From: Octopus vulgaris
Taxonomy: Eukaryota
Direction: 5' to 3'
NCBI GenBank assembly: GCA_951406725.2
Contig: OX597818.1
Span: 30,504,001-30,568,000 of the forward strand
Length of the DNA stretch: 64,000 bases
The notes under the pieces: generated by a model
Told to the model about the DNA's origin: nothing
What the model saw: only the letters and a program-made list of their open reading frames with translations
Database searches by the model: none
Made by a program: the position numbers and the translations under genes
Shown: piece after piece, positions 1 to 64,000 of the stretch
How positions within the stretch are numbered: the stretch's first letter is position 1
Layout of the letters: the number at the start of each line of letters is the position of its first letter

Positions 1-59
1 GCAGGAATTTTATCTTGAGGTCTCCTCATATCTCAATTTTTCTTAGGATTCTTGTAGAA

Positions 60-285
60 TATAGGTTGGCACATTTCTGTAGGTTGACAGTGCAAGTCTC
101 AATTCCAGTCTCTTAGATAACATTTTGTGTGTTGTGCCAAGTGTACTAATTACCACAGGAATAATTGTCCTAGTCTTCTACAGACTCATCAGCTCTCTGG
201 CTATATCCTGATATTTCTCAATTTTTTCAATTTATCTGGTGTTGACTCTGTTATCATAGGTTATCATATTCTGTAATCATAGGAA
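60..285 (-). mobile_element. Degenerate C-terminal restriction-like endonuclease fragment of an R4/Dong/NeSL-type non-LTR element
   Basis: Minus strand reads approximately YDNRVN...EKYQDIARELMSL..TRTIIPVVISTLGTTH, a KY..L / PVVI..LG-type RLE signature, with frameshifts. Confidence 0.55.
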
Positions 286-1240
286 ATGGGGAAAACCTAG
301 AAGTAGCTGATAGCTTCCATTACCTAGGTGACCAAGTCAGTAGCAGGGGTGGATGCTCTGAGAGCGTAACTGCTAGAATAAGAATAGCCTGGGCAAAGTT
401 CAGAGAGCTCCTACTTCTGCTGGTAACGAAGGGCCTCTCGTGCAGGATGAAAGGTAGACTGTATGATGCATGTGTGTGAACAGCCATGTTACACACCAGT
501 GAAACACTGGCTGTGACTGCTGAGGACATGCGTAAGCTTGTAAGAAATGAAGCTAGTATGCTCCGCTGGATGTGTAATATCAGTGTGCATACACGACAGA
601 GTGTAAGTGGCCTGAGAGAGTTGGACATGAGATGTGGTGTACAAGAGAGATGATTGCGCTGGTATGGTCATGTGTTACATATGAATTAGGACAGCTGTGT
701 GAAAAAGTGTCACACCCTAACAGTGGAGGGATCTTGTGGAAGAGGTAGACCCAGGAAAACCTGGGACGAGGTGGTGAAGCACGACCTTCGAACATTGGTC
801 CTCAAAGAGTCAATGACAAAAGACTGAGTCCTTTGGACATATGCTGTGCTTGAGAAGACCCGACAAAACCAAATGAGACTGTAGCCACGGCCTATGCTAG
901 TGTCTCAGAACCAGTCCATTCAAGAGCACCTTTCAGTCATTGAGCAATATGCTGTGCTTGAGAAGACCTGTTGAGTCAAGTAAAATCATTGTCGTGGTTC
1001 CTATGCCAGTGGAATGTAAAGAGAAACATACAGCGTGGTTGACTGGCTCCCGTGCCAGTGGCATGTAAAAAGTACCCACTACACTCCTGAAGTGGTTGGC
1101 GTTAGGAAGGTCTCTACAGCTATCTAGAATCAATGCCAGATCAGATTGGAGCCTGGTGCATTCTCCAGGTTTGCCAGTCCTCAATCAAACCGTCCAACCC
1201 ATGCCAGCTTGGAAAGCGGACAATAAACGATGATGATGAA
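283..1240 (+). mobile_element. 5'-truncated RTE LINE (ORF C-terminus, 3' UTR and (GAT)n tail)
   Basis: Decayed frame YLGDQVSSRGGCSESVTARIRIAWAKFRELL...GRGRPRKTWDEVVKHDL; ends ...aaacgatgatgatg. Confidence 0.9.
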
Positions 1241-1633
1241 GTTAAGGGTAATTAACTTGTTGAATTGGTAGATCATTGAACAAAATGCCTTGCAATATTT
1301 GTTCTGGCTCTTTAAGTTCAGAGTTCAAATCTTTCCAACTGAGCCTTTTCTTTTATCCTTATGGCATCAACAAAGTAGAGTACAAGTCAGGGTCTGGGTC
1401 ATTTTAATCGACTATCTCCTTTCCCCAAATTTCAGATCTTGTGCCTCTGTTAGAAATGGTTTATTATTCTTGTTGTTAATGGGTAACTTTGGTCAACGTG
1501 CCTCAGGAACAGAGGTTACAAAAATGTCTGAAACTAAATGGCATATAGTTATCTAAACATAAACTTTTATAATTGTGAAAAATATTGTAAATAAATTGTA
1601 AATATATATAACATATTTCTAAATATTGTACAT

Positions 1634-2040
1634 AGGCGCAGGAGTGGCTGTGTGGTAAGTAGCTTGTTTACCAACCACATGATTCCGGGTTCAGTCCCAC
1701 TGCGTGGCACCTTGGGTGTCTTCTACTATAGCCTCGGGCCGACCAAAGCTTTGTGAGTGGATTTGGTAGACGGAAACTGAAAGAAGCCCGTCGTATATAT
1801 GTATATATATATATGTATGTGTGCGTGTATGTTTGTGTGTCTGTGTTTGTCTCCCTAGCATTGCTTGACAACCGATGCTGGTGTGTTTATGTCCCCATCA
1901 CTTAGCGGTTTGGCAAAAGAGACCGATAGAATAAGTACTGGGCTTACAAAGAATAAGTCCCGGGGTCGAGTTGCTCGATTAAAGGCGGTGCTCCAGCATG
2001 GCCGCAGTCAAATGACTGAAAAAAGTAAAAGAGTAAAGAG
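1634..2040 (+). mobile_element. tRNA-derived SINE family 1 (about 400 bp, internal TA/TG microsatellite)
   Basis: Head aggcgcaggagtggctgtgtggtaag with A box and B box (ggttcagtccc), tail (aaaagagt)n. Near-identical copies occur elsewhere in the window. Confidence 0.9.
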
Positions 2041-2065
2041 ATATGTACACCATTTTTATGTGAAT

Positions 2066-4873
2066 ATCATCATCATCGTTTAACGTCCGTTTTCCGCACT
2101 AGCACGGGTTGGACGGTTCGACCGGGGTCTGGGGAGCCAGGGGCTGCCCCAGGCTCCAGTCTGGTCTGGCAGTGTTTCTACAGCTGGATGCCCTTCCTAA
2201 CGCCAACCACTCCGCGAGTGTAGTGGGTGCTTTTTACGTGCCACCTGCACAGGTGCCAGAGGGGTCTGGCATCGGCCACGATCAGTTGGTGTTTTTTTTG
2301 TTTTTTTTTGTGCTACCGGCACAGAAGGCGGTGCTGGCATCGGTCACATTCGGATGGTGATTTTTATGTTCCACCGGCACAGAAGCCAGTCGGGGCGGTG
2401 CTGGCATCGGCCACGTTCGGATGTTGCCTTTTATGTGCCACCGGCACAGAACCCATTCGAGGCGGGGTTGGCATCGGTCACGTTCGGATGGTGCTTTTTA
2501 TGTGCCACCGGCACAGAAGCCAGTGGAGGCTGCACTGGCGACGGCCACGTTCGGATGGTGCTTTTTATGTGTCACCGGCACAGGTATCACAACTACTACT
2601 GTTTCCATTGATATTTGGTTCGATGTTCATGTACATGCACTTGACTCAACAGGTCTCCTCAAGCACAGCGAGATGTTCCACGATCGGTTGGTGCTTTTTA
2701 TGTGCCACCGGCACAGAAGCCAGTCGGCGTGGTGCTGGCATCGGCCACGTTCGGATGTTGCCTTTATGGCACAGAAGCCAGTGGAGGCTGCACTGGCAAT
2801 GGCCTCGATCGGACGGTGCTTTATATGTGTCACCGGCACAGGTATCACAACTACTGTTTCCATTGATATTTGGTTCGATATTCATGTGTCACCGGCACAG
2901 AAGACATTCGAGGCGGGGTTGGCATCGGTCACGTTCGGATGGAGCTTTTTATGTGCCACCGGCACAGAAGCCAGTGGAGGCTGCACTGGCAACGGCCACA
3001 TTCGGATGGTGCTTTATATATGTCACCGGCACAGGTATCACAACTACTGTTTCCATTGATATTTGGCTCGATGTTCATGTGCCACCGGCACAGAAGCCAT
3101 TCTAGGCGGGGTAGGCATCGGTCACGTTCGGATGGTGCTTTTTCCATTGATATTTGGCTCGATGTTCATGTGTCACCGGCACAGAAGCCATTCGAGGCGG
3201 GGTAGGCATCGGTCACGTTCGGATGGTGCATTTTATGTGCCACCGGCACAGAAGCCAGTGGAGGCTGCACTGGCAACGGCCACGTTCGGATGGTGCTTTT
3301 TATGTGTCACCGGCACAGGTATCACAACTACTGTTTCCATTGATATTTGGTTCGATGTTCATGTGCCACCGGCACAGAAGCCATTCGAGGCGGGGTTGGC
3401 ATCGGTCACGTTCGGATGGAGCTTTTTATGTGCCACCGGCACAGAAGCCAGTGGAGGCTGCACTGGCGACGGCCACGATCAGATGGTGCTTTCCATGTGT
3501 CACCGGCACAGGTATCACAACTACTGTTTCCATTGATATTTGGTTCGATGTTCATGTATATGCACTTGACTTGACAGGTCTCCTCAAGCACAGCGAGATG
3601 TTCCAGGATCCAAGGTACTTTGGATGGGCAGGGGGTATGCGGAACTGGTGCCGGGAGCATCCCGGGTCTTAGTAGTCACAGCACATCTCCAGAGGTCTCG
3701 GTCCTTCGCCATTGCCTCAGTGAGGCCCAACGCTCTGAGGTCATGCTTGACTACCTCATTCCATGTCTTCCTGGGTCTACCTCTCCCCTGATTCCTTCAA
3801 CTGTTCGGGAGTGGCACTTCTTCACACATCTCTCCTCATCCATCCGCAATACATGACCATACCATCGCAAGCGTCGCTCTTGCACACCGCATCTGATGCT
3901 TCTTATGCCTAGCATTTCTCTCAGGGTGCTTACACTCTGTTGTGCATTCAAACTGACATTACACATCCAGCGGATCATGCTAGCTTCATTTCTTTCAAGT
4001 CTACGCATGTCCTTTGCAGTCACGGCCCATGTTTCACTGCCGTGAAGCATGGCAGTTCGCACACATGCATCATACAATCTACCTTTCACTCTGAGTGAGA
4101 GACCCTTTGTCGCCAGTAGGGGTAGGAGCTTTCTAAACTTTGCCCAGGCTATTCGTATTCTAGTGGTGACACTCTCTGAGCATCCACCCCCACTACTAAC
4201 TTGGTCACCCAGGTAGCGGAACCTATCAACTACTTCTAGTTTATCCCCCTGGAGTGTGATGGAATCTGTTTTTTAGGTGTCTGTGGTGTCTATTGTCCCT
4301 GTGCATCTGCCGCACATGAAAGCTATCTTATCAGTTAATTTCCCTTTGATGTTGCTGCACCTCTTATGCGTCCATAGCTTACACTGGGTGCATCTTATGG
4401 AGTTTCTACCTACACCTTTCCTACAGCTTGAGCAGGGCCACCTGCCCGATGGGGGTGTACTGAGTTCGCCTTTCTGCATACTATAACTTTGGTCTTCGCT
4501 ACATTTACTCTAAGGCCCTTAGATTCTAACCCTTGTTTCCACACCCGAAATTTCTTTTTTAGTTCCGGTAGTGATTCTGCTATGAGGGCCAGGTCATCAG
4601 CATAGAGGAGCTCCCAGGGGCAACCTGTTTTGAATTCCTCTGTTATTGCCTGGAGGACTATGATGAATAAAAGGGGACTGAGGGCTGAGCCCTGATGTAC
4701 ACCTACTTCTACCCGGAATTCTTCACTATATTCGTTGCCAATCCTAACCTTGCTGACAGCCTCTCTGTATAGAGCCTGTACAGCCCTTATTAGCCATTCA
4801 TCGATCAACAGTTTCCGCATCGACCACCAGATAAGGGATCAGGGAACCCTGTCAAAGGCTTTCTCCAAATCCA
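2066..4873 (-). mobile_element. 5'-truncated RTE LINE with partial RT and an expanded ~1.5-kb repeat-array 3' UTR
   Basis: ORF 4410..4820 (GVHQGSALSPLLF...LLYADD), ORF 4273..4479 (Cys-rich CxxC cluster) and ORF 3751..4089; (CAT)n tail at 2066. Confidence 0.93.
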
Positions 4874-5056
4874 CTGTATTATATAGATTTGCTCTTTATT
4901 GTCAGAAATATATTGTTATTCAAAATAGCATTGTAACATGCTGTTCACACATATTCCAAATGTTTATGTTTGGCGATCAATTTATAATTAGAGCTATTCC
5001 AGCTGTGTCTATCCTTTCTTTGTGTTTTCTTGAACTTTACTATCTAATGTGTCCTT

Positions 5057-5475
5057 AGATCTTTTCGGTTTGAACAGCAGGTTTTTCTAGCGGTGTCATA
5101 TAAAATTGTCACCCATAATTATGACCCTAGTATTGATCTATTGCATTTCAATCTGTTTTATGGTTAGGGTTAGGGGTGGGGGGAAGGGTAGCTTTTTTTT
5201 CTTCACAAATGTAAATAAACCCAATCTATTTCTTAAACGAGGGACATATTCATACAGCACAATGTTTTTTTACCTCAATAGACGTCAGTGATTGGTTGAA
5301 ATTGCAGAAATTGAAGAAGAAAAAAACAACAAATATCTTACAAACTATAGAATTTTCTCAATAAAGCCGAGAGAAAAAGATGTTTTATAAACACATTCTA
5401 CCAGTATACAAAGCTTAAAATTTTTTAGTTACCTAGAAATTATGTTAAAAACTGCCGTTCAAACTGAAAAGATCC
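5057..5475. mobile_element. MITE with GGATCTTTTCGGTTTGAA TIRs and 8-bp TSD
   Basis: TIRs at both ends; TSD gtgtcctt/atgtcctt (1 mismatch). A second copy lies at 37327-37726. Confidence 0.85.
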
Positions 5476-5669
5476 ATGTCCTTTCCATTTTTTAGATGGA
5501 GACATTTGTGGGTATTTGTGGTAAGCTGCTAAAGTAAACACAACAACATCAGTTGTCAAGCGATGGTGCGGGTACAAACACACACAAGTATACACATATA
5601 TATGACAGTCTTCGTACAGTTTCTATATACAAAATCCACTCTCAAAGCCTTGGTCAGCCTGAGGCAATA

Positions 5670-5682
5670 GTGTGTGTGTTTG

Positions 5683-5735
<53 letters not shown>

Positions 5736-5774
5736 GTATATATTTAGACATGTATATACATATTTAGACACATG

Positions 5775-5808
<34 letters not shown>

Positions 5809-5867
5809 TATATATATATGTATATATTTAGACATGTATATACATATTTAGACACATGTATATATCA

Positions 5868-5900
<33 letters not shown>

Positions 5901-6076
5901 TATATATATGTATATATTTAGATATGTATATACATATTTAGACACATGTATATATCTATATATATACACACACACATATATATATATATGTATATATTTA
6001 GACATGTATATACATATTTAGACAAATGTATATATCAATATATACATATCTATATATACACATATATATGCATATA
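5670..6076. repeat. Compound TA/CA minisatellite with a recurring tttagacatgtatatacatatttagacacatg unit
   Basis: Four visible higher-order units of about 85 bp. Confidence 0.85.
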
Positions 6077-7346
6077 CTAGCAGAGACATCCGGCATTGCT
6101 TGGGATTAAAATGGCATAGTTTGTATATAATATATTACAGTTATGTTGAAACAGGTGATATGGGAAAGTGCAGCATTGACAACAAAGCATTTGTGGAGTA
6201 AATGATTGGCTAATTCGACTAAGCAACATGCTATGTGTCTGTTTGGAGTATTTCAGGCCCTAACCTGTGGGGGTTATGTGATTTTTGAACGCACCAAGAA
6301 ACTGTCAGTGGATATACTCTCTGTTGCAGCAATCAGCACTGTGTCTAACATGATCCATTATCTGAAATGTTGACACCTCCTTCGGACTTGTTGTCCTACA
6401 TCACTCATAAAGTAAATTTGGAGGAACTGTAGTTGTTCATTTGTGGGTAACAGGGAACCAATGAGGTGATAGACTTGCTCTTGAACTTTGACGTCATTGT
6501 AAATTCATGTTTATATATCTTCTTAGATGCACCAAAAGATGTCATTTGCAGAGTTGTATTGTCTGATATTGTTCAGAAAATCTTTTGACTGGATGGAAAT
6601 GCCTTCTAGAAGATCCATAAGAGGTTGAGAAGGAGCTGATAGTGCTGGCAATGTTACCTGACCACCTGAGCAGCACATACCATTTATTTCATTTGAAAAT
6701 TTTAAAGCTCTACAGAAAAGACAATTTGTGTTTAGTACACCAATTTGGACAGAGTTATTATTTTTATAAGAATGGGATGGATCATTTCTGAAAACAGCTT
6801 CAGGAGTTGTGAAGAACGAATTTGTATGTCTGTTTCTGAGAGCTATTCTATTGGACCTCTGTCTAATCATTAAAACATTGATTTAATGATCCAGCATTAA
6901 AACTGATGTTGAGAAAATCTCATCTAGCTTCTCTCTTCAGACTCTCACCTTCGGTTTTCTACAATCCTCTTTCCTTTATACTTGTTTCTGGAGAGATTAC
7001 GTCTTTTGATTGGTGGCATATTTTTCCCAATATTGTAAACAAAAAATTATGAACATATAAAGAAATTATACATCCTGTACTCCCCTTGTTGCTGGCGAAA
7101 TGGTATATGCCGGCTGTCTGAGCAACTGGTTGTTTTAATGGCGGAACAAACAGGACATTAAAGATTACAAAAATAGCTATTCTCACTTTGAAACTCATGA
7201 TTTTGAAAATCTTTTTAGATTACAGAATGCCCAGCTCTCTCATGTATCCCTGTTTAAAATTTCAGAGCGATTGGATGAACAATACTTGAGTTATAGGCAC
7301 ACAAACAGACAGACAGACAGACAACAGATTTTATATATTAAGAAGA
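6077..7346 (-). mobile_element. Internally deleted Helitron
   Basis: On the minus strand, a TC 5' end with (CTGT)n and a 3' hairpin plus CTAG (ctagcagagacatccggcattgcttggg on +). ORF 6523..6870 CLFCRALKF..E..GMCCSGGQV.LP...F..NIRQYNS matches the Helitron Rep N-terminal Zn-finger region. Confidence 0.82.
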
Positions 7347-7386
7347 TAAGCACATGTATATATCAATATATACATATCTATATATG

Positions 7387-7428
<42 letters not shown>

Positions 7429-7579
7429 AATATATATGTATACACACACACACACATATATATACACACATATACATATATATATCATCATCGATGATGA
7501 TATATATACACATATAGATATACATATATATATATACACGCACACACATATATACATTTATATATATTTATTTATATAT

Positions 7580-8835
7580 ATATATAAATAAACATAAAAT
7601 CTTCTCTATGCAAAACATGGATCTGAAACTCAATAAATTTGTGTCAATAATGCGAGCCATGTGCATTAAATATGTCTCAGAAAAGAGAGCCAATGCACAC
7701 AAAAATATCATTTCCCAAGACAGGAGAATATACTCATGCAGTGGAGAATAAAGATCTCGAATTATTTAAACAAACACCTTAATGACAGTGTGAAATCCCA
7801 CCTGACAGAGGAACTCTTCGAAATAGAAACTAAACTCAAAATCTTTCATGATAAAGAAAGAGAAACCTGGGCAGTCAAAAATATAAAAAGAAATCCTAAA
7901 GCCTTCTACACGCTGGCAAAGGAGTCTGCCTCAGTTTGCTATAAGATAGAGGCACTATTTGGTAACAACAGCTCACTAGCTGCAGACCAAGGGAAGATAA
8001 GTGAAGCACTAAATAAAGAATTCCGAAGTGTTTTCACTTATCCACTGAAAATATGCAAATAAACAAGTCGGAGGAGTTTTTCAATGTAGCAAATCTATTC
8101 AGAAAAGAGGCAACCATCGATTACATCAACATAACAGAAGAGGATGAGATGAGATCAAACTCAGCAACAGGCTCAGATGGACTCCTGGCTGTTCTCTTAA
8201 AGACATGTAAAGAAGCTCTCGCAAAGCAACTGCAGAAACTCTTTCAATTTCCTTGCATGTGGTAAACTTCCCAACTTGCTAAAAGAGGGTATAATATGCC
8301 CTGTCCATAAAGGAGGGAGCAGATGCTAAAAACTACAGGCCCATCTCTGACTTCACATGTTAGCAAGACAATGGAAGGCATTGTCAGAAAAAGGCTGATC
8401 ATGTTCCTTGAAGAATACAACCTTACAACATTTTCACAAACACGGAACATGGCTTCCATCCAGGGAGGAGCTGCTTCACGCAGTTGCTGCAGCACTTTGA
8501 CTGGGTACTAAAGCAACAGCTAAACCAGTTAGCTGTAGACATAATATATCTCAACTTTGACAAGGTTGATCATGACATGAGAGTGGCTGCATGATTTTGT
8601 GAAGGGCAGGAGTCAGACAGTTGTAGCCATTGGTACTCACTCTGAAGAGACACCAATTCGCAGCGGAGTCCAACAGGGAACTGTACTGGGGCCACTACTA
8701 TTTGCGGTGGCCTTCACAGATGTGCCCTCTGTGGTACAGGTAGCCAATCTGACCAGTTATGCTGATGATACAAAAGTATCGCAGGTAGTTAGGAACCTAG
8801 AGGACATAAAACTGCAGAAAGACCTGAATGACCTG
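7580..8835 (+). mobile_element. Decayed CR1/L2-group LINE reverse transcriptase fragment
   Basis: IKRNPKAFY, G.DG...LLKTCK, SLTSHVSKTME, SGVQQGTVLGPLLF and YADDTK, spread over frameshifted ORFs. Confidence 0.85.
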
Positions 8836-9002
8836 AAACCATGTGGTTGGTAAGCAAGCTACTTACCACACAACCACTCCTGCGCCTATCACACAATGTC
8901 AAGGCAAGGAGACACACTCACACATTCAAACATGTACGTGCACACATAAAACATACACATGCATATATATATAAACGTATATATATATATATATATGTGT
9001 AT

Positions 9003-9372
9003 ATACAAAATTTAAAGGACTGACCACTAAAAGTGGATGGTCAACATGCTAGATATAGACGTCAAAATCGCTATTTTCCACAAAGAATGTGTTCTCAAAT
9101 AAAAAAACTCAGCACAAACCAAAGCATTAAAAATAAGCAAGACAAATGAAAATATATTAACAATCGAAACTGATCGGTACATAGGTAATCATTTTTATTT
9201 CGTATATTTTCATTTGTCCATCGGTAATTATTTGTCTTGCTTATTTTTAATGCTTTGGTTTGTGCTGAGTTTTTATTTGAGAACACATTCTTTGTGGAAA
9301 ATAGCGATTTTGACGTCTATATCTAGCATGTTGACCGTCCACTTTTAGTGGTCAGTCCTTTAAATTTTGTAT
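9003..9372. repeat. Long, near-perfect inverted repeat (arms about 140 bp, spacer about 85 bp)
   Basis: Approximately 9003-9147 is the reverse complement of approximately 9230-9372. Confidence 0.9.
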
Positions 9373-9649
9373 GTAAAAATATTTTAATCTTTGGATTTTT
9401 TTAATATGCTAGGTCACTGGTTTTAATTGATTAATATCAATTTCTACTCTTATTAAATTTTATATATATATATAATATATATATATATACATATACATAC
9501 ATACACACACGATGAGCTTCTTTCAGTTTCCACTGGGGAAGCAAACTTCTTAACCACAGCTATGCCTGTACCTAATGATAAATATGCATTGCAGTCTAAA
9601 TTGTCTTTTCTCTCCAGATACAGTGCATCTAGGACTATATTATGTAATG

Positions 9650-9865
9650 TGTCACCTCCTGCGAACAACAGGATTGCAGGGACACACAGAAAATACAAAC
9701 TATGCAATTCCAGAGCCTACTCCTCACCTTCGATCCCAACAGACAACCAATGCCCAACCTGTAGCAGAGCCTTCCAAGTACACAATGGACTGGTCAGCCA
9801 CAGCTGGACACACTGTGCTCCGTTTATTTTTCTCATCTTTGGTTATTGTCAACAATGACAGACAA
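9650..9865 (+). mobile_element. RTE-BovB-type 3' end remnant (C2H2-like finger)
   Basis: CPTCSRAFQVHNGLVSHSWTH in ORF 9562..9858. Confidence 0.55.
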
Positions 9866-9899
9866 ACTGTTATATCTAATGTGTCCCTTTTTAGGTTGG

Positions 9900-10275
9900 T
9901 GGGATGTTAAGTAATTTTTTGGCTCAAAAAGCAAAAAGCAAGGCCATGTAGGGGGACATGGAGTTATGTACAGGGAGGGTGTTCATGCAAAGAGTTCAGG
10001 CCATTTCTGGTCCATAGAGACTTTGAGCCGAGCGGTCGTCGGCATCTTCACTATCTTGTCTGGCAGCTTATTCCACGGATCCGCAACCCGGACGGAGAAA
10101 GCCCCCTCTCCTTCGATTGAGATGAAATCGTCGCAGATAGAGCTTTTTGGAGTGACCCCCACAGCCGACGCTCTGGAGCAGGAGTGAAGAACAGCTCTTT
10201 CGAGAGGTTACACTTTCCGCTTATGATGTTGTGAGCAAGAATGAGATCACCATGGCGTCATCGTTTTTCTAGAGA
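9900..10275 (-). mobile_element. CR1-group LINE 3' end
   Basis: Minus frame ..GDLILAHNIISG...GHSKKLY....NRRR..FSVRVADPWNKLP, typical of a CR1 ORF2 C-terminus. Confidence 0.75.
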
Positions 10276-10453
10276 AAGGAAGGTTTTTTTGCCGTTTCTA
10301 TCAGGCTGAGAAACCATTTAGAATTACCTTCACTGATGTATCTAGCTTTATAAGTACCACTAGTATCTCTTTGCTTATCATTTAAATATTTTCAAATTAT
10401 AGATTATGTTAATGTGTTCCTTCATTTTTCTTGTGACCAGAAATCTCTCTCTC

Positions 10454-10485
<32 letters not shown>

Positions 10486-10521
10486 TTTCTACATCATTGT
10501 TCCCCATTTTTATATTTTTAG

Positions 10522-10625
10522 ATGTGGCGAGTAAAAAAGATTCAAAGAAACCTGTTACTTCCTATTCCCATTGGTTGATGAAATCTGAACCGGAGTCCAG
10601 ACTTGAAAATGGAGTTGATGTTAAG
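10522..10625 (+). CDS. THYN1: THYN1 coding exon (first one found; phase-1 start, so the ATG exon lies further upstream)
   Basis: Acceptor tatttttag, donor AAG|gttaga. Translates (D)VASKKDSKKPVTSYSHWLMKSEPESRLENGVDVK; WLMKSEP is the hallmark start of the EVE domain. Confidence 0.95.
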
Positions 10626-11062
10626 GTTAGAATATATTTTCTACTATTACCCTGTAATACAATCTATAGTTGCTAGCAGCTTCATTTTCTTCCCATTCTT
10701 TTACATTTAAACTTAATGTATGCTTACACATGCACCTAATAACCTTGGTTTTCAAGAGTCAGTTTAAGAATTTTGATGACTTCATTCATTTTGCTTTTTA
10801 TATTTATGCTGAAGTATTTGAAGTATTTTGGGGGAGAAAACGGATTATTTCTAAGTTGTGAAAATGGGATGGGATAAGTGTTGAAAACAACAAAAAGAGT
10901 AAAGGAATGAAATTTCTTTTGGGTAGAGAGTCTGAGAGTACAAAAAAAAAAAAAAAAAAAGAGAAAGCTAAACATTGGCACTGATCCATTTGAGACTTCT
11001 GCTTTTCACAGTCACCATCATTATCATCATCATCATAGCATCTACTTTTCCATGCTTGCATA

Positions 11063-11415
11063 TCATCATCATCATCATCGTTTAACGTCCGCTTTCCATG
11101 CTAGCATGGGTTGGACGGTTCAACTGGGGTCTGGGAAGCCCGAAGGCTGCACCAGGCCAGTCAGATTTGGCAGTGTTTCTACAGCTGGATGCCCTTCCTA
11201 ACGCCAACCACTCCATGAGTGTAGTGGATGCTTTTTACGTGCCACCGACACAGGTGCCAGGTGAGGCTGGCAACGGCTACGCTCGGATGGTGCTTTTTAC
11301 GTGCCACCAGCATGGAGGCCAGGTGAGGCTGGCAATGGCCATGATCGGATGGTGTTTGTTACGTGCCACCGGCACGGAGGCCAGTCGATGCGGTGCTGGC
11401 TACGGCCACGTTCAG
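11063..11415 (-). mobile_element. RTE 3'-UTR/tail fragment
   Basis: (CAT)n-cgtttaacgtccgctttccatgctagcatggg...cccttcctaacgccaacc plus hairpin units; same family as the tails at 2066 and 32010. Confidence 0.88.
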
Positions 11416-12278
11416 GTAGTTAGACAAAAAGCTAGATGCTTTTCTTGTCACCAATCCTTACTTATTTCCAAGTAAGATGTTATTCCCCCATAACTAAATA
11501 TGTCTCAGAAGATTGGAAATAAAAGACACTGATTGCATGATGTGACACTAGCTTACAACTATCATGTGATGTCAAGTCAAGGGGATAGTAACATATGTGC
11601 ACTCATGTGCGTGCACATATTGCCAGCTCTGGTCAAACTGTCCAACCCATACCAGCATGGACAATTGCTGTTAAATGATGATGATGAAATGATATGCACA
11701 CAACAGCCTTCCTTCAGTTTCCCTCTACCAAATCCACTCACAAGTCTTTGGTTGGTCTGGGACATTTGCCCAAGGTGCTATGCAGTGGTGGGATTGAACC
11801 CAAAAACCCAAAAAATGTTTTGGAAGCAAACATCTTACCACAGAGTCACACTTGCATTGCATGTCTCAAGTTAAATAAATTAGTAGTATCTGTTGATCAT
11901 TGAAGAATATTAAAATATGTGAAGAAGTGGTATGAAGATTTTGTAATAGCACTTATAGCTTTATGTCTTATTGAAATAACATTATTTCATATTTGAGTCA
12001 CATTTAAGAACTGTTCTTATTGAATACTCACTCATTTTTACTTAGGTAAGTCCTTAACAAGATAATTTTCAAAAATATGGAAACTTCTAAAAAACGTTTT
12101 GATTCCTGACTCATCTTTATCATCACCATCACTATAGCCACCTCCACTTCCTTCTTTATTCTTGTTGGCAAGCATTGAATGGATATGCAATATGGAACAA
12201 TTGTGAGGAAGTGATTCCAAGTGTTATTAGCTTTGGAAAACAATTATGGAACAGTGGAACACAAATCCTATAAATTAA

Positions 12279-12499
12279 CCCTTTTGATACCAACCCTCCT
12301 GAGACCACTCCTGGTTCTATGATACAAACTTCCTATTTTAAAATGTTTTCAATCAAAACCGTCCATCAAAATTTCATGTTAATTTATCTTCCAAATACCA
12401 GATTGATAATGATAAAGTTATTTTAATAAATTTTTTATTATTTTATGATTAATCAAAACAAAAGTAGTGTAGTTCAGCTGAAATATGGTAACAAAAGGG
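12279..12499. mobile_element. piggyBac-type MITE (CCCTT...AAGGG, TTAA TSD)
   Basis: ttaa|cccttttgatacc...ggtaacaaaaggg|ttaa. Confidence 0.8.
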
Positions 12500-12672
12500 T
12501 TAACACAATATGAGATGCATCCATTGTTATGTCTGATGGAAGTCAATAGAAAAAGATGATATTACCACCACTGATAGTTTTGTGTCATCTCATCTGTGAG
12601 CCTTGTTATGTTGAAATCTGATACATCTTTCCATATTTACTTTGGATTTCATTTGTTATATGTACTTCTACT

Positions 12673-12975
12673 TCTTTTGTTTCGCCTTTTTCAAGGCTAG
12701 CCAGGCTCATGGGCCCGGTTTCTGTGGTGTAAGTGTTCCTCCCAGCTGGACGGGACACCAGTCCATCGCAACGTTACTCAAGAAACGGGAAGAGAGAGTG
12801 AGAGAAAGTTGTGACGAAAGAGCACAACAGGGGTCGCCACCACCCCCAACCCGAGCCTCATTGAGCTTTTAGGTGTTTTCGCTCAATAAACACACACAAC
12901 GCTCGGTCTGGGAATCGAAACTGCATTCCTCTGACCGCAAGTCCGCTGCCCTAACCACTGGACCATTGCGCCTCC
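12673..12975 (-). mobile_element. tRNA-derived SINE family 2 with 13-bp TSD
   Basis: Minus-strand head ggaggcgcaatggtccagtggttagggcagcggac...ttcgattccc; TSD atgtacttctact at 12660-12672 and 12976-12988. Confidence 0.85.
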
Positions 12976-13319
12976 ATGTACTTCTACTATCAATGTATAT
13001 TTTATTTTCTCCCGCCATTCATTGTCACCATTCGTATCACATGTTCATATTAGCTCAGTCATCTTTCCTGCATGCACTAATCTGCTTAATACCCAGCTGC
13101 TTTCTCAGTTCATGCATGCTCCAGTTCTCATGCAACATAATGTTGCTCTGCTAATTAATCATAATCAACAAATGTCTTTCCAGCTTCTGCACATTTTCCA
13201 CTTTTAATGCCCATGTCACACTAACATCCACCACATGTATGGAATATATTTCATATTTGTCACATACATAATATTATGTTCTTCATCAAAGCAATTAAAT
13301 TTATGAGTTGGAAATTAGC

Positions 13320-14740
13320 GCAGACACGCCTGACCCCCGTGCCGGTGGCACGTAAAACGCACCATCCGATCGTGGTTGTTGCCAGCCTCGCCTGGCCCCC
13401 GTGCCGGTGGCACATAAAAAGCACCATCCGACCGTGGCCGTTTGCCAGCTCCGTCTGGCACTTGTGCCGGTGGCACGTAAAAAGCACCCACAACACTCAC
13501 GGAGTGGTTGGCGTTAGGAAGGGCATCAAGCTGTAGAAACATTGCCAGATCACACTGGGCCTGGTGCAGCCTTCTGGCTTCCCAGACCCCAGTTGAACCG
13601 TCCAACCCATGCTAGCATGGAAAGTGGACGCTAAATGAGGATGATAGGAAGTGCATCCAGCTTTAGAAACTATGTCAAACCAGACTGGAGCCTGGGGCAG
13701 CTTGACAGTTCCAGTCAAACTGTCTAACCCATGCCAGCATGGAAAGCAGACACTAAATGGTGACGACGATGATGATGATGATGATGATGATGATGTAGCT
13801 AGGTGGTTTAAGAAGTTTGCTTCCCAACCATTTGGTTTCGAGTTCAGTCCCATTGCACAGCACTTTGGGCACATGTCTTCTACTATAGCCTCTGGCTAAC
13901 CAAAGCTTTGTGAGTTCATTTAATTGATGGAAACTGAAAGATGTCTGTTGTGTGTGTGTGCACGCATGCATGAACATACCATAACTCAACAGCCATTATG
14001 TGATGACTGTGAGTGCCACCATCATACAAACCATGTTGTTCATTTCATGAGACATTAGTCTGGTGATGGGAAAATATTACCTTGTTTGGAAACAGGTGAG
14101 GACAGAAGGATAGAAAATCAACCTCAACAAATTGCATCAGACTCACACAAGCATGGAAATGCAAACATTAAATGGATGGTGATGATGATAGGTAGCAAAT
14201 ATGGGGCACAGTATTGAAGTAATTTAATTGATCAGATATTGCATTGCCAATGCTGCTGGACTGGCTCATGTGCAGGTGGCACATAAAATGCGCCATTTGA
14301 GCGTGGCCGTTGCCAGTACAGCCTGACTGTGTGTGTGTGTGTATATAAAAAGCACCAGCCGACCGTGGCCATTTGCCAGCCACGTCTGGCACCTGTGCTG
14401 GTGGCACGTAAAAAGCACTCACTACACTCACGGAGTGGTTGGCGTTAGGAAGGGCATCCAGCCGTAGAAGCATTGCCAGATCAGACTGGGCCTGGTGCAG
14501 CCTTCTGGCTTCCCAGACCCCAGTTGAACCGTCCAACCCATGCTAGCATGGAAAGCGGACGCTAATAAAAGCACCCACTACACTCTCAGAGTGGTTGCGT
14601 TAGGAAGGGCATCCAGCTGTAGAAACTCTGCCAGATCAGATTGGAGTCTGGTGTAGCCATCTGGTTCACCAGTCCTCAGTCAAATCGTCCAACCCATGCT
14701 AGCATGGAAAGTGGACATTAAACAATGATGGTGATGATTA
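13320..14740 (+). mobile_element. Cluster of RTE 3'-tail fragments and an old SINE
   Basis: Repeated ggagtggttggcgttaggaagggcatc...catgctagcatggaaa tails near 13500, 14430 and 14590, with a tRNA-like head near 13800. Confidence 0.8.
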
Positions 14741-15499
14741 GGTGGTTTGCAGACATTGAGATCAAAAGTTAAGTTGTATTTGTATGGGTTTAGTATTTGT
14801 GAAGTGTGTGTAACTTGTGAAGTAGAGAACGTTGTTATTGTAGTTTTGTAACAGTTTGTGACAAAAAAAAATAGCTCCACTTATGTATTTCTTTTTCTGT
14901 TTATTTCTACATTTCCTCAATTGTGTAATTCAGATGAGTCGTTTTTGTTTTTATGTTTCTCTTTTGTTGTTTTTTTTAATAAATTTGATCAGTTGCATAT
15001 TGTTGAAGTAGATACATACTGCTAAATCGCTCTGCTTTAAAGTTGGAATGGCATTTTTATCAACAAGATGATCTAATACAGAAATATTGGACGTCATCAC
15101 TCAGTGTTCTTGCATTTGACCCTATAATATACAGATTACTTATCAAATGTAATGCTTATTTAATCACACTGCTTTTAATTAATAATGCATTTTCCTGTGC
15201 CTTTGCAATTTTGATGATGTGATTGCATATTTGTAGAATAACATTGCAGAATAGATGTTAGAGGCTGGATCTGGCCAGTTTGAACATAAAACGGATAGAA
15301 TATCTTGGCCTGATGTGACCGGTTTTAATGCTAAAGAGTTTTCATAGCCACTATTGTTCCTTGCAATCATATTGTTTATATCAGCCATTGGCAAACTGCT
15401 AGCCTGTGAGACTTACTGAGTGAATTTTTTTAATTGAGTGGCCTGCCTGATGGTGAACTATGTCTCATGTGACCGTTCTCTTAGAAGAGATTGCTCATG

Positions 15500-16500
15500 C
15501 AGGCATGGTTGTGTGGTAAGAAGCTTGCTTCCCAACCACATGGTTCCAGGTTCAGTCTCACTATGTAGCACCATGGACAAGTGCCTTCTACTATAGTCTT
15601 AGGCCAACAAAAGTCTTGTGGGTGGATTTGATAGACAGAAACTGAAAGAAGCTTATTGTGTGTGTGTATATATATATATGTCGAAATTGAATTCGAAATC
15701 GAATCTCATCCGACGACTGGCACCCATGCCAACCTCCCTTCATTGGACACTAAACTCTGCTTGCGAAGACCTGCTGGGGCAAGTGAAATCGGAATTGAAA
15801 TTGAACCAATCCTATGACTGGCACCCGGCAGTTGCCACTGCTGCTGGACTGATTCCTGTGCAGGTGGCAAGTAAAGAAACGCCGTTTCGACCCTGTGCTT
15901 GAGGAGACCTATCGAGTCAAGTACATCAACATCAAAAATCACTGGAAATTGTAGTTGTAATCCCTGTGCCGGTGGCACATAAAAAGCACCATCCGAACGT
16001 GGCTGATGCCAGCGCAGCCTTGACGGGCTTCCGTGCCGGTGGCACGTAAAAGGCACCAACCGATCGTGGTCGTTGTTAGCCTCACCTGGCACCTGTGTCA
16101 GTGGCACGTAAAAAGCACCCACTACACTCACGGAGTGGTTGGTGTTAGGAAGGGCATCCAGCTGTAGAAACACTGCCAGATCAGACTGGAGCCTGGTGCA
16201 GCCTTCTAGCTTCCCAGACCCCAGTTGAACCGTCCAACCCATGCTAGCATGGAAAACGGACGTAAACGATGATGATGATGATGATATTTATGTGTGTGTC
16301 TCCGTGTCTGTGTTCATCCCCCACCCCACCCCATTGTTTGACAACCAATTTTGATGTCCCTGTAACTTAGCAGTTCAGTAGAAGAGACCAATACAACCAG
16401 GCTTACTAAGAATAAGTCCAGGGGTCAATTCTTTGACTAAACAGCAGTGCTCCAGCATGGCCCTAATCAAATGACTGAAACAAGCAAAAGAATAAAAGAA
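15500..16500 (+). mobile_element. SINE family 1 copy split by an RTE 3'-end insertion (about 15680-16285) inside its microsatellite
   Basis: SINE head at 15500-15670 and SINE tail at 16290-16500 flank an RTE 3' UTR ending in (GAT)n. Confidence 0.8.
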
Positions 16501-16650
16501 TGCCTGATTTATGTCACTACTGTTATTTTACATCCACTTTGTGGATAAGGTGGACACGTCATCACAGTTGTGTGTCAGTTATGAGTATTTGCATTGGTGT
16601 TAAGAACACAAGAATTAAAACTTGTTGGAAAAGTCAAAGAATACATTACT

Positions 16651-16855
16651 CTTTTACTTGTTTCAGTCATGTGACTGTTGCCATGCTGGAGCACCGCCTT
16701 TAGTCGAGGAAATCGACCCCAGGACTTATTCTTTGTAAGCCTAGTACTTATTCTATCGGTCTGTTTTGCCAAACCGCTAAGTTACAGGGATGTAAACACA
16801 CCAGCATTGGTTGCCAAGCGATGTTGGGGGGACAAACACAGACACACAAACATAT

Positions 16856-16886
<31 letters not shown>

Positions 16887-17053
16887 CATATATACGACGG
16901 GCTTCTTTCAGTTTCCATCTACCAAATTCACTCACAAGGCTTTGGTCGGCCCGAGGTTATAGTAGAAGACACTTGCCCAAGGTGCCACGCAGTGGGACTG
17001 AACCCGGAACCATGTGGTTGGTAAGCAAGCTACTTACCACAGAGCCACTCCTG
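16651..17053 (-). mobile_element. tRNA-derived SINE family 1
   Basis: Reverse complement of 1634-2040. Confidence 0.9.
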
Positions 17054-17708
17054 AGATTCAAATTATAATAACTCAATGATAAAATAGTAGCTTTTATCTT
17101 TTATTTGTTCCTGTGATTGGACTGTGGCCATGCTGGGGTACCACATTGAAGGGTTTAATTAACCAAATCAAACCCAGTACTTATTTTTTTAAAGTCTAGT
17201 ACTTGTTCTACTGTTCCCTTTTACTGATCCACTAAGTTACAGGGATGTAAACAAACCAACACTGGTTGTCAAGCAATGGTAAAAGACAAACACAAAGACG
17301 TACGTGTGCATACACACATGCTCACACACACACACACATAAATATATGATGGACTTGCACACTATTTCCATGTACCAAATTAACTCACAATGCATTGGTT
17401 GGTGTAAGACTATCATAGAAGATTGGTGCCCCTGAAACCATGTGGTTTGCAAAGTGAGCAACTTAACCATACAACCAACTAAAATAGAACTTTCCTAGTG
17501 TAGGGTATCAAAGTCATTGAATCTTAGATATAGTATTTTGGTAGTTCACAGATTTGATCAGAGTGTGTAAACAAACTCACAAATGGAAGACTTTCTTATC
17601 ATGCTTGGCAAAAGAAAATTCAGCTGATTACTTATGGATGACAAGAATTCAGATGTTGATTGTTCATCTGTTGTCTGCCACAAGTAGCTTCCCTCACTGA
17701 GGGATTAA

Positions 17709-17930
17709 CCCTTTTGTTACTGTATTTATTTTGAGATGCTCTGTGTGTTTCTTTCAATTACTTTAAATATAACAAAGAATTTAGTAAAATAACTTAGTTA
17801 TCATTAAGCTAGTGTTGGGAAGATAACTTGGGACTAAGGTTTGGTGGAAGATTTTAATTCAAAATTTATGAAAACAAGACATTTATTCTCAGAACCAGAG
17901 CCGGTTTCAGCCGGCTTGGTAACAAAAGGG
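17709..17930. mobile_element. piggyBac-type MITE, TTAA TSD
   Basis: ttaa|cccttttgttac...gtaacaaaaggg|ttaa; same family as 36494-36944. Confidence 0.82.
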
Positions 17931-19212
17931 TTAAAATTCAGTGTAGCAGGTCAATGAAATATCGGTTCCACAGTACTTCCACTGCTTACAATAGGAAGTT
18001 TTAACATACCAGAATACCTATTCAGCTTTAATCCTTTAACTACAAAATTAAATTTCATAGTTATTCCAGTAGAATAAAATTTGTAGACCTGTTTTTTCCT
18101 CAGTACACTTGCCATATCACAACAAAAGATAGTTTCAAATTTAACATTCTTCAACAAAAGATAGATTGGTATATAAAATTGCTTTCTGATTTTTAGGATA
18201 ATGAAACTTTGAATGGATATATCCAGTTTCTGCAGTAAAAGGAGGGTTAAGTCGATTCAACTGTCAACAGCTAAGTATCTTGACCATAGACAAGTTGACA
18301 AGTTGTGGTGCACCTGAGCACTGTATATAATAATTTCATTATTATTATTATTTTTAGACACAATACAGTGTCAATTGAAGAAGATAGTAACTAAAGTAGT
18401 TATAGAGGTGACTGTAGTGAAAGAAGTAGTAGTGATGGTGGTAACTGCAATGCAAGTTGTTGTATTTTAGCCAACTTCAGCCTTCATTAAACTGACCTAT
18501 GATCAAAGGTATTCCATTCTTAAACATCCCAGCTTTTTTGTACATATATCAGGGACTGTGTCGTCCAGTATAATCTTTATTTAAGATGGAAAGCTGGGGA
18601 TGATTTCAGGGACTTTGGCTGCTCTTTCTAATAGGGTGTGTGACCATGTATCAGCTTCCTTTGTTGGCTTATAGCACTAGTAGTTTTCATTGGAGCAGTA
18701 ATGTAATGATTGATGATTGAAATGATTGAAACTGTGGCAGTAATAATATCCATAATGGTATGTGTTGTTGTAATGTTGCTGGTAGCATCTTTAACAGTAG
18801 TGGTGATGGTACTGCTAGTGAAAGCACTGATTGTAGAAACATTTGTGCTGTTGAGACTCATAGTATTGATGAACAAGATGAAAAGTGCATCAGCAGTTTT
18901 TATGACTTTTGATAATAAATCATTATTAGGTATTACATCCATCATCAGAGATCAATAAGGGTTATATGAAAGTATGAAAGACACCACTGTGCTGAACAAT
19001 CAGAAATAGATATGTTTTGAATTTCTGCTTTGATAAGTCTTTATCATGAAATTATGTCTTTTAAAAAACCAGAACATTGAATAAATATATTTTTATATTT
19101 CTTCAGAATTGTGGTGTCTTTTATCACTCATATTTACTTTAACCTTCTTTAACCATTTTCAATGAAATACACTTTATGTTTCAGTAAAGTTTTAGAAAAA
19201 ATTATTAAAATA

Positions 19213-19589
19213 AGGCGCAGGAGTGGCTGTGTGGTAAGTAGCTTGCTAACCAACCACATGGTTCCGGGTTCAGTCCCACTGCGTGGCATCTTGGGCAAGT
19301 GTCTTCTGCTATAGCCCTGGGCCAACCAATGCCTTGTGAGTGGATTTGGTAGACGGAAACTGAAAGAAGCCTGTCATATATATGTATATATACATATGTG
19401 TTTGTGTGTCTGTGTTTGTCCCCCTAACATTGCTTGACAACCGATGCTGGTGTGTTTACGTCCCCGTCACTTAGTGGTTCGGCATAAGTACTGGGCTTAC
19501 AAAGAATAAGTCCCGGGGTCGATTTACTTGACTAAAGGCGGTGCTCCAGCATGGCCGCAGTCAAATGACTGAAACAAGTAAAAGAGAGT
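19213..19589 (+). mobile_element. tRNA-derived SINE family 1
   Basis: Same head, body and tail as 1634-2040. Confidence 0.9.
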
Positions 19590-21881
19590 AACCAATATTT
19601 TCATTAATAAGGTGACAATTAGAATATAGCTGATAGAAAAATTTTTACATAAAATTATTTTGGAAGTTTTTTTTGTTTTTTTTCAGTTTTAAAAAGAATG
19701 TATAAAAATAGGAGGTTTTCTATCATAGAACTAGGGGTAGTCTCAGGTGTGTCAGTATCTCTGATGAGTCAAGTTCACTATTTTCTTTAACCTATTTTTC
19801 TGCAGGTGAGGATGATGAAAATGGTAGTGATGATGATTGTTACTGTGCTGCTAACATAAGGTGCAGAAATTTAGACCATTTTAGTTTTATATAACATAAG
19901 CATTCTAGTACCAACTGCACTATGGCAGGCAGATTTTGTTAAAGGTAGAAAACAAATGTTTACATACTACATATGGCTATGACCTGTAACTGTTCCTGAT
20001 ATCCATTTTTCTCGGAAAATAAGAGAAGCTTTTGTTTGTAAATGCTTTGGTTAGATTTTACAGTTGTTAGTAACACCTATTGTTATGAGAAGGGAGATCA
20101 AATAGTTGGGCTACTGTTGTTGCTAACATTTCATATGTGTGCCAAACTTTCCATTAAGAGAATTTTTATGATTCAGGTGTGTACTCTTTAGAGTGGTGAG
20201 TTTACAGTACAAGTTTAGTTTCTGTTTGAACCATTTCAGTTTATTGACTCCGAATATCTGAAATTTTTAGGTGTTGTTGTTAGTTTAGAAAAGAATGGGT
20301 TTCACTAGCCTGATTTGCTCCAGTTACTCTGCACTAGGATTCAGAAAGACATCTGCCGACAAAATTGTGCCCATCTTCAAATTTGAAAATGCTTACTGAC
20401 AAAGTCTCCAAAAACCCATTGGGGAAGAAAAAACCCCTCAAAGCCAAACACTCTTTTAAATGATTTGCATATTTATGAATTTGTAAAATTAAAGATATCT
20501 TCATAGATATAGTTCTACTGGTTCTAATACCCATGTTACTGAAAAGGTCCCCCTTCCTCTTCTACAAGAAGTCTTTACTTGTGATTCCAAGCCTGTCAAT
20601 TGTTATGGGATCTTTCAATCTTTTTAACTTCAGTATTTAATTTAGGAAACTTGAAAATGCTGTGTATGTAACTATATCATCATCATCATCATTTAATGAC
20701 CATCTTCCATGCTGGCTTGGGTTGGACAGTTTGATAGGAGCTGGCCAAGTAGAAGGCTGCACCAGGCTACTGTGTCTGTTTTGGCATGTTTTCTATGGCT
20801 GGATGCCCTTCCTAACACCAACCACCCCATAGAGTAGGCTGAGTGCTTTTTACATGGCACCAGCACAGGTGAGGTCTGTTTTGGCATGGTTTTTACAGTT
20901 GGATGCAGTGTGGACTGGGTGCTTTTTACGTGGCACCAGCATTGGCAGGGTCACCAAGTAACTTGCAAGACAAGGAATGTAGTGAGTGTGATTGTGTGTT
21001 TGTGTGTGTGCATAAATCATAGTGTTACTAATGGCAGTTTACATATGGTGAAAATGGGTCATAATCTCTTGATACTTTATCCTCAATTTATGAAACTTGG
21101 AACAGCTTCCTATCTACCTATGTGTATATGACTATGTATGCATTTCATTCTGTGTATCTGTGTGTCATGTATGCTTATTGCTGTGTGTGTATTTCTGTTT
21201 GTGTGAGAAACCTTAAAAAAGATTTTTTTATGGATGGAAAGTTGTGTTAAATGCTAAAATTCACTATGATTATTCCCAAATTCTATTGAATGGTAAATAC
21301 TTGTTCTTGCTAATCAGAGCAGAAAGCTAGAAATCTAGAAATAATGTCAATGTCAATTTTATTAAGAATACATAAAGGAAAACTATTTCTTTCAGAGAAA
21401 CTTTGGAATAAACTAATTGTTGCTATATCTACATGTCTATTTACAAATTTGGTTAAAGATATGGATATAGTTTCGTTTAGCAACATTTCCTATGTGTTGA
21501 TAAATATTGAGTATCTACGTGTAACTAATCTGTATTTATGAACTGCTTGCTGTATGTTAAATATATATTTGCCTTATATAATGTGTGTACTCCTGTATGT
21601 TTACGTAGAGTCGTATATATGGGGAGGGGGTTTACACAAAATCTTATATATATCATCATCATCATCATTTAGCATCCACTTTCTATACTGGCATGGGTTA
21701 GATAGTTTGACTGGAACTGGTAAGCCAGAGAGCTGTACCAAGTTCCAGTCTGATTTGGCATGGTTTCTATGACTGGATGCCCTTCCTAACACCATTTACC
21801 TCAAGAATGTAGTGGGTGTTTTTTTTTGTATGTCACCTCTTACATGTCACTGGCATCTTTTACATGTTACCAGTGTGTATA

Positions 21882-22069
21882 TTACTTGTTTCAGTCATTT
21901 GACTGCAGCCATGCTGGAGCACCGCCTTTAATCAAGCAACTTGACCCCAGGACTTATTCTTTTGTAAGCCCAGTACTTATTCTATCAGTCTCTTTTGCCG
22001 AACAGCTAAGTAACGAGGACATAAACACACCAGCATCGGTTGTCAAGCAATGTTAGGGAACAAATACAG

Positions 22070-22108
<39 letters not shown>

Positions 22109-22281
22109 CATATATACGACGGGTTTCTTTCAGTTTCCGTCTACCAAATCCACTCACAAGGCTTTAGTCGGTCCGAGGCTATAGTAGAAGACACTTGCTC
22201 AAGGTGCCACACAATGGGACTGAACCTGGAACCATGTGGTTGGTAAACAAGCTACTTACCTCACAGCCACTCCTGCGCCTA
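21882..22281 (-). mobile_element. tRNA-derived SINE family 1
   Basis: Reverse-complement copy ending cactcctgcgcct. Confidence 0.9.
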
Positions 22282-22444
22282 TGTATATATATTAATGTTT
22301 GTTTTTATGTTAAGTTATAATACTTTTCACAATAGACATAAGGTCTGAAATTTTGTCGGGCTGGGGCTAGTTGATTATATCAACTCAACTGGTACTTATT
22401 GTATTGACTCCAAAAGGATGAAAAGCAGAGACAATTTAACATTA

Positions 22445-22762
22445 AATGCTCTCCAGATTTGACCCCAATGGATTTCATAGCTTGGGGTTTTCATAAAAAC
22501 AAAGGTTTATAGCCAACAGTTCAATAGTTTAGCTGAACTTAGTGCATTCACTTAGCAGTACAGGAGATAAGTCCTAAAGTGCTTCAAAATGTGTTTTGCA
22601 ATGCTAAGGATAGATTTGGAATTTGCAGCAAAATTTTGATGTAAGATTTATAAATCTATTTGTTTTGGAATCATTAATTAAGTAATAAACATAGAATTTT
22701 GTCAGTTTTGTTCTTAAATTTGCTTGATTTCATTGAAATAGTTAATTCTGGGACACCCTGTA
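22445..22762 (+). mobile_element. Tc1/mariner transposase C-terminal remnant with right TIR
   Basis: SPDLTPMDFIAWG motif at about 22450; ends aattctgggacaccctg|ta. Confidence 0.6.
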
Positions 22763-22989
22763 TACACACACACACACACTCTACATACATACATACGTAC
22801 ATACATATATGTGCATGCATACATACACAAGCATACATACATGCATGTGTGTGTGTGTGGGTGTCTGTGTATCCTTTCAGATACACAGACACCCACCCAC
22901 GCACACACTCTCTCTCTCTCTCTCTCACAAGACAATGATAAAAAGAATTCCAGACAATTTTTTGGAACATTTTACCCCCTTTGAAGTTA

Positions 22990-23390
22990 CCACCTGGGTT
23001 TGCCATTTCTAAAAGCCAAGAATCATTTTATATTGAAAGAACTGACCAGCTTCAAAAATGTCAACACATTTTTTCTTCTTTCTCTCTTCCTTCTTCCTTT
23101 CTTTCTCTTTTCCATTGACACTTCTTTCAGATACAAAAGCACACACACACACTCTCACTTTCTCCCCATTCCTCACCCTCTTGTACTAACTTATATCTCT
23201 CTCCACCATTACACACTCAATAATACTATAAAAAGAGACAAAATTCCTGAAAAAGTTCAATCTGACGATTCTACTAGAGTGGACACAAGCGCTAATATAT
23301 GATACATATGATTTATAAAAACATTTGACATATTAATAAATATCTGTAAATATAAAACCATCCAGATTTCTGAGTATCTTATTTCTTCTA

Positions 23391-23392
<2 letters not shown>
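22990..23392 (+). mobile_element. Penelope-like element terminal repeat (pLTR) copy
   Basis: Homologous to 43985-44400, which lies beside PLE RT sequence; carries a CTGACGA hammerhead-like motif. Confidence 0.65.
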
Positions 23393-23445
<53 letters not shown>

Positions 23446-23485
23446 TATAAACACATAATATATATATTATAGATGTATATATATA

Positions 23486-24601
23486 CTAGCTGGTGTACCT
23501 GGTAATTTGCAGGGTTAAAGATGTTCTATGGAAATGCCTTATTACTCTGATATAAGAAAGCAATTTCATTATAACTGTCACAGATGGTGTATTTTCTGTC
23601 ATGAAGAAGTACAAAAACTGTCCGCAGGAGGAGGGAGAGATTGTTGAAGGTTGGTGAAAAAGATTGTTGGAGGTTGGTGAGGGTGGTTGTCAGAGGTTTT
23701 CGGGGGTTGGCATGAGAGGTTGTCGTTCACAGAAAAACTATTGTTTTAGCATGAGAAAAGTTATGTTGAAATGTTAAGTGAAATTTGGCAATCGAGGATC
23801 AAATCCATGCTATGCCTACATGAAGCCACTACAAAAGCGTTGTGGAAAAAAAAAATATCTATTGTCATGGAGAAAGTCTAACTGTAAAAATGCAGAACTA
23901 TCGGAGTAATAGATATTCAAAAAAGTATGTATGTATAGAAATGTATGAATGAAGAGATTCGAATCAAGGTAATGCAATAGTAATGTTTAGCAGTTCAAAA
24001 CTGTGAGTAGTGATATCCAGAATTAGGTTGGTTGATCAATGAGAATCAAATATTGATTACTTTGCTAAAAACTGCAGGTGGTATGGGTTATTTCCTTTGG
24101 GTTGTTTAAGTAAAATATTAGTAATATCTACTAGATAGGGGGATCCATTGGATGGGCCCTATTATCGATTTTTTTCAACACTCTAAGTATGTCACGAAGT
24201 TTCCAGACGTGAATTCTACTCACATGTCAAATAAAGTAAAAAAGTGATATTGTTTGCAAAAATTAGAAATTGGACCAAAAAAAAAAATCAATATTCAAAG
24301 TAATCAAACATAAACAATGAAATAGGTTATTTCCCTTGACTGTTTAAAAAAAAATTGTGCAGGTAGTATGGGTTATTTCCCTTGGGTGTTTAAAAAAATT
24401 ATATGAGGTAGATATAAAGGTCCCTTCCATGGGCCGTACTATCGATTTTATTTCAACAATCTAAGTATGTCATGAGGTTTCTAGACATGAGTTCTACTCA
24501 CATGTCAAGTTTCATCAAAATCAATAAAACGATGTAGGAGGAGTTACATAACAATGCCACAAACAAACAAACACACACTGATTTTCCACATATGTAGTAG
24601 A
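23486..24601 (-). mobile_element. Non-autonomous Helitron with internal tandem duplications
   Basis: CTAG plus degenerate hairpin at 23486; TC end with (TTTG)n at 24601. 24070-24240 resembles 24355-24510. Confidence 0.65.
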
Positions 24602-24616
24602 TTATTTATACATATA

Positions 24617-24944
24617 TATCATCATCATCATCGTTTAACGTCTGTTTTCCGCACTAGCACGGGTTGGACGGTTCGACCGGGGTCTGGGAAGCCAGGAGGC
24701 TGCACCAGGCTCCAGTCTGATCTGGCAGTGTTTCTACAGCTGGATGCCCTTCCTAACGCCAACCACACCGCGAGTGTAGTGGGTGCTTTTTACGTGCCAC
24801 TGGCACAGGTGTCAAGGGAGTCTGGCAGCGGCTACGATCGGTTGGTGCTTTTAACGTGCCACCGGCACGGAAGCCAGTCAAGGCTGCGCTGGCATCAGCC
24901 ACACTCAGATGGCACTTTTTACGTGCCACCGGCACAGGTATCAC

Positions 24945-24948
<4 letters not shown>
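24617..24948 (-). mobile_element. RTE 3'-UTR/tail fragment
   Basis: (CAT)n tail plus hairpin units. Confidence 0.88.
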
Positions 24949-25008
<60 letters not shown>

Positions 25009-25403
25009 GTATATATATATGTATATATATATGTATATGTATATATATATATGTATATATATATGTATATGTATATATATATATGTATATATATATATGT
25101 ATATGTATATATATATATGTATATGTATATATGTATATGTATATATATATATGTATATGTATATATATATATGTATATATATATATGTATATATATATAT
25201 GTATGTATATATATGTATATATGTATGTATATATGTATATATATATATATATGTATATGTATATATATATATGTATATATTATATATGTGTATATATTAT
25301 GTATATATATATATATGTATATATTATATATGTGTATATATTATGTATATATTATATATATGTATATGTATATTTTATGTGTATATATTATATATGTTAT
25401 ATA
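24948..25403. repeat. About 450-bp (TA)n/(TATATG)n microsatellite
   Basis: Directly visible; it produces the spurious YIYI ORFs. Confidence 0.97.
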
Positions 25404-25824
25404 TCTTGTCTTGTTGGCATCCTTTTGTCTTAGGAGACAATGGAGTTGAGCATCAACTAATCCAGTCTGGTTTTTACGTTTCATGTCCTCTCCAGTTTCC
25501 TCTCCAGTTTTGCACAGGCCTAGGCTAGTTGTAAGAAAATCCTGGGTAGCCCAAACGTCAGGATTCCTCTCTTGACCTTGCTGATGTAGTCCAAAGGAGT
25601 GCAGAGCATTACGTTTGGCACCAGCTTGGTTGCCACTCCGGATTTCTTTGAAGGTTGTCTTCTTTCCATAACCCTGGATAGGGGCCCATGCCAGGTACTG
25701 TCAGCCGGAGCCAGCTGAGCCTGGGACTCATATCAAGCAGGGTCGTCACCCCCTAAAGTATTGAAGAAAATCGCTACCCACTACCTATATTATATATGTT
25801 ATATATAAAACGAAAAGAGAAAAT

Positions 25825-26125
25825 GAAATGCTTTGATAACTTTAACATGAATAAAGAAGAAAGGAAATATTTACAGCGTGGAAGGTGTTTACAAGCCATT
25901 TAAGAAACAGAATCCATTAGATTCACTTCAACATTTTGTCAGTGAACAGGTCACAGTCTCAAAGTGACAAAAATATTTTGACAAATTAAATTTAAATGTT
26001 GAAGTGAATCTAATGGATTTTGTGTGTTTCTTAAATGGCTTATAAACACCTTCCATGCTGCAACTGTTTTCATTCCAGTGCACGATCTCAGAACAGGTCA
26101 CTTGCTATGCAAGTACATCTCTGAA
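25825..26125. mobile_element. Fold-back PLE-type terminal repeat element, near-identical to 38689-38985
   Basis: Inverted arms (gtggaaggtgtttacaagccatttaagaaac...cacttcaacattt and its reverse complement) surround a hammerhead-like core. Confidence 0.65.
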
Positions 26126-26934
26126 ATATTTACATTTAGATCAAAATATTGCTACCAGTTGCAAATGCTTAAGCCAATTTAGTCATGCTATAGAAAAAAG
26201 GGAAATACACTGAACTGAATTAATTTATGCTCTCCATTGAGAGCATAACTACAGTTCCTTTCCTCAACATTAATTATTATTGACACTAATCACTGTCTTA
26301 ACACTGACCATTTCTATAACTAACCCTTCACTCTTTCTCTCTCTCTCTTACACATATGCACACAACAAACAGGAAACTCCCATTAGTGCTTCCCATTACC
26401 TTTGTCATTATCTCTCATTACTTCTACCTTTCCTGCCTCACTTTGTTATTTCTTTACAACTGTGTCTTCCATTTCTCCTTTGTTTCACACTATAATCTCA
26501 ATCTCTGTTACCTATTTCATTTTTTATCTTACACACACACACAAATCTGTGTGTTTAAAATGTAAATCAGGTATACAGCAATTTCTCTGACGTATGAAAT
26601 TTACTGAAATGAACCATGTTGTGATATATTTTGTTTGGTTGGCTACCTGTGTGCTATCACAGCAGACTAGATTACAAAACAGTTACAACACCTGTCATTT
26701 TACAAGTAATGACAAACGGCAATTCTGTCCCACTAAAACTTTTTCAGTCATTTATAACATAAGGAGACAACTGTAAGAATATGCTGCAGAATTAAATCAG
26801 TGACTGGCTGCTTATGAATTATTTATGGTACATATGAAAGTGAATAAATTTGTGTATGTGTATTTGAAATAGTTACTAAAAGAGGTGTTTGGCATTGCCT
26901 AGCACAAGGAGAACTTTGTATGTATGTATGCATG

Positions 26935-27377
26935 TAGAATGAAGGACAGCAGGATTCCTAAGCAGATGCTCTATGGAGAACTTGTGAATGGAAGGAGACT
27001 CCGGCAGAAACCAAGGCTGCGATTTAAGGACTGTGTCAATTCCTCATTAAAGGCCTGTGATATGCAGGACACTGACTGGGAGAACAATGCCTGTCATCGC
27101 CATAGATGGAGGAAGCAGGTTAAGGAGGGGATCGACACTTTTGAGAGAGCACATATCCAGCATGAAGAACTTAAGCGAGCTTCGCGAAAGCACACGGCTT
27201 GTATAGTGAATGGGGAAAGCTTGGTCTGCAATGTTTGCAGTCGTGTATGCTTGTCAAGAGCAGGGCTCATTAGCCACCAACGGAGCCGCAAATGCAAAAT
27301 ATAAGTTAGTCCTAGAGCGCACAATGTTCCTGAAGGTCGGCAATAGTCTTCCTCGGTCACGAGTGGACGGCCATCAT
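26935..27377 (+). mobile_element. RTE-BovB-type LINE 3' end
   Basis: RMKDSRIPKQMLYGELVNGRR..QKPRLRFKD...CNVCSRVCLSRAGLISHQRS, followed by a catcat tail. Confidence 0.88.
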
Positions 27378-28909
27378 GTATGTATGTATACATGCATACA
27401 CTTGCATTATTTTATATATTTGTGGAGGGAAGATGTGGGCAAAGTGGTGAGAAAGAATCTTCAGAAGGGAAGAGGGGATGACAGGGAGGATAATAGGGGA
27501 CGGAGACTCCTGGCAGTTTGCTGTGCATGAGAAGACACGCCAAGCTAAGTAAAATTGGGATTGACTTTGCACACAGGCATGTCTCCTGCATCCCTCTTCA
27601 GCTGAGCATTCTTAACCTTGTGGGCTTATGGATGCTGGTGCCATACGAAAAGCACCCGGTATACTCTGTAAAGTGGTTGGTGTTAGGAAGAGCATGCAGC
27701 TGTAGAAACCATGCCAGAACGGACATGGAACCTGGCCGGCTCCTGTCAAACTGTCCAACCCATACCAAATGGAAAATGGACATTAAATGATGATGATGAT
27801 GATTATACTTACACACACACATATATAATGGGTGAAGACCCCAATTCGGTCATGAATGTCCATGGGATTGCACCTGGAAAGTTACTTTCCGAGGCACAAG
27901 TCTAGGCAAGACTGTTTGTGGAAGATTATCAGTCGCCCATGCATACCAGCTTCCCCACTCCATTCCACCAATGTTATCCAAGAGAAAAGCAAAGGCCAAT
28001 ATGGCTTGGCATCAGTGATGTTGCAATTCTACAGCTAAGTGAACTGGAGCAATGTGAAATAAAGTGTCTTGCTCCAAAGAATGTATATATGTATTGTAAT
28101 ATTTTGTGACAACCAGTACCTAACACAACAAAGCTTTTACATGTTACTTTTGACAATCTTTATCTAAAAAAGTGAAACCAGTCAAGTGAATAAATTGCAT
28201 TTTCAAACCTTCTTTCATATATAATTCATATATAATTCACAGAGTAGTTGGCGTTAGGAAGGGTATCCAGCTGTAGAAACACTGCCAGATCAGACTGGAG
28301 CCTGGTGCAGCCTCCTGGATTCCCAGACCCCAGCCAAACTGTCCACCCCATGCCAGCATGGAAAGCATGATGATCATGATAATGTTTCAAATTTACTATC
28401 CCACTTCACTCACAGAGTAGTTGGTGTTAGGAAGGGTATCCAGCTATAGAAACACTGCCAGAACAGACTGGAGCCTGGTGCAGCCTCCTGGCTTCCCAGA
28501 CCCCAGTCGAATTGTCTAACCCATGCTAGCATGGAAAACAGACATTAAACGATGATGATGATGATGATCTTATTGGATTTCTTTTGGCTTCTAAAACTCA
28601 TTACTGGAGTGTTGCTCATTCTTTTCTAGTTTATTCTATTTATGAAATAATTGCGACAAAACTAAGGTGCCTCCAGAATAACATGTCTTCATATAGTATT
28701 AAAAAATGTTATCATCGTTTAATATCCACTTTCCATTCTGGCATGGGTTGGACGATTTGACTGAGGACTGGCAAGCCAGATGGCTGCACCAGGCTCCAAT
28801 CTGATCTGGCAGAGTTTCTACAGCTGGATGCCCTTCCGAGAGTGTGACAATATTTTACAAACTCAATTTCCTCTGATACAAAATTATAATTTTACCCCTT
28901 GTATTTCAG

Positions 28910-28978
28910 TTCAGCCTGGATGATTTGAAAAATTCACCAAACGAAACTGCATGCTGGGATGGAGTTCGGAATTATCAG
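28910..28978 (+). CDS. THYN1: THYN1 coding exon
   Basis: Acceptor ccttgtatttcag, donor CAG|gtttgt. Translates FSLDDLKNSPNETACWDGVRNYQ, containing the EVE WDGVRNYQ motif. Phase 0/0. Confidence 0.96.
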
Positions 28979-29126
28979 GTTTGTTAATTTATTTTTGATT
29001 TTCATAGTTTTATTTTAGAATTTTAAAATTCATTCATTCTTGACAATCCATTGACAAGCTGCTCTGACTATTTTCCTTTTCCTGGGATATTTGCATATGT
29101 GCTATAACATTTCCATTCTCCCTCCC

Positions 29127-29197
<71 letters not shown>

Positions 29198-29316
29198 TCA
29201 CACACATATACAAAATATTTCCATTCACAAGCTACTCTGACTATTTTCCTCTCCCTGAAATATTTTGAATATATGCTATATTTCCTTCCTATACATACAT
29301 GCATGTATGCATGCAC

Positions 29317-29352
<36 letters not shown>

Positions 29353-29354
29353 AC

Positions 29355-29910
29355 CTTCAAAACCAGTGGGAAGGAAACATCATGAAAACCAGTGAGAAGG
29401 AAACATCATGGTTTCCTTCTCTCCATTTCTGAAGGTTCTCAGGACCCACTGAGCCATCTGTTTGTACTTTATCACCATCTTGTGACCCAGGTCACACGTT
29501 GATTTATGTTCTGGGATTGTAATCCGCCCTGGGCCAATGCATATTACCAATTCAGTAATAAAATGCACACAGTTAGTTGGATGGACCCTATGAACTTACA
29601 AAACAAAAGGAGACATTGATGGTCCTTTGGAGGACATATATCCTCAGCCACTTGGACTGGTCACTACACAATATAAAATTCACGGAAGAACTTGAATCCA
29701 TCAAATGAAGCTACACAGGGAAAATCATTTCAATGCAATGTATTAGCTTCTGTGAAAGACTGAAAGAATTAAAACTCTTCTCCCTAGAATGAAGGCAGGA
29801 AAGATATGGAGTGATATACATCAGGAAAATCCTGGAAGGCTTTGTACCAAACCTTGGCATTGAAAGTTACTCAAACTGCAGAATAGGTTGCTGCTGCATA
29901 GTGCCATATA
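29355..29910. mobile_element. CR1/L2-group LINE C-terminal fragments in opposite orientations
   Basis: Minus strand KQMAQWVLRTFRN (29380-29568); plus strand ERLKELKLFSLE.RQERYGVIYI.KILEG (about 29750-29840). Confidence 0.6.
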
Positions 29911-29954
29911 TAACCCAGTATTATTTACATTAGAAATCTCTTGTAGGCAAGAAA

Positions 29955-30351
29955 TCTTTATATATAAAAGTAAGGTTGTGTGCTGTCTGTCTCCTACGAT
30001 TTAGATTCCTAACTACTCCCACATTTTGCGGTGCAGTTTAACCAAATCTGGATATCTTATAGTCGTGATTCATATCGAGCCCTTCTGGGTATTAGCGCGT
30101 GTCTATGATGAGTCTACAATTTAAAAAAAAATTTACCATCAATTTTTCCCATTTTAATGCATTTTTGGCATATATAAGAGAAGTAACTCTCTAAAAATTT
30201 ATTATTAAATCTCAGAACGTAAAAAGCTACAGTAACACCCCCCCCTTTGTGGTTAGCCATATTGAGATGGCTATTATACTTTACATCTCTAAAAAATGCT
30301 TATATAGTTATTTCCCTTACAAACCCGAGCAACGCCGGGCGATACTGCTAG
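29955..30351 (+). mobile_element. Non-autonomous Helitron (about 400 bp)
   Basis: A|TC 5' end; 3' hairpin cccgagc-aac-gccggg then CTAG|T; no TSD. A second copy lies at 55425-55808. Confidence 0.88.
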
Positions 30352-30809
30352 TATAAGATAAAATTTATTATAAACAACACAAATACTTCGTAATTTAATA
30401 GCTTTCAATGTGACACCTGTTAAACAGAAATTATTTTTATTTAATGAAAATTTAATAAAATCTAATCATAAGTAAGTGAAATCATGCTAAATGCAACTAA
30501 ATTGAAAATCATTTCTGATATCGGCAATTCTGAAAACTTTTGGGTATGAATTTTACATGAGTAGAAGTTTTTTTTAACAATTTTTTATCTTGAAAATCAC
30601 CTGCATAAATTACACAGGTGCGCAAATTACATGGGTTTTTATAGTAATAGTTAAAAGTGGAAAATAAAAATATAAAAAAGAACATGAGGATGATTGAGCA
30701 TTCAGCCAGTACAGTCTATTTTAACTCCACCTTTTCTACCTTTATGCTTTGTTTGCTTCTCTAGAATTGTTAAATAATCTCCAAACCATTCTTATTTTGT
30801 TATTTGGGA

Positions 30810-31395
30810 CTTAGGATGGATGTAAGTGATTGATGTGAAGCAGCTGTGACAGCAAGAGTGAGACTTGGCTGGGTGAAGTTCAGGGAACATGGAGGGTTGT
30901 TATATTGGAAAAGGTTCTCCTTGAAAATGAAAGGAAGGGTTTATCAGAGCTGCATGAGATCTGCAATGCTGTATGGGAGTGAAACATGGTGTCTAAGTGA
31001 AAGTGAAACGGCAATTTTGAGAAGGACTGAGAGAGCAATGTGTGGTGTAAAACTATTGGATAAAAGGAAGGCTGAGGACTTGCTAGGGTTGGAGGAATTG
31101 GTGGAATGGTTGGCAAGTGCAAATGGAGTGCAGTGGTATGGACATATTGAGGAGGGATGAGGATCATGTCCTGAGGGGAGTGCTTGAGTTTAAAGTAAAT
31201 GAACCATGAAAGCGAGGTCGACCAAAGAAAATGTGGAGGGACAGATGGAGGAGGAGATTGAGAGGTTGACTTGAGGAAGGAGGATGCCCAAAACTGGGCA
31301 AGATGGTGTGAGGGCAATTATTGTAAGAGTGAGATAGATTCAGCCACCCCCGTTAACAGGGACAAACTCAGATTTAAAATATTGGAATTCATCAT
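30810..31395 (+). mobile_element. Older RTE LINE 3' fragment (different subfamily)
   Basis: AVTARVRLGWVKFRE...MKGRVYQSCMRSAMLYGSETW...QWYGH. Confidence 0.85.
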
Positions 31396-32009
31396 CATTT
31401 TACTGGGTTCAAAGATATCCATTTGCATGCAAATGTTGATTTAAAGTTATTATTTTAAAGCAAGTTTAAGAATAATAATCAAGCATTTACTGATGGAAAG
31501 CTCAAAGCTGATAGTAGAGTTAAACCTATCATAAAACCCTAGTCAACAGGAATATTACAATAAATTAGACTTTGCCTAATCTGTTTAATGTACATAGTCA
31601 TAATAAGCAGCTCCTTTTCTTTTTCTATGCTTAAACTTTTTGTTGCTATATTGCCATTGAACTACACTGCTTTTGTTTCAGTTTATTTTATAAACAATGA
31701 AGAATTTAATAAAATAACTTTGCTGTTATTAACCCTTTAGTGTTCAGATTAATCTGTCAAATGTAATGCTTATTTGTTCATGTTATTTTGAATTATTCAG
31801 GTTCAAGAGGGGTGTCCACAATATTTGCTTGTTACTTTGTAAATTTTTTACATACAGATTTGAAATTTTGTCAGTTAGTGCTTATGTACCAGTGGATTAT
31901 AGTTATGTACTTTAGCTGATCTTGCTGATTAGATTTGACTTTTATGGGGCAGGTAAATTAAATTAATTAAAATACCAGTATAATCAATACAAGATTTTAT
32001 TCTTTCTCT

Positions 32010-35000
32010 ATCATCATCATCATCATCATCGTTTAACGTCCGCTTTCCATGCTAGCATGGGTTGGACGGTTCAACTGGGGTCTGGCAAGCCCGAAGGCTG
32101 CACCAGGCCAGTCAGATCTGGCAGTGTTTCTACAGCTGGATGCCCTTCCTAACGCCAACCACTCCGAGAGTGTAGTGGGTGATTTTATGTGCCACCGACA
32201 CAGGTGCCAGACGAGGCTGGCAGACGGCCACGCTCGGATGGTGTTTTTTATGTGCCACCGACACAGGTGCCAGACGAGGCTGGCAGACGGCCACGCTCAG
32301 ATGGTGTTTTTTATGTGCCACCGACACAGGTGCCAGACGAGGCTGGCAGACGGCCACGCTCAGATGGTGTTTTTTATGTGCCACCGACACAGGTGCCAGA
32401 CGAGGCTGGCAGACGGCCACGCTCGGATGGTGTTTTCTTATGTGTCACCGGCACAGGTGCCAGACGAGGCTGGCGAACGGCCACGCTCGGATGGTGTTTG
32501 TTACGTGCCCTCAGCATGGAGGCCAGTCGATGCGGTACTGGCTACGGTCACGTTCAGATAGTTTTCTTATGTGCCACCGGCACTGGTACCATAAAGGATA
32601 CAAATAGGATGCAAATTCCATTGATGTACATCTATTTTGATTTGGTTTTGATTTTGATTTTGATTTTCACTTGCCTCAACAGGTCTTCTCAAGTGTCACA
32701 ATAAGGAAGGTATGCACAGGTGGACTGACTACGTCCCAGGTAGGGGCCACGGGATATGGCTTCACTAGTCTTGCCGGGTCTTCTCACGCACAGCATACTT
32801 CCATAGGTCTCGGTCTCTAGTCATTTCCATGGTGAGACCTAACGTCCGAAGGTCGTGCTTCACCACCTCGTCCCAGGTTTTCCTGGGTCTACCTCTTCCA
32901 CGGGTTCCCTCAACTGCTAGGGATTGGCACTTTCTCACACACCTATCTTCATCCATTCTCGCCACATGACCATACCAGCACAATCGTCTCTCTTGCACAC
33001 CACAACTGATGCTTCTTAGGTACAACATTTCTCTCAAGGTACTAACGCTCTGTCGAGTAAGTACACTGACATTACACATCCATCGGAGCATACTGGCTTC
33101 ATTCCTCACGAGCTTACGCATGTCCTCAGCAGTCACGGCCCATGTACACATGCATCATACAGTCTGCCTTTTACTCTGAGCGAGAGGCCTTTAGTCACCA
33201 GCAGAGGTAAGAGCTCCCTAAACTTTGCCCAGGCTATTCTTATTCTAGCAGTTACACTTTCAGCGCACCCACCCCCACTACTGACTTGGTCACCTAGATA
33301 GCGGAAGCTATCAACTACTTCTAGTTTTTCCCCCGGAAAGTGACGGAAGTTGTTTTCTGCAGATTTTCGGAGGTCAATGCTCCCGAGCATCTGCCACATA
33401 CAAAAACTATCTTCCCAGTTAGCCTACCTTTGACATTGCTGCACCTCTTATGTGTCCATAGCTTACACTGGGTACATCTTATAGAGTTTCTACCTACACC
33501 TTTTCTACAGATCGAGCAGGGCCATCTTCCTGAGGATATTTGTGGATTGTCTACCTTTCTACTTATTAGTACTTTGGTTTTAGCTAGGTTGACTCTAAGG
33601 CCCCTCGATTCTAAACCCTCCTTCCACACCTGGAACTTCTGCTCCAGTTCTGATAGTGACTCAGCAATTAGAGCGAAGTCGTCAGCATAGAGGAGCCCCC
33701 TCCTATTTATCATAGTCCTCCAGGCAATTGTGGAGGAATTCAAGACAGGCTGCCCCTGGCTAAATAGACCTGTCTCCTAGCTTCCCTTCTGGCTGTCTGA
33801 TACAATTCCCTGCTACCACCGTTCTTCCAGTCCTTCCAAGCCTGTCTCTTTTGTCTAATAGCCCTGTCAACCACAGTGTTCCACCACCATGTTACTCTGA
33901 GTCGAGATGGTACTTTGCTCCATCCACAGATCTGGTCAGTGGCTGTCAGCAGATTGTCCCGTAGGAATCTCCAGTTGTCTTCCACGTTAAGTGAAGCTAT
34001 ATCCCCTTCTATTTCGTCAAAGGCCTCGAGTAGTATGTCTCTAAATCTCTGTCCATTTGCAGGATCTTTAAGCTTCCAGACCCTTCTCCTCCAAGCTGGT
34101 CTTCTTTTGGGCAACCATTTAGCTCTGATCCTGAAGTCGCTAACCACTAATCTATGTTGGGGAGTACATTCTTCGCCTGGAAAGGTTTTGGCTTTTATAA
34201 TCAGCCCTCCTATCCTTTTTCTGGCAAGGATGTAGTCAATCTGGCTGGTGTGTCTGCCAGAACGGTAGGTGACTAGGTGAGAGGTGGGTTTCCTGAAGTT
34301 GGTATTGCAGACCATAAGGTCATTTGCATCGCAGAACTCCAGCAGCCTGGTTCCCTCCTCATTACGAGAGCCAAAACCGTAGCCTCCATGGACGCCATGG
34401 AAGCCCCCGACATGTCGTCCAACATGTCCATTGAAATCACCTGCCACGAAGAGAAGGTCATTGTCATTTGTCAATGAGGTAGTCCGCAATAGGGTGTCAT
34501 AGAATTGGTCTTTTTGTCCTTCCGGTAGCCCTGGTTGAGGGGCATATGCCGAGATGATGGTAGCTGTCCTATGGTGAAGGACTAATCTAATTTTAATTAC
34601 TCTGTCACTTACTCTGACTACCTCGATTACCTTACCTACCCATTTCCCCGCAAGAAGTATACCCACGCCCCTGACCCCGTCAGTGTTCCCTGTCCAGAAA
34701 ATCTTGTACCTGTGTTCCTTGCTTGTGAGGAGCCTAGCGGAACCTCCTCTCCACCTTACTTCCTGGATACAGCATACATCCACACGTCTCCGTTCAAGTA
34801 GCTCTACAATCTCTCCAGACCTACCTTTCAATGTGCCAACATTGAGCGTGCCAACTCTGAGGGTGTGGGAGGTGTGGGCATCAGAGACCCTGGGATGAGG
34901 GACAGCCGTGTCATGTACCTGAAAAGAAAGCTTGCATCTGGCAGATTTCATATGGAAACACTAGACTACAACTTGCATACTTTTCACAATTTTTTGCGCT

Positions 35001-35446
35001 ATATGATCAGATAAACCCTACATAGGTGCTAGTGGGGGAGTGGGGTAGTTTCCGGTATTTGGGTAGAAACTTCCGGTATTGGTGGTGGGAGGGTGGGCGA
35101 CGAAATCGAAGCAACTAGTTTGAATACTTTATTTGAGGGGAAAAATAATTAGATAAATGACTGAATGAAAGCCAGAGAGAGAATGAAAATAAATAAATAA
35201 TAAGAAATGCGATAAGATACGAGGGGGCATATTTTCGGAGGAGAATGGAATAAACATCGAAGATGGCGTTGAAAGAACGATAAACTTTAAAAATGCATGA
35301 AGTCGCCATGTTTAGAGAATAGAGAAACGAAAGGGGAACAGATCAAACAAAACGCTTAAAAATATGAAAAGAGCAGGTTGAGATTTTTTACTTAACTGGC
35401 CATTTTTGGAAGTCCGTGTTTTCTCTGAAGTCCGTGTTTTCTCTTC
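32010..35446 (-). mobile_element. Near full-span RTE LINE with an open APE endonuclease region and most of the RT deleted
   Basis: ORF 33740..34951 has APE motifs (TLNVGTL, IQEVRW, SAYAPQ, AGDFNGHVG, SQIDYIL, QHRLVV) and then jumps to LLYADD. Cys cluster, C-terminus, array 3' UTR and (CAT)n tail follow. The 5' boundary is approximate. Confidence 0.92.
33740..34951 (-). pseudogene. RTE apurinic-like endonuclease domain ORF (403 aa, truncated before the RT)
   Basis: Uninterrupted APE motifs; the ORF ends at the rearrangement junction. Confidence 0.88.
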
Positions 35447-36493
35447 ATAGAAAATAAAGTGCGAAGCTCTTTTACTAGTCAATATACTAATGGCTATGTA
35501 CTCTTATACAGTTTAATGAATACATTTACATAACAATGCATCTAATAAAAAAAAAAAAAAGAAAGATCATTAACAGGTGAGGCAAAGGTGAATACAGTTG
35601 TGTAACATATTGAAAATCAGTATGTATTTCTCACTTTCACATAAATGAAAGGAATATATGATAGTATTACTATCAAATAACAAAATATAGTTATGCCCAT
35701 ATTTCTATCATTAAACTGTCCAATATTTCTATCATGAAACTTTTGTAAGTTCTATCTATGGATCACTCAGCACATCTTTACCCAGCTGTCTTCCTCTGCA
35801 CATATTTGATACCTACTATTTCAGTTTCCTCTCTTGTACACAACCTTCAATTCCTATCATAACCACTTTTTCTCTCATTTTATTTGTGCGCCATTGTTTA
35901 CGCACATCAACACTGCACATCCAGTGGAGCATGCTCACCTCATTTCTTTCCATCCTTTACACAGCCTCCACATTCAATGCTCATATTCCATTCCTGTGCA
36001 TCATTGCTCATTGTACACCAGCATCATACATTTAGAGAGAGAATCCATATATTACTAGCAGAAGCATAGTAGTCACAACAAGGACAGGGTGGAAAATGCT
36101 CTGAGCCATTGCTGCTGCCAGTAATATAGGTATTCTCTGAGTGTAAAACAGACTGTATGATTCTGGTGTCTTTATATCCCCAATGGCTATTTCCACCATA
36201 TGCCTGTGAGTTTCAGCAGCTGACCTCTCTTATGAGTCCACTTGACATTCGTCTCTCTACCAAATCTACTTCTCAATCTGTAAGCTCTTATATTAGCATT
36301 TCCGTGCCTCCTCGTTGATGCCCATAAGAGTAAGTGTGCTGCTTCATTACCGATACACTGCTTTGCATTCCAGAATACTTTACACTCCTAATTTTCATTT
36401 TGCAAAACACTGGTAAATTGCTTACTTTCCGGACTCAGCTCTTAGCTTTTCTTGTTTTTCAAAAAGGGTTAAAGAAGTTCTTAACTTCTTTAA

Positions 36494-36944
36494 CCCTTTC
36501 ATTACCATATTTATTTTGAGATGCTCTGTGTTTCTTTCAGTTATTTAAAATATAACAAAGAATTTAGTAAAATATATTTCTTTTACTACCCACAAGGGGC
36601 TAAACACAGAGGGGACAAACGGATTAAGTCGATTACATCGACCCCAGTGCGTAACTGGTACTTAATTTATCGACCCCGAAAGGATGAAAGGCAAAGTCAA
36701 CCTCGACGGAATTTGAACTCAGAACGTAACGGCAGACAAAATACGGCTACGCATTTCGCCCGGCGTGCTAACGTTTCTGCCAGCTTGCCGAATTTAGTAA
36801 AATAAGTTAGTTGTCATTAAGCTAGTGTTAGGAACATGAATTGTGACTAAGGTTTGGTGGAAGATTTTAATTCAAAACTTATGAAAACAAGACATTTGTA
36901 CTACAGAGCCAGAGTCAGTTTCTGCTGGGTTGGTAACGAAAGGG
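36494..36944. mobile_element. piggyBac-type MITE carrying a nested SINE
   Basis: TTAA TSD and CCCTT/AAGGG ends; removing the insert restores the 17709-17930 sequence. Confidence 0.85.
36575..36789 (-). mobile_element. tRNA-derived SINE family 3 with 15-bp TSD
   Basis: TSD gaatttagtaaaata at 36560-36574 and 36790-36804; core gttgactttgcctttcatcctttcggggtcgataaattaagtacc. Confidence 0.88.
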
Positions 36945-37326
36945 TTAAGTCAATTGACAGGTTATTATCAAATGTACTGTAATGAAGCAAAAGCTCTAAA
37001 TGGTTTTTCAAGTTTTGTCTGGGCTTATGTTCCAAAACTGGAATGACATTATACTTAAAACCAGATATGAAAACATATTTCATCTAGAATATTCTGTACC
37101 ATATTCCTCAGTCTAACTGATACACAAATTTTACTGTCCAGAAATCACTGGTATTATGAATCTAAGTAACTATTTAGACTAAGCTGCTTTGTTGGGACTT
37201 GCAATCAGTTACCTGAGGATTTTACCATTATTATAATAAATAATCAATATACTCCAGTAATATTTCAAGAAACTGACGTTTATGTTGTTGTTTTTTACAA
37301 TAGACAGCTTCTTATATAGATATTTT

Positions 37327-37726
37327 GGATCTTTTCAGTTTGAACAGCAGTTTTTAACATAATTTCTAGGTAACTAAAAAATTTTAGGCTTCATATACTG
37401 GTAGAATATGTTTATGAAACATTTTTTTCTCTTGGCTTTATTGAGAAAATTCTATAGTTTTAAGATATTTGTTGGTTTTTTTTTCTTCAATTTCTGCAAT
37501 TTCAACCAATCAGTGATGTCTATTGAGTTAAAAGGCATTCTGTGCCATATGAATATGTCCTTCATTTAAGAAACAGATTGGGTTTATTTACATTTGTGAA
37601 GAAAAAAAAGATACCCTAACCCTAAAAGAGATTGAAATGCAATAGATCAATTCTAGGGTCATAATTATGGGTGACAATTTCATATGACAGCGCTAGAAAA
37701 AACTGCCCTTCAAACCGAAAAGATCC
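37327..37726. mobile_element. MITE with GGATCTTTTC TIRs and perfect 8-bp TSD
   Basis: gatatttt|ggatc...gatcc|gatatttt; inverted copy of 5057-5475. Confidence 0.88.
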
Positions 37727-38469
37727 GATATTTTAATTATTGTCAGTAAATTGGTTAATGAAAATTGCTTTTATTTAAATTGTATTTTACAACAAATTGA
37801 GGAGAATTTTTTTATTATTTGGAAGGTCTACTGTTTGTGCTTTATTGTTAAGGGCAATAAATGTTATATTTACCTAATGCAACAACTTCTTTTCTGCAGC
37901 TGTTACAATGTTTTATGGACATGGTTATACTGAAACACCACCTTTACTCTGGACATTTACATCCATTAAACTTTGTTTAACATACTTTTGTTATTTTTGT
38001 TTGTTTGTTTGTTTTTGGTTTTACATTCCAGTGAACTGATCAATGCCTGGAAGCTTTAGATGACATCTGAAGAAAATGACATTTTTTTTTTTTAACTTGC
38101 ACGGTATAATTTAAATGCCAACATACTTTTTGCAAGTGATGTCTTTAATTAAGTAATACAGCATTATTTCAAAGACAGTGCATGATTTGCAAATAATTTC
38201 TCTATTAAACTGAAACCACTACCTGCCAGACTAACAAAGTGTCAGCAGCTCTAACTATAGAAATTCCATAAGTTGCTTCATGATTGACAGTTCACATCAC
38301 AAACAGCACAAACTGTTACAAACTATATCAGGCTTAAAAAAATGGCACGTACATTTATACAGTTAACTGTGCTGTCACACATTTTACTTCTTCAACCATT
38401 TAATACTTTTAACTCCATGGCATTACTACAATTCCTGATTATACTATTAAAAAATAATAAATAAATAAT

Positions 38470-38990
38470 TGCAGCGTGGAAGGTGTTTATAAGCCATTTA
38501 AGAAACAGACAAAATCTGTTAGATTCACTTCAACATTTAAATTTAATTTGTCAAAATATTTTCATCGCTTTGAGACCGTGACCTGTTCACTGACAAAATT
38601 CTGTGCTGCATCTGAGAAAGTAACAGTTAGTTCATGATATATATGTACGTATATGTATGTGTGTGTATGTATGTATGTGCATATACATGAAATGCTTTGA
38701 TAACTTTAACATGAATAAAGAAGAAAGGAAATATTTACAGTGTGGAAGGTGTTTACAAGCCATTTAAGAAACAGAATCCATTAGATTCACTTCAACATTT
38801 TGTCAGTGAACAGGTCACGGTCTCAAAGTGACGAAAATATTTTGACAAATTAAATTTAAATGTTGAAGTGAATCTAATGGATTTGTGTGTTTCTTAAATG
38901 GCTTATAAACACTTTCTACGCTACAATTGTTTTCGTTCCAGCACATGATCTCAGATCAGGTCACTTGCTATGCAAGTACATCTCCGTAAT
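38470..38990. mobile_element. Inverted pair of PLE-type terminal repeats separated by a microsatellite
   Basis: 38470-38600 is the reverse complement of about 38797-38925; 38689-38985 duplicates 25825-26125. Confidence 0.7.
38799..38849 (+). ncRNA. Candidate minimal type-I hammerhead ribozyme, G3-C8 core variant
   Basis: Stem I UUUGUCA/UGACAAA; core GUGAACA; stem II GUCAC/GUGAC; GAAA; palindromic stem III AAUAUU; predicted cleavage after U38842. Confidence 0.6.
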
Positions 38991-39090
38991 AAATAATAAA
39001 GTAAAAAAAAAAAAACACCAACATTGTTTCCTATAATGAATACATTTTAATTCAGTGGATTTATCCGTATTTTCCTTTTGTCTTTTGTAG

Positions 39091-39186
39091 GCTAGAAATT
39101 TTATGAAAGATCAAATGAAAGTTAAGCATAAAGTATTTTTTTATCATAGTAACTGTAAAATTCCTGGAATTGCTGGCATCTGTGAG
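39091..39186 (+). CDS. THYN1: THYN1 coding exon
   Basis: Acceptor tcttttgtag, donor GAG|gtcagt. Translates ARNFMKDQMKVKHKVFFYHSNCKIPGIAGICE (ARNF..M, FFYHS and PGI.G motifs). Confidence 0.96.
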
Positions 39187-39612
39187 GTCAGTGTTATTGA
39201 TAATAATCTCAATTTCTGTTTCATCTAATACTATTCTGTAACTATTGTCTTATTTTGCACTATTTTATTAAAGTAATACATATCTAAATTTACAAACCTG
39301 CTCAACCCACCTCAGAAATAAGCAATTTATAATTCCATCATAACTCTGTTTCTAAACATTCAAGTTTGCATTATAAATAGCTATTAATTGTACAGTTAAT
39401 TATTTTTACTGTCCATACATATTAAAGTACATGTCCTCTAATTCACTTGTGAACTATTCTTTACATTTTTATGACTGATAATATTTTAAAACGATGAACT
39501 CCCTACAATCTTAACTAATATTGTTTTCAGTAAATCTTCTATTGTATAACAGAATAGAGAAATAAAGGCAAAAAGAAACTATGATTTCTTGTTTATTTCC
39601 TTCTTTTTTCAG

Positions 39613-39674
39613 GTTGTCAAAGAAAGTTATCCTGATCACACAGCATTTGATAAAAAGGACCCACATTATGACAA
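39613..39674 (+). CDS. THYN1: THYN1 coding exon
   Basis: Acceptor ttcttttttcag, donor AA|gtatag (phase 2). Translates VVKESYPDHTAFDKKDPHYD(K). Confidence 0.92.
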
Positions 39675-39809
39675 GTATAGCTAAATTTATAATTTTTAAC
39701 ATTGTCTTTGATCTCAGTTTCATTACTGCCTCTCAATACAGTTATCATTAGATATTACCTGTTAATGTATATGTCTAGTTGTATGAGGTTATATTCGGTT
39801 TTTTTTTAT

Positions 39810-40612
39810 TTCACTTGTTTCAGTCATTTGACTGTGGCCATGCTAGAGCACTGCCTTGAAGGGATTTTAGTCAAATAAATCAACTGCAGGACTTATTTTT
39901 CAGCCTAGTACTTATTCTATCTATCCTTCTCTTTTGCTGAACTGCTAAGTTATAGGGACGTTAACTCACCAACACCAGTTGTCAAACGGTGATGGGAGGG
40001 GACAAACAAAGACACACACCCCTATATATATATATATGCATGTATATATATGTGTGCTTGCGGAGACCTATCGAGTCAAGTACATCAACATCAAAATAAA
40101 AATCAAATGGAAATTGTAGTTGTGATACATACCTGTGCCGGTGGTGCGTAAAAAGCACCATCAAAACGTGGCCGATGCCAGCGCCGCCTTGACTGGCTTC
40201 TGTGCTGGTGGCACGTAAAAAGCACCAACTGACTGTGGCCGCTGCCAGCGTACCCCTGGCACCTGTGCTGATGGCTTGTAAAAAGCACCCACTACACTCA
40301 TGGAGTGGTTGGCGTTAGGAAGGGCATCCAGCTGTAGAAACACTGCCAGATCAGACTGGAGCCTGGTGCAGCCTCCTGGATCCCCAGACCCCAGTCAAAC
40401 CATCCAACCCGTGCCAGCACAGAAAACGGACGTTAAACGATGATGATGATGATATATATATATTTATATATATATATATATATGACAGCCTTCTTTCAGT
40501 TTCCACCTACCAGATCCACTCACAAGGTTTTGCTCAGCCTCAGGCTATAGTAGAAGACACTTGCCCATGGTGCCATGCAGTGGGACTGAACCCGGAGCCA
40601 TGTAGTTGGGAA
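39810..40612 (-). mobile_element. Old SINE family 1 copy split by a +strand RTE 3'-end insertion (about 40050-40455)
   Basis: The SINE halves flank an RTE tail inserted in the internal TA microsatellite. Confidence 0.8.
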
Positions 40613-41539
40613 TATCTTTTAGTCAGAATGCAGAAGTGGTCATGATTTGTGCACTCCTCAATAGTAAGAATTAATGTAAGTGATATCCAGCCTGAACATC
40701 TACAAGGAAAACAAAATAAATTCTAATTTTTATTTTGGGGATACAGCATGGCCAAAACAAAAATCCAGCTTATAAAGAATGAACTATATTTTAACAGCAA
40801 TATGTTAATTAAGACAAGGAGATGCATGAAAGAGCATGTTATACTTTAGGGCAAATTACATTAACATACATGGACTGTACCGTTTCTATTTAATGGTTTC
40901 TGTCATGAAGAAGGGACAATGCATGATCTTTACAAGCTCTACCACACTAGTCAGATTGGGACTTGTTGATATTCAGGCTGTACCTATGAGAAAAAGAGAG
41001 GGAGAATTCCAAAAGCTTGATGTCCTAAGGAGAAAGGCCTGAGAAAAGTAGTGTGGGTTTTGGGAGAAGAGACAGAAATAATAGCAAGAGAAAGAATGAT
41101 AGACAGGCTTAAGGATGGAAAATATGCAACTAGTTATCTCTCCAATATAGAGAATGTTGTAGTAATGGTAGAAAAGAGGCAAAATAAGAAGATAGTCTGT
41201 AGGACAGAAGTTGAAGTGTGTTGAGAAGTCTTTAATTATCCAGATGGCTTTCTTGTGGGTACAATTCTGGGATTTTTGTATATAATAGTTGAAAGTTTGA
41301 GCTGTGCGAATAGCTATTGTTGATTTCACAGGAGTTTTGTAGGTTTTTACTTGAGAGAAAAGCTAGTCTTAGGGTAAGGTTTATTTTTACTATATTAAAG
41401 ATGTGAGATTGACAGCAGAAAGATTGTAGGTTCTAGCATGCATAGTGACTGAGGGTTTTAGTTGAAGGTATGAAATGGAGGATGGCTTCTTTTTATCATT
41501 GAGCTGATATATATATATATATACACACATACATACATA

Positions 41540-43420
41540 CTAGCTGAAATACCCAGCATTGCCCAAGTTAATAACTCAGAGGATAGAATTAACAGTAGTA
41601 TCAAAAAGCTCTTTGTCTAACTTATAGTAAATATTTTCAAAAAAAAAAAACACTCAGCAAAATTTCAGCCTAAGAACACTTTGTAGACATTTTTATTTTT
41701 CTTCTTTTAAGAATATAGTTTGATATCCATATTCCAAACATATGTAAGTTCAATTCTGTAAAAAATTTTATTTGCAGAATTGCAATATCTGGTATTTAAC
41801 CCTTTAGTATTTAAACCGGCCATATCCGGCCAAAATATTTAATCTGTTTTATGTTCAAACTGACCAGATCCAGGCTCTCACACCTACCCTACAATGTTAT
41901 TCTACATTAAGTAATTACACCATCAAGATCTTGAAGATATGGGATAATGCATGATTAATTCAAATCAATGTGAATCAATAAGCATTATGTTTGATACAAT
42001 AATCTGAACGCTAAAGGGTTAAGACATAGAAAATGGACAAGTACACACATGCGCACACACACACACATATCAGGGCTACCTGGTATTACTCGGGTGCCAG
42101 CCGCCATATGATACTGTTTAGCCAAGCTAAATACATTTTTGCATTTCATTTTTAAGATGTCTATTTTCGGCCCATGTCCTTTCGCATCTCAATTGCAGTA
42201 TGGTATTTGTTCATCTTATTTACTATTTATTCTAAATCTAGAATTTCCTTATAAACAGTGTTACATGTTTTTCCAGAAGGAGCATATATAAAAAAAATTG
42301 CATGCACTTCCAACTTTTCTACATGCTACATACAGTTGCTCATGAGAAAAACAATGTTCTTTGAGTTGTAGCCCAGCAACATATAATGTTTGTTCCTGTA
42401 ATTTATTTATAGACATAGTAAAGCTGAATTTCACTGGAAATTGTAGCCTTTTAAGTACAAAAGGTATTTCTGTGTCAAATGGTATCAAAGTTACTCTCAG
42501 TATAAGTGAACTTCCTCCCTCTCCTCCTTCCCCCATCCATGTGTGTGTGTGTGTGTGTAGGGTTGTATTTCTCTATATATATGTATGTACCTACATAAGT
42601 AAATATATATGTGTGTGTGTGTGTAAGCACACACAAGCATCTGTGTATGTATATATACATGTGTGTATATGTACATATATTTGTGTATGTATGTGAGTGC
42701 GTGCACATATCTGTGTGTATATATATGTATGTGTATGTATACATACATACACACACATACACATATATATACACATACACTAGCTGAAATACCCGGCGTT
42801 GCCCAAGTTAATGACTCTGAGAATAGAATTAACAGTAACATTGCAAAGCTCTTTATCTTACAGTAAATATTCTCAAAATGAAAAAAACACTTAACGAAAT
42901 TTCAGACTAAGAACGCTTTGTAGACCTTTTTATTTTTCTTCCTTTAAGAATATAGTTTGATATCCATATTCCAAACACATGTAAGTTCAATTCTGTAAAA
43001 TTTTCTACACAAATTAAAATCTTTTGAATACCTTTTCAATTTCTGTTTAAACTAACCCTTACCTTATCTCAAAATTGTAATCCTAAATGCTAACATGAAG
43101 CCCTAATGTTAAATGCTAACCCTCTGCTCTAACTTTAAAACTTAATCCAAGATCCTAATCCTAATTTTATCCCTAAAATCTAAACTACAATACAAACCCT
43201 GGTATTAAATCCTTAACCCGACCCCCAATGCTAGTCCTTAATTTTTGTGTGGAATCATGATCTTCTATGTTTGAAACATACTGTAAAAAAAATCTGGAAC
43301 GTTAAGATACCATACATAACTTTAAAATTAAGCAGGACAAAAAAGTGACAAGCAAATGCAATGTTGAAAAATTTAATGCTGAATTGCAATATCTGGTATT
43401 TAAAACATAGAAAGCGAAGT
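41540..43420 (-). mobile_element. Tandem Helitron-derived segments: two copies of end A (41540, 42780) and a PIF1 C-terminal fragment (42070-42505)
   Basis: ctagctgaaatacccggcgttgcccaag ends; ORF 42261..42536 FVLKRLQFPVKFSFTMSINK.Q.QTL..AGLQL...CFSHEQLYVA corresponds to PIF1 motifs V-VI. Confidence 0.8.
41800..42018. mobile_element. piggyBac-type MITE, TTAA TSD
   Basis: ttaa|ccctttag...ctaaaggg|ttaa; the paralogous empty site ggtatttaaaacatag is at about 43395-43410. Confidence 0.88.
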
Positions 43421-43425
43421 GTATG

Positions 43426-43471
<46 letters not shown>

Positions 43472-43504
43472 AGAAGGTTTGGAGGTGATGTACAGGTATT
43501 ATAT

Positions 43505-46850
<3,346 letters not shown>

Positions 46851-47067
46851 CTAAAAATATATGTTAAGTTAGTAAAGAAATATATAAATATGGAATTATT
46901 TCTATATTTTCTGTCCCTCTATTGTGTAAAATTTTTTGACAATACTGAATGTATTCAGAAATATTCTTCTTAGTGCGCTTTAAAATAACTCTATAATGTG
47001 TTTATACAGCAGGTAAATGCTTTATACTATATGATTTCACTCTCCCTACCCCATATATATGTTTTAA

Positions 47068-47428
47068 TATATAAAGGGATTGGCATTTGCTGGTTACATA
47101 TGTGATTGTCCTTAGCTGACATCTAAGATTAGTAAAGCTTGAATACATATACACATACGCATGCATACACACCCACATATATATTCATATATATATATAT
47201 ATATATATCTATATATATATGAATATATATGTGGGCATGCGTATGTGTGTATATGTATTCAAGCTTTACTAATATATATATATATGAATATATATGTGGG
47301 TGTGTATGCATGTGTATATGTATTCAAGCTTTACTAATCTTAGATGTCAGCTAAGGACAATCACATATGTAACCAGCCATGAAGAACAAATCGGCAGTAC
47401 AAAGAAATCAAATGCCAATCCCTTTAAA
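47068..47428. repeat. Long inverted repeat centred on a TA microsatellite, with an internal tandem duplication
   Basis: gctggttacatatgtgattgtccttagctgacatctaagattagtaaagcttgaatacatat... recurs as its reverse complement at about 47280-47378. Confidence 0.88.
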
Positions 47429-48231
47429 ATGGCTATCACTTTAACAGTAGCAGAATCGCCATTCCACTACATTTACACATTCAAAGCAGTTTGCCAATGG
47501 TCCTTCAGCAACAACACACCTTTGATGGGCTCAGTGACTACTACTAAAGGCAGAGAGGATGTTCTTGAAGCCAAGGATTTTGAACAATATTTACATATCA
47601 CCTGGGAAGCAGTTACATAATCAAGTACCTGTACACCTCGGGTACAACATTGCATGGAAACAATTGTAGTGATTAAAAAATAAATGTCCAACCGTACTCT
47701 TTGTTGTTGACTCTGATTTTTTCCATTATCTATTCACACTCAACAAATACCCCAAAACATGGAAGTACATATAATACTACTACTAGATAGCACAGGGCAA
47801 ATCTGAAGGTGGACGAGCTTTATACTGCACTCAGCTACATTCTTAACAGAATATACCATAACTCTATAGATATAACTGGCACTCTGTTGGTTATGATGAC
47901 GAGTGTTCCAGTTGATCCAATCAAAGGAACAGCCTGCTCATAAAATTTATGTGCAAGTGGCTGAGTTTACATGGGTACCCTTAACATAGTTCTCATTCAC
48001 AGGGAGATTCAGAATGTGACAAGGCCAACCCTTTGAAATACAGGTACTACTCATTTTTGCCAGCTGAGTGGACTGGAGCAATGTGAAATAAAGTATCTTG
48101 CTCAAGGATACAATTTGCCACTGGGTATCAGACTCAGGATCTTACAATCATGAGCCAAATATCCTAACTATTAAGCGACACATGCCTTCACACATACACA
48201 CACACATATATTATCATCATCATTATTATTA

Positions 48232-48737
48232 CCGTAAATCCTCGAGTATAATACGCAGGGGATTTTTATGGGGCTGTACCTCTGAAAAACCTAAACCTTG
48301 TGTATAATACACACTCCTTCTCTAACTTGAGTCGTGCGTAATTAAGCTAGCAGCTCCTAGTTGAACAAACACTTCCGTGCATGCGTAATACAATAATGGT
48401 GATGTTCTTAACTGTTATATGGGAATGTAAATATGTTTCCAAATTGTTTTTGTTACATGTTATTCTGTGTTCTGAATACTTATATTTTAATAAATGTTGC
48501 TTACTGCAAGTTATGGGTGATTCTTTTAGGACTTCATTGCTTTCAGGCTTAGCTTAAGGTATTTTCGCGCCCGACATCACAAAATGCGTCTGAATAAACA
48601 TTGCCGGTCAGCAAATAGAGGCACAGACATTGCTTAGAAAATATTTTTCATTTTTAACCTCATATATAATACGCACTAGGGATTTTGACCTTTAAATTTT
48701 AGGGAAATAAATGCAGATTATACTCAAGGATTTACTG
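48232..48737. mobile_element. pogo/Tigger-like (Tc1/mariner) MITE, TA TSD, inserted in an RTE-type tail
   Basis: ta|ccgtaaatcctcgagtataatacgca...tgcagattatactcaaggatttactg|ta. Confidence 0.82.
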
Positions 48738-50216
48738 TATTTAATGTCTGTTTTCCATGCTGGTGTGGATTGGATGGTTTGATAGGAGCTGGCAATCCAG
48801 AGGACTGCACCAGGCTCCATTGTCTGCATTTGCATGGTTTCTATGGCTGGATGCCTTTCCTAAAACTAGTTACTTTACAGAGTCTACAGAGTGTTTGTTG
48901 CATGGCACCAGTACCAGCAAAGACCACCAAGTGACTCACAACCCAAGACCCCACTCAACTAAGTGAGGGACACAAATTGAGTGAGGTGGCTTTGTATCAG
49001 GTGATGATGGTGGGACTGACTCATATGCATAAAATATGATGATAGCTGCCCACTTATGACCGAGGAAAACCAACACCAACCATTAAGAACCTTGTGCACT
49101 CAGACAAAATTATACTTTACATTTGTGGCTCTGCTTGTGACTAATGGACCTGTGCACAGGTCCACAAATATTGCCAACCAAATATACATACTTACATACA
49201 CACATACACAAATGTGTGGGTTCAATTACACAAGCTTTGCTTTTAAAAGCTGAATTTGAAAAAAATTTGTAAATACCTCTATATTTTAAAGATTCACTGA
49301 ATTAGTTGTGGGCGTTTTATTTTTTGCGTACCGTACATTGTGGAGTTCCATCATTGTTTGCTTATTATTTTATAAATATTTACAATTTAAAAAAAATTAA
49401 TAAAACAATTTTATTTTAACTGTTTGAATGAATTAATCTGTGTCATGTGATTTAACTGATATTTGTAAACAAAAATATAATTGTTATTGTGATTATTTAA
49501 TGCTAAAAGTATGCATTCTGTTAGAATGCAAAATTCAACAAACTAGCACTATAAGAAGTTCATGAGTTGAATAGCAATGATTTTGCAAATATATACATGT
49601 ATTGCACTAACAAATAATCCTATAATATGTGGTAATGCTATAGAATTCTGATTAATTAAAATAAAATAATTAACAATGGTTAATGTGCTGAATAGAAATC
49701 TGTTCAAAATATTTTATAAATCTTCAGGTTTATAATGTTTGCAGAGGTTATTTTTTTTTTTATAATTCAAACTTGTTTTTTTTTCCTCTTGATTTTCCAG
49801 TTTTCTAAAAATTGTTTTCAAAAAGATATATGTTCTTAAGCAAGGAACCCATTTTACTTTCTGTTGTAACTTCTTAGAAGAGAAAAAATAGGTGCCAGCC
49901 ATTTGTTCTCTAAACCAAATCCAAAGGAAAATTTGAGCTCTCTCTTGTGAAGTATCTCCTTAGTGTTTACTTTAGGTGAACCAGGCCTTCTTAATGAGCA
50001 CAGTGAAATGCTTTATGAACACACTTAAAAAAAAGTATTCATCAATGAGTGGGGCATCTCAACCAATGAAGAGTTAAATCTAAGGCTGAAATGTAATGAT
50101 AAAATCTGCATTGTTAAAAGTTGCATAATTTTTGTTTAGATTGAATCAGAGTCTAACTATTTTGGTAAGGAAATATTTATTCATAAAGTATTGTTTTTCT
50201 TATATTTTTGCTTTAG

Positions 50217-50401
50217 GTCATCAGATCCTGCTAACCCTAAATGGTTTATGGTTGACGTGAAATATATTCGAACATTGAACAATTTTATACCTCTTTCACT
50301 ACTTAAGGAATATCATTTCAAACACAAAGCAAATGGTGGTCCATTAAAGAATCTGGCTTTATTTTGCCAAGCAAGACTTTCAGTCCAACCAATTAGACAA
50401 G
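50217..50401 (+). CDS. THYN1: THYN1 coding exon
   Basis: Acceptor tttttgctttag, donor G|gtacaa. Translates SSDPANPKWFMVDVKYIRTLNNFIPLSLLKEYHFKHKANGGPLKNLALFCQARLSVQPIRQ (P.W.MVDV and RLSVQP motifs). Overlaps ORF 50191..50451. Confidence 0.96.
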
Positions 50402-52072
50402 GTACAAAGAAATGTTTCATACTTCACAACTCAAAGGAAATTGTACACTAATATAACTAGCCTTTGTTTATTCTTGAAATCATTTTTTCAGGATATTCTA
50501 CAATCAGTTCTCATTGAAAACAAAGAATTTTTCATAACTGATGGACAATGGATGTTAAATGATGATGATGAAATGTAGAGAAGAACAAACAACTTCATCA
50601 GTATCATTATCATCATTTAACATCCATGTTCCATGCTGGCATATTGGATGGTTTGACTGGATCTCATGTATCCAAGGTTTGCATTAGATTCCAGTGTCTG
50701 CTTTGACATGGTTTTTATGGCTGGATGTTCTTCCTAATGCCAACCACTTTACAGTGTATATTGGATGCATATAAAAGTAGAGACTGGCATATAATCTACT
50801 CTTGAAAATATGCTTGTAAAAATACAAATGAACCTTGTGTTCTAAAGTAGGGCTATGTTAATGTCTCACATGGTAATTAGCTTAAAATAAAAGGTTTTAG
50901 GCATCCACTATAAGAGTTGTTCATATTATGAGAAAGATAAAGTTTAAGTTAGTAGCCCATGGAAGAATTAACTTATGATAATCATTCTGATTGTGAGAGT
51001 TAGCTGGCACAAGAGTAGCCAATGCTGGCCAATAGAAATATTCATTGTGTAACCATTGTCATCCTTTAAAGTTCACTTTTTGTGCTAATGTAGATCACAT
51101 TGTAATGACCTGAGACGAGGAGGTTATGTTTTGCACATATGCTTTATTTTGTCATGGGTTCTAACTGGATTCCCTTCCTAACACCAACCGCTTTACAGAA
51201 TGTGTTGGGTGTAGTTTATCGTTGTAATAACATACATCATATGTTATCATCTCTTTCAACCCTATGTTGTCATTACTTGTGGCACCAGCATTAGTGAAGT
51301 TACCTTGTACTCTGCAAGTGAAAGAGAGTGGTGTTTCTCACCACTATACATAGTCACCATTCAGGTCAGTGGTACCAACAGAGTAGGTAAAATATGGGGT
51401 GAAAGCTGAAGACGAATGAAGGTGGGAAGGGAGAAAGAAGCAAGAGTGTGAGTGGTGAGCAGTGATCAAATGACAGTGTATAGGGAGTGAGAAATGAGAG
51501 ACAGACAGTGTTAAGAATGATGAGGAGAGTTTCATAGTAGGCAGACAGCAATGACAGTGTAATGAGAGACAATAATTATGGAGAGAGAAGTGAGAGAGAG
51601 CCAGTGAAGTATATCTATAATTAGTGGTTTGGGGAGGTTCAGTGGTGGCTAATATTATAGAAAGGTAAAATTTAGAGAATAAGGGATGTCAATAAATGTG
51701 ACTTGAGGGGAGAGTTAAGGGGGTGGGGCAGTATGTTTCTGTATAAGTTATTCTTCCAATTCAGTGTTAGTCATGGTATTGGTTTATATTTGTTCAAGGT
51801 ACATCTAATAACTGAATGAGATGTCTGAAGAGACCTTCTGCTAATCTAAGAAACTTTTATTGGTTTTAACTGTTGTTACTTGGTGATGAAGTACAAAATA
51901 AGTTACAGAAAAGAGTATTAAATATGAAGTATACTACAAATGATATATATATATAGATAGATAGATAGATATTGATAAAAATGGTAAGATAACAAAAGAA
52001 AGAAAGAGACCTCGATATGTAAATAGAGGAATTTATCTGTAAAAGTAATATGTGACAATTATTCGGTAGCAA

Positions 52073-52135
52073 AGATAAAACTCCAAGTTTCGGATGCCGA
52101 GGTGGAAATCCACGCCACCATCTCTTCAGTTATCC
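52073..52135 (-). ncRNA. Type-I hammerhead ribozyme motif with canonical core
   Basis: GGAUAA-CUGAAGA-[GAUG..GUGG AUUU CCAC..CAUC]C-GAAA-CU UGG AG-UU^UUAUCU: stems I, II and III and a GUU cleavage triplet are all present. Confidence 0.72.
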
Positions 52136-52738
52136 GGCCATCGGAAATCTATATAAAAAATATATAGACAGATATATAATAACAGTTACTATTGTGTAAA
52201 GTTTTGTGGATGGTGGAGACATTCACCTTATCAAATATGCAGAGATAAAGTGAAGAGAATTTAAAAGAAATTTATAATGGTTTCTGGGTTTTTAAGCTTG
52301 ATAAGATCAGGTCATATAGCTGTTTATGCTATGAAAGTAACATCAGTTATTTTTTAAGATAGGATGTTATCTAATGTAGAATTTGGCTGCTGCAGAATGA
52401 GTGACTACATAAATACTGCTAATTTATCTTGATGGTAGTGGTTGATAAGAGTGGTGGAGATTGGTAGTGCTACATGGACAATAGTTATACCTGTACATAG
52501 ATGTTTGAAATAAAATAGAGATAGAATTTTACAGTTGAGAGTTTGTACACATACAACTTTAACAATTGTTCTACCTCATTTTATTGTGTAATGATGAAAT
52601 CCAGTTAATGTATTTTAAATGTGAGAACTCAAATCTGAGACCTTGATATTTATAACAAGCATTCTCCTTTATACTACTAGTTTTATTATTTCTAATCATT
52701 CTTTTTTTTTTTTTTTTTTTGCATATTATTGTGAACAG

Positions 52739-52782
52739 AAGAATGGGATTTCATTATGACACTTGAAAAGAAAGAAACTTGA
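52739..52782 (+). CDS. THYN1: THYN1 last coding exon with TGA stop
   Basis: Long poly-T tract followed by gtgaacag acceptor. Translates (E)EWDFIMTLEKKET*, matching the THYN1-type C-terminus. Phase 1 fits the previous exon. Confidence 0.93.
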
Positions 52783-52785
52783 AAC

Positions 52786-53053
52786 AATAAAATATTTCAC
52801 TAATTTAATTGACATGACATTGAAAATAGATTGTAAGCTAAATATTTTATATGTCAGAATTTTTTTTATAAACTAATACTAGTTATGTATGTGAATGTTA
52901 TCACCCAATGTTCATCCTATATAAAATTGTATTTTTCACTTTATTATATTTTATATTTTCAAATGTCATTTTCCTTTTTAACTTTCTTCATTTATCCCAT
53001 CATTGTCACTTTTCTTTCTCCACTCTCACAATGCTGTTATTTGTATAAATAAA
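52786..53053 (+). terminator. Candidate THYN1 polyadenylation signals in the AT-rich 3' UTR
   Basis: AATAAA at 52786-52791 and 53048-53053. Which one is used cannot be determined from sequence. Confidence 0.45.
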
Positions 53054-53988
53054 AGATATCCAAACCATCAACTTTATTCCAATATATGTATGTTTTAGTT
53101 ACAATAGGTAATGGAATATTTCATCATTATCAAATATAGTGTCAAAACTGGTCGTAGATCCAACATAATGATATAACAAATATTTAATCTTTTAGTATGT
53201 AAACTGGCCATATCTGGCCCGAATATTCTATTTCTTTTTATGTTTAAACCAGCCAGATCTGGCCTCTCATACCTACCCTACAATTACTTTAAAAAAGTAA
53301 AGCTCTTTTTCTTATGTCTTTCTATCTGTAAGGTTAGAGGTCCATAACCAAAGAAATTTGGGTAGTTTTTTTATGTGGAATTCACTGAGAAAGCAAGATG
53401 GTCTCAGGAGTTTAGGCATTGACAGTATGGCAGAAAAATAAATTTATTTATTGTAGAATTTTTGATCAGTTGTAGTTTTGTTTATTTGTATGCTATGGTT
53501 GAAATGGTAGTTCACTTTATTAATATTACTTTCTCATATCATCATCATCATCATTTAGCATCTGCTTTCCATGTTGGCATGGGTTAGACAGTTTCACTGA
53601 AGCTGGCAAGCTGGAGGGGTATACCAGGTTCCAGTCTGATTTGGCGTGGTTTCTACTGCTGGGTGCCTTCCTAATGCCAACCACTACAAGTAGTCATCAC
53701 TACAATTTCACTTGGCTTGACAAATTTTCTCAAGCATGGCATATCGCAAAGGCCTCAGTCACTTATCATTGCCTCCGTTAGGCCCAATGTCCAAAGGGTA
53801 CTTTTTATATAACACCAACACCAGCCATGGCCACGATTTCACTTGGCTTGACAGGTTTTCTCAAACACGGCATATCACCAAAGGTCACAATCACCTATCA
53901 TTCATTGCCTCCTTGAGGCCCAATGTTTGAAGGATGCTTTTTACATGCCACCAGCATCAGCCATGACTACAATTTCATATATACATAT

Positions 53989-54025
<37 letters not shown>

Positions 54026-54026
54026 C

Positions 54027-54342
54027 ACGTGCCGGTGGCACGTAAAAAGCACCATCTGAACATGGCCAATGCCAGCTCCGCCTTCACTGGCTTCCATGCT
54101 GGTAGCACATAAAAAGCACCAATCCGATCGTGGCTGTTGCCAGCCTCGCCTGGCACCTGTGCCGGTAGCATGTAAAAAGCACCCACTACACTCACGGAGT
54201 GGTTAGTGTTAGGAAGGGCATCCAGCTGTAGAAACACTGCCAGATCAGACTGGAGCCTGGTGCAGCCTTCTGGCTTCCCAGATCCCCGGTCGAACCGTCC
54301 AACCCATGCTAGCATGGAGAACGGACGTTAAATGATGATGAT
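54027..54342 (+). mobile_element. RTE 3'-UTR/tail fragment
   Basis: Hairpin units and (GAT)n tail, inserted in a TA microsatellite. Confidence 0.88.
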
Positions 54343-54349
54343 ACATATA

Positions 54350-54730
54350 TCTTTTACTTGTTTCAGTTATTAGACTGCAGCAATACTGGTACACCGCCTT
54401 GAAGAAATTTTAGTTGAATGAATCAACCCCAGTACTTAATTTTATTAAGCTTGGTACTTGTTTTGTTGGTCTCTTTTACTGAACCACTAAGTTACAGGAA
54501 TGTAAACACACCAACACTGGTTGTCAAGTGGTGGTTGGGGCACAGACACAAAGACATATATATATATACAACGGGCATCGCATCTTTCAGTTTCCATCTA
54601 CCAAATATGCTTACAAGACTTCAGTCAGCCCCAGGGTAGAGTAGAAGACACCCAAGGTGCCACTCAGTGGGGCTCAACCCAGAACCATGTTGTAGGGAAG
54701 CAAGCTTCTTACCACACAGTCATACCTGCA
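54350..54730 (-). mobile_element. Older SINE family 1 copy
   Basis: Diverged reverse-complement copy. Confidence 0.75.
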
Positions 54731-54837
54731 CATATATCAGTTGGTACATCCAACTTAACTGGGATGCTATTTTTTTGTAGCAACAAAATGTAACTTATTA
54801 AATAGGCTGTGTAATAGGAAGGAAATAGTAACATGAT

Positions 54838-55214
54838 AGGCGCAGGAGTGGCTGTGTGGTAAGTAGCTTGTTTACCAACCACATGGTTCCGGGTTCAGTC
54901 CCACTGCCTGGCACCTTGGGAAAGTGTCTTCTACTATAGCCTCGGGCCGACCAAAGCCTTGTGAGTGGATTTGGTAGACGGAAACTGAAAGAAGCCCGTC
55001 GTATATATATATATATATATGTGTATGTTTGTATGTCTGTGTTTGTCCCCCCAACATCGCTTGACAACTGATGCTGGTGTGTTTATGTCCCCGTCACTTA
55101 GCGGTTCGGCAAAAGAGACCGATAGAATAAGTCCTGGAGTCGAGTTGCTCGATTAAAGGCGGGGCTCCAGCATGGCCACAGTCAAATGACTGAAGCAAGT
55201 AAAAGAGTAAAGAG
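54838..55214 (+). mobile_element. tRNA-derived SINE family 1
   Basis: Same as 1634-2040. Confidence 0.9.
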
Positions 55215-55424
55215 TATGATCAGTTCTTGTGTTATTATTGATAACAGCTGCACCACTGATTGAGAGTACCTGCTGGTATGAGTAAACTTTTAAGAGTAGT
55301 GAAGGAGATCCATTGTAACAGTTTATGTCTCATATTTTCCTTGTCTTCAATTCTAAAAATATACAAATGTTTTCATTTCTATGAGGCCTTAGTCTTAGTT
55401 AAAATAATTGCAGTTTATATTCAA

Positions 55425-55808
55425 CTAGCAGTATCGCCCGGCGTTGCTCAGGTTTGTAAGGGAAATAACTTTATAAGCATTTTTAGAGATGTAAAGTATA
55501 ATAGCCATCTCAATATGGCTAACCACAAAGGGGGGTGTTACTGTAGCTTTTTACGTTCTGAGATTTAATAATACATTTTTAGAGAGTTACTTCCCTTATA
55601 TATGCCAAAAATGCATTAAAAATGGGAAAAAATGATGGTAAAGTTTTTTTTAAATCGTAGACGTGCACTAATACCCAGAAGGGCTTGATATGAATCACGA
55701 CTATAAGATACCTGGTTTTGGTTAAACTGCACAGCAAAATGTGGGAGTAGTTAGGAATCTAAATCGTAGGAGACAGACACCACACAACCTCACTTTTATA
55801 TATATAGA
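55425..55808 (-). mobile_element. Non-autonomous Helitron (same family as 29955-30351)
   Basis: Reverse-complement copy with CTAG/hairpin and TC ends. Confidence 0.88.
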
Positions 55809-55959
55809 TTTTGATACATACATGAGAGTAAACTTTAATTTTATTCATGTACTACACAGTTTGAAGCACATATTTCACTCTTCTTGTTTATTTAGTCTGC
55901 CAAATTAAACATGAGGGGGGGGGGGGTGAATTCTAAACAAAGCAAGCAAGAGAAACGAA

Positions 55960-56915
55960 TTGCAAGTCTATTTTATATAGCCAAGTCTATTTTATGGTCT
56001 TCCCAAAATACTCAAAAAGTTCAAAAAAGTTCCACCCATGCACCCAATTTGCAGCTGATATGAATGTTGTGTAGCCAGAATTTTGGAGTAGCTGGATGGC
56101 TTTCTACTCCATGTAGCAAAAAGATTGAGTTCCTATATTTGGGATACTTTTGATTTTGTGTCCAAAATTAACAACTTTTCTAAACACCAAAGTAGTGTCA
56201 AAAACTGTTTTTAAGTAACCATGGATGTTTCTTCACTATATCCCAATATTGACCAGGATGAAGGGATGGAAACATGCGTGAATGCCTTCGAAAAACAGTC
56301 AAACAAAAGTATTCCATCTAATTTTCTCTTTAAGTTATTGAAGTTTGTGTTACAAAGTAACACAATGAAGTTTTACCACCAGACAAGGGGGTTGAGCTGT
56401 GGGTACACCCATGGCAGTTAATTCTGCTAATGTCTTCATGACAAAATGTGAGATACAGTTACTGAAGACATTCAAATCTCTACATGATCATGTACCAATA
56501 CCCTGGTATGATTCATTGGTGACATCTATTTTTTGTCTGGGAAGGATCACAGGATAGTTTAATTAACTTCTTGCATTTCTGTGACTGTTATGTTAAAAAA
56601 TTATAAGTCCAACATAAAATTTATGTCTAGCTTTTCAAAAACTAGCTTTGAGTTTTGGGAAACAAAAAGTTTTCAGGCAGAATTGTGACAGAGTTATTTT
56701 GCAAGCCACATCATCCCACGTTTACCTTCACTGCCACTCCAATCATCCATATCATATAAGACAGTCAAATCCGAAATTCCAATATTAGAGGATAAAACGG
56801 ATTTGTACTGATATAGGAGGTTAGTGAAAACATGCAAATGCTTTCATACACCATTATGTGAAATGCAGTTACAGTGAATCACGATTAAAGGAAATTGTAA
56901 ATGACATAGCTAAAA
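55960..56915 (+). mobile_element. Decayed Penelope-like RT fragment
   Basis: FYGLPKI, P.xPI.S, SYIWDTFDF, TMDVSSLYPNI, YHQTRG, ANVFM and YL...S.HP-like motifs, with frameshifts. Confidence 0.82.
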
Positions 56916-57315
56916 TTCTGTTGAGGTTGACTTTGCCTTTCATCCTTTCGGGGTCGATAAATCAAGTACCAGTTCAATACTGGGGTCGATATGATCGACT
57001 GTTCCCCCTCCCCACATATATATGTATGTGTATATATATATATGTATGTATATATAGAAATCCATAAAAAGAAGAACAAACGCAAAAAAAAAAACGTGAG
57101 GAAGTGGTACATGTAAAGCATTAGCACATACTCAGGGAAGGAAAGAAAGATGGTTTGACATTTTGAGCAACACTCTTCTTCAGAAACAGGAAAGTCGAAT
57201 AGAAAGGAAGACAGAGGGAGAATATCGCCAATGATTCATGTGTGATTATGTATGTATTTATACATATATATGTGTGTGTGCATATATATAAGAATATATA
57301 TATTTATATATATAT

Positions 57316-57546
57316 AGGGTATGGCAGAAACGTTGCCCCAATTTCAAAGGTTAATAAAAAAACAAACACATGAAGATACAAGAAGAAACAATGCTCTCCA
57401 TTCAAGGCCATGGTGGGTATTACCTGAAACAGAAAAATGATTGTATTTCTATGAAGTTCATTAAATGCCAAGTTTTTTCATGCATCTTCATGTTTTTGTT
57501 TTTTATTAACCTTTGAAATCAGGGCAATCTTTCTGCTGCACCCTGT
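57316..57546. mobile_element. Tc1/mariner-type MITE with long imperfect TIRs
   Basis: agggtatggcagaaacgttgcccca.tttcaaaggttaataaaaaaacaa versus ttgttttttattaacctttgaaatcagggcaatctttctgctgcaccctg. Confidence 0.7.
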
Positions 57547-57656
57547 GTATATACATATAAAAGAAATGAGGTGAGAGAGTAGATGCTTATTGCATTTGTT
57601 TACACCTGTTTCATAATTTTGTTATATAATAGATGTTACACCAGTATTAACACACT

Positions 57657-57855
57657 TACTCTTTTACTTGTTTCTGTCATTTGACTGCGGCCATGCTGGA
57701 GCATCGCCTTTAATCGAGCAAATCGACCCCAGGACTTATTCTTTGTAAGCCCAGTACTTATTCTATCGGTCTCTCTTGCTGAACCGCTAAGTGACGGGGA
57801 CGTAAACACACCAGCATCGGTTGTCAAGCAATGCTAGGGGGACAAACACAGACAA

Positions 57856-57905
<50 letters not shown>

Positions 57906-58034
57906 GACAGGCTTCTTTCAGTTTCCGTCTACCAAATCCCAAGATTTGGTCTCAAGATGCCATGCAGTGGGACTGAACCCGGAACCATGTGGTTGGTTAG
58001 CAAGCTACTTACCACACAGCCACTCCTGCGCCTA
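57657..58034 (-). mobile_element. tRNA-derived SINE family 1 (internal deletion)
   Basis: Reverse-complement copy lacking part of the body. Confidence 0.88.
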
Positions 58035-58793
58035 TAGCTACTTACCACACAAAACATTTATAAATAAATATGTATGCATGTATATACCCATATATAGAAA
58101 GGCACTGGAATGGGAACCAACAGACTAATCCTCAGACAGATACATAGTGGTTGAAAACATCAACTCTACTACAGAGAGTAAACTAACTGTCTATATATAT
58201 CCATAGGCAATACATGTACTCAGCATGTTGCCATTTATGATTTACTTTAAGGGTGCAATGACCATAGAACAATACAGAATCAGAGGGAGAAGCAGCAGAT
58301 AAATACTGCATAGTAAAAAAAAAATTGAAAAAACAAAATGTCATATAGTCAGAAAATTTAAAAGTAAATAATAAAATTGGTTTATCAAAGAAGTTGGTCT
58401 CAAAGGAAGATATGGGTACTAAGGAAGAACTAATTTCTAAAGAGTAGTAGGTTGACCAAAATATTAATTTAATATTTTATAATAATTCTGCTTGTCATTG
58501 CATTACTTAGCCGGTCAGTGATGCTTTCACATGATTAGAGATTAAGAGGGAGAGTGAGAAGCATCCATGACATGAGGTAGAGAGAATGTAATTGTAATAC
58601 TTACACATGATTAGTTGAAGGGAAAGAGAGGAGAAAGAAAAAGGAGAGGATAAGGTGAAGAAACAAAATAAATGTTGTAGACACATTTGCTCAATCTCAA
58701 GTTGTTAAATATGTATTAGATCCAGGTTGTGTGCTTTTGAATGCAGACAAAGCAAAATCTAGAAACAGCTGTAATCTTATCAACAGTATAGCC

Positions 58794-60113
58794 CAGGCCT
58801 GGCCAATTTGACTTACATTGCAGCCCACTTTAATCACACCAAGTTTTTTGAGGGCTGCTTGTATACTTTATGTACTAATAGTCAAATAATCAAATTACAG
58901 AATCAAGAATTTTTCATACTTTTCATTTGCTTAAAGTTATAAAATTGTAGGCTATTGCTTTGCAGCGTACACTAGGGTGAAATGCCACTCTCCTTTATAT
59001 TTTATATGGGCATTCGAATGTAGCAAATAACAGCTAGCCTTTGGTCGCTATTTGGACCCCTTGTGTCCACTTCTCTGATTGGTTAGTTTTGGCACAATTT
59101 GTCTCTTACTCTGTCATGCCAATCTGTAGTGTATAACCAATTGGAGCTCCAAATATGATCACATGAGACAGCCTGTTCTTAACTCAGTTTGAATCTACGG
59201 CTCCTTATAAAAACCAAGCTACTCCTCGTTTTGAGGTTTTTGTTTCCAGACCTTTTGAGGTTTAGCTCCTGACCACACAAGACACAACCAGTTCCAGCGA
59301 CAATGCCAGATGATAGCACCCATCCAACAACATTATGGTAATCTCTTTCTTCATCGCTACCATTTTCTTAACAACATCAACATCTCTACGTACACAACTC
59401 AACCAGCAACACTGCACAGGTTCTAACATAGCACTGATTGTGAATTATTTCACCATGGTTAACAGATAATACACAACCTGCGAGAACTCCTGTACAAATG
59501 ACCTATGCAGCAGCATTACAGCCACAACTTTGTACAACATGTACTGCAACCGGCTCTGCATCATCACCGCAACTTCTTGATACAGTATTTCAACTACCAT
59601 GTACAATTGACCATGAACTGGTATTTCACATTTCTTGTGTCAATGACCATTCGTCTAACTTCTCATTGTAGACTCTTTCACTTTCTCTTTCATTGTTGTT
59701 CTTATATGTACTTGATGCATAAATCCATGCCTATACACACATACACTTTGTTCTCATGACAGCTTGTTTATTATTCTGTATACATGACGTACACACAGAT
59801 ACACATGTTAACATATCAATAAATGTTCTCCCTAAACATTCTATTTGGTTCTCTCTCTCTTTCCAACTGGTACCTTATATGTATTATTCTAGGCTTCTAA
59901 ACGGAGTTGTTATTAGATGGTTTCACTATGCTTCCTTGACCATCTACAGCTTTATTGTCACTTATGAATTTTTAATTTATTTTGAAAGAAATGTTTTACA
60001 CAAACAATTTTATTTTGAAATTAAACACAATACTTCAAGAAAGTATCAAGTGGGCCACAAGATAAAGTCTGCGGGTCGCATGTGGCCCATGGCCCTCAAA
60101 TTGGCCAGCCCTG
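58794..60113. mobile_element. Non-autonomous hAT (Charlie-like) element, 8-bp TSD
   Basis: gtatagcc|caggcctggccaatttga...tcaaattggccagccctg|gtatagcc. Confidence 0.88.
58961..59948 (+). mobile_element. Probable solo LTR nested in the hAT element
   Basis: gctt|TGcag...ctaCA|gctt (4-bp TSD, TG..CA ends); TATA-like ttataaaa at about 59205 and AATAAA at about 59818. Confidence 0.55.
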
Positions 60114-60334
60114 GTATAGCCCATTCTCAATAGGTTGAATATCATAGATCTCTATCTTGGTTTATCTTTTGCTCTTCTTTGCATTCACTGTATTTCAAGT
60201 TTCTCCACTTTTTGATATAATCAGCCATGTAACTCTTAGATTTTGCTCTTCTTCTTTTTCCACATGTTTTGCACAGTCTCTATAATCTACTTGAGCATTA
60301 CATATTTCACTGGCATTATTGCAAACTAATGGGA

Positions 60335-60569
60335 ATAAGGTGGCAAGCTGGCAGAAACGTTAGCACGCCGGGCGAAATGCTTAGCGGTATTTCGTCTGCC
60401 ATTACGTTCTGAGTTCAAATTCCATCGAGGTCGACTTTGCCTTTAATCCTTTCGAGGTCAATAAATAAAGTACCAATTACACACTGGGGTCGATGTAATC
60501 AACTTAATCCCTTTGTCTGTCCTTGTTTGTCCCCTCTATGTTTAGCCCCTTGTGGACAATAACGAAATA
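60335..60569 (+). mobile_element. tRNA-derived SINE family 3 with 18-bp TSD
   Basis: TSD tattgcaaactaatggga at 60317-60334 and 60570-60587. Confidence 0.9.
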
Positions 60570-61276
60570 TATTGCAAACTAATGGGAGTTGTGTACCCTC
60601 CCACTTTCTAAATTATTTTGGAATTATTAAGGTGAACCCTAATAGTCTGTATAGTTGCTTCAGAGAATTTTAATTGCCTTCATGAAGAGCAACTAAGTAA
60701 GCATGATTCCTCAAGTTTTTTAATTCTTTTGGCAGGTTTGGTGAAAGAAGTGTTCATGGCCTTTTTGAGCAGGCTGTAAGTCAATGAACACTGGAAAGAT
60801 ATATGCAGGGAAGGAATTCCACAAGGTCAACATTCTTGGAAGAAGAATTAGCTGTGATGGTTAGTGCCAGGGCCTAAAGGTTGGATACCATATGGGTGAT
60901 CAGAAGATGAAAGATGAGTCAGTCAGGAGTGCTTGTGAGGAGGTAGTTCATGACATCTGAGGAGCAAAGGCTACTATAACAGTAGTGAAAAAAGGCAACG
61001 TAAAAAACAGCATGCCCATTTGTCAGAGTTGGAACATGTTTCAGGGAGACTTTATCTGCTTGGCCTCTGCCTCTCATTAATGACCATAACTGAACATCCT
61101 AATTGGTCCTCCCCACTGAAATAGCATTGTTTGTGACTGAACAATCCAGTGTGTAAATGACAGTCTCTGCCACACAACCTCACTTGCAGGCTGTCCTGGT
61201 GCTATTTGAGTTGTTGTGCTCTTTTCAGTGGATCTGCCTTTCTTCCACTATATTCATCAGTCTCTCTAGTATAGGG

Positions 61277-61859
61277 TGTTCAGTAGGAGCAAAGCCCAGG
61301 CAGTATGGTATGTTTTGAGGCCCCATCCCTACAATCAAAATTTATAATCTACACACCTTTGATTCATAGCTGTATTTTACCTTATTCTAACTGAAGTTCA
61401 ATATTTCATGTTATCCTAAAGAACATCTTTAAAAATACAAGTTAAATTTATTTAGGCCTATTACAAATTTCAATAAGTAAAGATTCCAGATATGAATAAA
61501 GAGCACTTTTATAATCTAGACAACTTTCAAAGACAAACATGGTGCACTTTTTGCTTCGTGGAATCATTGATCAGTTCAGAATAATCAAGCTGAGAGCTTA
61601 ATTCATGTTCAGTAGATATCATAGACATTCCACAAAGTCTGGTACACGTTTGTGGTACAATGTAATATTTTTGCAAGAACTTTCGCAGATACAATTTATT
61701 ACTATATCATTTCATGAAATTTTCAGTTAACATAGTTTAATTCTTGTTCAACATCTTAACGAAAGTATATAAACGACTCATCTACATACATTGATCTTAA
61801 CATGGGGTCCCTCAACTGTGGAGGCCCCCTATGACTGCAGGGGCTTATCGACGGCCCTG
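61277..61859. mobile_element. hAT-like remnant
   Basis: Right end cgacggccctg followed by gtataggt; similar gtataggg on the left; ggcccc subterminal motifs. The left TIR is not recognisable. Confidence 0.45.
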
Positions 61860-63010
61860 GTATAGGTTGTTGCCTATGCAGTTTGTCTCTCTTCTTCACA
61901 TTACTGATTGATCCACAGGAACAGCATGGCCATTTCAATTTGGCATCAGTGTCATCACAGGAGTTGCCAGAATAAGGTTGTAGATAAAGTCAAACTATCT
62001 CAGGAGCTCTGACTCTTGATTTTTTTCTCAGGGTCTACCCCCAGAAACCTTCCCCACAACTGAGTATGGCTACAAGGCAGTAGAGGTTTGGGATCAGGGT
62101 TTTCCTTCTAGATGGGTCCTCCCTCACCCAGGCTAATGAGCTCCATATGCCTGACTGACTTAAGTGCTTCTACTTAAGATCAAAGTAGACTTGAGAAATA
62201 TAGTGGCTAAGAGGTGATTCCACACTCCTCAAAATCCTGGAACTCCTGAACCAGGGTTCCATTTCTGGATGCAATTTACCCAGGACCAATTATCCAAGTC
62301 AACTTTTCTTGCCATACTGTGGGAGAAATACTCCATTGTGGATCTCACTGAAACTTTGTAGAGGATTAGTAATTGTAGAAGACTGAAATATTTTCAGGTT
62401 CTAAAGAGGACAGATCTTTAAGATACATTTCTAACAATAATCTATGTTTAGTCAAGGAGATGCATTTATCAGAAGGGCTCTGAGTGCTGCTAACAAGTGA
62501 ATAATTTACAGGTTTTGCCTGATATAGTCAGTAATAATTATTTGTACTCACTGCTTTACTTTCCATGACAAATTTTATTGCCTGTAAAAATTTGATATTA
62601 CTGAAGTTGAAATAGAGAGAGAGAGGGTGGGCAGGGACTGGGAAGCAGTGCGCATTAAAAAAATACTGCTAAATATAAAAGACGCCTTTACATTTGAATT
62701 ACAACTAGAATATAAAAAAGGGCATACATTCGAATTATTTAATGATATTATTCTGATAGATATTAATCGACATAGAATGTACGACATAAAAAAAAAATTC
62801 CTGGCTTACATGAATCCAAATAATATATGAGTCGAAAGTACTCTTTCTATGTGTTGTAATAGATAAAATGTAATAAGAAATTTTTTTCTCGTACTTTCAA
62901 TTTCATTTTGATAAAAATATCAACCCAGTTAATATCCTGCACTTCTTTTGTTGTGCAATGACAATGGTCAAGTTGTTGAATGGTTAAAAAAAAACCTATG
63001 TACCTTGTTT

Positions 63011-63410
63011 ACTCTTTTACTTGTTTCAGTCATTTGACTGCGGCCATGCTGGAGCACCGCCTTTAAATGAGCAACTCGACCCCAGGACTTATTCTTTTGT
63101 AAGCCCAGTACTTATTCTATCGGTCTCTTTTGCCGAACCGCTAAGTAACGGGGACGTAAACACACCAGCATCGGCTGTCAAGCAATGCTAGGGGGACAAA
63201 TACAGACACACAAACACACACACCCATATATATATACATATATACGACGGGCTTCTTTCAGTTTCCGTCTACCAAATCTTCTCACAAGGCTTTGGTCGGC
63301 CTGAGGCTATAGTAGAAGACACTTTCCCAAGGTACCACGCAGTGGGACTGAACCCGGAACCATGTGGTTGGTAAACAAGCTACTTACCACACAGTCACTC
63401 CTGCACCTAT
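63011..63410 (-). mobile_element. tRNA-derived SINE family 1
   Basis: Reverse-complement copy. Confidence 0.9.
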
Positions 63411-64000
63411 TTGTTTATGAAAATATATATAAAAAAAACTTTCAAAAGCTTTATTAAACATAATCCTTACTTACATTTTCTCTACAAAATTTTATTAAAA
63501 GATATGTATTATCAAGAAAGTCATAAAGAAGCAGAATCAAGGTGTGGTACACCAAACTATAGTTGTAGGTTGGGCAAGTCTTTATTATTATGTAGCTTAG
63601 CTAACAGAATCATTTGAGCATGGAGAAATACTTTGCTGCATTCATTCTGGTTCTTTGTGTAATGAGCCCAAATATTGCCGAGGCTAGTCTAATACTGTGT
63701 TTGATGGTATCGACTTATCCTCTCCCTCAAAATCATTGGCTTTGGCCTAAATCAGTAACAGTTATTTAGTCCGAGATGAACTGAGGCTGAATAACCCATA
63801 AATATCCAATGTGTCCAATTTTCTTGAGGAATTTGGCCGTTATTTCTAATTAGTAGAGCGACTGCAAAGAGGTTTCTTTGTTGTTGTTTAAGCACTCCAT
63901 ATAACCCCTCATAACTTTTTGTGGGGCTAATGCAGTTTCACACCTCTCCTTGAAAAATGCATTTTTAAAACAAAATTTGGTGGGGTTTCCTACATTTTAG

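What the first reader, a model, noticed from the sequence alone, without database searches (positions are those of the whole stretch)
38799..38849. Hammerhead-like RNA family with a swapped G3-C8 core, on the THYN1 sense strand about 240 nt before an exon
Seen: UUUGUCA-GUGAACA-G-GUCAC(ggucucaaa)GUGAC-GAAAAUAUUU-UGACAAA. This gives a perfect 7-bp stem I, a 5-bp stem II followed by GAAA, a self-complementary stem III (AAUAUU) and a UH cleavage site. The core reads GUGAACA instead of CUGANGA. Known: hammerhead positions 3 and 8 form a Watson-Crick pair (C3-G8), and minimal PLE-associated hammerheads with palindromic stem III are thought to work as dimers. Inference: C3G plus G8C is a compensatory double change that CUGANGA motif searches would miss, so this may be an overlooked cephalopod ribozyme/retrozyme family. 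Two more copies keep GUGAACA: 25935-25985 (+, G12 lost at a CpG) and 38547-38597 (-). One extra G between A9 and stem II is atypical.
Basis: partly seen in the sequence, partly recalled or inferred. Interest (0 to 1): 0.78.

Follow-up and report, generated by a model that had tools for sequence, protein, structure and literature searches.

The report
Swapped-core hammerhead in octopus retrotransposon
The motif is one of thousands of copies of a hammerhead-shaped RNA carried at the start of an octopus Penelope-type jumping gene, in which two paired catalytic-core letters are swapped relative to its sister element; it likely cuts its own RNA slowly, but cutting is untested and this intronic copy is probably a passenger.

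Summary
The motif is real and lies as described. It is not a stand-alone retrozyme, and probably not a THYN1 regulator. It is the type I minimal hammerhead in the 5' UTR/pseudo-LTR of a Neptune/Nematis-type Penelope-like retrotransposon (RT plus GIY-YIG, same strand). The genome holds 7,728 exact G3-C8 copies, mostly ~200-nt 5'-truncated pieces; 56 of 100 sampled have an inverted partner. A young subfamily with near-intact ORFs keeps core and stems unchanged; only loop II differs. A sister PLE (55% amino-acid identity) has C3-G8 at the same place, with the same extra G and stem II start, while the flanking non-coding DNA no longer aligns. The swap is therefore a real compensatory change. Cleavage is not shown. 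Against a need for catalysis: insertions were copied through the cut site, a G3-G8 sub-lineage seems to have moved, and most sister copies have A9C. The window copy is predicted to be tied up by an antisense copy, and spliced THYN1 contigs skip the intron. Natural U3-A8 and engineered C3G/G8C are published; I found no natural G3-C8 in the held papers, but Lünse 2017 was unavailable. The scan noted unverified G3-C8 motifs earlier on two other genomes.

The parts
38799..38849 (+). Type I minimal hammerhead motif, copy A (G3 38806, C8 38811, extra G 38813, G12 38833, U17 38842; predicted cut 38842/38843)
38850..38897 (+). Rest of the PLE 5' UTR between the hammerhead and the ORF start codon
   Evidence: homologous to L228, where the element runs on into the ORF
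38898..38990 (+). First 93 nt of the PLE ORF (ATG 38898). The element's two 3' ends fall near 38932 (ORF +35) and 38990 (ORF +93, end of the 'tail'), inferred internal RT start sites
38729..38800 (-). Inverted 5'-truncated piece (element positions about 60-134) joined to copy A; puts the hammerhead at the tip of a long hairpin
38463..38690 (-). Copy C: antisense copy with upstream CA-rich pLTR sequence, inferred start site at 38613, hammerhead 38547-38597, 3' end at element position 134; complementary to copy A over 134 nt
25859..26127 (+). Copy B with its own inverted arm; hammerhead 25935-25985 with G12 to A; shares about 50 nt of 5' flank and several derived changes with copy A
28910..28978 (+). 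THYN1/EVE exon upstream of the intron (28979-39090) that holds copies A and C
39091..39186 (+). THYN1/EVE exon downstream of copy A
   Evidence: Pfam EVE; spliced contigs

Best explanation
The motif is the type I minimal hammerhead in the 5' UTR/pseudo-LTR of an octopus Penelope-like retrotransposon, with a fixed G3-C8 core pair where its sister element has C3-G8, and it likely works as a slow, dimer- or protein-assisted self-cleaving RNA. Shown: its position 57 nt before the ORF start of an RT + GIY-YIG element, the copy number, the inverted insertions, two fixed 3' ends inside the ORF start, and the swap against the sister. Inferred: a capped transcript starts 16 nt before stem I; stems I and II fold in one molecule; the palindromic AAUAUU pairs with a second copy to form stem III; cutting after U17 would remove a capped leader of about 60 nt or split tandem read-through RNA. 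Also inferred: the RT starts inside the ORF (+35 or +93) and copies uncut RNA backwards, which yields the many ~150-210-nt copies. The copy in the THYN1 intron is probably an inert passenger, paired with its antisense neighbour.
For: Same-strand order ORF, 3' UTR, hammerhead in 25 ORF-linked copies, 21 with G3-C8. L228 is pLTR-ORF-pLTR and the tail runs on into the ORF. GIY-YIG PF01541 scores above cut-off; YVDD, the CX3CxxC linker and the two Cys between the GIY/YIG motifs are visible. Counts: 7,728 exact G3-C8 18-mers, 479 with G3 and other 8, 287 with other 3; 1 of the first 100 of the last is C3-G8. The sister PLE (55% over 815 aa) has C3-G8, extra G, a GUC..GAC stem II, GAAA and UH: 4,649 pattern hits, C3 in 97 and G8 in 100 of the first 100, A9 in 11. 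Family versus sister: hammerhead and ORF align better than all 300 shuffles, upstream 80 nt (69 of 300) and the UTR (43 of 300) do not. 5 of 15 pairs change on both sides, the 3-8 pair among them. Subfamily-level variants hit loop II (3 of 8 non-CpG sites) but 1 of 35 core/stem sites, and that one keeps the pair as U-G (Fisher p 0.016). 15 young copies are identical and differ from the old subfamily only in loop II. 5' ends pile at -15 to +3 (48 of 100); a non-templated G precedes 22 of 31 ends at -15, against 17 of 91 elsewhere. Stems I/II fold with P 0.9-1.0 for most pairs in the short native transcript at 37 C. In the anole PLE, C3G/G8C partly restores cleavage, cleavage needs protein, and RT starts inside the ORF (PMC11167929).
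Against: No cleavage data; only contigs, no raw reads, were offered, so RNA ends could not be seen. Most insertions run through the cut site: 2 of 100 sampled 5' ends lie at 44-46, and only 48 exact junctions at +45 exist genome-wide, 16 of them stem I fold-backs. G3-G8 mismatch copies are in excess (30 of the first 100 non-C8 hits, some on both arms of an inverted pair), so an unpaired core seems not to have blocked mobility. 85 of the first 100 sister copies have C at position 9, including those beside intact 1312-aa frames. The triplet is UUU and the AAUAUU duplex alone is only -0.2 kcal/mol. At 18 C predicted stem I pairing falls to 0.2-0.5 in native transcripts. C3G/G8C rescue is only partial (PMC8495972), and hammerhead mutants did not affect insertion in vitro. 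The covariation rests on two lineages.
Confidence: 0.62

Rival explanations
1. It descends from the PLE hammerhead but no longer cuts; the fold is kept for another role, such as binding the PLE protein, or the DNA overlaps the internal promoter.
For: Insertions come from uncut RNA; G3-G8 copies seem to have moved; most sister copies carry A9C; the motif lies directly behind the inferred start site; hammerhead cutting was dispensable for insertion in vitro (PMC11167929); Naiads thrive without canonical hammerheads (PMC8557442).
Against: Two transversions at exactly the paired positions 3 and 8 were fixed, and U4, G5, A6, A9, G12, A13, A14, A15.1, U16.1 were kept while flanks became unalignable. 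That pair belongs to the active core conformation (established knowledge).
Confidence: 0.3
2. A non-LTR retrozyme: a tandem non-coding repeat that is cut into monomers and circularised.
For: Unit size of about 200 nt and a type I motif fit the size class (PMC7229834); a 2026 preprint links retrozymes to PLE pLTRs.
Against: 0 of 100 copies have a tandem partner within 450 nt, 56 have an inverted one; long copies connect directly to the PLE ORF.
Confidence: 0.03
3. A host-domesticated intronic ribozyme that regulates THYN1 splicing or stability.
For: Copies A and B both lie on the sense strand in THYN1 introns; A has all core bases intact.
Against: 29 of 49 sampled full-motif copies elsewhere are equally intact. 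A carries 9 changes from the family majority. With 300 nt of flank, stems I and II have P = 0 because antisense copy C pairs with A. Contigs from two studies join the flanking exons. B has lost G12.
Confidence: 0.03
4. A chance look-alike inside a palindromic repeat.
For: Loose descriptors do hit shuffled DNA (3 hits in 100 shuffles).
Against: It sits where PLE hammerheads sit, and the sister has a canonical or near-canonical core at the same place.
Confidence: 0.02

Closest known systems
Minimal type I hammerheads of metazoan PLE pLTRs (Cervera & de la Pena 2014, PMC4209133)
   Same: In the pLTR of an RT + GIY-YIG PLE; extra nucleotide after A9; G10.1-C11.1; short palindromic stem III; thousands of solo or inverted copies.
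   Different: Core pair G3-C8 (that paper reports C3-G8 and U3-A8); extra base G rather than H; longer stem I (7 bp).
Anolis Poseidon PAc and its hammerhead (Frangieh et al. 2024, PMC11167929)
   Same: Hammerhead at the pLTR-ORF junction; two fixed 3' ends inside the ORF start (tail); AT-rich targets; insertions from uncut RNA.
   Different: PAc is naturally C3-G8 and C3G/G8C was an engineered rescue; here the swap is natural. The motif lies wholly in the 5' UTR, the tail is about 58 nt, and the element has a CX3CxxC linker (Neptune/Nematis type).
Natural U3-A8 hammerheads (Perreault 2011, PMC3088659; Schistosoma Cercyon PLEs, PMC4209133)
   Same: Natural covariation of the 3-8 core pair.
   Different: U3-A8 takes two transitions and keeps pyrimidine-purine order; G3-C8 takes two transversions and reverses it.
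Metazoan non-LTR retrozymes (PMC7229834; bioRxiv 10.64898/2026.07.22.740005)
   Same: Short abundant repeats with a type I hammerhead, related to PLE pLTRs.
   Different: No tandem arrays in the sample; directly tied to an autonomous ORF; minimal motif.

Membership tests
PLE minimal type I hammerhead | Literal core CUGANGA | tested here: not met
   GUGAACA; 1 C3-G8 in the first 100 of 287 non-G3 hits
PLE minimal type I hammerhead | Watson-Crick pair between positions 3 and 8 | tested here: met
   G3-C8 in 45 of 49 full-motif copies; C3-G8 in the sister
PLE minimal type I hammerhead | U4 G5 A6, A9, G12 A13 A14, A15.1-U16.1, H17 | tested here: met
PLE minimal type I hammerhead | Extra nucleotide between 9 and 10.1; G10.1-C11.1; palindromic 15.2-16.2 | tested here: met
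   the extra base is G, the published consensus H
PLE minimal type I hammerhead | Located in the pLTR of a PLE | tested here: met
PLE minimal type I hammerhead | Site-specific self-cleavage after N17 | not testable with these tools
   no raw reads offered; junction count at +45 inconclusive
EN+ Penelope-like element, Neptune/Nematis type | Single ORF, RT followed by C-terminal GIY-YIG | tested here: met
   1025-aa frame; PF01541 25.4 bits, cut-off 22.6. No Pfam RT hit; RT rests on the YVDD motif and named homologues
EN+ Penelope-like element, Neptune/Nematis type | CX2-5CxxC linker and CCHH endonuclease motif | tested here: met
   read by eye in the translation against the definition in PMC8557442
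EN+ Penelope-like element, Neptune/Nematis type | pLTRs, inverted 5'-truncated copy, optional tail, (TA)n targets | tested here: met
   56 of 100 inverted; 3' ends cluster at 128-136 and 183-192; 38 of 100 followed by ATAT; tail about 58 nt, longer than the published 30-40
EN+ Penelope-like element, Neptune/Nematis type | Clade placement in an RT tree with reference PLEs | not tested
   no reference set on hand
Non-LTR retrozyme | Head-to-tail tandem repeats | tested here: not met
   0 of 100 within 450 nt
Non-LTR retrozyme | Circular RNA monomers | not testable with these tools
   no raw RNA reads
Domesticated intronic hammerhead | Locus conserved beyond its repeat family and able to fold in pre-mRNA | tested here: inconclusive
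   fold predicted blocked; decay like other copies; orthologous loci not examined

The most novel reading that the evidence does not exclude
A naturally fixed, catalytically active G3-C8 hammerhead class, invisible to CUGANGA and Rfam searches, kept under selection in a recently mobile PLE. Because only uncut RNA is inserted, the ribozyme would act as a self-limiting switch that cuts the capped leader off the element's mRNA 57 nt before the start codon. Octopus PLEs would then hold three of the four possible 3-8 pairs (C-G, G-C, U-A) as a natural experiment on what PLE hammerheads are for.
Probability: 0.33. Interest if true: 0.72.

Novelty: new variant of a known kind. Interest (0 to 1): 0.52.

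Why it matters
The 3-8 pair of the hammerhead core was known to swap in the test tube and to vary to U-A in nature. A fixed natural G-C reversal in a large, recently mobile family extends the natural core alphabet and shows that standard descriptors undercount genomic hammerheads; elements listed as lacking a hammerhead may deserve a rescan. The family and its sister give matched natural alleles (G3-C8, G3-G8, C3-G8 with A9 or C9) beside near-intact ORFs, which makes the open question of what PLE hammerheads do directly testable. It says little about THYN1.

Tried and rejected
Rfam: nothing at gathering score in the window; no hit over the motif among the best 150 of 174 weak matches in L228. 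RNA ends: no RNA holder is on record and only contigs were offered, so neither lay can show a cut site, strand or level; the family is present in runs of four coded organisms, but the variant table was cut and showed no rows inside the motif. Cleavage trace in insertions: 48 junctions exactly at +45, 16 of them stem I fold-backs; my rough uniform expectation for the rest was about 11 against 32 seen (some are internal deletions or small duplications), with no control position, so inconclusive. G3-G8 as the evolutionary intermediate: the one ORF-linked G3-G8 copy falls with the old subfamily at weak support; not supported. A3-U8 copies (3 of the first 100) match chance double mutation. The window's A-U stem II pair as covariation: rejected, CpG decay (2 of 51 copies have both changes). 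My A9-requiring descriptor first missed the sister motif; it was found by eye. A spliced-leader reading of the branch-point/AG-like sequence before the motif was set aside because only a single G is shared at those 5' ends; use as a 3' splice site in read-through RNA is not excluded. Deduplication by place failed; I removed 3 duplicate rows by hand (34 to 31). Papers not held: Lünse 2017, Przybilski & Hammann 2007, Martick & Scott 2006, Hammann 2012, Scott 2013.

Full report
1. Observation. The 51-nt motif is at 38799-38849 (+) as described, with two more copies at 25935 (+) and 38547-38597 (-). A descriptor accepting any Watson-Crick 3-8 pair finds only this copy in the window; 100 shuffles give 3 hits of at least 9 bp and 1 of at least 12. 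Rfam misses it. The host gene is EVE/THYN1: exons at about 10572, 28910-28978, 39091-39186 and about 50220. A and C lie in intron 28979-39090, B in the intron before.

2. The repeat. The motif starts a unit running to 38990. Exact counts in the own genome: 7,728 for the G3-C8 18-mer, 479 with G3 and another base at 8 (first 100 by hand: T 53, G 30, A 17), 287 with another base at 3 (first 100: A 61, T 27, C 12, one C3-G8), 2,160 for a 23-mer at the 3' end. I sampled the first 100 of those 2,160, chosen on the 3' end only. Their 5' ends: 5 beyond -15, 28 at -15 to -9, 20 at -8 to +3, 13 at 4-43, 2 at 44-46, 32 further in. 56 have an inverted piece within 450 nt upstream and none a tandem piece; inverted pieces end mostly at 128-136; 30 copies anchored at the 5' side end mostly at 128-136 (10) or 183-192 (13). 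38 of 100 are followed by ATAT. Median divergence from the majority is 5.4% (n = 78, biased low by the exact-match selection). Inverted 5' copies, an optional tail and (TA)n targets are the described PLE pattern (PMC8557442, passages).

3. The autonomous element. Long copies continue upstream through about 1 kb of microsatellite-rich sequence into an ORF on the same strand. A young subfamily has frames up to 1025 aa with GIY-YIG PF01541 above cut-off, a YVDD RT motif, a CX3CxxC linker and the PLE Cys/His pattern (definition). Pfam gave no RT hit. The nearest named homologue is an RT-domain protein labelled Octopus vulgaris, 58%. In L228 the pLTR precedes the ORF: the ATG is 57 nt after U17, and the two 3' ends fall at ORF +35 and +93. 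This parallels the anole PLE, whose RT starts inside its ORF and so makes the tail (PMC11167929, parts 1-2 of 4). Among 25 copies with ORF and motif in one locus, 21 are G3-C8, 1 G3-G8, 1 A3-U8 and 2 deleted. At 5' ends exactly at -15, the base before is G in 22 of 31 where the template has C or T, against 17 of 91 at other ends (some rows are two arms of one insertion). I read this as a cap-derived G (recalled knowledge of RTs), hence a start site 16 nt before stem I. That explains why solo ~200-nt copies dominate: coverage drops over a hundred-fold beyond the tail in all four runs laid.

4. Is the swap real? Within the family, decay is mostly neutral: non-CpG substitution is 2.9% in the core and 4.1% in the UTR. 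The informative changes are subfamily variants. They hit loop II at 3 of 8 non-CpG sites but 1 of 35 core/stem sites, and that one turns U-A into U-G (p 0.016). 15 of 17 young copies printed are identical over the motif and differ from the old subfamily only in loop II. A sister PLE (66% over a 150-aa RT piece; 55% over 815 aa) has homologous 3' ends and, about 100 nt before its ATG, a motif with C3-G8, the same extra G, a GUC...GAC stem II, GAAA, UH and a different but paired stem I. Of its first 100 of 4,649 hits, 97 have C3 and all G8; position 9 is C in 85, A in 11, U in 4. Between the two elements the motif and the ORF align better than 300 of 300 shuffles, the upstream 80 nt and the UTR do not (69 and 43 shuffles as good; I chose the motif limits after seeing it). 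5 of 15 pairs change on both sides, including 3-8; one of the five is CpG decay, and the six rows are two lineages. The G3-C8 pair is thus a compensatory change in a conserved island.

5. Does it cut? Not shown. For: every other core base is kept, the pair was restored by two transversions, stems I and II fold in the short native transcript at 37 C, and C3G/G8C partly rescues cleavage in other hammerheads (PMC8495972, passage) and in the anole PLE, where cleavage needs the protein. Minimal PLE hammerheads cut weakly and only as dimers or with an extended helix III (PMC4209133, parts 1-2 of 4). Against: the UUU triplet, a weak stem III duplex, lower predicted stem I pairing at 18 C, insertions copied through the site, an excess of G3-G8 copies and A9C in most sister copies. 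I give about 0.6 to slow, assisted cleavage and 0.3 to a non-cutting but conserved fold.

6. The window copy. With its own inverted arm the motif folds at the tip of a hairpin, but with 300 nt of flank it pairs wholly with antisense copy C (equilibrium model only). Contigs from runs X2 and X8 (two studies, RNA only guessed) join exon 28910-28978 to exon 39091-39186, so spliced mRNA is made across it. A and B share about 50 nt of flank that no other listed match covers, 4 changes in the unit and 7 in the inverted arm: one was copied from the other, and B later lost G12 (inference).

7. What is known. Natural U3-A8 is reported (PMC3088659, section 8; PMC4209133). G3-C8 appears only as an engineered variant in what I saw. 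Searches for natural G3-C8 and for octopus PLE hammerheads (supplements of PMC8557442 and file 2 of PMC4209133; file 1 not searchable) found none. The most relevant paper, Lünse et al. 2017 on PLE hammerhead variants, was not held, so priority is open. Other papers seen: bioRxiv 2026.07.22.740005 part 1 of 5 (supplements closed); passages only of PMC6765202, PMC6155905, PMC11014351, PMC3884650, PMC7229834. Two earlier scan notes describe unverified G3-C8 motifs behind PLE-type RT genes in other genomes; I did not test them and count them as leads only.

8. Verdict. A new natural core variant of a known kind of element: PLE minimal hammerhead with G3-C8. Works like a PLE hammerhead; membership holds on structure and position, fails the literal CUGANGA core, and is untested for catalysis. 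Interest 0.52.

Noticed in passing
L276-L280, L326-L355 (sister PLE 5' UTR): A very young sister PLE with intact 1312-aa frames carries a hammerhead with C at the normally invariant position 9 (85 of the first 100 of 4,649 hits); older copies have A9.
   Followed up: partly
L238:5870 (+), L245 (-), L261:2511 (+): Hammerhead-like repeats with a U3-A8 core, compensatory stem II changes and palindromic stem III; their parent element was not identified.
   Followed up: no
L005, L065, L084, L166, L206, L208, L241, L282: Single hits of further C3-G8 hammerhead-like motifs in the fetched loci; the genome seems rich in them.
   Followed up: no
window 38463-38932: Copies C and A form a predicted intramolecular duplex of about 134 bp in THYN1 pre-mRNA, a plausible A-to-I editing substrate.
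   Followed up: partly
window 25826-26127 and 38690-38990: A and B share about 50 nt of flank and derived changes and end together at the tail: possibly a local re-copying of one intronic insertion from pre-mRNA by the PLE RT.
   Followed up: partly
L162, L164, L168, L172, L174 (contig C16): Long copies of the old subfamily are concentrated on one contig and often carry the G3-G8 mismatch core.
   Followed up: partly
window 38614-38632 (-) and homologous loci: A branch-point-like CTAAC, pyrimidine tract and AG directly precede the inferred start site; could be a 3' splice site in read-through PLE RNA.
   Followed up: no
window 13392-13791, 14323-14756, 15952-16266, 28194-28583, 40193-40471, 45982-46259, 54087-54366: Many copies of other short interspersed repeats in the THYN1 introns (families D8, D11, D17, D19).
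   Followed up: no
window 32120-32561 and 2156-3544: A 63-nt tandem array and a set of 67/193/284-nt direct repeats (D9, D10, D16).
   Followed up: no
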